NCBI GenBank assembly: GCA_000934665.2
Contig: KZ538304.1
Coordinates: forward strand, 1 to 64,000
Length of the DNA: 64,000 bases
Source: Catajapyx aquilonaris
Taxonomy: Eukaryota
Reading direction: 5' to 3'
Shown: in pieces, positions 1-64,000 of the stretch
How positions within the stretch are numbered: the stretch's first letter is position 1
Layout of the letters: every line of letters starts with the position of its first letter
Program-made: the position numbers and the translations under genes
The notes under the pieces: generated by a model
The model's input: the letters and a program-made list of their open reading frames with translations, nothing else
Databases searched by the model: none
Told to the model about the DNA's origin: nothing

Positions 1-1019
1 GCCCGACTTCAACACGTGTGTGCACGTCCTAAAAATGTGCATGAATTACGCCAGTGAAAACGAGAGCAACGGCTTTTCTTATCCCCTGCAAATGGGCCTG
101 AGACATTCCACGCATTCCAGTGTCGCAAATTCACATAGCCGGATGCTATACTTTCGGGGTGTACGTGAAAAGGCAGGTGAGATGAACACTTTTTGAAGAC
201 ACTGCTATACACTATACCGAAGTTTAACCGACACCTTGCAGCCTCACTGGCAGGACTTGACTCCCCAACTAGTGGCTCCAACCAGGCCTCCAGGGACAGA
301 CAGGCCTCCCACCCCGCCCACTAAACCACCCCCCACTCCCCAAATCCAGGCCTGAAACCAGGGGAACCAGCCCACCAACATGGCCTGCCAACCTCTCAGA
401 AAATATTTTTTTTAAAAAAGAAGAGGCCTGCCCTTGCCCAATGCACGCGGAAGGAACTTGGCAAGGACACGGGTTAACCGGAAGATTAACCAGTGGACGT
501 CGGCTTCAGCAATTTTTTGGGAGTGTGTCCAAAAGTTGCGAGAGACGGCGCGTCGCTTGCACCGACGGCGATCGACCTTCTCGGAATGTGCTGCTGGCAG
601 CAGAATCTTCACTGGAATCACTGCTGGCGCCACCAGCCACCAGCAAAAAGAGCGAATCCGGCTAAAAATACATTTTAATCCTCAATTTGCGTTATAATGA
701 GTCGTCGTCATTTGGATGTACGTCGTCGTCTTTTGATAACGAGCTGGGACAGAGAGACCCGGTTTAGTCATCGCTCCTATACAGTTCCCTTTTGAAACTC
801 GACACTGCTTCTGAAATGAGGCCAATCACGCACTAATTGCCTCCACTGTACCGCAATTGAATCTCCTTAGCAGAAGCGGGGGACCAGGAAAAAAAGACCC
901 AATTTATACCCTCCGGAGGAGCTAACAGACGGAATAAGGCCGCGCGTCTCTTTGTCTCCTAAACTCTACCGATTTCGGTCGGCACAGTTATTTACTCCCA
1001 CCTCCCGGCCAGTTGTACC

Positions 1020-1900
1020 ATTCATCAGTAGCAGTCATGTTCCAAAATAGCCGTTATGTTCAAACACAGCTGTAATCAATAGCCGTAATGCTCAAAATAA
1101 CACTGATGGATAACGGCGACATTCAGAAATAACGGCGATCAATAGCAAGTTATATCCTATAATAGACGTGATCAATAGCAGGTAGGCTCAAAGTGGCAGT
1201 TATATCCAAAAATAAGCGACGAATGGCAGTGGCATTAAGAAATCACGGCGATTAATAGCAGTTCTAGCCCAGAATAGCAGTTACAACTAGCAGCTATTGC
1301 TCAAAGTAGCAGTTGTATCCCAAATAAGTGATGGATGGCAGTGGCTTTCAGAAATATTTGTTGTCAACAGCATCAGTTCTACCCTACAATAGCAATAACC
1401 AATGAGCAACAGCAGCAAGCTATGTTCAAAGTAGCAGTTATATCCAACAATAACAGTAATAGGTAGCAGTTATATTCAACAATAACAGTAATAGGTAGCA
1501 GTTATATCCAAAAAATAACAGTAGTAGGTAGCAGTTATATCCAAAAAATAACAGTAGTAGGTAGCAGTTATATCCAAAAAATAACAGTAGTAGGTAGCAG
1601 TTATATCCAAAAGCAACTGGTGGCTAACAGTGACATTAAGAGATAGCGGCAGTAAGTAGCAGTTACATCCCAGAATAACAGTGATCAATAGCAGCTATGT
1701 TCAGAATAGCAGCTACCAAAAGCAATAGTGATGTATAGCAGGTATTCGGAAATAGCGGTGGACAATAGCAGCTATATTCACAAATTAGTGACGAATATAG
1801 CAGTCATATTCAGGAATAGTTGTGATCAATTTAGCAGTTATATTCGAGCGTAGCTGTAATCTATACCAGTTATATTCAAAATTAAGGGTCATAAGTAGTA
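1020..1900. repeat. Degenerate minisatellite with a near-perfect 33-bp core
   Basis: Unit gtagcagttatatccaaaaaataacagtagtag repeated about 5 times at ~1430-1610, decaying on both sides. Related 'agcagtta' sequence occurs at ~36040-36560. Confidence 0.9.
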
Positions 1901-4900
1901 ATTTACCGTTTCGATTAATTTTTTCACTGGAAAACATTGTGGGCAAGTGGGTAACACAAATTGAGTTTGAAGACTCCACATGAAACCTCCAGTGTTCCAA
2001 CAAGAGAGGATCGTTCTCAAAGAGGGGCTCAAAGCAAGCCACACGAAAGGCCTTCCTCCCAACTCCTAGTTATCCGAATCAATCAGGGGGGTTAAAAAGT
2101 GGGCCAAGTGCCAACAAAACCCTCTTTGCTTCGAAGCAATTCTGACCACACAGGGCAACAATCGGATGTATACGTATGGGTATACCCATGCAACTAAAGG
2201 AACTTCTCTACAGCAAAGGAAGAGAGAACCCAAGGTCACATTTGGAAGCCAGAAATTGTGGCAGGGGTTCCCTCCCCCAACCGAATATTTTCCAACCAGT
2301 CACACACCCAGCCAACAAAGAAAAAGGGTGGGGGAGGGGAGGGAGGGAAAGAAAGAGAGAAAACATTCTTGGAACAAAAAAGTGGAATTTTGTACCGGAG
2401 AAATCGCTTCCTCCTTTTTGGAGACAGGACAAAAAAAAATAGCGCAATTTTCCACATGGCCAGCATACAGGCGACGAAGATCCGTTTTTTTTCATTCCAA
2501 CAAAAAGCCATCGCCGGTCCAGGAAGATGGCGTGCAGCTAAGCGTAAGTTGCACCCTATTCCTATTACCGCTCGCTGATTGAAACCTTTCCTATTTCGTG
2601 GAGAATGAAAGGGCGGGACGGAGAGGAAAAAAAGAAATCCACTTAACCGCTAATAACAAAAATGGCCCAGGTTGAATCCGTCCAATCTCCACGTTTCTGA
2701 CCTGGAAAACTCGCCGCCCTTATCTGTGTCAACAACCAGGCAACACCGTCAGACAGATAAGGCTCAGAGAGGTGACATTGTCACCTCTGCTCATATCACA
2801 CGATGGATAAAATTGAACCCACATCACGCCCAAACGACACGCCAAAATGAATTCCACTCAGAAAAAATTGGATCGAGTCTGTGCCTCTGTTTGTCCGGGC
2901 GCCATCTATGTTGCCCGTACTTGTGGCGCCACCAGCCGATGGCGGCCAAAAGAGAGAATTGAAACTTGCCTTCGTATGACCACTTTCACGTCTTATGATG
3001 AAGTGAACGTTGGTCATGCGAAGGGCACATTTCGATTCGCTCTTTTGCTCGCCAACAGCCTGTGGCGCCACCAGTGCGACACCATTAATTGGAAAAGTGG
3101 CCTACCTTTCCGAAGTGCGAGCAAACCCCAGTCATTCGCGAGCTCCGGCTTACCTGCAACACGAGAAAACTGATTTAGTACCATCCGGTTTGTCACACCG
3201 ATCATAATTCCGCGTAACTTCACAGCCCGCAATTTGCAATGTATATGTTATGGTAATAAGACATCCCTAGGCCATGAGTCATACCGGGGCGAGGTTGTCA
3301 ACATGGGCCAACCCATATGCAAATTCTCCACTCCCACGCACAAAAATTCATCCACGCTCGACACACACGTGCATTTCATTCATAACTCATCAAAAAAACA
3401 CATATTGCATACCGTCGCTTATAATATTTTTCCACACAATGCGGTCCATTGTTTGGGAGGTTAAACTATTGCGAAGATGACCTCACACGTCACGGTTACG
3501 GCGACGTCTAATTACCACCTGGATACACCTGCTTCTTTTTATACCTCATGCACTCAGTACACAGGATGTTCCAAGTGGCCCTCATAAAAATTTAACAAAA
3601 TATTTCTCGCACTAATCCGCAATTATTACTCTCTGACACAAAAGCATTACAAAGTATCATTTCAACGGCTTAATTAATTTAAACTAAATTCGGAGCTCCG
3701 CCTGTAAACGTTGAATCGAGTTAAATGGCATTAGAAAAATGCGATTTATGGCTGTTCTTTAGTGTACTGGGAGCCCTCGACTTAATGGGCGAAAATGAGC
3801 TGGGTCGTTGCTCGACCTGTGTCTGCTCGCTATAATTTAATTTCCAGGATAATTGGCAATGGCTTTCGCACCGCTTCCCACCTGGGGGCTTACCCTCCCG
3901 TGTCACTCACACCGATTGCGAAAATTAGGCAAGTGTAAATAATCACCTGGACACCCCCCAGCAGGCCAAGGCTTATAGTATGACGCCAGCCATGTTTCCT
4001 TCCTTTTCAGGTCGGTCCACATTCTTCCAGCCGGATCGCAATTTAGATTGCACACCAACAAAAACACTTGCCCAAAATCTGTGTGCTATGCTGCAGCATC
4101 TGCAGCACACCAATATTGTTGGGGAGGTTTCCCTCCCTATAGTTTTCTTTCCCCAGCATAGTAGACAGTCTAGATGCTAATAAGCATCCGAGGTGCAGCA
4201 AGAGACTCGCCCAATTTCCAGCAACTGTCTCCACAACAATATTAAAAAATGCATTTTTTGTTTTGTTTATGGAAGCGGGTTCGAGGCGGGCAATTTTGCA
4301 ATTCGGGTCATAAACATAAGATTGCACGCAAATTATTGGTATTACAGTACTTGCAGAGGTATCATTTGAGGCAAGACATCTTGGAAGGCGCCCTTTTATT
4401 GGAAGACGAACCATTTTGCTTTGGGACACTATTGCATAAATTCAAATATGAGCTTTAATACAAATAATGAAAAAAAATCCATACAATAGCTCTACACAAA
4501 CCGAAAAATTGCAAAAAATTGAGTCAACTGAACTATCACTCAAAATGAGTATTTCAGGTTTATGGCACGACACAAAATAATTCATCTGCAGATCAGGTAT
4601 ACGTCGTGAGAAAAATATGTAAACAATATCTCAACCCATAATTTTCATATACGACTCATTCCACCTTGCCCTGCTGACATTTTTGGCCCCCTTAGGAATC
4701 CCTCAGGCTGCAGTGGCATCCGACATCTCTTTTTTGCGCAGTTAATTGCAGGATGTAAACATCGAACTCTCCCGTTAGCAAATGTTTATCTAGAGCAGGA
4801 AATTGAAGAGTGTTAAATAATGGTCCGGCCGCGATGATATACACACGATGTTAAAACATGCCGAGTTGATAACGGGCAAATGTAATTAATATCCCAATTC

Positions 4901-5568
4901 GACCGAATTTTTTTTTAAAAAGGCGGATAAAACATGTGACGTAACTGCCCTGGCTCAATGTTTGCAATTTCCTGTCACCGGCATCACGCAACGCTGCATT
5001 CGACATTTTTTTTTTTTTACATATTCTTAAAACCGGCGGCGTCCTTGAAGCCAGCAGGCATCGCTACCATGATAATCACCAAGCGACGTCCGACAATGAT
5101 GCCAACAATGACGTCACCCTCGTGAATAACACAACACAATATTTTGTTGGCCACCTTTGCAGAAACACGACCCGACAGATAGATATTGGCCACTTCCTTG
5201 TCATCATCACCGCATATTTTTAGCCTGCTCAATATGTAAGGCCACGTGAACCCTGGCCCCGGGGCCAATCACTGGCTGCTCAACCTCAAACTACACGGAA
5301 GGCCATCAGTTGTCTTCACGCCAGCTCGTCATCAGGCCAGGGCCGCTTCTTTTGTCACGTAGCTTGCCACTTTTGCAGGACAATGCGCCGTACTGTTCTT
5401 GTACACTATACGGTATATACATGGCAATCCATCATGTGCATCGTCTCCCCTTGCCCCCAGTAGTAACAATGTGCCAAGACACCCTACTTAATCACCATGT
5501 TAAAATGGGGACAAACCATGTGTGGCATCTTCAGCTCCAGCGCCTAAACACACGCTGAAATCCCATAC

Positions 5569-5660
5569 CCGGACAGCACCCAGACTCCGGCTTCTGTTCC
5601 GAGCAAACTCCGAGTGTCGTCTTCTCCTGGTCCATCCCGAAGGAGGAAACGGTCCATCCA
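5569..5660 (-). CDS. Candidate downstream alternative first exon
   Basis: Donor CGG|gtatgg at 5569. ATG 5635 gives MDQEKTTLGVCSEQKPESGCCP (phase 1); an upstream ATG gives MDGPFPPSGWTRRRRHSEFARNRSRSLGAVR (phase 0). Frame unresolved. Confidence 0.35.
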
Positions 5661-6323
5661 TCCTCCACACAAACTGGGCTCAAACACACTCAAAAAAAAA
5701 GATATCCTCCCCAACTACAATCGGGCACGTGTCTTATCATCCGAGGTTCCAGGCAAACACTGGAGGGGAAAAACGGGTCAAGTTTTTTTTCCACGACTAT
5801 TGTTTGGCACTAAAAATTGGCAGTTTCCTTTCGAACGTTGCCAAAGTGACACCACCTGTTTGATAAGCGTCCAGCAGATGTTAGGTGCAAACTGCTCGAG
5901 GCCAAGAAACAGTCTGCATCTGGTGGCCCCCACCGTCTCTCTCTGCCACGCACCATGAACCAAGGTTCCCTATTCGTCCAAGCCCCCCCTTATACGTCAC
6001 CGGGAGGAATAAACCGAATCAATCTAAAACTGAGCAACAGGCTGATCCTAATCAACAGCAAAAAATTAGTCCAGGCACGCGACTAATAGATGGCGTCACA
6101 CATCTAGACGCGATTGGGACGCGTCGACGCCTCCTCTTATTACAAAAGGGGGGCAATAACACCCCCTATTTCCGCCTACGAATCGTGCACCTTTTGCCAG
6201 CAGGCGGTGGTGTTGGAACCGATCCAGGACTTAGATTGACACTGTAGGAATGCCGGGCACACACTACAGGGTGATCACAAAGTTGGTCACTGTATACACA
6301 TGGTATGACGCGTTTCGAAATAA

Positions 6324-6412
6324 ACAGGCTGTGCTGATATCTATGTATACATAGATATCAGCACAGACAGAATAAGCGGATTAGGTATACCTAATCCGCT
6401 TATTCTGCCTGT
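6324..6412. repeat. Two adjacent perfect palindromes (38 and 40 bp) closed by a short outer stem
   Basis: 6329-6366 ctgtgctgatatctatgta|tacatagatatcagcacag; 6368-6407 cagaataagcggattaggta|tacctaatccgcttattctg; flanked by acagg and cctgt. Confidence 0.95.
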
Positions 6413-6860
6413 CCACAGGCTACCGGTGTGAATTAGGCTGGGTCTGAACAATGGACTTGCGCGAGTATAGGTGCGCACTCGGTTGCGCTTAATTCTCCTA
6501 TGGTTCCTGGCATGAACAATCCATAACTTTCCCCTTGGTGGACTCTGGGCAGTGCTTAGTGTCCGGTGATTACCGCAGGGTGTAAAGAGCCTCGTATCGG
6601 AGATGCTGCGACAGCGGCACTGAATAAATGTACGGTTAATCGCCTCGTTAATTACCCAGGCACTGATTAGAGCAGGGGGTCCGGGAATCGATTACACTGG
6701 GAAAAGGAGAGCTACTCGGATTTCAGAAAAATATTCCAAGCCTTTTGAACCATTATGTACACAGCAGGACCGAAGGTCACGTTCGGAAGTTCCTGTGTAA
6801 GTTACACCGCAAGAAGGAAACACATGCGGTATGGCATACACCGCCATAAATTAATTAGCA

Positions 6861-7050
6861 AAATTTAGGCAATTTTGTGCGTGATGGCCATATTTGCCGA
6901 AATATAAACAAGGGTGGGAAATATATTTGACATTATGAAACGTTTTCTATCAGGGTAAATTTTGGCAATTTTGCGCACGATGGCCATATTTGCCACATGA
7001 ATAACAAGGGTGGGAAATAAGCATGTATTTGACCTTCATACGAACCGTTT
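6861..7050. repeat. Two-copy ~97-bp imperfect direct repeat
   Basis: ggcaattttg...gatggccatatttgcc...aacaagggtgggaaata at ~6861 and ~6957. Confidence 0.8.
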
Positions 7051-7334
7051 TCCCCATCTAAAGCGGTATTGCAAATCGGGCGGGCCTGTTTATAAATATA
7101 TACCGGTTCGGCAGCACACAGTACCGTAATCCTTAATGATTAAAAAAGAGTCGCAATTGAAATTTCCCCAACCGTATCGAACTCAGGGGCGGAAACAGGG
7201 CCCAAGAAAGAACAGGTCTCTCCAACCAGCAATTGCGGTTATGAAAAAAATAATAATATGACTTTCCGGTTTGTATCCTGCCAGACTAGCAACCCTTCAT
7301 ACACTGGTTGCATGCACATCCAGGATATCATTAC

Positions 7335-7559
7335 CTGATCCGTCTGGTGAGCCCTGGTCATACGGAGCCTCGGTGCGTACCGGTACGGCCAGCCGGACAT
7401 CTTGCGACGTCGGTACCTGAAGGGTTGACCCCTGTTGCGTCCTCCATGACCTCACTTCGTCCTGGGTGACGTGCATGGTGTGCCTCTGAGACCTGTCGCG
7501 TCTCCGGGGCCTCACCGGACTCGTCTCCGAGCACTCCGGATCAGACGTGTTCATTGGAG
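7335..7559 (-). CDS. Internal phase 1-1 coding exon of the unidentified large gene
   Basis: Boundaries cacag|CT CCA ATG ... GGA TCA G|gtaatg; 225 nt, GC-rich and open; encodes PMNTSDPECSETSPVRPRRRDRSQRHTMHVTQDEVRSWRTQQGSTLQVP... Confidence 0.75.
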
Positions 7560-8419
7560 CTGTGTTTGTACACATGTGTGTATATACTTGATCGAGCCAC
7601 ATCCCGTGGGGGAAGGCGGACGTGACTCGACCGGCCGGATTTGATTCGATAAAAACTGCTGGAAGACATGTTATGTGACCTGATCCTTTAAATGTCGGGG
7701 GAAAGTCACCTTCGATTTAGGTGTCGATACCTTCACTTTCTAACTGTCCCCCCACCCGCTGGCAAGACCCACTTTGCCTAGATTTATGACACTCAAGTCA
7801 AACAGGCTGAGGTATCTGTACAAAATCATTGGAATGTCCAGCAAGTACTACGAACGACTAAAAGTTTGGAGACGATACCGTGTAATGTCTAAAAATTTTG
7901 ACAAACAAAGTTGTCCAGGTCACATCTTCCAGCAGCTATCTTGCCAATCTGTGAGGTCAGCAGCGGAAAAGTAGCGCAGCGAAAGCTGTTATTACTTAGC
8001 AACCCAGACAAGCATCAAGAATGTCCCAAGCAGCCTAGTTACATCATCATATAGGAAGCATTTATTCCCCACATAAATAGAACCAGAGCCTTGAATCCAA
8101 TCGTCTCCTTCACTTTGGACCCCCCCCCCCTCCTCCTCAAAAGAAAAACAAGAGGCTTCATTTTGTGGCACCCACCATGCAACTCCGCCCACCCAAAATA
8201 TGAAGAGGTCTTCATGAATGTTAAGTAGCCCGCATCTGGAGGGCGGCACACGCCAAAAAGTCTCTGCCCATCCTCATCAACAACAATGGACTAGAAGGTC
8301 ACACCATCAGGGCTGACACACCCATGTCATCATTAAGAAAGAAGCATCCTGCAGCATCCCATCAGCACTCTAGCAAGGCGAATTTCCAGCAATTTTCACC
8401 ATGTTAAGTGAGGGTAGTC

Positions 8420-8458
8420 TAGGTTAGGTTAGGTTAGGTTAGGTTAGGTTAGGTTAGG
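8420..8458 (+). repeat. Interstitial (TTAGG)n telomere-type array
   Basis: Seven perfect TTAGG units at 8424-8458; a shorter tract at ~14226-14250. Confidence 0.9.
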
Positions 8459-8572
8459 TGGGGCTATAGGTGAGGTGATGGTATGTTAGGCTCTCTACAT
8501 GCACAGATTGGACTGATCTTATCACCTTTGAAGCAAAGCTGAGAGGTCAAAGCAGGGTTAGGTCAAACTCAC

Positions 8573-8636
8573 AGTAGTCCCCTTTCTTTTTCCTTCGCAA
8601 GAGCGAATTCCAGAGGTAGTAGTGTCGCTGGGCCAT
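8573..8636 (-). CDS. Candidate alternative first coding exon (MAQRHYYLWNSLLRRKKKGDY)
   Basis: gccATGG Kozak context, 21 codons + 1 nt, gtgagt phase-1 donor; about 1 kb upstream of the shared exon; CRE at 8803-8810. Confidence 0.6.
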
Positions 8637-9900
8637 GGCCCTTTCTCCCCCCAAACCAATCGAGGTAAACACCACAGTCGAGCGCTGCAACCGAGATTGC
8701 CTTCCCCCAGCAAAGACTGGCTTTTCCACTTGATCGGACGGAGGCCTACCCGATGCAAATGCGTGGCTCGAGAGAGTCTGACAGACCGCGAAAGGAAAAC
8801 CGTGACGTCACCTCCCGTCGCCCTCTCCTCACACACACACAACCTACGTCCAATGTATCTTAAAAACTGCCTGCCTGCCAGCCAACGGCCTTGCTTTTAC
8901 TTGGTAACCTCCTCCAGGCTATTGTCATTGCGCCCGACACACACCGACACACTTATGACTGCACGACAACAACACACACCAGCTGACATTACAGCTAGTT
9001 GTACAATGTACATTACCTTGTTACGAACCCCAACACCTCGATATTTCTGGCCCAGTTGACACTCTACAACTTCCTGATCATGTAAACGTCGTATATGTTC
9101 CTGTGACCTACAAGCTGGGGGGAACCTGCGTTTTATGGTGGGGCACAAAACCACTCAACTTCCTGCAAAAACTGCGGATGTATCCGCTTCCTTTCCATAT
9201 ACAACACCGACCATTTTCCCCCCTAACTGAAACGCATTTCAATCAGGAAAAAAAAAAAAGTTCAAACCGAGTGGTGCACTACTGCCACTCTCAGGGTCGC
9301 GAGCCCGGACAAACAGAGGCAGAGACTTATTGTGAGAACAATTGGGAGCGACACACCCTGTAGTTGAATTAACCGGTGGCTCAGAATGTAGGTCAGGAGT
9401 GGCAAATCATGGTCTGGTTCACCTTGCTTCCTACCGAGCAAAACTGGCTTCCCTGATTGGCTGCAGGGCGTCCGAATGCAACGCACGTAAACATTTGGAC
9501 CATAAATACAAGCCTTGTTTTACTAACAAGGATCGTGTGGCAGCACCTTCCCCCCCCCCTTCTTTTTCCTTAAAACCACACGAATGTTTCATCCTGGTTT
9601 TATCTTTCCCGCCCCTCTCGAAATTTGGGGGAGCCCGTAAATCAACAAAAATAACTCCAAATGATTCCACAGCCTCCCGATTCCCGCGGACCCTTAATTA
9701 AATGTCGTGCGGTTTTATAATTAGACTTGTGCTGATACGGCCTCCCTATCGGTACGCCCATTTATTTTCGCGGCCCGGAATCTGCGAGAGGCTCGTCCAA
9801 CTCTCTGATTGGCCCACTGCAATTACCGCGAATTGAAGACGGCCGGGGATATGGTTATATAGTCGCGCTCCCAAAACTGCCAGGAAATATCTGCTAATAA

Positions 9901-9992
9901 CTGAAGCTCAAATTAGCCTCCAAAGAGAGGCCCACCTTCACTGCGATCACGAGAAGGTGAGGGCCTCTCCTGGAGGCTAGTTTGAGCTTCAG
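9901..9992. repeat. Short imperfect hairpin / MITE-like element
   Basis: ctgaagctcaaattagcctcca...gagaggccc pairs with gggcctctc...tggaggctagtttgagcttcag. Confidence 0.75.
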
Positions 9993-12919
9993 GTCTGCTA
10001 CATTTTAAATCATTTTCTTCAGGTCTGCTACCTTACTCATTTCCGCGACTGTACATCGGCTCTTATTTTTGCTGATGGAGGTACATATTTTCACTGAATG
10101 ACCCACAGTTTGGGTCAGCGCATGTTGTGGTTATCCCGCCCGCATTTTTCCCTCTCTCTCTATCCAGAAAGGATGATTCATGGCCCCCGCTTTGTTATGC
10201 TGCCATGCTGGCTAATGCCCATTGTCGGTTAACTATGACATGCCTTTTTTTGTACCGTCCATTGGGCCGTACACACATACACACTACAAAAAAAGCTGTG
10301 TGACGTCATTTCACCGCAAAATTTCTGAACCGCAATATTCTGCTGGCTGTCATGAGTCACTAGTCCTAATAATCAAGCTTTACGATAAGATGCTCGTTTG
10401 TGAGATGCCACTGAGCGGATATGAACCAGAGGAAGTTAAGTGATAGTTGTTTTAAAAAAGAAGCACTGGTTGCAACTGATGTGGGCGAATCAGCCATTTT
10501 TTTGGCTCCCAAGTTGGCTCCATCAGTATATTTTTGCGTACCTTTTGGTGCAGGAGGAGCCTGCTTTACGGGCCATGTGTCCCAAATCCTGGTCATCTCC
10601 TGGGAGCATCCTCCGGACACGACCGGAGACGTCCAACGCAACATGGTCCTCTCAAAGTACGTCGCGAACTGTGAATGTGACGAATCAGGACTGCTCTCCA
10701 GGAAGCATTTTCACGTTCGGCTGCACCAAGCTGAATACTGCCTCACCAAAATTCCCCCGGCCGCAAAAAAAAAAGAGGAGTATTTTTTTTTTTGTCCCCC
10801 TCACCGTCACTCACCACAGCTCAAGTTTGTTTGCGACTCACTTTTATCTGGATGCATTGTCTTCCGGACAAATTCCGACCCCTTTGCGCGCACATGGTCG
10901 ATCTGTTACGAACTGAGCGAACATTCCAGCTAGGTTGCTGCACCGATATGCCCAGATGGACATGTGGAGTACGTGTCATCCACTACGAGCATCCCGGTCG
11001 CTCACTACTGGTGCTCACTACCTGCTGGCAAAAATGAACGAGCAAAGGCGTGACTAACAGTGTTTCGGATTATTCTCCATCCCAAATTTGCTCGAATTAT
11101 TTAAAAACCGGTATCGCTACGTGCGGCACCGACAGATCCAGTGAGAGGAAGAGACAGTCTGGGAGAGTCCCTGTGTGTGTGTGTGTGTGTGTGTGTGTCA
11201 GAGCAGCTCAAGGACACAGCAGGTACACAACATGACTTCCTGCGCTTTCTCCCAGTGACCTTACGGCAGGGTGGTGCACCCCTCCAGAACACCAGGAAGT
11301 CGCGCCAAAAGGTCACGCGACGGGCGATACCATGCCCAGCACGAAACGTATACCAGACTTACCTTCCCAACCTTTAAAAAACTGCAAGACAGGAGTACTG
11401 CATGGTATTCACACCCAGCCGATACCGAGAACTATCTGGTTATACATCGCAATGACGTCATGCCTTCCAGCGAACAATCGTGATAATTGGTACTGCCATC
11501 TGCACTTGTGTCGAGTGTAATATTTACATACAGAGAAAATATGCGCGACAACACACACCTGGCCTATTGTACAGAGTAAGCAGTCACTGGGTTAGTGTTA
11601 CGACGACACACGACCAACCGTGCCTGGCGGGGACAGTACTGGTGCGTTAACCACAAAAGCCATACTGCTACACCAACATAAATAGCCTGGTGAGCGGAGA
11701 TTGTACTAATCGAAATTTGCCCGCCGCTTGACCGCCTTCACTGGAAAATCCTGAAGGGCAACGAACCGTGCCTGGCAGTGCCACAACAACACAAAGGGCA
11801 ATTGCATCCCTGACCTAAGCAGGACAAATTTTGATTCCCTCTTTTTCCACCTTCGGCTCGTGGCGCCACCAGTACGACACCGTTAATGTCCAGCATTGTA
11901 CCATGGGGAAGGGGTTAAACCTGCGTTTAAGGCAGGCTCTTAACGGTCGGTTATCAACACAAAAGATATTTTAATTACATGTTTTCTCTATTGGTGATTC
12001 CTAAGTGATGACGCGTCCGTGACGTTTGTTTTGGTACGTTATGTCGTCGGCGTGTCTAGCGCGTCCCGGTTGCAGGTCGTTGGCCCCCCCTCTTCATTTG
12101 CCCAAAAATGGTGGGTCAGGGATGACGCCCTTGGGCAAAAAAAAAATAAAAAGCAGGGGACACGCCTTTTTGGAACTCAGCAAAACAATAACAAACCCTC
12201 CAGGCCCACACCTGCGTTTGTTCCCTTTCACCTTTGACCCATTCAACACGCCTGAATCACATCACTGGGGAAAAAAAGCAGGGTAGCTAACAGGTCGGAA
12301 GATCTAGCAACGTACAAATTGTCGCAATTAATTTCTGCAATGAGTGGAAGTTGTACCGAACTTTTCCCGGCTTTACTGAGTTATGACGCCAAAGCCTAGA
12401 GAGGAAATGTCCGGTAGACTGCCTGGTGACGCTTGACACATCGGTTTTTCCTTGCCAATTAACTCGAATTCTGCAATTTCCAGGAGTTATAAACCACACT
12501 TTTGGTTGCGCTAACCCTAACTAAAAAGGGTGGTCGCTTATCTCGCGCTTTTCTTAAAGAGGAGACCACCTACGCTGAATTTCCTTTAGGAGCACAAAGA
12601 ACCCTCTTTCATTGCGTTTTGCGGCCTCCTTTTTTGATTGAGGCTTCCAGATATAAAAGTGCGCGTCCTGTGACGTCACAATTCCTTTCGGAAAAAAAGG
12701 AGAAGAGCCCAACCCAACTAGTGCTCAATCACTGAGCCCGACGGCACACAAAAGGGGCCAAATCATTCCTCTTAACGAGACCAACCGACCTATGGAGAGA
12801 GGTCGCCGATAAGAAATCAATCAGATCCAGACGCTCCGATTCTGAAGGGAGAGCAACGCACCCACACCCACGCAACAGACATGCAATTATGCAAATATCG
12901 TGTCACCCACTTACACCCA

Positions 12920-13118
12920 CAGAGAGGTTGCTTAACGTAAACGCGCCCGATTAAATCCTTTAGTCATCCTCGATTAGCAAATTCAACCAACCTGCTAATA
13001 CAAAGACGGCGATTAGCGCTAAACGCCCCCTAATCGCACTTGCTAGCACTTTTAAATTTGCTAATCGAGGATGACTAAAAGATTTAATCGGGCGCGTTTA
13101 CGTTAAGCAACCTCTCTG
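12920..13118. mobile_element. MITE with ~64-bp near-perfect terminal inverted repeats
   Basis: cagagaggttgcttaacgtaaacgcgcccgattaaatc...ctcgattagcaaatt and its reverse complement at the other end; no clear TSD. Confidence 0.85.
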
Positions 13119-15907
13119 AATTCGGCTTGTGATGTATGGCATAAAAAGTTACCATTACACCTAACAATGTTTGTTTGTTTGTTCGTTTAAATGTGGTTTC
13201 TCTCCGGAGATCATTTAACTAAAGCGATTTCCGTCCGGAGTTAATGTGACTGAAGCAGCTTCGTTTCGGCTAGATGAATGTCAGTTAAATGGGCCAATAG
13301 ACCGTGAATTCGTGAATTATTACGTGCCCATTTGATCCATCGTATTGAACTAGCCATCTAGCGGGATGGAACTCAAACCGGCTGAACACGAAGCGTGAAC
13401 CGAGCGCCATCTGCCGACTCGAATCGCAACCAAACATTCGCTCAAGCCCGTCTGCCATCTACCGGCATAATTAGCCAGGCACCAAATACGAAAAAAAATG
13501 GTCTCCAAAAAATACAGCATGGCAACAACAACTCACTGCCATGCTCCTAAATGCGTGTGTGTGTGAACCGACCCTTTTCTAGGCAGCATAAAGTGAGCAG
13601 AGGGGGATGTCACACTAATGGAGAAATACTGTGAAGGCCCACCCCCTTTATACAGAAGAGGAGGAGGAGGATGGGGGAGACCAGCCATCTTCATCAACAT
13701 CATTCCAGCACAATTCAAGAAGTGACCGCACGTTGCCAGAATATGCTCGGGACATGAATTGAAGCTTATGCAAAGTAGGGTCCCCCTCCCTCATCTCCCA
13801 CCTTTTTGTGCATCATCTATTCAAGCTTCTCCCTCTTCCCTTTCCCTCCCCTCAAATTGATCCTCTCGTTCCTTCCGGGAAAGGGGGAAGGGGAAGGAGA
13901 TGGGGGGAAAAAAGGAGAAGGAGGAGGAGGAGGAAGCTGGGAGTTGTTGAAGATCGAGGAGTTGCTGCGCCCACATTTTCCTCTCTCGTATTTTTTTTTC
14001 TTCTTCTTCTGGAGACTAGGATTTTCGAGCGCTTTACTTTCTACCCACCAAGACCTCTAGGGCACGGCGATTGAGATAGCGATATCCCCCCCTTCCCAAA
14101 TCCTTAGAATCACTTTGGGAGTGGCTACAGGCGCTGGGTTACCATTCACGCTCTGTTCACCAGTCTTTATGGGCTGCCGACGACTACAAATCACGTAACA
14201 AGTTGCCTGTCACTAACTTCACAAGTTAGGTTAGGTTACATCAGGTTAGGCATGTCTCGCCTTCGTTAAAGTGTGTTCCAACCTTCGACAGGTATCGCGA
14301 GTGAACCTAGCTGTCATTATTGAACTGGGAAAGTGATAACGACATGCACCTATGCGATGAGTCATCGTGTATAACCTCCTGAGACCCCTGGTACAGTATA
14401 CTGTACCTTTGTTTTTTCCAGCACCTTCTGACTAACTCAAACGCGTAAAAACAAACAAAGGTGATTGAAAGGTTTAGTAGGGGTCTCAGGAGGTTATAGA
14501 CCGAGTCACGCCTATCAAATTCTATGTGTGATTTATGTAAGTGATGGACTCCTAAAAATGAGCGATTGGCTCGATTTCCACTATCGATGAATTCTCGCAC
14601 TACTAACCGGGGGGTGATAAGTGACCGCGAAGATGAATGGCCGGCTTGTAAGCGAAAAGAATATCCCTGAGCTGATAGGCGCAGCCCCCTGCTGTTCTCC
14701 GGCGCATGTCGGGGTACACACACCAGCGATGAAATAAAGTCATCCGGTAGGGCGATAAGACGACGTCCGGCTGGTATATTCATGAGTTAGCAAAAGCTTG
14801 GAAGGAGATAGATCTAACCTAGGATAACCAACGCCGCGCTTCTTTTGCTGCTGCACACGCTTCGAGAATCAAGTCACGCACACGACATGGCGATTCTCAG
14901 CAGCAGATAGCCGTTTAGCAAGTAGCACATCCAGCACGTGACCACATGCCCCTAACTTTCTGTCGTCGACAGTACACCCTGTCGGAAGCAGCATCACCCT
15001 CCCCTATAATCACAAATGTCTATAGAGTCAGGAGGGGATGGTAGAAAGGCAATCATCATCCACGACCCAACGGGCTAATCAACTCCTATCGAACCGCCCT
15101 TCCCGCCCACTCGATCGGGGGATAATCACGTCGCATCACTTTATTATGCCGCATCCCGAAGAAGACGCCGATGAGTCACCCAAATGCCAAGATATCCTTT
15201 AGGGACAGATTTATATTCATTTGCTGCTGCCTACCCAGCAGGAGACTGTGCTCTGCTGCGGGGTCGACTTTAATTATCGATAGTCTGTCAGGGGCCATGG
15301 CTCCCATAGTCATGCTGTGTGCCCTGCAGGAGGTTCGGCCCGCAAAGTAGCCAACTATAACAGGGCCCAAAGTCGCATAACACTTTGGAACAAAAAGCTA
15401 ATCAAGCCTCGCAAAGTAGCCTATACTTCTCAGTGAATTAACATTCACACCTGTCTCGAATAATGCCAGGTTGTTTCCCCCATTAAAGTTGGGGACATCT
15501 CCATAAATCCGCGCAAATCTCCATATACCCACAATAAATCCTCAGCAAATCATCGAGTCACATATAAAATGCAAAGTTTGTTTTTCCCCACTTCGCATCC
15601 GTTCCCATGGCAAAGGGGTTACCATGGCAGTGCGAAGAACAGGCTCCTCTGCTATAGTCATCCATAAATCCACACGAATCTTTCGCAAATCCACATTCTA
15701 CTCGACAGATCCTCCTGGAATAATTCGTAATTCCATCAAATCCCTCCTTAAATCTTCAATAAATCTTTCTACCCACAGAAAATCCTGTCACAAATCCTTT
15801 GTACAAATCATTCGTAAATCCACACAAATCGTGTCATTAATCCCAACAAATCCGCCGTAGTCTGCACGACTATAGACAAATCTGCAACATAGTACATGCG
15901 GACTGAC

Positions 15908-15946
15908 CTTGGTGTCGGCGCCTGGCTGGAGGCATCGGGTGGTGCC

Positions 15947-15978
<32 letters not shown>

Positions 15979-16139
15979 GTTGGTTGTTGCTGTTGGACTA
16001 TGAATCCTCCTCCTTCCTCCTCCTCTTCCTCGGGCAGCGGAGGCGGGGGACTCATCTCGCAGCCCCATCTCCTTCGAAACACTTTTCCCCCACCGTCCAC
16101 TCGGACTCGAGGGACGTCCGTCAGGAGAGATTCACCGCT
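15908..16139 (-). CDS. Candidate alternative 5' exon with poly-P/E/Q/N tracts (MSPPPPLPEEEEEEGGGFIVQQQQPTNNNNNNNNNNGHHP...)
   Basis: Acceptor tttctcag ends before 16139; in-frame ATG at 16055; phase-1 donor CAAG|gtcagt at 15908; the homopolymer tracts are in frame. Confidence 0.6.
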
Positions 16140-16606
16140 CTGAGAAATCAAAACCGGGGCAACAATAAGCCGATTGTTGTAGGGACAGAGTTGAAATAAG
16201 ACATCAAGGAAATGTTGACGTCACTTGCAACCTTGATGCATCAAAATCCCGTTAATTAATATTTGGGGGGGGGGGGGATTATTTTCCTCCAATCCCNCCC
16301 CCCCCAAAAAAAAAGAGCGCAGTATATATAGAGGGGGGCAACAAAGGGTCCCGCTAATTATTTTCCCCCAAAATCCGAGCGACAACGGATTAATCAACCG
16401 CGGTTAGGCGCACAAATTGCCTCGTTGAAAGGTGTTGGCTACACTGCTGGACACCATCTGCCCCTTCCACGCCACATTTAGCAGCTAGTGTGAGCAGAGC
16501 TAAACGAATCGGCATCACGCTTCGACAAACAATAAACAACAACAATGGGGGATCCAACATTGTTAAATATAAGTTATACATATCAATCCCATGTTTTAAC
16601 ACCTAC

Positions 16607-16648
16607 CTTTCTCAGGGCCCTGGGTCTGGTGGGCGTTCCCGGGAATAT
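16607..16648 (-). other. Candidate 42-nt exon feeding the 15908-16139 exon (coding IFPGTPTRPRALRK, or UTR)
   Basis: Acceptor ttcttcccgactgcag and donor AAG|gtaggt; phase 0-0, compatible with the 16139 acceptor. Confidence 0.4.
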
Positions 16649-16902
16649 CTGCAGTCGGGAAGAACAGAGATGAAAAAAGAGTTGGTTAGTTCGCATCTAA
16701 CTTGTTATGGTAGTAAGAGCAACTTTGTACACTAGCAGTTACTTTAGGTAGCTCTTAACAACCGGTTAATTCCTGGACAAACATTATGGAAAAAAGCAGT
16801 GGGACGCATGCGCATACTCGGCCAATCAGGTGGCAGGGGAGCCAGGCCCGACCAATCGGATGGAAGCAGGAGTGCGACGCATACTCGGCCAATCAGGAAG
16901 TA

Positions 16903-17022
16903 CACTCTAAGAAATGTCCGGGTTAAATAACCATGACTAAGAAATGTCCGGGTTAAATAACCATGACAAAAGTGATCTTTTTTTCGGGATAAATACATTT
17001 AACCCGGACATTTCTTAGAGTG
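16903..17022. mobile_element. Small TA-flanked MITE with an internal 30-bp tandem duplication
   Basis: TA|cactctaagaaatgtccgggttaaat ... atttaacccggacatttcttagagtg|TA. Confidence 0.85.
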
Positions 17023-20000
17023 TAGGATGGAAGGTGGATATGTACAGACACGAATCACGATAAGTCTAGCGCTGAAGGCATGAATTAGCGTCGAAAATAC
17101 GTGAGAAAATCAGTTCTTCCAATAATATCAATTTAATTTTTTTAAAAATTAAACAATTAAATAAAAATATCACACCCGAGCAACGTCTGCAGTTTTCTTT
17201 AAATATTTAAAGAGCTGTGGGAACATGGACCAGCCCAGGAAGCACATAAAGCGGTCCTCACATTTGAACAAGTTGGGACAATCCGTGCCCCCGGTTCCCA
17301 AAATTCAATTTTCGGTTCGAAAGCAGGTGGGCCAACTGAACCGGATTCTGCATGACGGCCCTGCTGCTAACAGATTCTATTGTAGGTATATAGAACCAGG
17401 ACAGAGAGAGAGAGAAAACTATACGACGACGTAAAATTTTCACAAGCCCTCGTTTTATCTCTCCCTGGGCTGCAAAAACCTAGGGCAAAGTCGCCCGAGT
17501 CAATAAAGCGCAGCTGTAAAGTTGCAAGCGAAAACTGCGAATGGAGCCCTATTGCACTACCTGAAAATTCCTGGCGGCACGACACACGCAACTCCAAAAT
17601 TGCGACACGAAAATGTAGCAACTCACGAACCTCTGTACATTCAATTTCCAGAAGAAAATAATCCCTCCAGCACCTAACCCTAATCAGCTTCTTCTCCCTG
17701 TCTACAAGTTTGTCCGTGTTGACTCATCACCAACGTGCAGGTATAATTTTCCCCCAAAGCACGGCAGTAGTGTGCAGAGAGGGAGAATGCGCCATCTATG
17801 AGCAAATTAAGGTACTTCGTGCAAAGTCTGAGGCCCCGGACACTAGTTAACACATTAAATAGGCAGTTTAATCACGAGTGACATGACCTTTCGTCACACG
17901 TAATGGAAGAGGACTAATGTTGCAAGAGCTGACCCCCACAACCTGACTTACGACACGCGCGTCGTGCACAAACAGCTCTCAGCACTTTACCAAACAAAAA
18001 AAAAGAAGTGTGGACCACACCCATCAGAGAGCAATAACGCTAATCTCTTTCTCTGCAGGGGTGGGCACGTGAGCGATGACCCAGAACCGGGTCAATGTCA
18101 AACCCAGAATTGGGTCACCAGACAACACCATTAGTGCTGGACAAAAGGTTATGCCAACCAATATATATTTACAACAAACATGAAATTTTTGGGGAGAAAT
18201 TCACAGCTGCCCAAACACGTGCAACATGCAAGGCAATCAATTCAGTTCATCTGCGAATTGCAACTTTCGCTTATAATTTTTCAAAATAAATAGTGCCGTG
18301 TATATCTAAGAGTCGTGCAGTGAAAGCAGAAGTCAGATAGAGAAAAATGGAAAGCAACAGGAAGTCATCCGGGCAACACCCTTTTTTTCTCGGATAGAAA
18401 AATGACCTGTTGATTGGGTGGGGCTGAGGGTAGGTCACTACCTCTCTTTTTTTTAAATATAATTTATTTTTTTGCGAATAAAACTCACGGCCAGATCTTC
18501 GCTCCTGTAGCATGTGAAGGTCTGTTCCTCTTGATGCAACACGCAGAAGAAAGGCTCCCAGGTGACCAACGGCACTTTTTCTCCTGGTCCATGAGGTCGA
18601 CCCCGTTGACCCACGCCCAGGTCACACTCTGAAAATAATAAAACAATTCAGAAATATTGACACACCCCTCGTATATACATAAACGGTTGTGAAAATTCGC
18701 GAAACACGCAACATGAGGTGTAATCAACTTTACGCGGAAGCAATTTTCCGTGTTGTCACGTGATAGTGGGCCAAGAAATAATTTAAAGTCCAGCAGGTGA
18801 AACCAGGTCGAGAGTACAACAATATTGTAAGGCTATTTCCCTTGCAATCCATCATCGGATGACTCACAACTACAAGGTGACTTCTGGTGACTCACACTGT
18901 CATAAATTAGAGTCCTACTCACCAAATGATAGGGCGTATTGCAAAAAAAAATCGCGAAATAAAAATTTGCATGTAGCCTACTGTTACAAAAAATAGTACT
19001 ATTTCCTCTTGATTGTCGCGAAATTCTGCCAAATTTTGACCGCCAAACCCCCACATGGCTGTCTGGATCCGCCTTCTAAAAATATTTCAATCGGGCAGGT
19101 TTGTTGGAGCAAATTCCTCCCTCGGCAAGGGGGGGTTTCTGTGCATAAATTTTCTGCCCCCCCTCCTCTTCCCCCTTTTTGGAAAATAGGATCGATATGG
19201 ACGGCCTTCCATTCACATGCAAAAGGTCCCCCACTTGTAGGAAGACAGGGCGAGGGGGACGGGGGAACTAGAGATATAAAAAAAATTGGGAAGTGCTCAA
19301 CAATGAACAGCCCACACGCAAACACGTGCCAGGCCCTTGAACCGGACTGAAGGAATTGTCCGCGGTGAGTCATCAGTGCCATCTATGTGAGCGACGGTAC
19401 TACGTTACAGTGTTGCAAAATTGGCAGGTTTACATGACAGCCATGTGGCACAAGATGGGTTATGCCAAAATTTATATGGAAAAGCAAGTGTGAAGTCTGA
19501 ACGTTGCAAAATCAATAGAGCGACCTATGGGGGGGAGGGGTGGGAAATAGGGGGAGTGTAGGATTACGTTTTTAGTAGGTCCCCATGTAACATTGGATGC
19601 CATTATGGTTGAATGATACGGGCAGAGGAACGTGGCATTGCCAGACGTTGAATCGAATACAAAGTTGTCGTGGAGGGGTGAATGATTCGTCATACTTTCA
19701 GAGTGATGTCATCCACTCGATTTTTTCCCCTTATGAATGACACACTTGTTCCGAAGCATTCGATGAGGAAAAAATAGTCATACATCGCAAACTATGCTGT
19801 AATACAACATTTTTTTCAAAGTGCATGCAAGTTTATTTATATCCATGGAGCAAACTCTTGAAGTCATCAAGAGAAGTGCGGTACGAGCCCCAAAAGTACA
19901 GTGCGTCATTCATTCTGCAAGACAGCACTTGGAGCAAGAAAAGTGATTGGTTCTACGCCCTCAAAACCGTTAGGCAGACAGAATATGTTAGGGGGTGTAC

Positions 20001-20718
20001 TTAGAGAGGTCAATACAATTCCTATTTTCGCTCAGGCGACCCACTTTGGTTGGGTTGAATCATACACGTCACTCAATGTCACTGTATATATACAGAATGA
20101 TTGTTCATTCCAAAAAAATTTTTGAAAATAAGCAGCACACTCGCTAATCAGTGGATCGCGCAATAATTAAGGCTGCTGGATCCGGGTCTGCAGAAGCGGA
20201 GTCTGCATGTCTGGAAGTATAGAACAATGCTCCCAGGTGCATTTGCAAGTCTATTTCGGCGGAAAGGACCTTGACCACCTTTTCATCCCTGCCACGCAGC
20301 TGCTGGACCAGGACTTTTTTTCCAGGAACTTCGTGTGTAGTACCCCCCCAACTCAATTACAAAGTAACGATGCTGCCTCAACATCACGGCGCTCAAACTG
20401 CCCGAAAAGTAACTTGTAGTCAAATCGAGTTCCACTGCGATTTTTTAAAAACACATGTCAGTGCCTATGATTCTCAAACGAAGTTAACAACCTTCACTGT
20501 AACAGCAATTTGATCTCATTAGCGATATGCACTGTGTTTGGTCATTTTTCTGCGTGATTAATTGCGCTCGAACACAACTCGACACTTGATGACTCAGCCC
20601 AAACACCCATAACCTTCAGGCACACAAAAATAACTACCTAAATCAATATTTGAGGCTGCAAATGTCACACCCTATACTGTCATACTCAGGAAGTGCAGCA
20701 CAATTAGAAAAAATTCAA

Positions 20719-20971
20719 CTAGAAAACCCCTGTTTTTAATAGGCCTGCGACATTACGGCGAAGGCCATTTTTTAAATCGCTTCGTCGTGGGGGGAGCGAA
20801 GTAGACCTTCCGGCTGTCAGCGAACGAATAGTTCCTACTCCCACCCACCAGAGGCGCTGTCTCCAGCCATTGCGCATGCGTAGAACTCGGGCTAATCGGT
20901 AACAATATGCGGCGGACCAATCAGAATGCTTATGTACACACCAACTAGTACTATTTTAATAATATTATAGA
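20719..20971 (-). mobile_element. Diverged non-autonomous Helitron-like element
   Basis: Minus strand starts TCTATAATATT and ends ttttCTAG|t. Shares ccattgcgcatg.gtagaac...ggtaacaatatgcggcggaccaatcaga with the copies at 43013 and 63775. Confidence 0.6.
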
Positions 20972-23900
20972 CATTTTAATTTTTTCAGTCCCGAATGATG
21001 TCATAGTTGCCATACGGTGACGTCATCTTTGGCGCCATTTTCAAACATGTTGATCTCATTTTCAACTCGAAGGAGAAGTACCAACTTTACTAATAGCTGT
21101 TTTTAGCGAGTTGGTACTTTCCTCTACAGAGCCGCACCTTATGGCGGGATGTCTCACTAGGTAGAAAGCAAGCTTACAGCATGTTTTATTACTCTCTCGG
21201 CTTGACAGCTTCCCCCCCTCCTGCCACACTCACAAAGAAAAGTTGGTCCAGATCTGAGTAAGTATAATCCTGCGCTTTAAGCCCAGTCCCGGTGCTTGAG
21301 GGCAGAAAATGGGGCCCCGAGGGCTCAACCGCAAGCTACTTTCAATTTGGCGACGAGGTTTACGAAGAAAACACACTAAAGCCCAAGCCCTCCCCACACA
21401 AACTCTGGATCAATATGGCGGGAAAACTGTTTGTGACATGAAGGTGTACCCTTGTTGTCTCCAAATGTCGCCCCCCCTACCTCAAGCTCCCAACTAGTAA
21501 GGCTTATATATCAAATATTCAAGAGACTAGATGTCATTTGATGTAACATCCCAGCGACACCACTCCCCACGAATTGGTCGGGGAAACAGAAATTAATCCG
21601 CGGATCCTTCAAACCTGATCCGAACCTTCGCAATATGTTGCTGGTTCCGCAAATAATTGGGCAGTAATTCGAGCTTCCCCTGGATGAAAAGCTCTCGGAA
21701 AAACAATCCCGCAAGAGCATTGATTAGCCTAGTTTCCTTGATTAACACTGTCATACTGCAGCCGATTTTTTTTTTTTGACAGAATCATGTAAAAACCGCC
21801 ATTTTTTCCCCTTCGAAAACTCTCAAAGAAAGTGAGTTTTGCCCCCACTTCTCTTTTTTTGTAAAAAAAAAAAGCCAATATTGCTCCTATTGATTGGAGA
21901 ACACTGAAGAATTTCCCACCCACGCGAGGGGAATCTAATACACAATCAAGAAATGGCGAGGTTGGAAACAACATGTTTCCAACAGACACTTCGGTTTCAT
22001 AGTGTAAAAACAATAAATTGTTGACCTTTCTTTATCAGCCGGAATGTGCGTTAACTTCACATATTTAATCACGCTTTGAAGCGAAAGTCGACGCCTCTTT
22101 TCCACCAAAAAAAACTTAAGAAAATAGCTGAGAACAAAGTCCGTTATCAGTCTGTGAATATCAAAAAGTAAATTCGGGAAGGTCTGGGTTAAAGCAAGCG
22201 TTTCCCTCCAAGCTACTATCATTTTTTATGCATCATCTGGGAGTGGAAATACGATAACAGGAAAGGAAAAAAAAAAAAAGGTCATGCGAGTTTCCACCAG
22301 TGTTACACAGACGCTTTCCTCTCACGAATCCTTTGTAATTTACATCCTTTCCATAAATAACATAATAATTCGCTTCTGCTGAAAACTGAGTTCATATATA
22401 CGTGTGATTCTCCGGATCCTGAAAATTGTTCCAGCGAATGCAACTGAACGGAAATTGGATTTTTATACGCGCTCAAAATGCGGATTACAGCTGTTCGATC
22501 CTCATGTGACAGGAGTGTGTGACAAGCATATGGGAGACAAAAAAAAATGTCATAGTTTGACGCAATTTGAGTGAATAATTATTTCTTGTGATTTGATTTT
22601 TAATGTTTGTTTTTTTGTATGAACCCCTCTAAAGAGGACTCAAACAGCAGCAATTACTCAGACTTTCCATCACAGTGCAAGGCTACCTTGAAAGTCGGAG
22701 CAAAATCCAAATGAAATCTCAACTTCGAAAAGGGACTGAATATCGACCAAAATCCTTCCCTGGCGAGAGCAGGCTATAGCTAGACGCTGTGCAAACAAAC
22801 CGTTGATCCGCCTCCCTTTTAATACAAGAAAAAGAAGAAGAAGAAGAAGAAGAAGAAGAAGAAGAGGCTTGATATCGCTCCAGCACAGGAGAGTCTTAGT
22901 CGTCCTCTTTGCTTATAATCAAACTCTTGTCATCGAGCTGACCTAATCGACTAATGGCTCCTACATATTAATGCATTGTTATCAGCCAAACACATTAATC
23001 GTCTCCTGGAACGATGGATTACACGTGACATGTAATCCATCGTTCCAGGCCTTTAAAAGGGTTAGAAAAAGTAGACTAGAGAGCAAACAACAATATATTG
23101 TGACTAAAATTTTGAAGTATACTTCCGAGACTTCTCAAGGCGTGACCTGCAACTTTTTTGCTTCAACTGTTAGCTCAGATACCGACCCATATCGGCCCCT
23201 ACTGTATACATTTGCCTCCCAAAACTTTCAGCAAGTCCTCATCAAACCAAATGAAATCGCGACCATAAAAGCGGCTTAATTTCGCAAGGGAACCTGCGAA
23301 TATAGTCGAGACCCGGCGATTTTGAAAGTTCCCAAGAAAACTTTTTTCCAGGCCAATCAATGCGAAGAAGAAGATGCAGCTGCATCCCTGAGAGAGCGAA
23401 CTCTCTTCATTAAACAAAATGAAGTGCAGATCCAAGTTCGGTTATTAAAATGGGGAGACATACAGGTCCTCTGGCAGCATCTACCTTCAATAATGCAGAA
23501 CCGCCTTTGGTCCAAATTTATTACTCATGATGTCGATGAAATCGCAGAAACTATACCCACATTATCACTGAGAGACAAACACAACATATTTAGTCCTATT
23601 TTTTCCCCCCGTATGGAAGGGCAGGATTTTTAAACAAATTCCTCTTGTAACAATCAGTGGTTACAAACAATCCGTCCGGAACCGAGATGTGCATGGAATA
23701 GTAACGTAGTTCGTTCACACTAACACGGTGAACCCCACAGGAGCATGTCTCGCATGCTAATTACTCTTCCTATATACCCACCACCACCACCACACCTTTT
23801 TCCGGCCGGAATTTCCTTTGTTGCTTTTATCATAAGGTCAATCCCATCTGGACTGTCCAGACAAGGAAAAAAAACCAGCAACAATGAGGTCCGGTCAGGT

Positions 23901-24280
23901 CTTGATGAATATATGAGGAAACGTGACGCGTTTTCCAGTTTTTTTTCAGTTTCGTAATGGACCGAACAGGTTGCTGTGTGGCCAAGGACACGTCCCAGTA
24001 TCGGACCCGGTAATCACTTGTAAAACCAACGGGAGTCATGACACACACGGTGGCCAAGACTTCAAAAGGTATGCAGGAAGAATCAGAATATTGTGAGCAA
24101 TAACTCCAGCACTGAAATGCAAGTAAAATTCACAACACACAAGACACCAAAAGTAATCCACGCTGGTAGGGTAGTAAAGTGATATATTTACTGTACAGAG
24201 AGTCTCATGGCAGTTGTGCAGCACACTTTTAGCATTTTAGTGCACCCTGTAAGCACAGACTATTGTTAGACCAAACTCAC

Positions 24281-27200
24281 CAAGTCTCCCGCATTGCTTA
24301 GCTCCATCCTCGCATGATTGTTGTTGGGATGTTGCAGGTCGCTTGTTCCTGACAAACTCAAACTCGCTTTCGGCGTCCGACCAAGAGTAAGCAGTGTCCG
24401 AACACTGAGAGTGGGACACGCTCATGTTGTCCGGTTCCGGTTCGCGACACAACCCGTTCAAAGGTTGGGCTTTCAAACCGTTTTTCACAGGTACACTGTA
24501 AGAAAAAAAAGTTCAATATTAGACGTTAGGACTACTAATAAATAACCGATAAAAATATAAGCCATAATGTCATTAAAGACAGGTTGCACCAACTCCAGGA
24601 AAAATATTCTGGCCGGAAAAAAGCCACAAAGGTAAATATTTCCGGTCACAAAGTTTGTTATACGTGTGCGGGTCAAACAATGAGTAACAAACATTTCTGC
24701 ATGAAACCGGTCTTTGCTCACGTTAAATCTTCGTCTCATTTCAAGGGCCCGGTTGCACCACCTCCAGAAAACCTTTTTTCGGCCGGAAAAATGCTGGAAA
24801 ATATATTTGTTTTCTCCAACAAACAAGGTCAAACAATGAGTTAAACATACTTTTCCGGCTCTTTTCCAGTCGAAATTTTTTCTGGAGAAGGTGCAACTTG
24901 TCGGGCTCACTAATTTTTGTGTCAGAAGCAATTTCCGGCCCGGAAAAGAGACAGGAAAAATAATTTTTTCTTGTATCTTTTCCGGCCGAAAATTGTTCTA
25001 CCCTCTCTGTTGACTAACATTTCTGGCACTTTTCCGGCCGGAAAATTTTACCTGCAGTTGGTGCAACATGTTATATCATTAGGGTCCGGTTGCACCGCCT
25101 CCAGGAAACATTTTCCGACCGGAAAACAGCCAAAAAAGTTATTAGCTATCGTCAACAGATAGGATCTAACAATGAATGACTAACTTTTCCGGCCGGAAAT
25201 ATTTTCCTGGGGTTGGTGCAACCGGTCCTGCAGGCGTTAATTTTCGTGGCATTTCCCGTACCTTATGTGAGTGTCGATGCTATCTGTGGGCATCGACGAT
25301 GGAGGCGGAGGAAGGAAGAGCTTGAGCAATGGGTGTCGGTGAACTTTGCTCTTCCTTCGCCTCCGTCGCAGGCTCCCGTCGTCCTCTTGCACTTCGTCAC
25401 TGTCACTCCGAGGTTCGAACATGGCCAGGTCGATGCTATCAAAGTCCGAGTCGGTCTCGGATAACGACTCCACACCTTCACTCACTTCCACAGCACTAGA
25501 TTCCTGCACTTCACCCACAGATATCACGTCACTGCACTCACAGTACGCACTCGCTTCCTCGAAACTCAACACCGACTGATCCTCTGCCTTACAAGAATCT
25601 GCAAACAAAAAAAAATTACATAGGAATCACTTACAAAGTTAGCAATGTGCTATTTATTCCAGTTGCATCATGAAGTCCTTGAATTCCGATCTCAAGGAAA
25701 AGTATTTTCCCACCGCGTGAATCATAATTACACATATCTGCAACCGGAGACATAGCATGACCTCAGCCATTTTGCTTTTAACCTATCCAAACAAAAATTT
25801 CGTCCGTTACGTAACAAATTTCACATGGTCATACTGTATTATTTGCGAACATTTTTTTCCCCATCGTATTAACTGTAAAACTTTTCTGTCGATCAAAACC
25901 TACCATTGTCTGTTCCCACAAGGTAGCAACACCGGCGGTGGTTTTCGGTGGGATCGGTCTGATCCAGGGTAATCTCCATCCTAAGTGGGTCTCGGTCTGG
26001 CCCAGATTGAGATCCGTTACCTCTTCGGCAAGACGACGCCTTTTCTTCTGGCCTCTTGGCGCCTAAACCTTCCAGAAGACCATAGGGGGTCCGCTTATTC
26101 CTTTCACTACAGCCCCTGTATAAAGAAGCAACAAAATCATTTAATTACCACCTTGAAAAAGAGTACTCTTTTTCATATTACTGTTCAAACTAGTGACATT
26201 TTCATGGAAGAACGAGCCGAATTTTCCGGCACATTACTCGGCTTTGACCTTTGGACACAACAAAAGAGACTGACCTTCCCATCAGGGCGTCCAACTTTCC
26301 GGCTTGTTCCTCCGCCTCTTTCCATGCCTGGTTGTAACAGCAACAGCAACAATCCTTGTTCCAGCATCCAGCATCAGAAGCCCTGCAACATGAATGCCAA
26401 AACCTTTAGTAACCTCCCACCCCCAAAAAAGAGATACGGTACGGGGTATTGCTCCTAGTTTAGTCGACATGCATGGATGAAGCAAACGACGACACGAACT
26501 CCCCGGTGTGAAATATCAAACTCCCCACCAACCCCCGTATCAAAGGGAAATCTCAGATGCGTATCCAACCATGCTCTATTAGTTTGGCCACAACCTCCCC
26601 AAAAAATTAGACGAAAGATGTCGGGAAGGAAATCGGTAGATGGCGCACGCTGCTGGCACGACATGACCCCCCTGGTGGACTTTGTCCGCGTGGTGACTCA
26701 TCACCAACGTGCAGAATATACAGAAAATTGTGTACCTGCTCCAATGATGATGACCAGTGTCCATCATTGAGGCTTCGGCTCCAAGCTCCAGCTCTTCGTC
26801 GTCGCAGTGACCACTGTCCATGTCGAGGTCACGAGAAGGTCGTCGGTACAACAGAAGAGAGTCAGAGCGATTGCTCCAGGATCGACACAACTTGGTACTA
26901 CTGCTCTTGTTTCCTCCAACCTGGCAACAACAACAGAAGAAAAAGAAGTTCGCAGATTTTTTTAAACATGCTCTACCTCGCCTCGACTAACTTTCATGTG
27001 CAGAAAAATGTTTTTAGCGAGTGGGTCTTACCGGAAAAATAGAGCGAGTGTGCCATGGCAGCATGCTAATTTCCGTGTTGGCAGAGAAAGTGAAAATTTT
27101 AGAGTCCGTTGGCCAAATGAGTGACAAGTTGCTGGCCCGAAATTTGGCGGTAGAGAGACACGTGCGAACAGCTCCTGTTGCTAATTTGTCCTGCCCTTAA

Positions 27201-28590
27201 ACACGGCAATTAGCAAAGTTGGCTCCCTTACAACTTACAACAACTGAATCTAGGGTAACTGTTCCTGCACTTAAATGGTCAGCGACTTTGTAAAATGCGG
27301 GGGCCATTATTTTTAAAAACTTGAACCGTTATAATCCCCCCCATCGTAAGTTACAAAAATCCTTTAATGCCCGATTAAGAAAGTAGCGCAACATGTTAAA
27401 AAATCGCTACCAACTTTTGTGAAATGTTCGTGCCAAGCAGCGCTTAACATTTTCAGTACGTTAATTGCGATTAATCTGCACTAATGCCGTATGCTGCTTA
27501 AGCTAAAAGCTACATTTAACAAACTGTGTCACTCATGTAGCAGGTTTGTTGTCTTAAAAATTACTGATAAAAATATTTTTAAAGAACCGACTCATACAGC
27601 AGTGCAACTTGAGTGCAACAGTAAAATAATAACTGTTGTGAAATTGTTCCAGAATTAGAGCTGATAAATCCAAACGGCTTTGTTGCTAGTTAGTGCATTA
27701 ATTAACCTTCGTGTCTTATTTATCTCCTAGCTTCCATCTATATCTATGCATCTGCATCTCGTATATCTCTGCATCTTCTGTAACCTGTGGTGACACTTCT
27801 AATTTTATCAAGATAGCCTTAGTGTTCTGGCTTATTTCCAATCAAACACAACACGTCAACATCAATATGCTATTGTATCACATTTATATTTGGAGCTGCT
27901 CGTTTTTAAAAGCATAAAAATGACAACAAGTGTCTGATACGTTAAAAAATATTTTTACTCCCGTCTTGTCATCTTAATGAAGAAAAAAAAAACATTGATC
28001 CTTGCCTGTCGGATTAATGCGTGAACACAGATTGTTTTGCGTTTGACAAGTTGTTTATATATGTCGTTTATTTTTACGTGTCATATTTGTACATTTTAAA
28101 TAGCTGACTTTGACAAGGGCGTGTCGTGATGTGATTATTGTGCTGCGATTATTTACCGAACTAGTTGCCATTTGATCAAATAGCTCCTGGCACATTTTTT
28201 TCGCCAATTAATTAATTTGTGTTACGAGGTAAGAGTGGATCACCTATGTCCACATGTGACATATCACGTCCCTCAGCACCCCTCTCACCAGCAAAAATTT
28301 CGCACAGCAGGAGCAAGCATGCCAAGTCGTGCAAAACAAGTATATGTACTACAACTCACCTCGATCTGACTGCACGAGTCCTCGGGGCAGGCCCTGACCT
28401 TCTTCTTCTGGGCAGAGAGGAGGGCTCGAAAGGAGGCCTCCAGCCTCTGGAAGCTGACCCCAGACAGGGCCCGATACACGTTGGGCTTTCTTCTACTCCA
28501 GGACCTGGCTCCGGATGCAATCACCGGAACGGGTCGAGCACACGGGTCCTCACCACACCAATCCTCTTGCACGCTTCCGTTCACAGACAT
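24281..28590 (-). CDS. Six-exon N-terminal branch (429 codons) of an unidentified large gene; Ser/acidic-rich, probably disordered
   Basis: ATG at 28590. Exons 28360-28590, 26736-26920, 26275-26382, 25904-26115, 25262-25598 and 24281-24495 all have GT-AG boundaries and chain stop-free with donor phases 0,2,2,1,2,1. Confidence 0.75.
24580..25230. mobile_element. Foldback/MITE-like element built from repeated inverted modules
   Basis: ggttgcaccaactccaggaaaaatatt at the left end mirrors aatattttcctggggttggtgcaacc at the right end. Internal ggttgcacc/ggtgcaac and ttttccggccggaaaa modules recur in both orientations. Confidence 0.75.
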
Positions 28591-30179
28591 TTTTCGATAT
28601 ATCCACTTCCTTTTGTCTCTTCAAAAACAGTTTGGGTCACATCCCGACACTCGGAGCCTCAATGTCAACTGGAGATTTTTTAGGAGGAAAAATGAATAAC
28701 GGTGATTTCCGTGCAAATAAGGCCGCTCTTTTGTACGCGTTATAAATAGCTGCGCACGCAATGTCCGGACGACTTTCACTAGTTTCATACAGCGTATCAC
28801 CCCAACTATAATGGGCTGGTAGCATTAAGTGATATTCGCGAATTCTCAACGAAATTGTACGAATTCTCCATGAGATTGTGCGAATTCTGTTCAACAGAAC
28901 TTGTCTAGACCAAGTACGACACGAATTGTGGTCCAAACCTCAACTCTCACGGTGTTTTTTTTTCTTCTCATCCTATTTTTGATTGGACGATTTGCGACCA
29001 CATAACCGTCCGCAGATAACAAGCTCGGATTTGACATGGGGACAGGTGACATTTCCTGTCGTTAAGAAAACGGCGACTATTTCGCCAACTTTTGTATACG
29101 TTGAGTCCGAGCTGTCCTTTGCATAAGTATTGCCCAATTAGAAGAGCGGTACAGTATCTTGTATGGGCCGGTAAGGTACAGTACTCGTTAGGCTCTTTCA
29201 AGGACAGGTAATCTAACGGTTGAGATCTTCAGCAGTTAGGCCATTTAGCCAGTCGGGGCTTTTAGCTTGACCTTTCACCCTCTGAGAAATCCGTCCAGAT
29301 TAATGCAAAATAGTACGGTCACCTCAAAAAAATGAACGGTATGCAAGTGCAAGTGTCTTGCTAAACTGGCTCTAAAGCTGTCCCCCTTTTACTCTATTTT
29401 ACGTACCACCCCACAAAAAAAAATATAAAGATATGCAAAAGATCCGTTACTCGTTTTGCAGTCAAACCGTTTTCCATGTTACGATCCCCCCTCTCCATGC
29501 ATTATTCATTCTTGCAAAAAAGGATCCTAAAAACCATTATCGCCGCAAATCCAGCCGGGTTTAAGCTTTGGGTGCTGGGGATGACCGAGGGACCTTCATT
29601 ACTCGGTACGTGTAATTGCAATGAAGGAATTAAAACCCCCCGGATTGCAATCGACCCATCCACACATTACGGGAGAAACTCTACCAAAAAAAAATTCTAA
29701 ATGATGGGAGTTGCGCCAATGACTCACTTATTTTCCGGTCCCCCAAACATCCGGCTATTGCCCTTGAAACAAAAATTCGAGCCTGAGTGAGACACGTGGC
29801 AGGTGGGCGCTAAAATTTTGTGTGTCCCAAAGGTCCCAAAAATAATCTGTCCCACATCCTATTCCTGTCACAGCCAGTAAACAAAAGCTCAGGTAACAAT
29901 CGTGCCCATCAACAAGCAGCATGGAGCCCTAAAAATAAAAATTCGGCAAAAATTCCGAATAAATCATGCCGATTCGACAAGGTCTACTTTTGCTCTGGGG
30001 AAAGGCAAAAAAAAGGCCGATTCTAAAATTAAAACCCACCTCCGGATGCCAAGCAAAAGCTCACGAGTTCATTCAAACCGTGCAATTATACCAAGCCTTG
30101 ATTTCCGCGTGCACTTTTAGCCACATCTCATTACAGCCTATTTACAACGCAACAGTTAAATTTTATTCAGTCGACAAAG

Positions 30180-30514
30180 TACACGGGGCATTAATGGTGT
30201 CGTACTTGTGGCGCCGAGAGCCGATGGCGATAAAAGAGCGAATCGAAAGTTGCCTCCGGATGACCGCATTCACTTATGATGAAGCGAAGGCGGTCATCCG
30301 GAGTGCAAATTTGTCGTACTGGTAGCGCCACAAGCCATTGTGACAAAAGATGAGAAGAAATTAAATATTACATATTAATATTAAAAGATTTAATGATCGA
30401 GGCCGTCATACAAAGGGCAAATTTCGATCAAATGAAGGTGGTCATCCGGAGGCAACTTTCAATTCACTCGTTCGTGGCGCCACAAGTGCAACACCATTAA
30501 TGTCCAGCACTGTA
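30180..30514. mobile_element. Tc1/mariner-type MITE; partial family members at ~620-680, ~2900-3090, ~11840-11905 and ~42200-42250
   Basis: cattaatggtgtcgtacttgtggcgcc versus ggcgccacaagtgcaacaccattaatgtccagcactg|TA; the right end reads CAGTGCTGG on the minus strand; the left end is degenerate. Confidence 0.7.
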
Positions 30515-30849
30515 CCATACCCATCATAATATGGAATAACCAGCAGGACAGCCCCTATGTACTATTCGCGAAAAAACCCTGCACCACATGTGCTAAATTC
30601 CATTACGCAATCCGCGAGCCATTGAGTCCAAAAGCCTGCAAAGTGGCCGTTGTCGACCTTATGACCTCTCTCGTCCCGCAAACTCCCCAAGATGGGCCCG
30701 TTGCCAAAAACAGCCCCAGCCATTCAGTTTCCGCCTGGTGCCACCCCCGGCAGCCTCTCTAGAGCTAGCTAGGAAAATCCAATCCTCTCCAAGTCCGCAC
30801 AAGTCACTCTAAAACACAGCACAAGAGCAGCTGCAATGGAGGTCCTCAC

Positions 30850-30877
30850 CAGAACGCTGCATGGCCACTACTGCCAT
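30850..30877 (-). CDS. Candidate alternative first coding exon (MAVVAMQRS)
   Basis: gccATGG context, 9 codons + 1 nt, phase-1 donor CTG|gtgagg. Short, so a chance match is possible. Confidence 0.4.
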
Positions 30878-33800
30878 GGCCCACTATGTTAACACACAAA
30901 CGGGTTTTCCTCTGGACATCCTCACGCACACATATAAAAAAAAGTCAGTGAATAGGGGGCATTCCTACATAGGAAAATTTCGACTGAAAATTATCGGCGT
31001 ACGATACGACATTATAATTAAAGGCTACAAAAATAGCCGGGTTCGTGCTCTTTTTTATTATTTAAAAAAAAAAAGCTAATGATGATGACTGGACAGGAAT
31101 GTTGACAGGTAATGGCAAGGACCGGTCAGGGCGAAATGATATAAACCCAGTGATGGAACTGGTCGTCATTACAGTGTGACCCGTTACACTTCCGCAATGG
31201 TTATAATCGCCATTCCTCGTGACGAATCGCGCAAATTATGCCGGCTGACTGGATAATTATTTATTGCTTCGGTCGTCACTCTTAAGAATCGGGAGGGACT
31301 GCTGGACACTTCCGGAATCTTCAAAACTTTTGGCAGCACTGTCCGCTATAAAAGTCCGAATCGCGGTGTCCATCGCAGACTGCAGAAATAATCGAGCGCG
31401 TATTTTTCTAGTGTTAATTAAAAAATCTTTATGAAATGAGTGTCGGCTCCTTGTGATTTCGCCCAGGGAAAGTAATAGACGGTCGTAAAAGCTGCCTGCA
31501 TGGTACAGTCCCACGTGACACGGCATGAGCGACAACACAGGAGGCAACGAACCTCCGAAAGCCATATATAATAATAATTCCAACCCGTCCCCTCCAGCAA
31601 TCCAAACGACAACAATCAAGCTCGAGCAACACAACACAACGGCCACTCTTTTTTTTATTTTTAATGTTCGCCAAATTTTTTTCTCTCACCATTCTTTCAC
31701 TTCTTTCTCTCTCCACACACACAGCCAGTTGTTATCACCTGGAAAGATCAGGGGCACCGACCGAACTTGGAGGCGCTTTTACCCGTCAAGCATAATCATG
31801 ACTCATATGATTCGCATTCCTTCGCATTCATCTTCGTCACACCTGACTCGGAAAAAAAAGGGTGAGTGAATCAGGAACATACTTTTTCCGGGGGGGCTCT
31901 TATTTATTGCATCACACGATTGTTATTTACGTCTGTTTTTCACCCTAAAAGTTGTAGCATGATCCGGATGCAGGTGAGTGTACTTCTGTGTCGCCCGTCC
32001 GGATGAGTGACTTTAACCCCAACAGTGCAGTGGTCGAAATAATGAGATTACCTAGGGTGTAATACAGTGTGGGAATTTGGCTCTATATTTAACTGCAGCC
32101 TGAGACTAGTATCGATCATTTGCGTTGCAACCTGCCAACATTATAGCCTTCGTTTTTTTTTTTGAAATATTCAGCAATTTAATCTGGCTGTGCACATCTT
32201 GCAAATTTTATCGGAAGTTGTCTGGCTGCAATGCTGGGGTCACCTCGAGTCCTGAGGCGGCTGACCACAACTGACGGTCACAAGTTCATTCTCTCACGCC
32301 CACGCCCCCGTATAATGCGCCTGAGATAAATCCACCAGCCTGAGCCATTGCTAGAAAACTCGATCCCCTGTGTATGCAGCATCTGAATTCATTTAAACAC
32401 AAAAATACTGAGCATGCAACGTAACATCCTTTGGGGAAAAAAATATTTTAAAAACAAGGATGCGCGAAAAATGTAGTTCCCCTTCCCTTCCTCTCCCCAT
32501 GTTATTATTTCGCAATTGGCCCATTCTTTTCCCACGAAAACTCGTTGCCCTGTTGTTTTGCACCTCCTCCCACTAATAACCCACCTTTCTACTTAACCAC
32601 ACCCATTTTTATCAACCAGATCCCCTTTCCATGCAAACGACCTCTCGAGTTCAACATCGACTCCTAAAGAATCGACCCTCCAAGAATAGGGGGGGTTTAA
32701 AATAACAGCTCTCTCTCTCTTTTCTAATCAATTATTCAATATTCTTATGTAGTACCGCACCTTCCGTCTGAGGTCATGGATTCATACAGGTTAAAAAGCC
32801 CAGATTTTATACGACCTTAAACTGTCCAGATTTCTAACCATACACCTTTGAATTAAAATCTATGTAAATCTATGTCAACAATTAGCGTCAAATAAACTGG
32901 GCTTAAATATTCAAACGCGCCTGCAAATCTTTCCTGTAAGTCTGACCTAACATAACCTTCAAATCACGTTAAATAGTAAGCCCGTCGTGAAACATGCAAA
33001 TAAACAGTCCGGTCCAATAAAAAGACAATGTTACGAGACACTCGATGGTTCAGTAAAAAAATAACAACAACAAAAACACCCCCAAAGCTCCGTCATTAAA
33101 CTCGGATTAACTTTCAGGCAGATAACATGGCTTTTCCGGGATAGAAAAAAAAACCCTTAATGTGTTCCTAAAAGTTTCCTGTTTACGCAATGTTGATGCT
33201 GGGTGTGTTTGTCAGAAATGTGTACTGTGTAGGTTGTGAACACCTCCCTTCGCAGCTATTACGCTACGCTTCGGCTCTTCAAGGTGATCGGGATTGGGTC
33301 GCATACCGGAAAACCTTTTTATCTCACCGTGGGGTTTTTAAACAGGTGATCCCGCAGGAGTCAACAGCTTCCATGACCTCTAACAAAGTGCCGGTACAAC
33401 ACCTTCACACATCACGACAACGAATCACGCGCACTAATTTCAAACGCAAAAAAAAACAATCGGAAAAATCTTCGGCCGGAAGAAAATCACCAAAATATAA
33501 GCATGACGCAAGACAAACAAAAGCCCATTATATCCATCACCATCCGTCCTGATAACAGTCGGAAAAATCACGGCACCGAAACACAATTGCGCAATTGGCA
33601 AGACTTCCTGCCTGTTGCATTGTGGCAGCTAACTGCAACAATAACATGTCCGGAGGTGTTTTTTTTTTAATGGTGATGTTCCAGTGGCCTTCCCAATTGC
33701 GATAAATAAATGCTGGATGACGTCAAGCCCAAATGAAGGATGAGTCGAAATATTAGCCGAAGATTCACCTCGTCCTTGAAATACAACCCACAAAGTGTAA

Positions 33801-34879
33801 CTGCGACGAAATTTTAAAGTACAGGGTGAGCCGGAAATGTAGCACTCGGATAAATCAGTAAATAATGTGCCAGAAAGCCAATTAATAATGTGCCATAAAG
33901 TCGCTATTCCAATGGAAATTAATAGTCAACCCGTTGCCGAAATTTGTCAACACTGCCCGGCTCGAATGTAGGGACAATAAAGTCGCGCCTAGCTAATTCC
34001 GTATTAAAATGTGGCAACACTGCCCGGTCCGCAAAGTGCGATGTGACCATCCGTGCAACAAAGAGTGCAAGGTCGCACCTTGTAATTAACCTAATAACCT
34101 CTCAGCTCCGGGCAAATTCGCCAAAACGAACGGATAGTTAAGCACACAACAATTATTCGCGAAATGAACCGAGAACGATTTCTTCTGATCGCACTGCACT
34201 GCACACACATTCACATATGTGAGGATCCAAGCACAGTGTGTGGTTGGATCTCTCTGTGTTTCACATTCACTATGCAGGTAACCAGTTGCAAGGAAGGCGG
34301 TGCCACCACCACCTCCACCACCACCTCTCTCGTCAACAACTTCCCCCCTACCTCACCCTCACCTCTCTTCAAAATCGCTTGTGGGCTGCTTTTTCCCATG
34401 GGCTTCCAATTCATCCAGAGTATGGAGGGGGATCAAAGACCGCCAAATCGACCGTCCCGGGCCAACGTTCTCTTCCTTATATGTTTTACCAATTGGCAAC
34501 CTCGGAGCACCCTGTGTTTTATTCGCAATATTGATTTTAAAAAATGATCGTGATCCAAAAAATTGCGAGCAAGCCTTTCTCTTGGCGTTATCTCTTCTCG
34601 CTCTCTCGGCCAGCCAAGTCGTGGATAAAGTGTCATCCAATAATTATGTGGCTCTCCTTTATATGTGGGTCTGTCCACCCGAGCAAAGCCAGGAGATTAC
34701 GGCTGGCCATTGGTCGCCTTGGTAACAGTGGAGGGGTGTGTACGTTGGAAAGGGGGGGAGAGGAAAATTCCCAGCCAAATAAGTACAAATGGAGTTAAGG
34801 TCATGCAGTGCAAGTAGGCCATACTTTGGGCCGAGAAAATAGGGTCGACTCCTCAGTCCTCACAGAGATCATTACGTCG

Positions 34880-35036
34880 TTCATAGATGGCGCACCCTCC
34901 CTCTCTGCACACTACTGCCACTCTCAGGGTCATGCGGGGGAAAGAAGTACTATATGCAGCTCATAGATGGCGCAATCTCCCTCTCTGCACACTACTGCTG
35001 TCACTGTCATGCGGAAGAAAGTGGTACTACACGCAC
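34880..35036 (+). repeat. Two tandem copies of a dispersed repeat (others at ~17700-17800 reverse, ~26635-26710, ~37780-37890, ~41100-41280, ~44515-44595)
   Basis: Shared core tagatggcgcaccctccctctctgcacactactgccactctc...catgcgg...aaagtggtactac. Confidence 0.85.
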
Positions 35037-35851
35037 CTTCATAAACTGAGGCGATGACTCACCCCGCACAATTCGACGTTGCCGAATTTGACTGTCCGAT
35101 ACGACTTGGCAACAATGCCATTAGTGTCCACCACGTGTCCGACAATTCGGTTTGGGCGCCAGCGAACCCTCCACACAAACGAACAGAAAAGAAGCATGGT
35201 TTGGCTCCAAATCGCGTCATGATTGCCATGGCAAATTTGGCCTGTCCCCAAATCCAATATTGCACACCCTCTCGTATCAACCCCCCCACGGCGAGGGTGA
35301 TTCATCGTACACGTCACTGCAGGACAAGGTCCCCGAAAAAAAAAAAGTTGTCCCTTTTATTTTAACAGAGACCTTCACCTTCTCACCTTCACTTTTTTTT
35401 TAAAAAAAAAAAAATCGAGCTTCCCGAGTCAGGAATATATTTAGACTTCCTCTCTGAAACCTTTTAACGATCATTTCCCCCCAGCACCTAACCCCCCCCC
35501 TTTTTTTTTCTTTTATAGACATAAAAATTTTCTCGTGTGCTTTCACTTTACTACAGGGTCCTCCTCCTTCTCTTTAACTTTCAAAATCAATCTCTCCAGG
35601 GCATTTTCACCAAGGCCAGCTCTCACCACACTTGACAGACTGCATGTTGCTGCAGGGGGGAAATCACTCGACAGGAAGTGCATTGGGTCACTCTTACTCC
35701 TGGATTTCTCCTGTACGCATAATATTTACCTGAATTCCTCCGAAATTCCATTCCAGAGGTCACACGCCGAGTATTCCAAACCCATTATCAAAAAAAATTT
35801 AACTCGTGTTATTAAGCAGTTGGTAGTAACAGTTACTTGCAAAATAATATA

Positions 35852-36028
35852 CAGGGTGTTTCAACTTTTTCGTCCGAACGTAGCCAGAATATGCGCCAAC
35901 ATTCCTGGCACATCCCTCAACTGATAAAGCCAGGGAAGCTATCACTGGTTGCAAGCCACTGCTAAAAAATAAGCAGCTTAGTGCATCATTTCCGATAATT
36001 GTTCGGACAAAAAAGTTGAGACACCCTG
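35852..36028. mobile_element. Tc1/mariner-type MITE (CAGGGTG ends)
   Basis: TA|cagggtgtttcaactttttcgtccgaac ... gttcggacaaaaaagttgagacaccctg. Confidence 0.8.
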
Positions 36029-36167
36029 CATAGCTACTATTGTCGCCACATAATTTTTTGATAGCCATTAAAAGTAACCGTGTAATAACAAGCATATCAG
36101 CTGTTATAACAGTTATTTCCAACAAAAAGAGCCACCATGCAACCTGATGACATTTTCACAACAGGTA

Positions 36168-36168
<1 letters not shown>

Positions 36169-36215
<47 letters not shown>
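36169..36215. repeat. (ATT)n microsatellite; also (GT)n at ~11173-11198 and (AAG)n at ~22832-22866
   Basis: Directly visible simple repeats. Confidence 0.95.
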
Positions 36216-36554
36216 CAAGCAATTGCTTAATATATTGTAAAATCATTTGCATTAAAAATAATAGCTATCATTGACATAAACCAACCACACATTTTTGATA
36301 GCCATTAGCAATCCAAACCCATTCTAAAAATTTAACGCGTGCAGTTGTTTCTAGCAGTTATTTGCCAAATAACTATTACCACTGTCGCCATGCAAACGAA
36401 TATTTTGGATAGTCGTCACACATAATTAAGCAGTTACTTGTAACAGTTATTATTCAACAGAATAGCTGTTATTTCCGCCATCCAACCGAATATTATGGTT
36501 GGTCATTGGAAGTAACTGCTTAATAACAAGCACATTGTTATTCAGTTACTTAAG

Positions 36555-36656
36555 ACAGTTATTTTCAAAATGGCTATTGTCGGTTGGTTGATAGCCATTA
36601 CAGCTCGCTATAATGGCTATCAACCAACTGACAATAGCCATTTTTAAAATAACTGT
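36555..36656. repeat. Near-perfect ~45-bp-stem hairpin
   Basis: aaaatggctattgtcggttggttgatagccatta / taatggctatcaaccaactgacaatagccatttt with a 10-nt loop. Confidence 0.85.
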
Positions 36657-36747
36657 GTTTAACTAATATTTAAAACATTAGTTAAACCAGAATTATTAAT
36701 AAAGCTGTTGGTTCCAAAAATCGCCAACTAATATCCTGCGTGATATA

Positions 36748-36954
36748 CAGGGTGGTCAAAGTTCAAGTGTCGTTTTATAACGGCGATTAATAGCAGTGAT
36801 TTTGCGATGACGTAGCAGCGACGCGTTAAATGTCCCACTTCGGCGCATCTTCGGCGCAATCGAAGTGGGCAATTTTACACGTCGCTGCTACGTCCTCGTT
36901 AAGCGCTTCTATTAATCGCCGTTATAAAACGACACTTGAACTTGGACCACCCTG
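36748..36954. mobile_element. Tc1/mariner-type MITE, almost fully palindromic, TA-flanked
   Basis: TA|cagggtggtcaaagttcaagtgtcgttttataacggcgattaatag ... ctattaatcgccgttataaaacgacacttgaacttggaccaccctg|TA. Confidence 0.92.
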
Positions 36955-38344
36955 TATAACGTTATAATTATTTCAATGGATTGTTTCCTCGGTATGTAAT
37001 CTGTAAATAATGTGACACCTATGTATAATGAAGTTGCTATAATTATGTGCCGACTTGCTTGTTCCGGATCAAGTTACACGAGACTCATTTTACTTTGTAC
37101 CAAATTTTTAAAGGATTTACAACTTTGAGAAAAAAAAGAGAGAGAGAAAAAAATGGATTAAACCGCAGTCGTAACAAGTGCGGATTCAAGATCCAGAAAA
37201 GTGCTGTGTAATTAGCGGGCCTTAATTAAGGGGGGCGGAGGGGGTATACAGCGAGACTGGAGGTTTTCGCTTTCATAGTAGGCGGAGCGCTGCAGCAGTC
37301 ATCATTAGCAATATCGTTAATTGCAGCAAGCATCAGGCGAGAGGAAAATGGCCCCAGTGTAATAGATCGATGACATTTATTTTTTTCCCCCTTTTCTTTT
37401 CACTGCTGCGCTTTTTACAGGTCTGTACAGCTCAAAAGCACGCTCAAAAGGTTCGTAATATTTATTAACTTTTTACGATAAAGTGTAGGCGGATGTCGAT
37501 AGCATCAGCACCTCAGGCACGTGCCTCTTGATATCGCGCATTTGCAAAAAAAAAAAAAAAAGAAAAAAAGGAGGGGGATATTATCGGCAAAAAAGGGCGG
37601 GAAAAGTCAAGGGTGCCAATGATTGGCTGGAAAGGGGGGGGGGAGGGGGAGAGAATCTGAACAAAGCTGGTGCATGTGCCAACTGTTTCTGGCAGCTCAC
37701 ATCAGCTTTTCCCATCCTCAGATATCAGATCTTCTGAATACGAGCATCACCATGCTGCTTATTCTTATGCTAGTGAAGCCATTGCCAAAACTTGGCAACA
37801 CTGCTCAGGCTCTCCGGAGTGTCCACGATGTACATTACTTAGCTCACAGATGGCGCACCCTCCCTCTCTGCACACTACTGCCACTCTCAGCTGTGCGCGA
37901 GGGGTGCGCAGTGGGTGTTAGGCAGCTCCTCTTGCGTATAATTTAATTTTTTCTAACTCTGTAAAAGTACGACCAATGCACTCAGCCTAATATTAGAAGC
38001 TAATACATTAGATGGCCCATTAAATACAGTTGTAAAGAGCAACCTGATAATGAGCAGATTCGTGCTTTAAAAAAGAGAGAGAAAAAACGGACAGTTCAAT
38101 TGGAACAGTCAGCACATACGCCCTACTTCGTGTCATTACAGCGCACTCGTTCAGAGGTCACACCCTGGCCTAATTAGCAGCCTGTGATTTTGCAACCGGT
38201 AATTAAATCGTGTCATTACCAAGGCTCAGTCACCGCAAAAAGGAGCATTTAAGAGTATTAATGGTCCTTTTTTCCCCCCGTGGTGATTCATGAGTTAGCA
38301 GTAACTTTTGGTGACACAGGCATTGCCAAATTTCGTTTCAGAAC

Positions 38345-38595
38345 ATTGGCAATGTCGCAAATGTCAGCCATTTTGTCCCCCCCCCCCCTCCCAGAAAAGC
38401 GTTGGAAATAAGTGGAAATGCAGAGAGATTACCAATATGCGTTTCAGGGAATTGGCAACGTCGCAAACGTCAGCCATTTTGTTTCCTTCGCCAAGCGTAG
38501 CGTTGGAAATACACAGCGTCCCAAATATCTTTGATATTTCAAACGATGCACGCTGCGCCAACGGTGGTGCGCAATAGATTGCGCTCGTTTAAAAA
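38345..38595 (+). repeat. Dispersed repeat (internally duplicated; another copy at ~41490-41635)
   Basis: ttggcaacgtcgcaaacgtcagccattttg...agcgttggaaata...gctgcgc...ggtgcgcaa...gctcgtttaaaaa. Confidence 0.75.
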
Positions 38596-39282
38596 TTCGT
38601 ATATACGTGCACAAACAAAGACACAGACTTAAACCAATATATGACATGTAAATAAAAGCAAATTCTGGCTAAAACAGGGTTTAAAACACAGCACCCTCGA
38701 CATTCTATCGGCTCTATCGACAAAGCAGCAAGCACTACAGACCAGCGTCAGTGGCAATCAGCTCAGGAATGTCGTACAAAAGCGCTTCCCTGCCAACTCT
38801 CCCCTAACCCCTCCAGTTTCCCCCACTTAACTTTACCATTAGTTGCCGATACATCGGGGAGTTCTTATGGCCCCCTGTCGAATTTCCACAGGTACACACG
38901 ACCGGATGGAGTGAGTGGTAGGGAAGCTGCTGAAGATTACTCTGTCATAAAAGGATCGATCCCATTCGGAGTGAGCGAGTGGGTCTCTCTCCCTTTAATT
39001 CGTAGATTATGCTCTATTTTAACAGCTGGTCCTACCCCCCCTCGTAAAAGGTCGAGATGTGTAAGGATAGTGACTGGCTTTTTCAACACGTTCAATTACA
39101 AACGTTCTCTCTTAGCTGGCTGCTGGGGCCAGCTTTCAGCCTAATTGCTTCCGTGAAATGTGAGACACGCTTTATTGGGAAACCGCTCTAGGACCCACTT
39201 GTGACTATTTTAGCCCCATATCATCGTCATTTAAACTGTTGCACTACTGCAAACACGACCTTAGCATTTCACAAATGTTGGT

Positions 39283-39700
39283 TCTCCCGCCATCTTGTGT
39301 GTTGGTGTCATCTGTGTGACTTTTGGGTGACCGCACCAGTAATGTCCTCCTTGTGGCCCTGCCAGGCACGATACTTCCAATTTGATGATAATTTTAATCG
39401 ATTGCGAGCGTCAGATGGCCGATTATTGTAGGTTTCTTCCGCCATCTTGTGTGTTGATGTCATCTGTATGACTTTTGGGTGACCGCACCAATACGGTCCG
39501 CCTTGTGGCCCCGCCAGGCACGGTGCGTCCCATTTGGCGATACATTTAATTTCTTGCGAGCGTCAGATGGGCGATTATTGTGAGTTTCTCCCGCCATCTT
39601 GGGAATGCAGGCCTTTGTATTAGTGTCATCTGTATGACTTTTGAGTGACCGCACCAGTTTGTGGCCCCGCCAGGCACGGTATGTCCAATTTGCTCGATAA
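39283..39700. repeat. Tandem repeat, ~152-bp unit, ~2.7 copies
   Basis: cgccatcttg...gtgtcatctgt.tgacttttg.gtgaccgcacca...ttgtggccc.gccaggcacg starting at ~39283, ~39436 and ~39587. Confidence 0.9.
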
Positions 39701-42700
39701 TTTTATTACAGTACTGTCCGTCTTGTGCGCCGCAGCCAAACGAACGTTATTGTGGTTTTGCCATCTTTGCTAACCCGTTGCCATTTTTTGCCACAATTCA
39801 TCGGGTTCCAGTAGCAGCTAACCTAACTGCACGTGGGGGTAATTCGGCGGTGAGAAATGGCAACTTGGCTTGTCAGAAAATCCGGTGGGTTTCTCCTTGA
39901 CGACCGGGGGGGAGGGAAGTATATCCTGCTGTGTATAGACGGCTGGTTTTGGGGGAGGAAATAGGGAGCAGGGGATGCTGTTGACCAGGAGGGCGGCACC
40001 GATCAATGAGACACTAGTCAATGGAAAAAGCATACACCTGAAGCCTCCCCCCAAAAAATATGGAGATTTTTTTAAAAGGAAAACTGCAATCTACATTATG
40101 GAATCTGCTATACTCATTTAACACTGTCCATCTACGCATAAACATTCCTCCTCGCCTCTGTGGGTCAATTCCGGACAATCCAACGGACCAATCTGAGTGT
40201 CCGAGAGATTTACTATTATGGGCACCAATTTGCCCGGATTAGAACCATGATCGATATGCTTTTGATGTCGAGCGATACAGGGGAGCGATACTAATATCTA
40301 CTCTCCCCGCCCAACCATACACGGGGACACACGCCATGATAATCTCATGCGATTTGGACTCCTGGTCCTGAATCAATATTGGCAAGCAAAACATGTTATG
40401 ATTCACTCATCAGCACTTGAAAGTTTTGCGCCGCAAAACATACGTCACCAGTAATTATTGAGTGATCCTATAGAGCTTAAGGGTAATAGATTTGGAATTA
40501 TCATATGGTCGTAAACATCAAACCGACCACATTCGTATGCAACTCCGGACAGTTCATGACGAGCTCACTTTCAAAAATCATCCGGTCGAATAAAGAGCGC
40601 CACTTCAAGTTAAAGACCCGTAAAAAAGTCGCAGTAAAAGTTCCCAACGGAACGAGCCTCCACTCCAAAACGATATAAATGAGACTGTAAAGAGAGAGAA
40701 AAAAATAGTCCCCAGTCAAGCTGCCTATTTCCCTCCGGATTATTCTCCGGAAAAAAAAAAAAATATTGACCAGCTTGATTTTGCAAAGTGCTCCTCCAAT
40801 TCTCCAACTTTCCTTCCCAGTGTGCTCAACAGACGAAAAAAAAAACGGAGCTGGAGTAAACATGGAAAATGAAGTTTTTTTTTTTTACTTGCTCCGAATT
40901 CCAAGAGAAGATTACCACCCAACCATGCACCCAACCACGTCAAACAAGGATATTGGCGCCCATTTCCTTCTCAATATTCGACATGTCGTCAGCAAGAGTA
41001 ATGTAAGTGCCAGACGACAATCAATCACGATTCCAATCAGAAAATCCAAGATTGTCACACGCTTGCAACGCTGTAAGACCAGTAACGAGCGGACCCGTTG
41101 CCAAAACTTGGCAACACTGCTCGCTCCCCCCCCCCCCCACCCCCACACAACTTGGACGTGGTACAATATGACACTGCCAGTTGGCGCACAGGCTCTCCCT
41201 ATGCACACTCCTGCCACTCTCAGGGCGAAAGTAGGACTACATGCACGTTGGTGATGAGTCACCGCGCCGACAAAGTCCACCTACTGCCCTCTTTAATTGT
41301 TGAACGGGGAAAATGAAAGCTATGGGAACTATAGTGCCTATACGTGTTTACGGGATGGAGTAACTGATTGTGAATTCTGTATGTACGAGTGCGCACCCAC
41401 ACTCGCGCAGCTCCGTTGTTCTGACAATGTTGCCAGAGTTACTCCTCAGGGAGCAAATTCACACCCGAAGCCTACTAGGTGCATTCCAGAGCTTTGGCAA
41501 CGTCGTAAACGTCGGCCATTTTGTTTTCCCCTCCAAGTGTAGCGTTGGAAATATGCTTACCAGCTATTATTGATAATGCCAACCGTTCATGCTGCGCGAA
41601 CTATGGTGCGCAAGGCCGCAAGCTCGTTTAAAAAAATTATAATTTGAAGCCTCTCAACAGCCCCTAAGTCCACTTATGCAACCCACAACACCAGTGACGA
41701 GAATGGGTTGCCGTATGTCCAGGATGAAAAGCCTTGCACAATCGACCCATTGTTCCGAATCAGACACGTGATTTTTTTTTTGCACACTTCACGTCTCCCC
41801 GGCTCCCAAGGTTCTCCGCCCCCGCAGGTACATGGTGGTCAAGGACCCCTGAAGATATGCCTTGAAGCTTCTTTTTTTCCCCTTTTTTTCAGAGGGAGCT
41901 TCCTTCCTTCCTTAGCTGAGTCCAGTACACTCTTTTGTTTGTTAAGCCCATTAGAGAGGTGGACGCACTTGTCACTGGAGCGTCTCCAGCGCCGCAGCAT
42001 CTGTCCCTGACACCCTTTCCCTGACTGCAGACCATGTCCAATTCCATTCAAGCCGTCCCAAAGTTCCAGAGGAAAAAAAAATAGACATGAGAGAAAAAAA
42101 TACCCCGAAAAAAGACAAAAGGAAATTGCTATCACATGCACTAAAGAGCCTCTTTTCTCACGTCTGAAAGCATGGAGATAAAATCCTGCGAGAAGTGATC
42201 CGCTCTTTTGCCGCCAGTTGCTCCTGGCGCCACCAGTACGGCACCAAATTAGGCCGAAAATATGTCCCCCCAAAAATCTCAGAAAGATGTTTATACCTTT
42301 CATGTCTCTGCGTCTCTTTGTTTGACTAGGTCGAAACGCGTGCAGTGGGGGACATCAATAATGCAGGGTCAACAATCACCCGCACTCTGGGCCTCCCTTT
42401 TCCCTGCCTACACTACTTAGCACTCGATACATCATTTATGAACCCTGCTAATCCTACACCCACTCACCTTAAAGCGACCCCCCAACCCAATCAGATTCAT
42501 CCCGCGCAACAAAACCATGAGAACCACTCTTCTCTTTTCAAGCCCCCATCTGCACACAACTTATTCATCAGAAACCAGCCCGGATTTTAAGCCCAGGTTT
42601 CAAAGCTTAAATCCGGATTCGTCCCTAAATGAGAGCACTTGTATTGTACAGTACCTGGAAACCTTGATATTGTAAGAGGATTTTTTTTTACCTGGTAACC

Positions 42701-43012
42701 CTCCTGAATTTCTGCTTTATATTAGTGACTCTTGCCTAGCGTGCGCCTAGCTGATGACTCACCCGGACAAACAGAGTCACAGCCACGAGCCAATTGTGTG
42801 CAGTAGGCCTATAGGATAATTTATCATGTCATACAAAAACCGCATATTATGGTATTTGGACTTTAAAAAGTGCGGGTTTCGGACTTTTCCCTCAGTCAGC
42901 GACGTATAAGCCATCAATGTGCCAAGTCTAAGCACTCTCAGTAGTCGGGAAGTGGGTTAGGTAGCCCGAACATGCAAACACACAAACTTTCTGCTAGACT
43001 TTTATAATGTAA

Positions 43013-43236
43013 CTATAGGAAAACGCTCGCTCTTTTCTAGGCCTACGGCCTGGGGTACCTATTCGGCGCACCATATCGCCGGGGAATTGACAGTTTCCCC
43101 GGCAACCCAACAGGAGTTGTTTACACCCCCATTGCGCATGAGTAGAACGCGGGCCAATGGGGAGGTGGCGGTAACAATATGCGGCGGACCAATCAGAGGG
43201 CTCGGTCAACTCCTGCAAGGATTTTAATATTATAGA
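43013..43236 (-). mobile_element. Non-autonomous Helitron-like element
   Basis: Near-identical inverted copy of 63775-63989; 5' end TCTATAATATTAAAAT preceded by A. Confidence 0.75.
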
Positions 43237-44330
43237 TATTATTTCTACACTATCTTACGTATAAGGGTAAGTTTGTTTCTTTATTTATTTAGTTAGTTGT
43301 TTGTTCGTTTGTTTGTCAATGGCAACGGTACATCTCTCGGTACATCCGGCAGAGTACAGCAGCTGGCAGCAATGAAAGTTGCATTACAGAGAGGGGCCTC
43401 CCATAAAAATCTGACCCGGCGCATCCCTCTCCCCTATAAGCTCTTCATATTTTCTCTTTTTTTTCTCTCTCTGTCTCACACACGACACGAGGGCAACGAA
43501 CACATCTGCATTGTCGCTCACACAACACCCATCACCATACATGAGCTAATCGCCATTGTTGTGTCTCGACAGGCAAGATGTGTCCATTCCCACAGCCATG
43601 TTGAATCGATTGACAGCACGTGAATGATCCGAGGACGGACCTACAGTACGTAGAAAATCATATACAGGGGGTGTTCCCCCGCCGGCTTGAAAGGTTAGCA
43701 ATTTTATGGGACTGCGCTGCTTATTTGGTGGCTATACAAGCTACTTACATTATAGGTTGGGATGGCCCATTGTTAAAACTCAAAATGGAAAAATTGGAGC
43801 TGTTTTTTGTCAATTGCTCAGTGAGTCATCCGGCCTTGGACAAACTATTCATTTCAACCTAATATTAGCAGCTAATACTTTTATAGCTGCTAACAACTTA
43901 ACGATAAGCAGCTTAGTGCCAAATGTATATATCTACCTTATTAAAGGATCTATTTCATTGGGGAACATCCTGTCCATAATTATTCACATCTGCCTAATGT
44001 AAGCAGCTAATAACTTTGTTACCACTACACTAAACAGCTTAATAAGTAGCTTAGGGCCAAAAATAATCTCCGTTCGGAACCTCGTATAAAATAAATGAAT
44101 GTTTAAGTGGGTTAGGATGAGTCATGCAGGGGAAGGGCAACAACTTTTTGATTATGTGTGTACACAACTTTTATGAGGTGTTGTGGAGGATTTATGCCCG
44201 TAACAAATCTGGGCTTATGCAAATTATGTACATCGGATTTATGTAATTTTCCCCCTTCGAGTCATTCACACACAAAAATGTCCATCGCGCTTATTTGACC
44301 ATCCATTTAAAAACAGATTATGTTGTAAGA

Positions 44331-44419
44331 CAGAGTGAAACCTCGATTCATGGTTTCTGCCGGGACCGCGATGGATACGGGAAAACGATAAATGCGGGAT
44401 AAATCGAGGATTCACTGTA
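44331..44419. mobile_element. Tiny pogo/Tigger-like MITE remnant
   Basis: agtgaaacctcgatt ... aatcgaggattcactg|TA. Confidence 0.5.
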
Positions 44420-44957
44420 CCCAACTGTCAGGTTCTGGTTTGTTTTTATCTATTAGACATCATGCTTCCAAGTTGGCAAAACTGCCCGCCGATTGCCCAC
44501 GAAGTTCCTTACTTCGCTCATAGATGGCGCACCCTCCCTCTCTGCACACTGCTGCCACTCTGTCATGCGGAGGAAAGTGGTACTACATGCACCTAGCTGA
44601 GCGGACAGAGGCAGCCAATTCTACATATGACGTGTTTGTTGGTTTAGGGTGATTTATTCATGTGCTTGGGACCACTGGAAATATTGTTGAAAGCATGGTC
44701 AGAGAACGGACAATGTTTCTGGCCACAAAAAGACTACGGGCCCGAAGCTACGCCCCGTTACAACTGGCATGGCGCCAAAAAGTATAATTTCCACGTCCAT
44801 TTGGATTCATAACCATCCCTTAATAAGTGGGTGGGGGTCGTGCTCCCTTCTTTTCTCTACTTAACTTCTCTTTTTTTTCTTTCTTTCTTTTTCGACTCGT
44901 CCTAAAACTGGTTTCCGGAAGTCATCACCCCAGAGACTGGTGCAGCTTTCACCCCCC

Positions 44958-45057
44958 NNNNNNNNNNNNNNNNNNNNNNNNNNNNNNNNNNNNNNNNNNN
45001 NNNNNNNNNNNNNNNNNNNNNNNNNNNNNNNNNNNNNNNNNNNNNNNNNNNNNNNNN
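44958..45057. other. Assembly gap (100 N)
   Basis: Run of exactly 100 n; the true length is unknown. Confidence 1.
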
Positions 45058-46069
45058 AAAAAAAAAACCCAGGCGCATTTTCGCATGGCATAAAACCTTA
45101 ACCGTAAACCGGAAGAAGTTTCGACTCCATATTTCAAAAGACTAGAAGAAAAATATGAGACGACGGTTTGTGTCGTGCGATGACTCAAAACCGGGAATCC
45201 TTTTTGCAGCAGGTGTGATTCAAAAGGAGGAAACGACGTCACTGCAATAAACTTGCTCAGGAAGGATATCCTGGTTCATTAAGTGTAATTATTAGGGGGC
45301 CAAAAATCACTTTAATTGAATCCAGATCGTGCTCCATATCAGATTGTATGGTGGGAAAAAAAATCGATCGTAAAAACCTGGCTCGAAATCGACTTAAAAG
45401 TCGTGCAAAAAATGCTGGATCATATTATCAATCAATCAATCAATCAATGCATCAATAAATGGGGCAGTCAGCAATATAGGTCAGTGTTAAAACATGACGC
45501 ACCTAAACATAATTTTCGACCCACTGCTAGTTACTGCTTGGCAGCGGGACTGTTAGCAGTAGCTATAGCAGTGCGTCTAAAAGGAAGCAAAATTTTCGCA
45601 AAGATATCGGGCAATATTTGCTATATTTAAAAAAACAAAATTAGACTCTATAAGATATCATTTTCATCATAATTTCGACCTTTCGATCGCTCCGACAGAC
45701 TTTTTTTTTTTTCGCCCGTGCTTCTATTTTTAATTGCGGCTATAAGGCTCATAAATTCCCCTGAAATTATCTGTAATACCATCAAAAGTCCCTTAGACTT
45801 AATCCCTTTGGTTCAACTTACAAGTCATGTGTACATGTTGGAACATGACTCTGTAGATAATGCAACAACGGCCTGAGGTTCAAGGCAACCTTGTGCAAAA
45901 ATGACCAACATTTCTGCAAATGTGACCCACACTATAATTGACATGTCGTAATTAGTTGTTCATTATCAGGAAAAATATATAAAGGCTCAGCACATGTGTG
46001 AAGCAGGGAAAAAAGTTTTATCAGCAACCATAGCCAGGGGGATTGATAAGTAAGTTTATAAGCAAGTGT

Positions 46070-46500
46070 CGGTACTCTCAGCATTCCGGAGGTGGGTTAG
46101 GTGGCCAACAAACGTTCTGTTCGAGATATATAGACACATATTTCATACCTATCAGTAGTCTGGAAGTGAGTTAGGCAGCCAGGACATACTGACAAACGTT
46201 CTGCTTTATATATCGAGATAATACAGACAAATGTTTCAGCACTCTCAGTAGTACTGAAGTGGGTTAGGTAGCCCGGGCATTACACACAAACGTTCAGTTC
46301 GAGATACAGAGACATGCGACGAGACATGTTTCAACCTGTCAGTAGTCTGGAAGTGGGTTAGGCAGCCCGGGCATACACACAACCGTTCTGTTTTAGATAT
46401 CGAAATATTCAGACAAATGTTTCAGCACTCTCGGTGTACCGAAGTGGGCTAGGTAGTCTGGACATACAGACAAACTTTCTCTTGTATGTGTATAGAGACG
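46070..46500. repeat. Degenerate tandem repeat (~60-bp subunits in ~120-bp dimers); a solo copy at ~42930-42995
   Basis: Recurrent cagtagt...gaagtgggttaggtagcccgggcat...acaaacgttctg. Confidence 0.8.
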
Positions 46501-46589
46501 AGAGATGTTGTCGCGCAACTCTCAATCAGTGCCGATGAGTACTGATGAACGAGTAATGTCCGCATCACTGACACGATTTGGGTACTCAC

Positions 46590-46653
46590 CACAGATGCTG
46601 AGCCATCCTTCGACCCTGGATGGGAAGACGATCCTGATCCGTCTGGTCCTCAT
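46590..46653 (-). CDS. Candidate distal first coding exon (MRTRRIRIVFPSRVEGWLSIC)
   Basis: 21 codons + 1 nt, phase-1 donor GTG|gtgagt. Preceded by a GC/CpG-rich leader or promoter region (46700-46980) with a CRE at 46934. Confidence 0.5.
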
Positions 46654-47258
46654 TTCTTTGATGATGATGATGATGCTGCGTTTAGTTAGTTAGTTAGTTG
46701 AGCGCGGATGTGTGTGTGCGACCCCGGGGCGGCCCCTGATGCGACTGAGTTGGTGGCGTCGTGTGGGGGACGAGAGGACTCTGTGGGCAGAAGCAGAAGA
46801 GAGACGGGTCGGAGCAGGCGCAGCCATCGCTCTCTCAGCCACTTCGAATCACGGTGGTTTCAAAACCGGCCCCACACTTCTACAGCAGGGCTCCCCCACT
46901 GTCATGTCCACCCCCTGGCCCACACCAACTGGCTGACGTCACGGACAGGGCCACAGAGTCAGGATCGGGCGCCAACTGGAAAAAAAAAAAAAATGCGCAT
47001 AGCCCAACCATACTAGAAAGAGTCACTCACAAAGACTGGTGATTATGAACATAAAAATTCTCGTGCTCAGACAAGGTTCACAAGTTATCAACATTCACTT
47101 ATTATCAATAAGTGAGGAACAAGCAAACACAGATTACCAAGAGTACAAACACAGGGAAATGAAAGCAAACATTCAGAATCTCTCAGCGTTTATTTGTTGG
47201 AATTATGTACAGTAGATGAAAAATCTTGCACAATTCGCTATTATTATTTTTACAATTA

Positions 47259-47572
47259 CAGGTAGTCCCCGGTTAACGAACGACCCGATTATCCGTACCC
47301 AAGGCGTCGCATAAGAAATAATTATAATTATTTCTCAATTTTTAAATCACTTCTGCGTATGTTGACCAACACCAAGTGCAACATAAATGCTGTATAATTA
47401 ATAAATAATTGGGGAAACTACGTTCTTCGCGCATGTAAACACATGACGTCAGTGGATCTTTGGAGCTGAATCTGTTTGCTGTGTATGTATGCGCTGTTCC
47501 TCAGGTACGTACAAATCCGACTTATGGAGATTTTCAGTAACATAACCCCGTTCGTAGACCGGGGACTACCTG
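47259..47572. mobile_element. pogo/Tigger-like MITE, TA-flanked
   Basis: TA|caggtagtccccggttaacgaacg ... cgttcgtagaccggggactacctg|TA. Confidence 0.85.
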
Positions 47573-48786
47573 TACCGGTATTCACATTTTTCCACAATTT
47601 CACTTTAATTCATTATTGCCAGTATAGCCAGTATTGGATGAAAAGTGTGGTACAACTTCTTCTAATCAATTCTGGTATTGCGGATGTCTAAAATTGAAAT
47701 TCATAAACATTGTTTTTTAGTCAAATCACTCCAGGAGGTCCCAGAAACTGCGGCTAATTCTTATAGCGATATTAGATAACTACATAATTTTAAAGTTTCG
47801 CATTGCTCCCTGAAAGGGATATCAAATTTTGGACCATTTCATATGCAGTATTGAATGAGGTAGAACAACCATTACTTTGGGCACATTAAGTTAATTCATG
47901 CCAGTTTTAGTGAACAATAAACAACTATAAAAATCAGCCATTTAAAAGAAATTAAAACAAAAAATTACATCAGGGGTTAATGGAATCTCCTGAAGCTATT
48001 TTTCATCACAAATTTGAAGATTTTTGCATGCATATTTCTGCAATACTACTTTTTATGTGTGTTCATTATGATAAACAATTTCAATGAAAAATGTGTAATG
48101 CTCCATGGAAAAACACACCTGGAACACATCCTTCTACTCTAAATAGTCTAAAATGCCATCAATTGAGTAACTGTGCCAGAGGCTCAAAAATTCTGTAGAA
48201 TGTAGCCTACCAACTTTCTAGAGAATGCGCAAAAAAATTGAAAGAATACAAGCTGAAAGAAATATAACTGCAGAAGAGGGCGCACAAAAAGCTTACAAAG
48301 AAAGATAAATTCTGCACCAAAAGCTACCTTGTGTGGCATGTCATCAAGTTTTTTGGTACAGGTACAGTAAGTACAACCATGGTACAACATAATGCTTACG
48401 TAAAATTTCACCTCCACATAATATTCCACTTGAGGGCATGACTCCTGCGATTACGTGTATCAGTACTGTACATTGCTAAAATGCTAAAATTGTATATAAA
48501 ATACGTATCTTGATGGATTATGCCAAATTTCTATAATGAAATGTAAATGGACAATAATTGTGCTTAGCCTCAGGTGTCCAGGTTGCTCATTCTTATTGCA
48601 ATAAAATCTCTTCAGTCTTAGGTGCCTTAAGACCATTAGCCATCATCCAGATTTTAAAAAAAATTATTAGTAGTGTTTATGCTCTCAAATTGCTATTATC
48701 CAATAGTGTATTGGATGCATGTCTGTTCATAAGCCTTTGTGAATGCTCGGTAAAAAGGTGGACTGCAAAACCTCCATAAATAAAAC

Positions 48787-49073
48787 CAAGGGAGTAGTCA
48801 CTTCGGAGAGCTGGTGTACACCCTCACTGGTGAGCCATGGAGAGCAGAGGAGAGCGGAGGGAAAACTACGTCATATTGATGTCATATCATCAACCCCACG
48901 GGTTGTGACATAGGTGGCTCTATGAAGCTCTTTGCGGCACTCCCAGGCATCGGTGAGCCCATAAGACCTGCTGGTGGAGAGCGTAGAGAGCCTTAGAGAG
49001 CCGAGGAGAGCTGAGGAGAGCTGCAACTCAAGAGAAACGGTATACACTTTTTTGAGGAGTGACTACCCCCTTG
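48787..49073. mobile_element. Non-autonomous DNA transposon with 8-bp TSD (P- or hAT-type)
   Basis: aataaaac|caagggagtagtcact ... agtgactacccccttg|aataaaac. Confidence 0.85.
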
Positions 49074-49291
49074 AATAAAACACTCTGGATATCAGAGTTG
49101 ACAGCTCTACAAACTAACTCGTTTAATTAGGCAGATTCACACCTGCACCTGAAAACATGCTTTATGTTGTAGCTTTAAATTCCAGTTCCAGTGTCACATA
49201 TTTCGAGCTGTACCAGCCACAATCGCAACAAAACAATAAAGTGCAGCGGTACTCTCCGAGTCCAAAACCATCTGCCACGTAATGACACGGA

Positions 49292-50081
49292 TCACTTTTG
49301 ACTGGCTCTCTTCCCCTGTTTCTTCCTGCCTCCTCCTCTGCCCTTCTTCTCCCTGGGCGCCTTCTTCCCAAGCTGAGAGAAGAACCCGCTCACTTTGTTC
49401 TTGTCCTTCTTCCGCTGAGGCCGGTACGTCGCCACCTGCATGCCCAATCTCCTGTCCACCTGTTGGTTAAACATATTGTAAAATACTGCCACGATTAACA
49501 ATGGCGTGAGTAATGATCATTTCAATCACATTAAAAGTCTAATGGAGGTAATCAAGTGAAACCTGTGCCCATTACAGAGCCTCTTTACAATAAAATTAAT
49601 TACATCGCATGTGGGATGCAATTTTTTGGGGGGCAGAAAGTGACATGGCAGATTTAAATGAGTAAATAGAATTCCTGCGGACCTCCTTCTTTTCCTTCTC
49701 AGCTTGCCGCTGCAGCTTCCTTAGGACCTTGAGCTCATCGTACTGCACTTTGGCTTGTCTCTGTGGCTTCCCTCCGAGCCGCACCAGCTGGGCCAGCCGC
49801 GTCTCCTCTCTTTCCGCCTTGTCCATTCCGCCCATGCTGAAGCGAGTCACGTCCCTCTTCAGCCGTATCATGTCCGCCTCCACCGCCTTCTGCCCTGGCT
49901 CCTCCGGCTGGGCCTCCTCGGCCACGGGCTTCTTCTCCGCAACGTCCGGATCAACAAAGCGGATCACTTCAGGTGCTGGGAGAGCCAGGGCCTTCGACGC
50001 TAACGTTGCGACTCTGCCATCGCTGGGGACGGACACCGGCTGCGGACGACGACGCTTCTTCCCCATGTTTTGTGCTGCCAT
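49292..50081 (-). CDS. C1orf131/DUF4602-like basic nucleolar protein (SSU processome factor-like), 2 coding exons
   Basis: Exons 49683-50081 and 49292-49459, phase 0. PEVIRFVDP...KRDVTRFSMGGMDKAEREETRLAQLVRLGGKPQRQAKVQYDEL resembles the C1orf131 core as I recall it (VHRFG...ERAIMLGAKPPK...VNY); Lys/Arg-rich tail. The start may instead be the ATG at 50066. Confidence 0.8.
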
Positions 50082-50644
50082 AAAATACAAACATGTATTA
50101 ATTATTTAATTAATTAATAGTTGTGGTCCACAGATTCAGCTACACTTGTCGATAACATGCTGCAACTAACCGCATGGTTTGTACTCAAACTTGAACTGAC
50201 CCGGGTGCCACTAACCCTTAAAACTGACCAACACCTAACCATCAGTCAGTGACCCCAACTGACCTTCTGACCTGCTTAATTAATTAGGAATAAAAATTTA
50301 AACACAATTTAAAAAAATCACCAAGTGAATCCCACGCAGCGCCGAATGAAGCGGCAACTCACTCCGCAATGCTGCCAACCGAACCGAATAGACATGCATC
50401 CTCACTCCGCAACGCGCCACATTTGAAATAATAATAATAATCAAAAAGTAATATTTTCATGCATTTCATGCGGGTTTATTAGTTGGTAAGTAATGACAGT
50501 AAATATGGAAGTTCCAGGTAATCCGTTACATGCACTGAATATGCCAATTTTTTCCATAGAAAACATGCTAATTGTCATAAAATGGATACAATTCGAAACA
50601 GCAGCCTTTAAAAAGCAATACGTTAATTTCCTTCCGAAATGATC

Positions 50645-51693
50645 TCAATTCTTCAATCTCATGTAGCAGGATATGCAGAAGGCAAGTATCTGAAACACAA
50701 TATTACATGCGTAATTATATGTAACGTAATTGAAAGCAAATTGTAACCAGGCTGCCGTACCATCGCAAAGGTCGTTCCGAGTCCGCTGTAGAAATACAGT
50801 GAGGCTCCCTTCATCAGGAAGACAGTCATTTCCGTGAAGCAACCATCGTTATACAAGCTTTGGTCCTCATGATTGTGATGGCAAAAAATAAGCTGGGGAA
50901 AAAAAAATTGCACTAATTAAAAGGAAGCCAGCAATTTTGGAGGAGTAACGCGCACTTTACATTTTCCTTCATGTGCAACTTTCGGCAGCTCTCAGGGATT
51001 TCCTCTTCCAACCAATCTTGCTTGCCAGCTATGCCGCAACAGCAAAACTGCAGAACCATGTCAGTATATACATATACGACATATACATAATAAGAGTACA
51101 GTGATTACCTCGGTTTGAACGTTGTTCCAGTTCTGCCATTCATTGCTTTCCTTTTCCTTCGCTTTGACAAAATACGAGTTCATGTGCTTGTAAACGCTTT
51201 CCCAATCTCCCTGGGTGCCAGGAGTCCGCTTCAGGTACGGAAACACAATAATTGTGCTGAATCCTGCCAGCAATGCAGCAACGAGCATCCAAATGGAGTA
51301 CTGAGGAAGAAACAATTCGCTGCTGTGTTTTGTCGTATTGTAATAGCTTCGCCATAAACGAACCTGGAGAAGGAGACACGTCTTGTTGCACTTGGCGCTG
51401 AATATTCCAAGTACGGAGATGGCAATCACTGTGAATGCGCACGAAGCAAGCATGAAGCAGGTGTCGGTGCAGATTTTTGTGTCGAACAGGAAGTCCAACA
51501 TCTCGCACTTGGGTAATCCCAATACTCCAATAACCGCAGCAGCAAGGCCTCCCATCTGTATAATTAAAACGCCACTTCAATTATATACGCTGCAACGAGT
51601 GTGTACAGAAAATATTATGCTCACCATGATGATGCCATTGAAGCCGTAAAAAATTACGTAAAAAAATTTCGTGACTCCAGCCATTGTTTTCAT
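50645..51693 (-). CDS. Tetraspanin-family protein (divergent), 6 exons, ~238 aa
   Basis: All junctions phase 0: 51625-51693, 51364-51555, 51109-51300, 50961-51047, 50761-50892, 50645-50689. Four hydrophobic segments; large loop WNNVQTEFCCCG...DW...IPESC...YNDGC (CCG, PxSC and final GC motifs). Minus-strand AATAAA at 50475-50480. Confidence 0.9.
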
Positions 51694-53804
51694 TTTGAAT
51701 CACGTGACAAATCTTCAGCAGCATCACATCAACTCTTTGCAATTATTACATCGCAATAAAAAATGGTACTTTCCTCTCTCTAAATGTGCATGAACGTATT
51801 CACTAGCGACAACTCCAAAAACAATGCTTCAAGAATACACGAACCATTGTTGATATGATTCTGCACAAATATGGCAACATGTTTGTTATTTTTGTAAGAA
51901 TGAGCCAGTTAAAATACTGCCATGGTTAACAATGGCATGATTAATGATCATTACAATCACAGTAAAAGTCTAATGAAGGTAAATGGAGTAAAACCTGAGC
52001 CCATAGCCTCTTTACAATAAATTAATTATATCGCACGTGGGATAAATGAAATTAAATAAAGGCATATATTATGCCATAACCAATGAATATATTGTTGTTA
52101 GCCCTTATTGGTATAGGCGCAGTTCATTCATTCATTCATTACACTCACGGCATATTCCCAAGATGGGGTTACCAGCGATGACCAGGTACAATCCACCTGA
52201 CCATCTCGAACGACCAGTTTAATGAATCCTTTGGTGACTGGTCAGGCCACGCAAAGGATATAATGAAAAGGATGATAATGAAAAAGATGATATGAATATA
52301 CATCCATACGTATAGGCGCAGTAATAGTATATGAATAATGTTTCGCGGTCTTTCGGACCATACATTGCCAACGACATTGTAAACATTTTCCTCCAGCGCC
52401 CTTTGGACTGAATTCCAGCTAGTCCACGCCTCCAGGAGACACCTCCTCTTCTCGTCTCACCCACTAAAAGCCGGATCTTTCCGGATGTGTCGCATTAGTT
52501 TTTTCTTCTTCTACTGTCTCGACCACAATCTACGCATTCTTGTAAACCTGTTTCTGCGGCTAACTTGGGAAGAAGTTGACTGATCTGTCTCTGTATTCAA
52601 CTCTGGTGTGTTTGGCTGCTGTACACTAGACATGTATCGAACAGAACAATGTGACAATAATTTCCATAGAAAATAGCTGTTTATTGTGTTCGTGTAGATA
52701 TATCAATCCTCGTGTGAATTCGTCATCAAAAAGTGAACAACACGAGTCTTTTCCTTTCCTTTTGTTTATAAGCGCAAATACAACACTATAATGTACACGT
52801 AGGCCTACGGAAAAATGAGAGAACAATATGATGAGTAAATAGTGTCGAACTGTCAATAAAAAAAGCAACAATGGAAGAAACGATGACATCGGATCGCGTT
52901 CTGGTGTTCTCCGTATACCACATTAGAGAGTCTGCTGTTGACACACGCAGGTACAACAATAAGTTTTGTACGTCAGATGAATTTATTGTGTACATTACAT
53001 TGAACCGTGGATAACAATCGGGTTGTATAGCTTTGTACGAGATATTTACACTTTACTTGCTTTTAATTAATGTAAAATCAGAATGCAATCATTCATGTGC
53101 GCGGCACTGTGTTGCCCAAAACCGTCGTTTTATCCATACAAACTTATTTGTTTCCAATCGGAATTTGCAAGTACACAGCTTTATTTTCTCTCTTTGAATT
53201 TTGCATAATTATACGTGTACTATATGTGTTGCCGAAGTGATTTATTCTTTCTCTAATATATTTTTTTTCAATCATAATTGCAGCAAAAATGCAAGAATGT
53301 GCATGAAAAGTACAGAGTTTCCACCCTGTATTTTGAAGCCTTTCTTTTCACACGTACCGTACATATCCCACAATCATATATGGCTGTAGTGTAATTCCAG
53401 GTTTGCAACGTACCCCGCCGATATATACAGTACAAGCGTATCAGTTTCAAGGACATGCGCCTAACCACAAAATATGCCTCCCCGTAGGTTCTATTTGTTT
53501 AAAATAGAAAATAGCTGGCAATGACATGTAACACATGCGTTGGGATAAGTCCAAAAAAATAATTTGCAAGGTTTCAAACACATTTCCGACACACCCTGTC
53601 AAGTTTGATAGGGAATGTACGGCAGGTCATACCTCACATCTGGTTCAAAAAATAAATAAAAATAAAAATGAGAAGAGACAACACCCATTTTGATAAATAA
53701 TAATTCTATGGATTACTTCCTGTACATGTCAGCAGTACATCACATTATCGGAAATTGCATTTTTTTATTTTTTTATTATGCCAATTATTTATCACCCATT
53801 TTCG

Positions 53805-53865
53805 TTTCCTGATTGGTTGGCTGCATCAGGTGGAGGCGTGGCCACAATTGGCTGCCAGATATAAA
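53805..53865 (+). promoter_or_regulatory. Putative core promoter of the FMN reductase gene
   Basis: TATAAA at 53860-53865, preceded by two reverse CCAAT (ATTGG) boxes, about 110 nt upstream of the ATG. AATAAA at 55405-55410 follows the stop. Confidence 0.5.
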
Positions 53866-53973
53866 CTTTGAAGGCCAAACCTTTGCGGTCTTCCCCCCAG
53901 TGCGTGTCAGTCCTTCGTTCGAGACGCGTCTACTTCTTCTAATCGCACTCCAGATAGAGAGAAATAGAAGAAA

Positions 53974-55254
53974 ATGTCTGTGAAGAAGGTCATCCTTTTT
54001 TTGGGTTCAACTAGAGACGGACGGTTTGGCGAGAGAGTGGCCAAATTCATGGCAAATCTGCTGCGGAAACACAACATGGAGCCAATCCTATTTGGTCAGT
54101 AACGGAGGTCAAATGTCAAACATTTTACAACAGTTGACTGGTCAAACAAGTCGAAAATGTTGGGAGAAAGTGGGTCAAGGTCAAATCAATTTCAGCAATA
54201 AAGTACCTGAGGATAAAAAAGTGTTCAAGGTGACTGAAAATCATTATGCATGGTCCGTTGCATGTCATTACTACGTACTGCCCAATGCATTTTGCAAAAC
54301 AAATTGTACAATTTACTGTCTGTACTAGCAGCATTTTTTCATTGCCAATAGACGGCAAATACTTACAAGTAAGGTTACGTTAACATTAGGTAACGTTCAA
54401 TTCATGTAACTTAAGGAAATATCGTGTGACGGAGCATTTTTTTTCACCACAGTGGCCTTGGTAATGAGTAATTATTATTCATACTTCCAGGGAAAAAAAT
54501 GTGTCCTGTTGACAAAAGCAGGAAATTAGGGTGTGCCGCGATCAATTAAGTGTCATAGACCTGACGTGGTTGATTAGTGTACCGGCACAATGCGACATGT
54601 TGCCCAATAAGGTCAACGCTTTCTCCTGAATTAATTCGGTTCTCGGATTACGTGATGCAAAAATTAGTTCTGCGTTGCTCTATTTACACAATGTGTCGCG
54701 ATTTATTTCAAGTGACGATCACATTTCAGATCCACTGAAGATGCCGTTTGAGATGCTGAAGCAGCCGCTTCACTTCATGGCGGATCAGTCCAAAGCGCCG
54801 CAGTGGCTCCAGGAGGCTAACGAGCAGATCAAGACGGCCGATGCGTTTGTGATGGTATCAGCCGAGTACAACTGCAGCCTTCCACCTGCGCTTACGAACA
54901 TGGTCGACCACTTTCCGCCTGCGTCGTACCTGCATCGGCCGTGCGGTGTCGTCGCCTATTCCATGGGCAAGTCCTTAGCTTTTAATTAGCGCCGCTGCCA
55001 TTGTGACGTTCCAAATTGCAGGTGCATTTGGTGGGATGCGAGCTGCGGCATTGCTCCGTCCATTCCTGAGCGAAGTGGGCTTGGTGTCCACGCCCTTCGC
55101 ATTCATCATCCCGACAGTCCAGGAGAAGTTTGACGAGCTGGGTACTCCACTGGAGGACCGGATGTTCCAGAACGGCGAGAAGCTAGTGAAGGAGCTGCTC
55201 TGGTTCGCATCGGCCATCAAGACGCACAAGGAAAAGTCCGGAAGCCCCTTCTAG
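53974..55254 (+). CDS. NADPH-dependent FMN reductase / quinone reductase family (flavodoxin-like fold), 3 exons
   Basis: Exons 53974-54094 (MSVKKVILFLGSTRDGRFGERVA, GSxR FMN-binding loop), 54730-54966 (ADAFVMVSAEYNCSLPPALTNMVDH, matching the family's EYNxSxPxxLKNxxD motif) and 55022-55254 (GAFGGMRAAALLR...stop). Intron 1 is GT-AG and intron 2 is GC-AG (54967-55021); both are phase 1. Confidence 0.93.
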
Positions 55255-56863
55255 GCATTTTGCAGTATTAATCAGTTGTAACAATTCACACCGAGATAGT
55301 ATTGTTCGCATTAACGAGTTGATAAATTGGCATCAAAGTTGGTTCCCTCTCTTAATTAATAATTTCTTCCAGCCATTTCGGCCATCTGAAAACATCGGGT
55401 GATCAATAAATAAGCAGGTTTTGCTTTTTAAAATGTACAAGTTTATGTACTAAAATTATTAACAATTTAACAAGCGAAATGAGGTGCGACTGACTTGACC
55501 TAAACGTCGTGCTGCAAAGAATGGAACGATGCTAACAGTGAAAGACCAAAAAAAAAGAAATGTCGACAAGGCGGTTTCTCGCTTTGTATGGAATGAGAGG
55601 GGGGGGGGGAAATATGTTCCGGTCCTGAAAACTCAGGCCATATTGTCAAAATATCTATGTTCGACTTGGCTTCTTCACAAAATGAGGCTGTCGTACCATC
55701 AATTTCAATAACGTCCGCCTCAATTGGCATATTACATGCATTTTTAACGCAAATTGTTCATGCCAATCGAGGTGTCTACATGTTTGAAACTAATCCCATT
55801 TTTGTCTGCCGCATATAAAAGCTTCACGCTGACGATTCGTACTCGGATGTAATCAATTTATTGAGATAATCTCTGCGATAAGATTACGTGCCCATCGCCG
55901 CGGCAAGCCTCAATTTGTCAGCACGTGTTCTAATATGTAGATGCTACATAGAAAAACAAAGCTCTTTTAATAATAACTATTATTATATGTACAAGCGCAA
56001 CAAGTTTTAAAAAAACCCCAAAAAATGCGGCCTTCAATATATTACATGTAGAGTAACACCCACGAAGGAAAAAAAAAAAAATGACGCGAACTTTCATAGA
56101 TTACAAAATAACCCGACATATTCCACCTGATCGTCGTTTGGCAGGAACTTATTCATTCGTTAAATCGATGCAAGAATTCCAACAATCTCGCTGCAACTAG
56201 GCTAATCTGGCAACAATGCGGGTGGTTCAAAATCAACCGCCTCTTTTAAAATATTGGTAAATGTAACTACAAGATTACTTTTTGCTCAAAAATTTTGGCC
56301 AGAGTCGCAATCATTTCTAAACGAATCATAAGTGTCGTGTCGATTTCTAAATCTACGCGCTTTTGAACATCAAACGCTATACTTTTTTTTTTCCACGTGA
56401 GCAACAGAGTTGTACATAATTTCAAGGCGGATGCTTCATACTTAATGCATATTATCTTCATGCAATTATTAACGGGCAGGAATAGTACTTGCTGTGCAAG
56501 ATGACTAATATATAACGGCCACTGACTTCTCTAGCGTGGCCCCCCCGATTTTTACAAATTAAAACACATAGAATGTGACGCTTTGTCGTCGATTCCTCCA
56601 AAAAAAAAAAAAAAAGCTGTCACTTTTTTCACAAACCAGACGCATGCATGTCGTGGATACAAAAAGACTGGCCATAAAAACATAAAGCACGTAATTTGGC
56701 ATGCACTCGACTTCCTCTAAAAAAAAAAACCCTACGTGGTAATAATTAATCTGTACAAAGAACACACACAAACGAAGGTTTTTTCTTTCTTGTCGTATCA
56801 CATGCAGGCCTGGAATTTCGGTTTTTGCCCTTTGGCTCGTTCTGAAAAATAAAAACTGAAATG

Positions 56864-59800
56864 CTATTGACACCCGTCTTCAGAGACGTACAGAGCTGGG
56901 AAGTATCCGATCTGAAAATGTCAATATTATTACAAGTTTGTTCGAACAGGGCAATGCGATCGAACTTACTCTTTCCCCGATCTGGCCCTTCCACCACCCT
57001 CTACTTCCCCCTTCTTTGCTCAGAATGGTCACGACATCTCCCTTCTTCAGCGGCAACTGGTTGGCTTCAGACGCATTGTAGTCGTATATCGCAACGGCAT
57101 GGCAATGGTACGGCCTCTCCAACGTTGCGTCCAGCCTGAAACGGATTCATCAGAGTTCCATCCCGTAACTGCAAAATGCATCTGACTCACCCGCTAAAGT
57201 TTTCCGAGAGACTGTGCTGCTCGTACCAGTTGATAAGTTCGGGGATGGACCGGAAGTACCTGGACTCCGAGAGATAAAACTTCCTGCTTCCTACACCAGC
57301 GCCTTCAAGCTCAGGTGTCCAGAATATCTTCATGTGCTTCACCTGGTCGTTTGTCCTGCAGGTTCAATCGGTTAAGACAGTCGCTCAAAAGTACGGGCGT
57401 ACATAACTTACTTGAGACTCAGCGCATATCCCGACTCGTCCTCGTTGGTCGGTCCTTGCGGCCTTATCCGCAAGAGGAATGTACCAACAGGCTCTCGGTC
57501 AAGCAGCAACGCAGCCACGTTCCGCTCGGTCTCGCCTATGAACCTATTCGGCAAAAAAAAATTAGCACACTGCAGCCTCTAAAAGTGTGTCGCAACTCAC
57601 CAGGAGAACTCCTCCAAGTTGCACAGATTGATGTAGTCTAAATGTGATGTCTGCGTCGTAAGCAGCGGGGGATTCTCCGGAAACGACGGTTGCTGGAAAG
57701 TAACAGTTGTAAATCCGGTACGTTGCAATACAGTGCGATTATTCCTTACTCTGTGGTGTTCTGGACTGACGGGTGTGTTCTCCCCTGACGTGATGGATGG
57801 CCCGGAGGGCGACGGGGTTGGGAATGCGACTGGAGCAGTTGGCCTCATGGGGGAAGGAGGCGGACGTGGAGGAAGGTCAGGGGGACGGCTCACCCCACAT
57901 CTGCGAGCTGTGGCTATGCAGGGCTTGTGGACGGAGGTCTTGCAGCGGGCGCAGCAGTAGCCCTGATAGTACAAGCACATTGAAGTAACACTCATACGCA
58001 AACATGGTACGGAGAGCCCACCTGATAAAAGAGGCCTTTGAGCAACTTCCCGCATTCATCACAGGTTGTCGGCTTTTCAAATGTGTGCATCTCAAATTCG
58101 TGGTCGCTACCTTCGCACTCGCTCGGATGAATGTTTTCTCTGAAACCAAATATGGTTCGAGTCAAATCGTACGGCAAATCAGCGGCAATGTAAGCTCACA
58201 GTGCGTCTTGAATGGCTTTGATCCACCTCCTCTTCTGCTCCTCGTTCCTGGCGTGCATCGTGTAGGCCATCTTCTCCTGCCGATGCACCAGGTACCAGTG
58301 GAAGGTCCAGCGTCCATCGCGATTCATCACCCGACGGTTGATCACATCCTCGACTTTGTAGTCTTGCAGGCAAAGCGAGTGTCGGTAGCTGTGCTGTTCA
58401 CCCTGCAGCCAACAGTGCAATTTAGCTCATCACATCGACGTGAATGGGACACATATCATGCAGCATCGTTCTGTTCCTCTCATCGCCCAACAGGTTTAAA
58501 AGCCATGCTGTGGTAACCCACATGCAATGAAACCTCGTCCAATAAGATTACACGTACACACATTTCATGAAAGAGGAAATTAACCATTATTGTGCGTTAC
58601 TTGCAAATCGAAAGAACCCTTCAGTTAAAATGCGTTAGGCATGAAAATTTACTTGAGTGAAATATTACTGTACTTGTGCATTAAGCTGCGTACAAGTGCA
58701 GTTTCAAATGAACCGTTACATACACATTTATCAATCAGGTGGCGATTTAAATTCTCATTAACGTATCAAACACCAAGCATTTACAGATAATGCCCCTGAA
58801 ATATTTACCCAGCATGCACACTCATAGCAGGTGCGTAAAACATTGCGACCTTTTCACTGCGAACTGCGCACATCGGACAACGATGCAACGCCGAACTTAA
58901 TTCCTAACATTCGCAACATTTAGAAACACCCAAACTACTATTTACCCCAAACAGTTTATCCACCATCTTGACGAGGCAAGAATAAAGAGAAACGCCTGGT
59001 TAAAACACACACACACACAGTACGCAAAAAGTGTAGTTAGTTAAAAACACACAACGTGTTTCCCTGCTAGTCACAATATTAAAAAAACGGTGATATTCCC
59101 GTCACAAATGTTCAGGGATTGGCTCCCCACACACGGTGTACAAATATTTTTAGTGACAAAAGTGGCCATCACAAAACAGCTTGCTTCTAAAAAAAGAAGC
59201 CACACGACAACTCCCCGGGACTTGCCTACCTGAATCGAAACATACAGCTGACTATCGTCACCTGTTAGACTCCAGCGTAAAAAATTCCTCGAATTCGCCT
59301 TTGGCTATATGGAAAACATATGTGGGGGAGGGAGGAAAACAAGTATTTTAATGGCATGTTTGACAATATTTTTTTCCTCCTTTTAAAAAAGCACAGCGAA
59401 TCATTTCGTAGTATATAGTGACAAAACAGGACTGCTGGCCAGAATTTTTTTTTAAAAAAAAGCAAAGCCACAAAATAGATGTAAACTAATCATATACAGT
59501 ACGGCTGCATTGAAGAAAAGTCGGGACAGAATTAGCAAGAAACACGAGACTGAAAATAATGCAAACTCACCCTTGTTGTCTTGCACATCAGCATCACTCG
59601 ATCGAACACAAACACATATCTGCAACAACATCTCCGTGTTTATAATGGCCGCACACTTTGCCTTACAATGTTACGCACCTCAGCTTCGGCCTGGTGTCGT
59701 CATGGCAGCGTATCTTCAACTCCCCGTCTTTCAGGAGCCTCCCGTAGTCCTTCAGTTCCGTGTTTTCCGGCATGTTCCAGTCTGATATGCTTGCCTGCAA

Positions 59801-62462
59801 ATCCGCAAATTAAACCTCGAAAACTCCGCACGTACGCACCGGCCGTACCTGAATATCGCTTATGATCTGAAGCGTCTCGCTATCCCTCTTGACCTCGTTG
59901 ATGAAGTTGGCAACGTCTCTCATTGCGTCAAGAGCCTTCTGAAGCCCCACGAAATCAGAGTGAGCCTGCAACGTCATTCAGGTCAACGCCAATTCAACAA
60001 GACATTACACCAGATCTCACCTCCTGAGTCTCGCCGATCAGTTTGTCCAGCAGAAGGTGGTACTTGAGTATCCGCTGCATCGGCACGGACAGTACGTCTC
60101 TCAGCCTGAACCTCCCGTCATTCGCTTCCTGCTGACACTTCTACAAAACATGAAAAATTAAAATTAAAATTACGTACAACGCAACATGCTTTCGGTACGA
60201 ACGTACCTGAACTTTCTGGTTGAAAAAATCATTCTTGCTGCACATTTCTTCAACTAGTGACTGGGCACGAGGCAGGTTGGCACAGTAGTCACCGTAAAGC
60301 ACGAACTTATCCTTCCAAGTGAGGAAAGCATCGCTGAGACGATGGCTGCTGCACGGTACGCACGCCTTGCACAAAGCGCTGTGGAATCCCGTGTGGATCT
60401 CGGCCAGTTCCTGAACAAAAAATTAAAAATATTAGCCATCGGAAACAACACCAAGCTAGAAAAAAAACTGTGCCAATTTTTTGTTTTGTTTAAACGATGC
60501 AAAATTCATCCTTCGTATTAATTTCTGTTCAATACCTTAACGCCAAAGAAGATAACTTTCCGGTCCTCTTCGCGCATGACGGCACTCAGCGGACGCATGT
60601 ACTTGAGCTTGATCATGTTGAGCGCCTCCATGTAGTTCTTCTCAGTTTCCAACAACTCCCGGCAAATGTAATCCCTTTTCTCCAATGCGGGCGAAACCAA
60701 TGCCGGAATCTAATCCCCACCCATTGAAAGCCATCAATGCAACGCTTCGAAGGGATTAGCCCATTTTCAAAAGAGTGATATTTGCACAAGCCGGGGATTG
60801 CAAATAACGAGCATGCTCATGCTTCTACCTGATTGTCCGCGGGACTGGACCTCTCGGCCTCAATGCAGCATAGATCCTGGTAAATATCTTCTTCAGGACA
60901 CACCATGGAGTAGTAGTCCTGCCCACCCCCACCTTCCTGTTGAAGCTCCGCAAACGTGGCGTAGGTGTCCTCGCTACAAGAATCACACACAAACAAACAT
61001 GCATCATGCTACACCGTGCGGAGCATCTCTGCGAAATCATCACGTTACTCATCGCAAAGAAGCTCCGAACAATGCTGGGTCATCGGAACAAACCAAAACC
61101 TCACCTTCTGGCTACCAGCATCGCACAGAGTCAAAAGAGAGAACCGAAAGACACCATGCTACAGGTTAGGGATTCAAGGAATTTACCCCACATGCTCGGA
61201 TTGTGTAAAAGGTACCTGGGTGGTTCTAAAGGTGACATAGCAGAGGTCTTCATAGATCCCTTCCTCTGAATCGTATGAGGGAAGCTGTGCCCAGGATTGG
61301 CCCCCGGGGCAGACCTGAAGACGGTCATACCCTGACTCAGGGGCCGGGGAAGTAGGGAAGTTGTCGCTGAAATAGGACGATTCATGACGAAGGGGAAAGA
61401 AGAAGTGAAGACGGGGAAAAAAAATAGCCAAGGTTCATCTGAAAGTCACCATGAAAGTCAAACGCAGCTGACGACAAGTGATGTGACAGACAATTCCGCA
61501 ATAGTACATTACCATCGATTACTAAGCAGCGCTTTTGTCGGCAACTGCGCATTAGAAAATAATTCGACAACTCCGTAACTTTTGATCAGCATAAGGCCAT
61601 TAACGAAGAAGCAACTAATTAGCCCAAGTTGTAAGTGCATTTACTTCCCGAGTCTCATGTAACAAGCACTCAATTAAATCTGTAAAGGTCAAACGGGCAA
61701 CTTTAAAAACTTCACAGGAAACTACATGTTACTCGCAATAATTAAGTTTGCACTGTTCGCAAAATCCATGCGTTTTTTTAAAAAAAAGAAACTTCCACCG
61801 AATACCACAGAAGTTGCAAGGTTAGGAAACTTTTATTAGTGGTCTAATAATAGTTGCACTACTGCAAGGGCAGACACTTTGACGTAGAAACAACACATCT
61901 GAGAAAATCAACTGACTCACTTCCTACCAAAGGAAAGAAAAAAAGTTTTTTTTTAAAAAAAAGATGATATTAAACTTACTTGGCCAAATCTTCCAGCCGC
62001 CTGTAAATTTCCTCTTCCTGGACATGATTCTGATGATTCTGGACAGCGAATCCCCTGGAGAAAAACAAAGGAAAAAAAAACAACCATGAGCTGACCTTCC
62101 GAGAGGTGAAATATGTCAATGTCAACAGGGCAAGTTGAGAAAATAAACCATTGGTGAAAGAAACAAATGTGACGGAAGCGACATGTCTTTTCAGAAGGAT
62201 TGGCACATTTTTCAGCTGGCCTTTTCCAGGAAACAAGGCGGCAGCTTCCCCCCTCCGACAATATTGATCCGCACAAAAAAACTTACTTGATCCCCTTCTT
62301 CTGAGCCTTGGGGCAGTTTGAGAGCTTGGACAAAGTGTGCAGGACCCGAGCAAAGTCCGTCAGGTCAAAGAGCATCGACGGTTCAAACAGGTCGGACTCC
62401 CTGAGCTCAAACATGTTCCGGCTGGTCTGCAGGAAGGTTCGGATGTTCCTCAGGCACAGGAA
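56864..62462 (-). CDS. Vav: Vav guanine nucleotide exchange factor (5'-partial; first coding exon lies beyond the window)
   Basis: Phase-consistent GT-AG exons in transcript order: 62287-62462 (FLCLRNIRTFLQ..., CH domain); 61980-62054 (EEEIYRRLEDL); acidic exon 61216-61366 or 60829-60973; DH 60536-60709, 60207-60410, 60021-60140 (LRDVLSVPMQRILKYHLLL), 59849-59965 (INEVKRD); PH 59679-59794, 59571-59619, 58200-58402; C1 58022-58139 (HEFEMHTFEKPTTCDEC), 57750-57962; 57601-57692; SH2 57412-57543 (GTFLLR), 57191-57355; SH3 56970-57135 (AIYDY...GWWKG), 56864-56911 (IGYFPALYV...stop). Confidence 0.97.
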
Positions 62463-63209
62463 CTACAACCGGAAAGGAAAATATATATTTTTAAAAGCAT
62501 ACAAAATAAATACGAGCGGAACATGCATTTAGCCAATCTATAGTTCCAGGAAGTCTATTTTTGCACCCCCTTTTTTTTCTTCTTCTAAATTTTTATCTCC
62601 AGACTTGCGAACGCCAAGTGTGGCAATAAACATTCCTCTCTCTGGGCCACCCCCTGGCATGGCTGAAAAATTTGGTTGAATTCCATTCCAACTCCCCCAA
62701 GCTATCTGCCTCATAGTAAAGATACCGCAAATATTTGCATTGTCCTCGCACGTACGACAAAACACACATCCCCTTTATCAGAAGAACATAACCGCATTAA
62801 TTACTGACGCGTACACCAAGAACATGCACATGGTAAGAAAACCTGGCCAAACAAACGTTGCCTTTCATTTAGGGAAGATGGTAACCTGTTGCCACGATTA
62901 CCAAATCAAAGCAGACAAACTTCGACTTTCATATAGGGATTATTATTATTAAGCGATTGATTCCGCTTGCAAAATGTCATCTTCCTTCCCTACACCGGGC
63001 CTTATCGGGGGGCCAGTACTTTTCTTGTTTTCTCTGACGACACTGGATGTGATATGCAAGCAGATAAGCCACCTTTTTTATAACTACTTTCCTCGTCAAA
63101 CTATTTTTTTTTCCCCTGTAGTTCCTGGAACCAGCACCTGTTTTCCCCTCTCTCTCTCGACGCCATGTGTGTACGCACACCCTTCTAGATACGAATACTG
63201 GCAGAGCTC

Positions 63210-63774
63210 TTTGCATGGGCACAAAACTTGTGCAAAATTATTGGTACAATACTGGCACAAAATGGGCATGAAAATGGGTAGGAAATGGGTACAAAATTCA
63301 AATGAACCTGGCACAAAATGGGTGTGAAATGGGCGCACGAAGGCTATGAAATTGGTACGAAAATGGCAAAAAAAGGGTATAAAATTGGCAACAAAACAAG
63401 CACTAAACATGAACAAAACCAATTTTAAAATGGATATGAAATAGGCACAAAATTGGCAACAAGATGCGCACAAAATGGGTACGAATTTTGGATATGAAAT
63501 TGGCAAAAAACATGGGCACACAAAAACAGGTACAAAAAATTGATGAGAAATTGGCAAGAAATGGGCACAAAATTGGCATGAAAAGGATACGAAATTGGTA
63601 TAAAACAGGTACGAAATGGGCACGACAACGGCACAAAATTGGTACAAAAATGGGAATAAAAAAAAGGGGTGGGAAATGGATACAAAATGGGTACATGAAA
63701 TTTGCATGGGTACGGAAAATGAGCACAGAAATGATACGAAAATGGTAAGAAATGGGTAGGAAATTGGTACAAAA
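63210..63774. repeat. Degenerate short-period (~11-12 bp) satellite
   Basis: Variants of aaattggcaca / aaatgggtacg repeated across ~560 bp. Confidence 0.85.
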
Positions 63775-63989
63775 TCTATAATATTAAAATCCTTGCGGGA
63801 GTTGGCCGAGCCCTCTGATTGGTCCGCCGCATATTGTTACCGCCACCTCCCCATTGGCCCGCGTTCTACTCATGCGCAATTTGGTGTAAACAACTCCTGT
63901 TGGGTTGCCGGGGAAACTGTCTATTTCCCGGCGATATGGTGCGCCGAATAGGTACCCCAGGCCGTAGTTCTAGACAAGAGTTTTCCTAG
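63775..63989 (+). mobile_element. Non-autonomous Helitron-like element (in the Vav intron upstream of 62462)
   Basis: a|TCTATAATATTAAAAT...ttttcCTAG|t: TC start, CTAG end, inserted between A and T, no TIR or TSD. Confidence 0.8.
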
Positions 63990-64000
63990 TGGGACGTATA

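Follow-up and report, generated by a model that had tools for sequence, protein, structure and literature searches.

Tandem acidic-region exons, probably mutually exclusive, in the Vav gene of Catajapyx aquilonaris

Introduction

Vav is the textbook example of a GEF activated through tyrosine phosphorylation of its autoinhibitory helix, and invertebrates carry a single Vav gene. The acidic-region phosphosites of Vav1 are Tyr142, Tyr160 and Tyr174, and the helix around Tyr174 lies over the GTPase-binding face of DH until freed by phosphorylation, as described in the available text of the Bustelo review (PMC4601183). On splicing, the same portion of that Vav review mentions only unspecified "alternative splicing events" (PMC4601183). 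For zebrafish vav2, the accessible part of one report describes a 15-nt neuronal microexon near the RhoGEF domain that raises the activity of the protein in an SRF reporter about threefold (PMC12626424). Mutually exclusive exons are recognized, according to the available sections of a study of such exons, by being alike in length, by agreeing in splice sites and reading frame, and by encoding homologous peptides (PMC3228551, Pillmann, Hatje, Odronitz, Hammesfahr and Kollmar 2011).

We present here an analysis of the Vav gene of Catajapyx aquilonaris in a window of 64,000 nt (NCBI GenBank assembly GCA_000934665.2, contig KZ538304.1, positions 1 to 64,000, forward strand). Two exons of its acidic region, called A and B below, are probably a tandemly duplicated, mutually exclusive pair within this single gene. 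A preliminary description of the locus had proposed that the two are paralogous and give mutually exclusive isoforms with different sets of tyrosines.

Results

The last 8 kb of the window hold a Vav-type Rho-GEF gene on the minus strand. Its Pfam domains follow the domain order of the family, namely CH, RhoGEF (two matches), PH, C1, SH2 and SH3, at the following positions:

62283-62462, minus strand: CH (E 3.4e-4, 21.2 bits; under the cut-off of 26, in a partial exon)
60518-60709 and 60141-60422, minus strand: RhoGEF, on two exons (E 2.8e-7 on the first DH exon)
58196-58426, minus strand: PH
57992-58195, minus strand: C1
57187-57363, minus strand: SH2 (22.9 bits)
56880-57146, minus strand: SH3

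A relative retrieved with the DH exon matches Vav1 structures (E 4e-125), and both acidic-region exons carry a Tyr174-type EE-x-IY-x-DL motif directly before DH, as is found in the family. By its sequence, the gene is a member of the Vav family.

The exons and introns between the CH and DH domains are listed below, with borders read from the genomic letters unless a spliced contig is named. Fifteen contig letters upstream of 62464 are absent from the window, so the first CH exons lie outside it.

62287..62464, minus strand: CH-domain exon, from the Pfam CH match and a spliced contig joining 62286/7 to 62053/4
61980..62054, minus strand: upstream constitutive exon, 75 nt; acceptor from the contig joint 62053/62286 (cut +1), donor from the letters
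61367..61979, minus strand: intron between the upstream exon and exon A, 613 nt
61216..61366, minus strand: exon A, 151 nt (50 codons plus 1 nt)
61187..61215, minus strand: open read-through after exon A, 29 nt, with a second GT (GGG/gtaaat) as a possible alternative donor
60974..61215, minus strand: intron between exons A and B, 242 nt
60829..60973, minus strand: exon B, 145 nt (48 codons plus 1 nt); also from a spliced contig
60710..60828, minus strand: intron between exon B and the DH exon, 119 nt; GT..AG ends, skipped by a contig
60536..60709, minus strand: downstream constitutive exon, 174 nt; phase 0 start, linker (...LEKRDY...) and start of the DH (RhoGEF) domain

The upstream exon ends CAA/gtaagt at 61980 with 2 nt of a codon left over. 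Exon A is bounded by tttcag/C and CAG/gtacct; its frame is intact and its AG is preceded by a good pyrimidine tract. Its peptide, the A-type version of the acidic region, holds SWAQL...EEGIYEDLCYVTF. Read on in frame from exon A, the intron between A and B reaches a stop after 10 codons. Exon B is bounded by cttgtag/C and CAG/gtagaa, and its peptide, the B-type or canonical version, contains EDTYATF...DYYSMV...EEDIYQDLC. The two are neighbouring internal exons of one gene, 242 nt apart, and share both phases, each beginning with 1 nt that completes a codon and ending in phase 0. The coordinates, borders and peptides that the preliminary description gave for the two exons were all reproduced from the sequence.

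The RNA data consist of one public run, whose contigs are spliced. Its 10 contig joints are all GT..AG on the minus strand and comprise eight downstream introns, the intron 62053/62286 and the junction 60829/60709. The last of these, one of four named beforehand as junctions to look for (60829>60709), joins the donor of exon B exactly to the DH exon in a contig covering 60829-60926 of exon B; the DH exon itself has contig joints at 60709/60829 and 60409/60535 (cut +1). Contigs of this run end at 60926, within exon B, and at 61990, and the uncovered stretch between them, 60927-61989, takes in exon A and every junction upstream of exon B; the other three junctions named, 61980>61366, 61980>60973 and 61216>60709, did not appear in this run.

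Possible exon combinations were translated in a scripted frame table. The frame is open from the upstream exon through A to the downstream exon, and likewise through B. Stops are reached when A is joined directly to B, when neither exon is included, and when the extended form of A is used by itself. Both exons are 1 mod 3 in length, and a transcript with both or with neither is therefore thrown out of frame and soon meets a stop; the frame shift on joining A to B is the one that had been pointed out. The frame is also open when exon A runs on to the GT at 61187 (180 nt) and is followed by B, and the suggestion that this donor permits A and B together is accordingly borne out by the table.

Exons A and B encode homologous peptides of similar length (50 and 48 codons). 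BLASTP aligns them with 10 of 24 residues identical around EE-x-IY-x-DLC (E 4e-4). Their Smith-Waterman score is 45, compared with 23.4 +/- 4.9 for composition-preserving shuffles of B, 11 of 5000 of which reach 45; both results bear out the proposed paralogy. On profiles built from the corresponding segments of relatives, exon A scores 32.7 bits with the A-type and 17.0 with the B-type, and exon B 18.2 bits with the B-type and 12.5 with the A-type, a margin of 5.7 bits that weakly places exon B with the B-type. Between 60000 and 64000 on the minus strand the segment HMMs match only A and B, with no third copy, and the 613-nt intron upstream of exon A matches neither profile. As queries among longer proteins the two exon peptides returned no matches. 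Against PDB sequences, exon A with its read-through matched no Vav chain, giving only two chance-level cadherin-23 matches (E ~1.5), and the exon B peptide matched nothing; both peptides are too short and divergent for such searches.

At E <= 1e-3, a HMMER scan with the 67-residue DH exon returned 199 proteins, with identity reaching at most 59%. The closest full-length relatives are arthropods, judged by protein names, and DH-exon identity to the beetle and ostracod relatives is 45-59%. The DH exon begins at residue 249-283 in full-length relatives, a position that one segment of about 50 residues fits and two do not.

Isoforms X1 and X2 of vav from the boll weevil (Anthonomus) are identical outside a swapped segment, which is A-type in X1 (...VYDDLCYVTFQ...) and B-type in X2 (...EEIYQDLLVV...). 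Such A/B pairs are present among RefSeq "protein vav" isoforms, which are automated gene models, in 9 of the 11 beetle species examined (Anthonomus, Tribolium, Euwallacea fornicatus, E. similis, Rhynchophorus, Cylas, Diorhabda carinulata, D. sublineata and Harmonia); the isoforms listed for Coccinella and Phyllotreta are A-type only. A-type isoforms are thus annotated in all 11, and none of the listed beetle proteins with a readable acidic region lacks both segments. Outside the beetles, an ostracod protein shows the A-type segment alone between its flanking exons, like the upstream-A-downstream form, and a barnacle isoform has only a B-type segment, like the upstream-B-downstream form; in these two proteins the residues at both junctions are conserved. 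Both segments, A then B, occur in the read-through models of Timema (a stick insect) and Eumeta (a moth), in Tribolium KYB24949 and in Cylas X1. No relative isoform was found with A-type and B-type joined by a short linker, the two occurring together only in these intron-read-through models.

The CYVTL/F signature was also seen in acariform mites. The annelid Owenia has a separate alternative copy of the same segment, and this position may have been duplicated more than once.

The tyrosines were placed by aligning the barnacle B-type isoform to the Vav1 chain 6nf1_A with phmmer, in which those of the region fall at chain positions 145, 163, 177 and 195; the chain 3ky9_A is second in the same table. 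The spacing of 18 and 14 between 145, 163 and 177 is that of Tyr142, Tyr160 and Tyr174, so that the tyrosine of DEIY/EDL is Tyr174, in agreement with the earlier equation of the IYEDL tyrosine with Vav1 Y174. A location of Tyr174 in TEYDKR was considered and is ruled out by this alignment. The upstream exon encodes EEEIYRRL, which corresponds to Tyr142 by way of the homologous barnacle motif aligned to Vav1. Tyr142 therefore has its counterpart in the constitutive upstream exon, Tyr160 in the first half of the B-type exon, and Tyr174 in the IY-x-DL of both exons.

Across 14 A-type sequences (13 beetle, 1 ostracod), the Tyr174 equivalent, the cysteine that follows it, a second tyrosine five residues after the first (CYVTF) and a threonine are invariant, and an upstream W..F.IP is nearly so. 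B-type segments keep the Tyr174 equivalent, with a Tyr160-like tyrosine in some species, and show little conservation beyond EEIY-x-DL, in an alignment that is taxonomically broader and so makes the comparison with the A-type uneven. Different tyrosine sets had been ascribed to the two exons, and they are found here as the CYVTF tyrosine of the A-type and the Tyr160-like tyrosine of the B-type. AlphaFold2 gave pLDDT <50 to the acidic region of both Tribolium isoforms modelled, X1 (A-type, residues 145-205) and X3 (B-type, residues 145-199), so the models are uninformative on the docking of either version. A complex prediction of the A-type acidic segment with the DH-PH-C1 core scored 0.00, a value obtained without controls and read as no verdict.

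Discussion

Exon anatomy, reading frames, the junction 60829>60709 and the A-or-B isoforms of relatives all agree with the mutually exclusive isoforms proposed in the preliminary description; the use of exon A in Catajapyx mRNA and a response of the isoforms to different kinases are the parts of that proposal that we infer. If exon B alone were used, exon A would be an unused relic (pseudo-exon) of an old duplication. The sole RNA junction of the pair does involve B, in a run without cover over 60927-61989, and annelid, priapulid and bivalve Vav have a single, canonical acidic segment that the B-type resembles. However, the frame of exon A, its AG acceptor with pyrimidine tract and its GT donor are intact, and it reaches 32.7 bits on the beetle and ostracod A-type profile although the DH exon is only 45-59% identical to those relatives, a divergence at which an unused exon should have decayed past recognition. 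A-type isoforms, moreover, are annotated in every beetle species examined, and we regard a relic as improbable.

Slightly less probable still is that both exons are included together, exon A being extended to 61187 and the acidic region thereby lengthened to hold two IY-x-DLC motifs. The 29-nt read-through has no stop, runs to GGG/gtaaat and restores the frame into B, but a random stretch of 10 codons is itself open in about two cases out of three, so that openness by itself argues little. No relative isoform has a short A-B linker, and the DH exon of full-length relatives lies at residue positions that suit one segment. That the likeness of A and B is a chance one between acidic low-complexity stretches, one of which is not an exon, is scarcely credible: the alignable core is short, at 24 residues, but the shuffles rarely reach its score (11 of 5000), phases, borders and size agree, and both exons have type-specific counterparts in relatives.

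Under the favoured reading of A and B as a mutually exclusive pair, each mature mRNA would take A or B between the exon with the Tyr142 equivalent and the first DH exon. The chosen exon would supply the acidic-region stretch in which Vav1 has Tyr160 and the Tyr174 helix, and until phosphorylated this helix would plug the GTPase-binding face of DH. Because the Tyr174 helix covers that face, an exon swap would exchange the autoinhibitory helix together with its flanks. Exclusivity would be enforced by the reading frame, transcripts with both exons or with neither presumably being lost to nonsense-mediated decay. The A-B intron, at 242 nt, is too long for steric exclusion. Competing pairing among the three introns and inverted repeats were both considered as signs of a selector and rejected: the best intron-intron duplex energies were equalled or bettered in 54, 8 and 12 cases out of 100 dinucleotide shuffles, and the inverted repeats are short and 74-91% complementary. 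Both products would keep the core EE-x-IY-x-DLC and differ in its flanks, exon A giving the conserved arthropod version (W..F.IP...Y.DLCYVTF) with its second tyrosine and exon B the canonical one, in which Tyr160-like tyrosines precede the motif. The likely outcome would be two differently gated forms of the GEF, which would differ in function through the strength of autoinhibition, the kinases and SH2 proteins that read the segment, or both.

The splicing device is an ordinary one, and what is gained is a specific hypothesis, not a new principle. It is conceivable, and we put it forward tentatively, that A and B constitute an ancient switch, at least pancrustacean, which exchanges the canonical for the DLCYVTF form of the Tyr174 helix and makes of one gene two GEFs that differ in the kinases opening them or in how strongly they are held off. 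From the CYVTL/F of acariform mites, the switch may be arthropod-wide. Such a switch would be the equivalent, in splicing, of the division of vertebrate Vav into Vav1, Vav2 and Vav3. With a conserved helix swap, it would be at the RNA level that the switch is set; the setting could comprise the kinases that open it, the tightness of closure or the SH2 proteins bound afterwards, and the control of Vav would gain a regulatory layer.

Automated RefSeq annotation already contains the A/B isoforms of insect vav. Hatje and Kollmar reportedly compiled, in 2013, a Drosophila-wide catalogue of mutually exclusive exons. That catalogue lay outside our search, which found no description of alternative acidic-region exons in Vav in the full-text literature covered or in two supplements of PMC3228551. 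Nor did the literature searched yield a report of alternative versions of the acidic segment in vertebrate Vav genes.

The closest known systems are the vav isoforms of insects (Tribolium castaneum X1/X2 versus X3/X4, Anthonomus grandis X1 versus X2), which concern the same family and the same position. Like the Catajapyx exons, they present ...Y-x-DLCYVTF versus ...EEIYQDL..., one per isoform, and stand in A-then-B order in read-through models. The Catajapyx exons are longer, with 50 and 48 residues against 41-48 and 32-39, and the gene is distant, its best DH-exon identity being 59%, or 56% to the best full-length match. The likeness is read from proteins on the insect side and from DNA, with exon borders and phases, in Catajapyx. 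Compared with the Vav1 acidic region (3KY9, 6NF1, 1F5X; as covered in the available text of PMC4601183), the swapped segment lines up with the part that carries Tyr160 and the Tyr174 helix, whereas the Tyr142 site has its counterpart in the constitutive upstream exon. The zebrafish vav2 microexon, in the accessible part of its report (PMC12626424), is likewise a case of alternative splicing beside the DH domain, with changed vav2 output, but is a cassette microexon, unlike the swap of homologous exons proposed here. As with the tandem-duplication exons in the available sections of PMC3228551, Catajapyx exons A and B agree in length, splice sites and frame, encode homologous peptides and are neighbouring internal exons; compared with those exons, their exclusivity would be explicable by frame incompatibility alone.

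Half of the 10 RNA-confirmed introns in the Vav gene, which lies on the minus strand of the window, are short (54 to 66 nt); confirmation came from spliced contigs of one public sequencing run. Conspicuously long in the same gene are intron U-A (613 nt), between the constitutive upstream exon and exon A, and an 827-nt intron at 58402-59228. The short introns and the other features discussed here are as follows.

58140-58199, minus strand, RNA-confirmed Vav intron
59620-59678, minus strand, RNA-confirmed Vav intron
59794-59847, minus strand, RNA-confirmed Vav intron
59965-60019, minus strand, RNA-confirmed Vav intron
60141-60206, minus strand, RNA-confirmed Vav intron
49596-50105, minus strand, open frame of 169 codons with a Lys/Glu/Arg-rich peptide
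63096-63836, minus strand, open frame of 246 codons with many short Phe/Pro/Ile-rich repeats
63547-63775, tandem arrays with periods of 11, 22, and 33 nt, overlapped by the 246-codon frame

The 246-codon frame lies upstream of the last visible CH exon and is probably noncoding, intronic repeat DNA. Long open frames are few in the window's first 56 kb; the 169-codon frame is one of them and may be a separate small gene. One contig of the public run spans about 62509-62579 and continues for 255 letters without any match in the stretch compared; it may represent a further exon or a different transcript.

Relatives of this Vav were found by a HMMER scan with the window's DH exon, and several differ among isoforms outside the swapped segment. 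At the start of the exon that follows this segment, a single Gln (...EQPQ... versus ...EPQ...) sets isoforms apart in Tribolium (X1 versus X2 and X3 versus X4), Rhynchophorus (X5/X7 versus X6/X8), and Cylas (X2 versus X3), which looks like NAGNAG-type acceptor choice freely combined with either exon type. The barnacle vav-like isoforms X12 (P0027) and X8 (P0153) differ solely by a 24-residue insert in the PH-domain region, so Vav of the barnacle lineage has additional cassette exons.

In the annelid Owenia fusiformis, relatives P0052 and P0209 are two products of one gene, with identical downstream parts (724 residues identical over 750 aligned columns, the remainder being gaps) and homologous but different versions of the Tyr160/Tyr174 segment directly N-terminal of the DH domain. 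Because the P0209 sequence is N-terminally partial, two readings of this difference apply: another exon swap that arose independently, or use of an alternative first exon.

The A-type signature of the swapped segment (CYVTL/F) also occurs outside pancrustaceans. Six relatives (P0013, P0019, P0023, P0036, P0064, and P0137), which include those of the acariform mites Brevipalpus and Sarcoptes, have a non-CH N-terminus leading directly into the A-type ...EEDIYEDLCYVTLR motif, of which P0064 carries the variant CYVNLR. The A-type signature may thus have originated before the chelicerate/pancrustacean split, and it may be linked to an alternative promoter.
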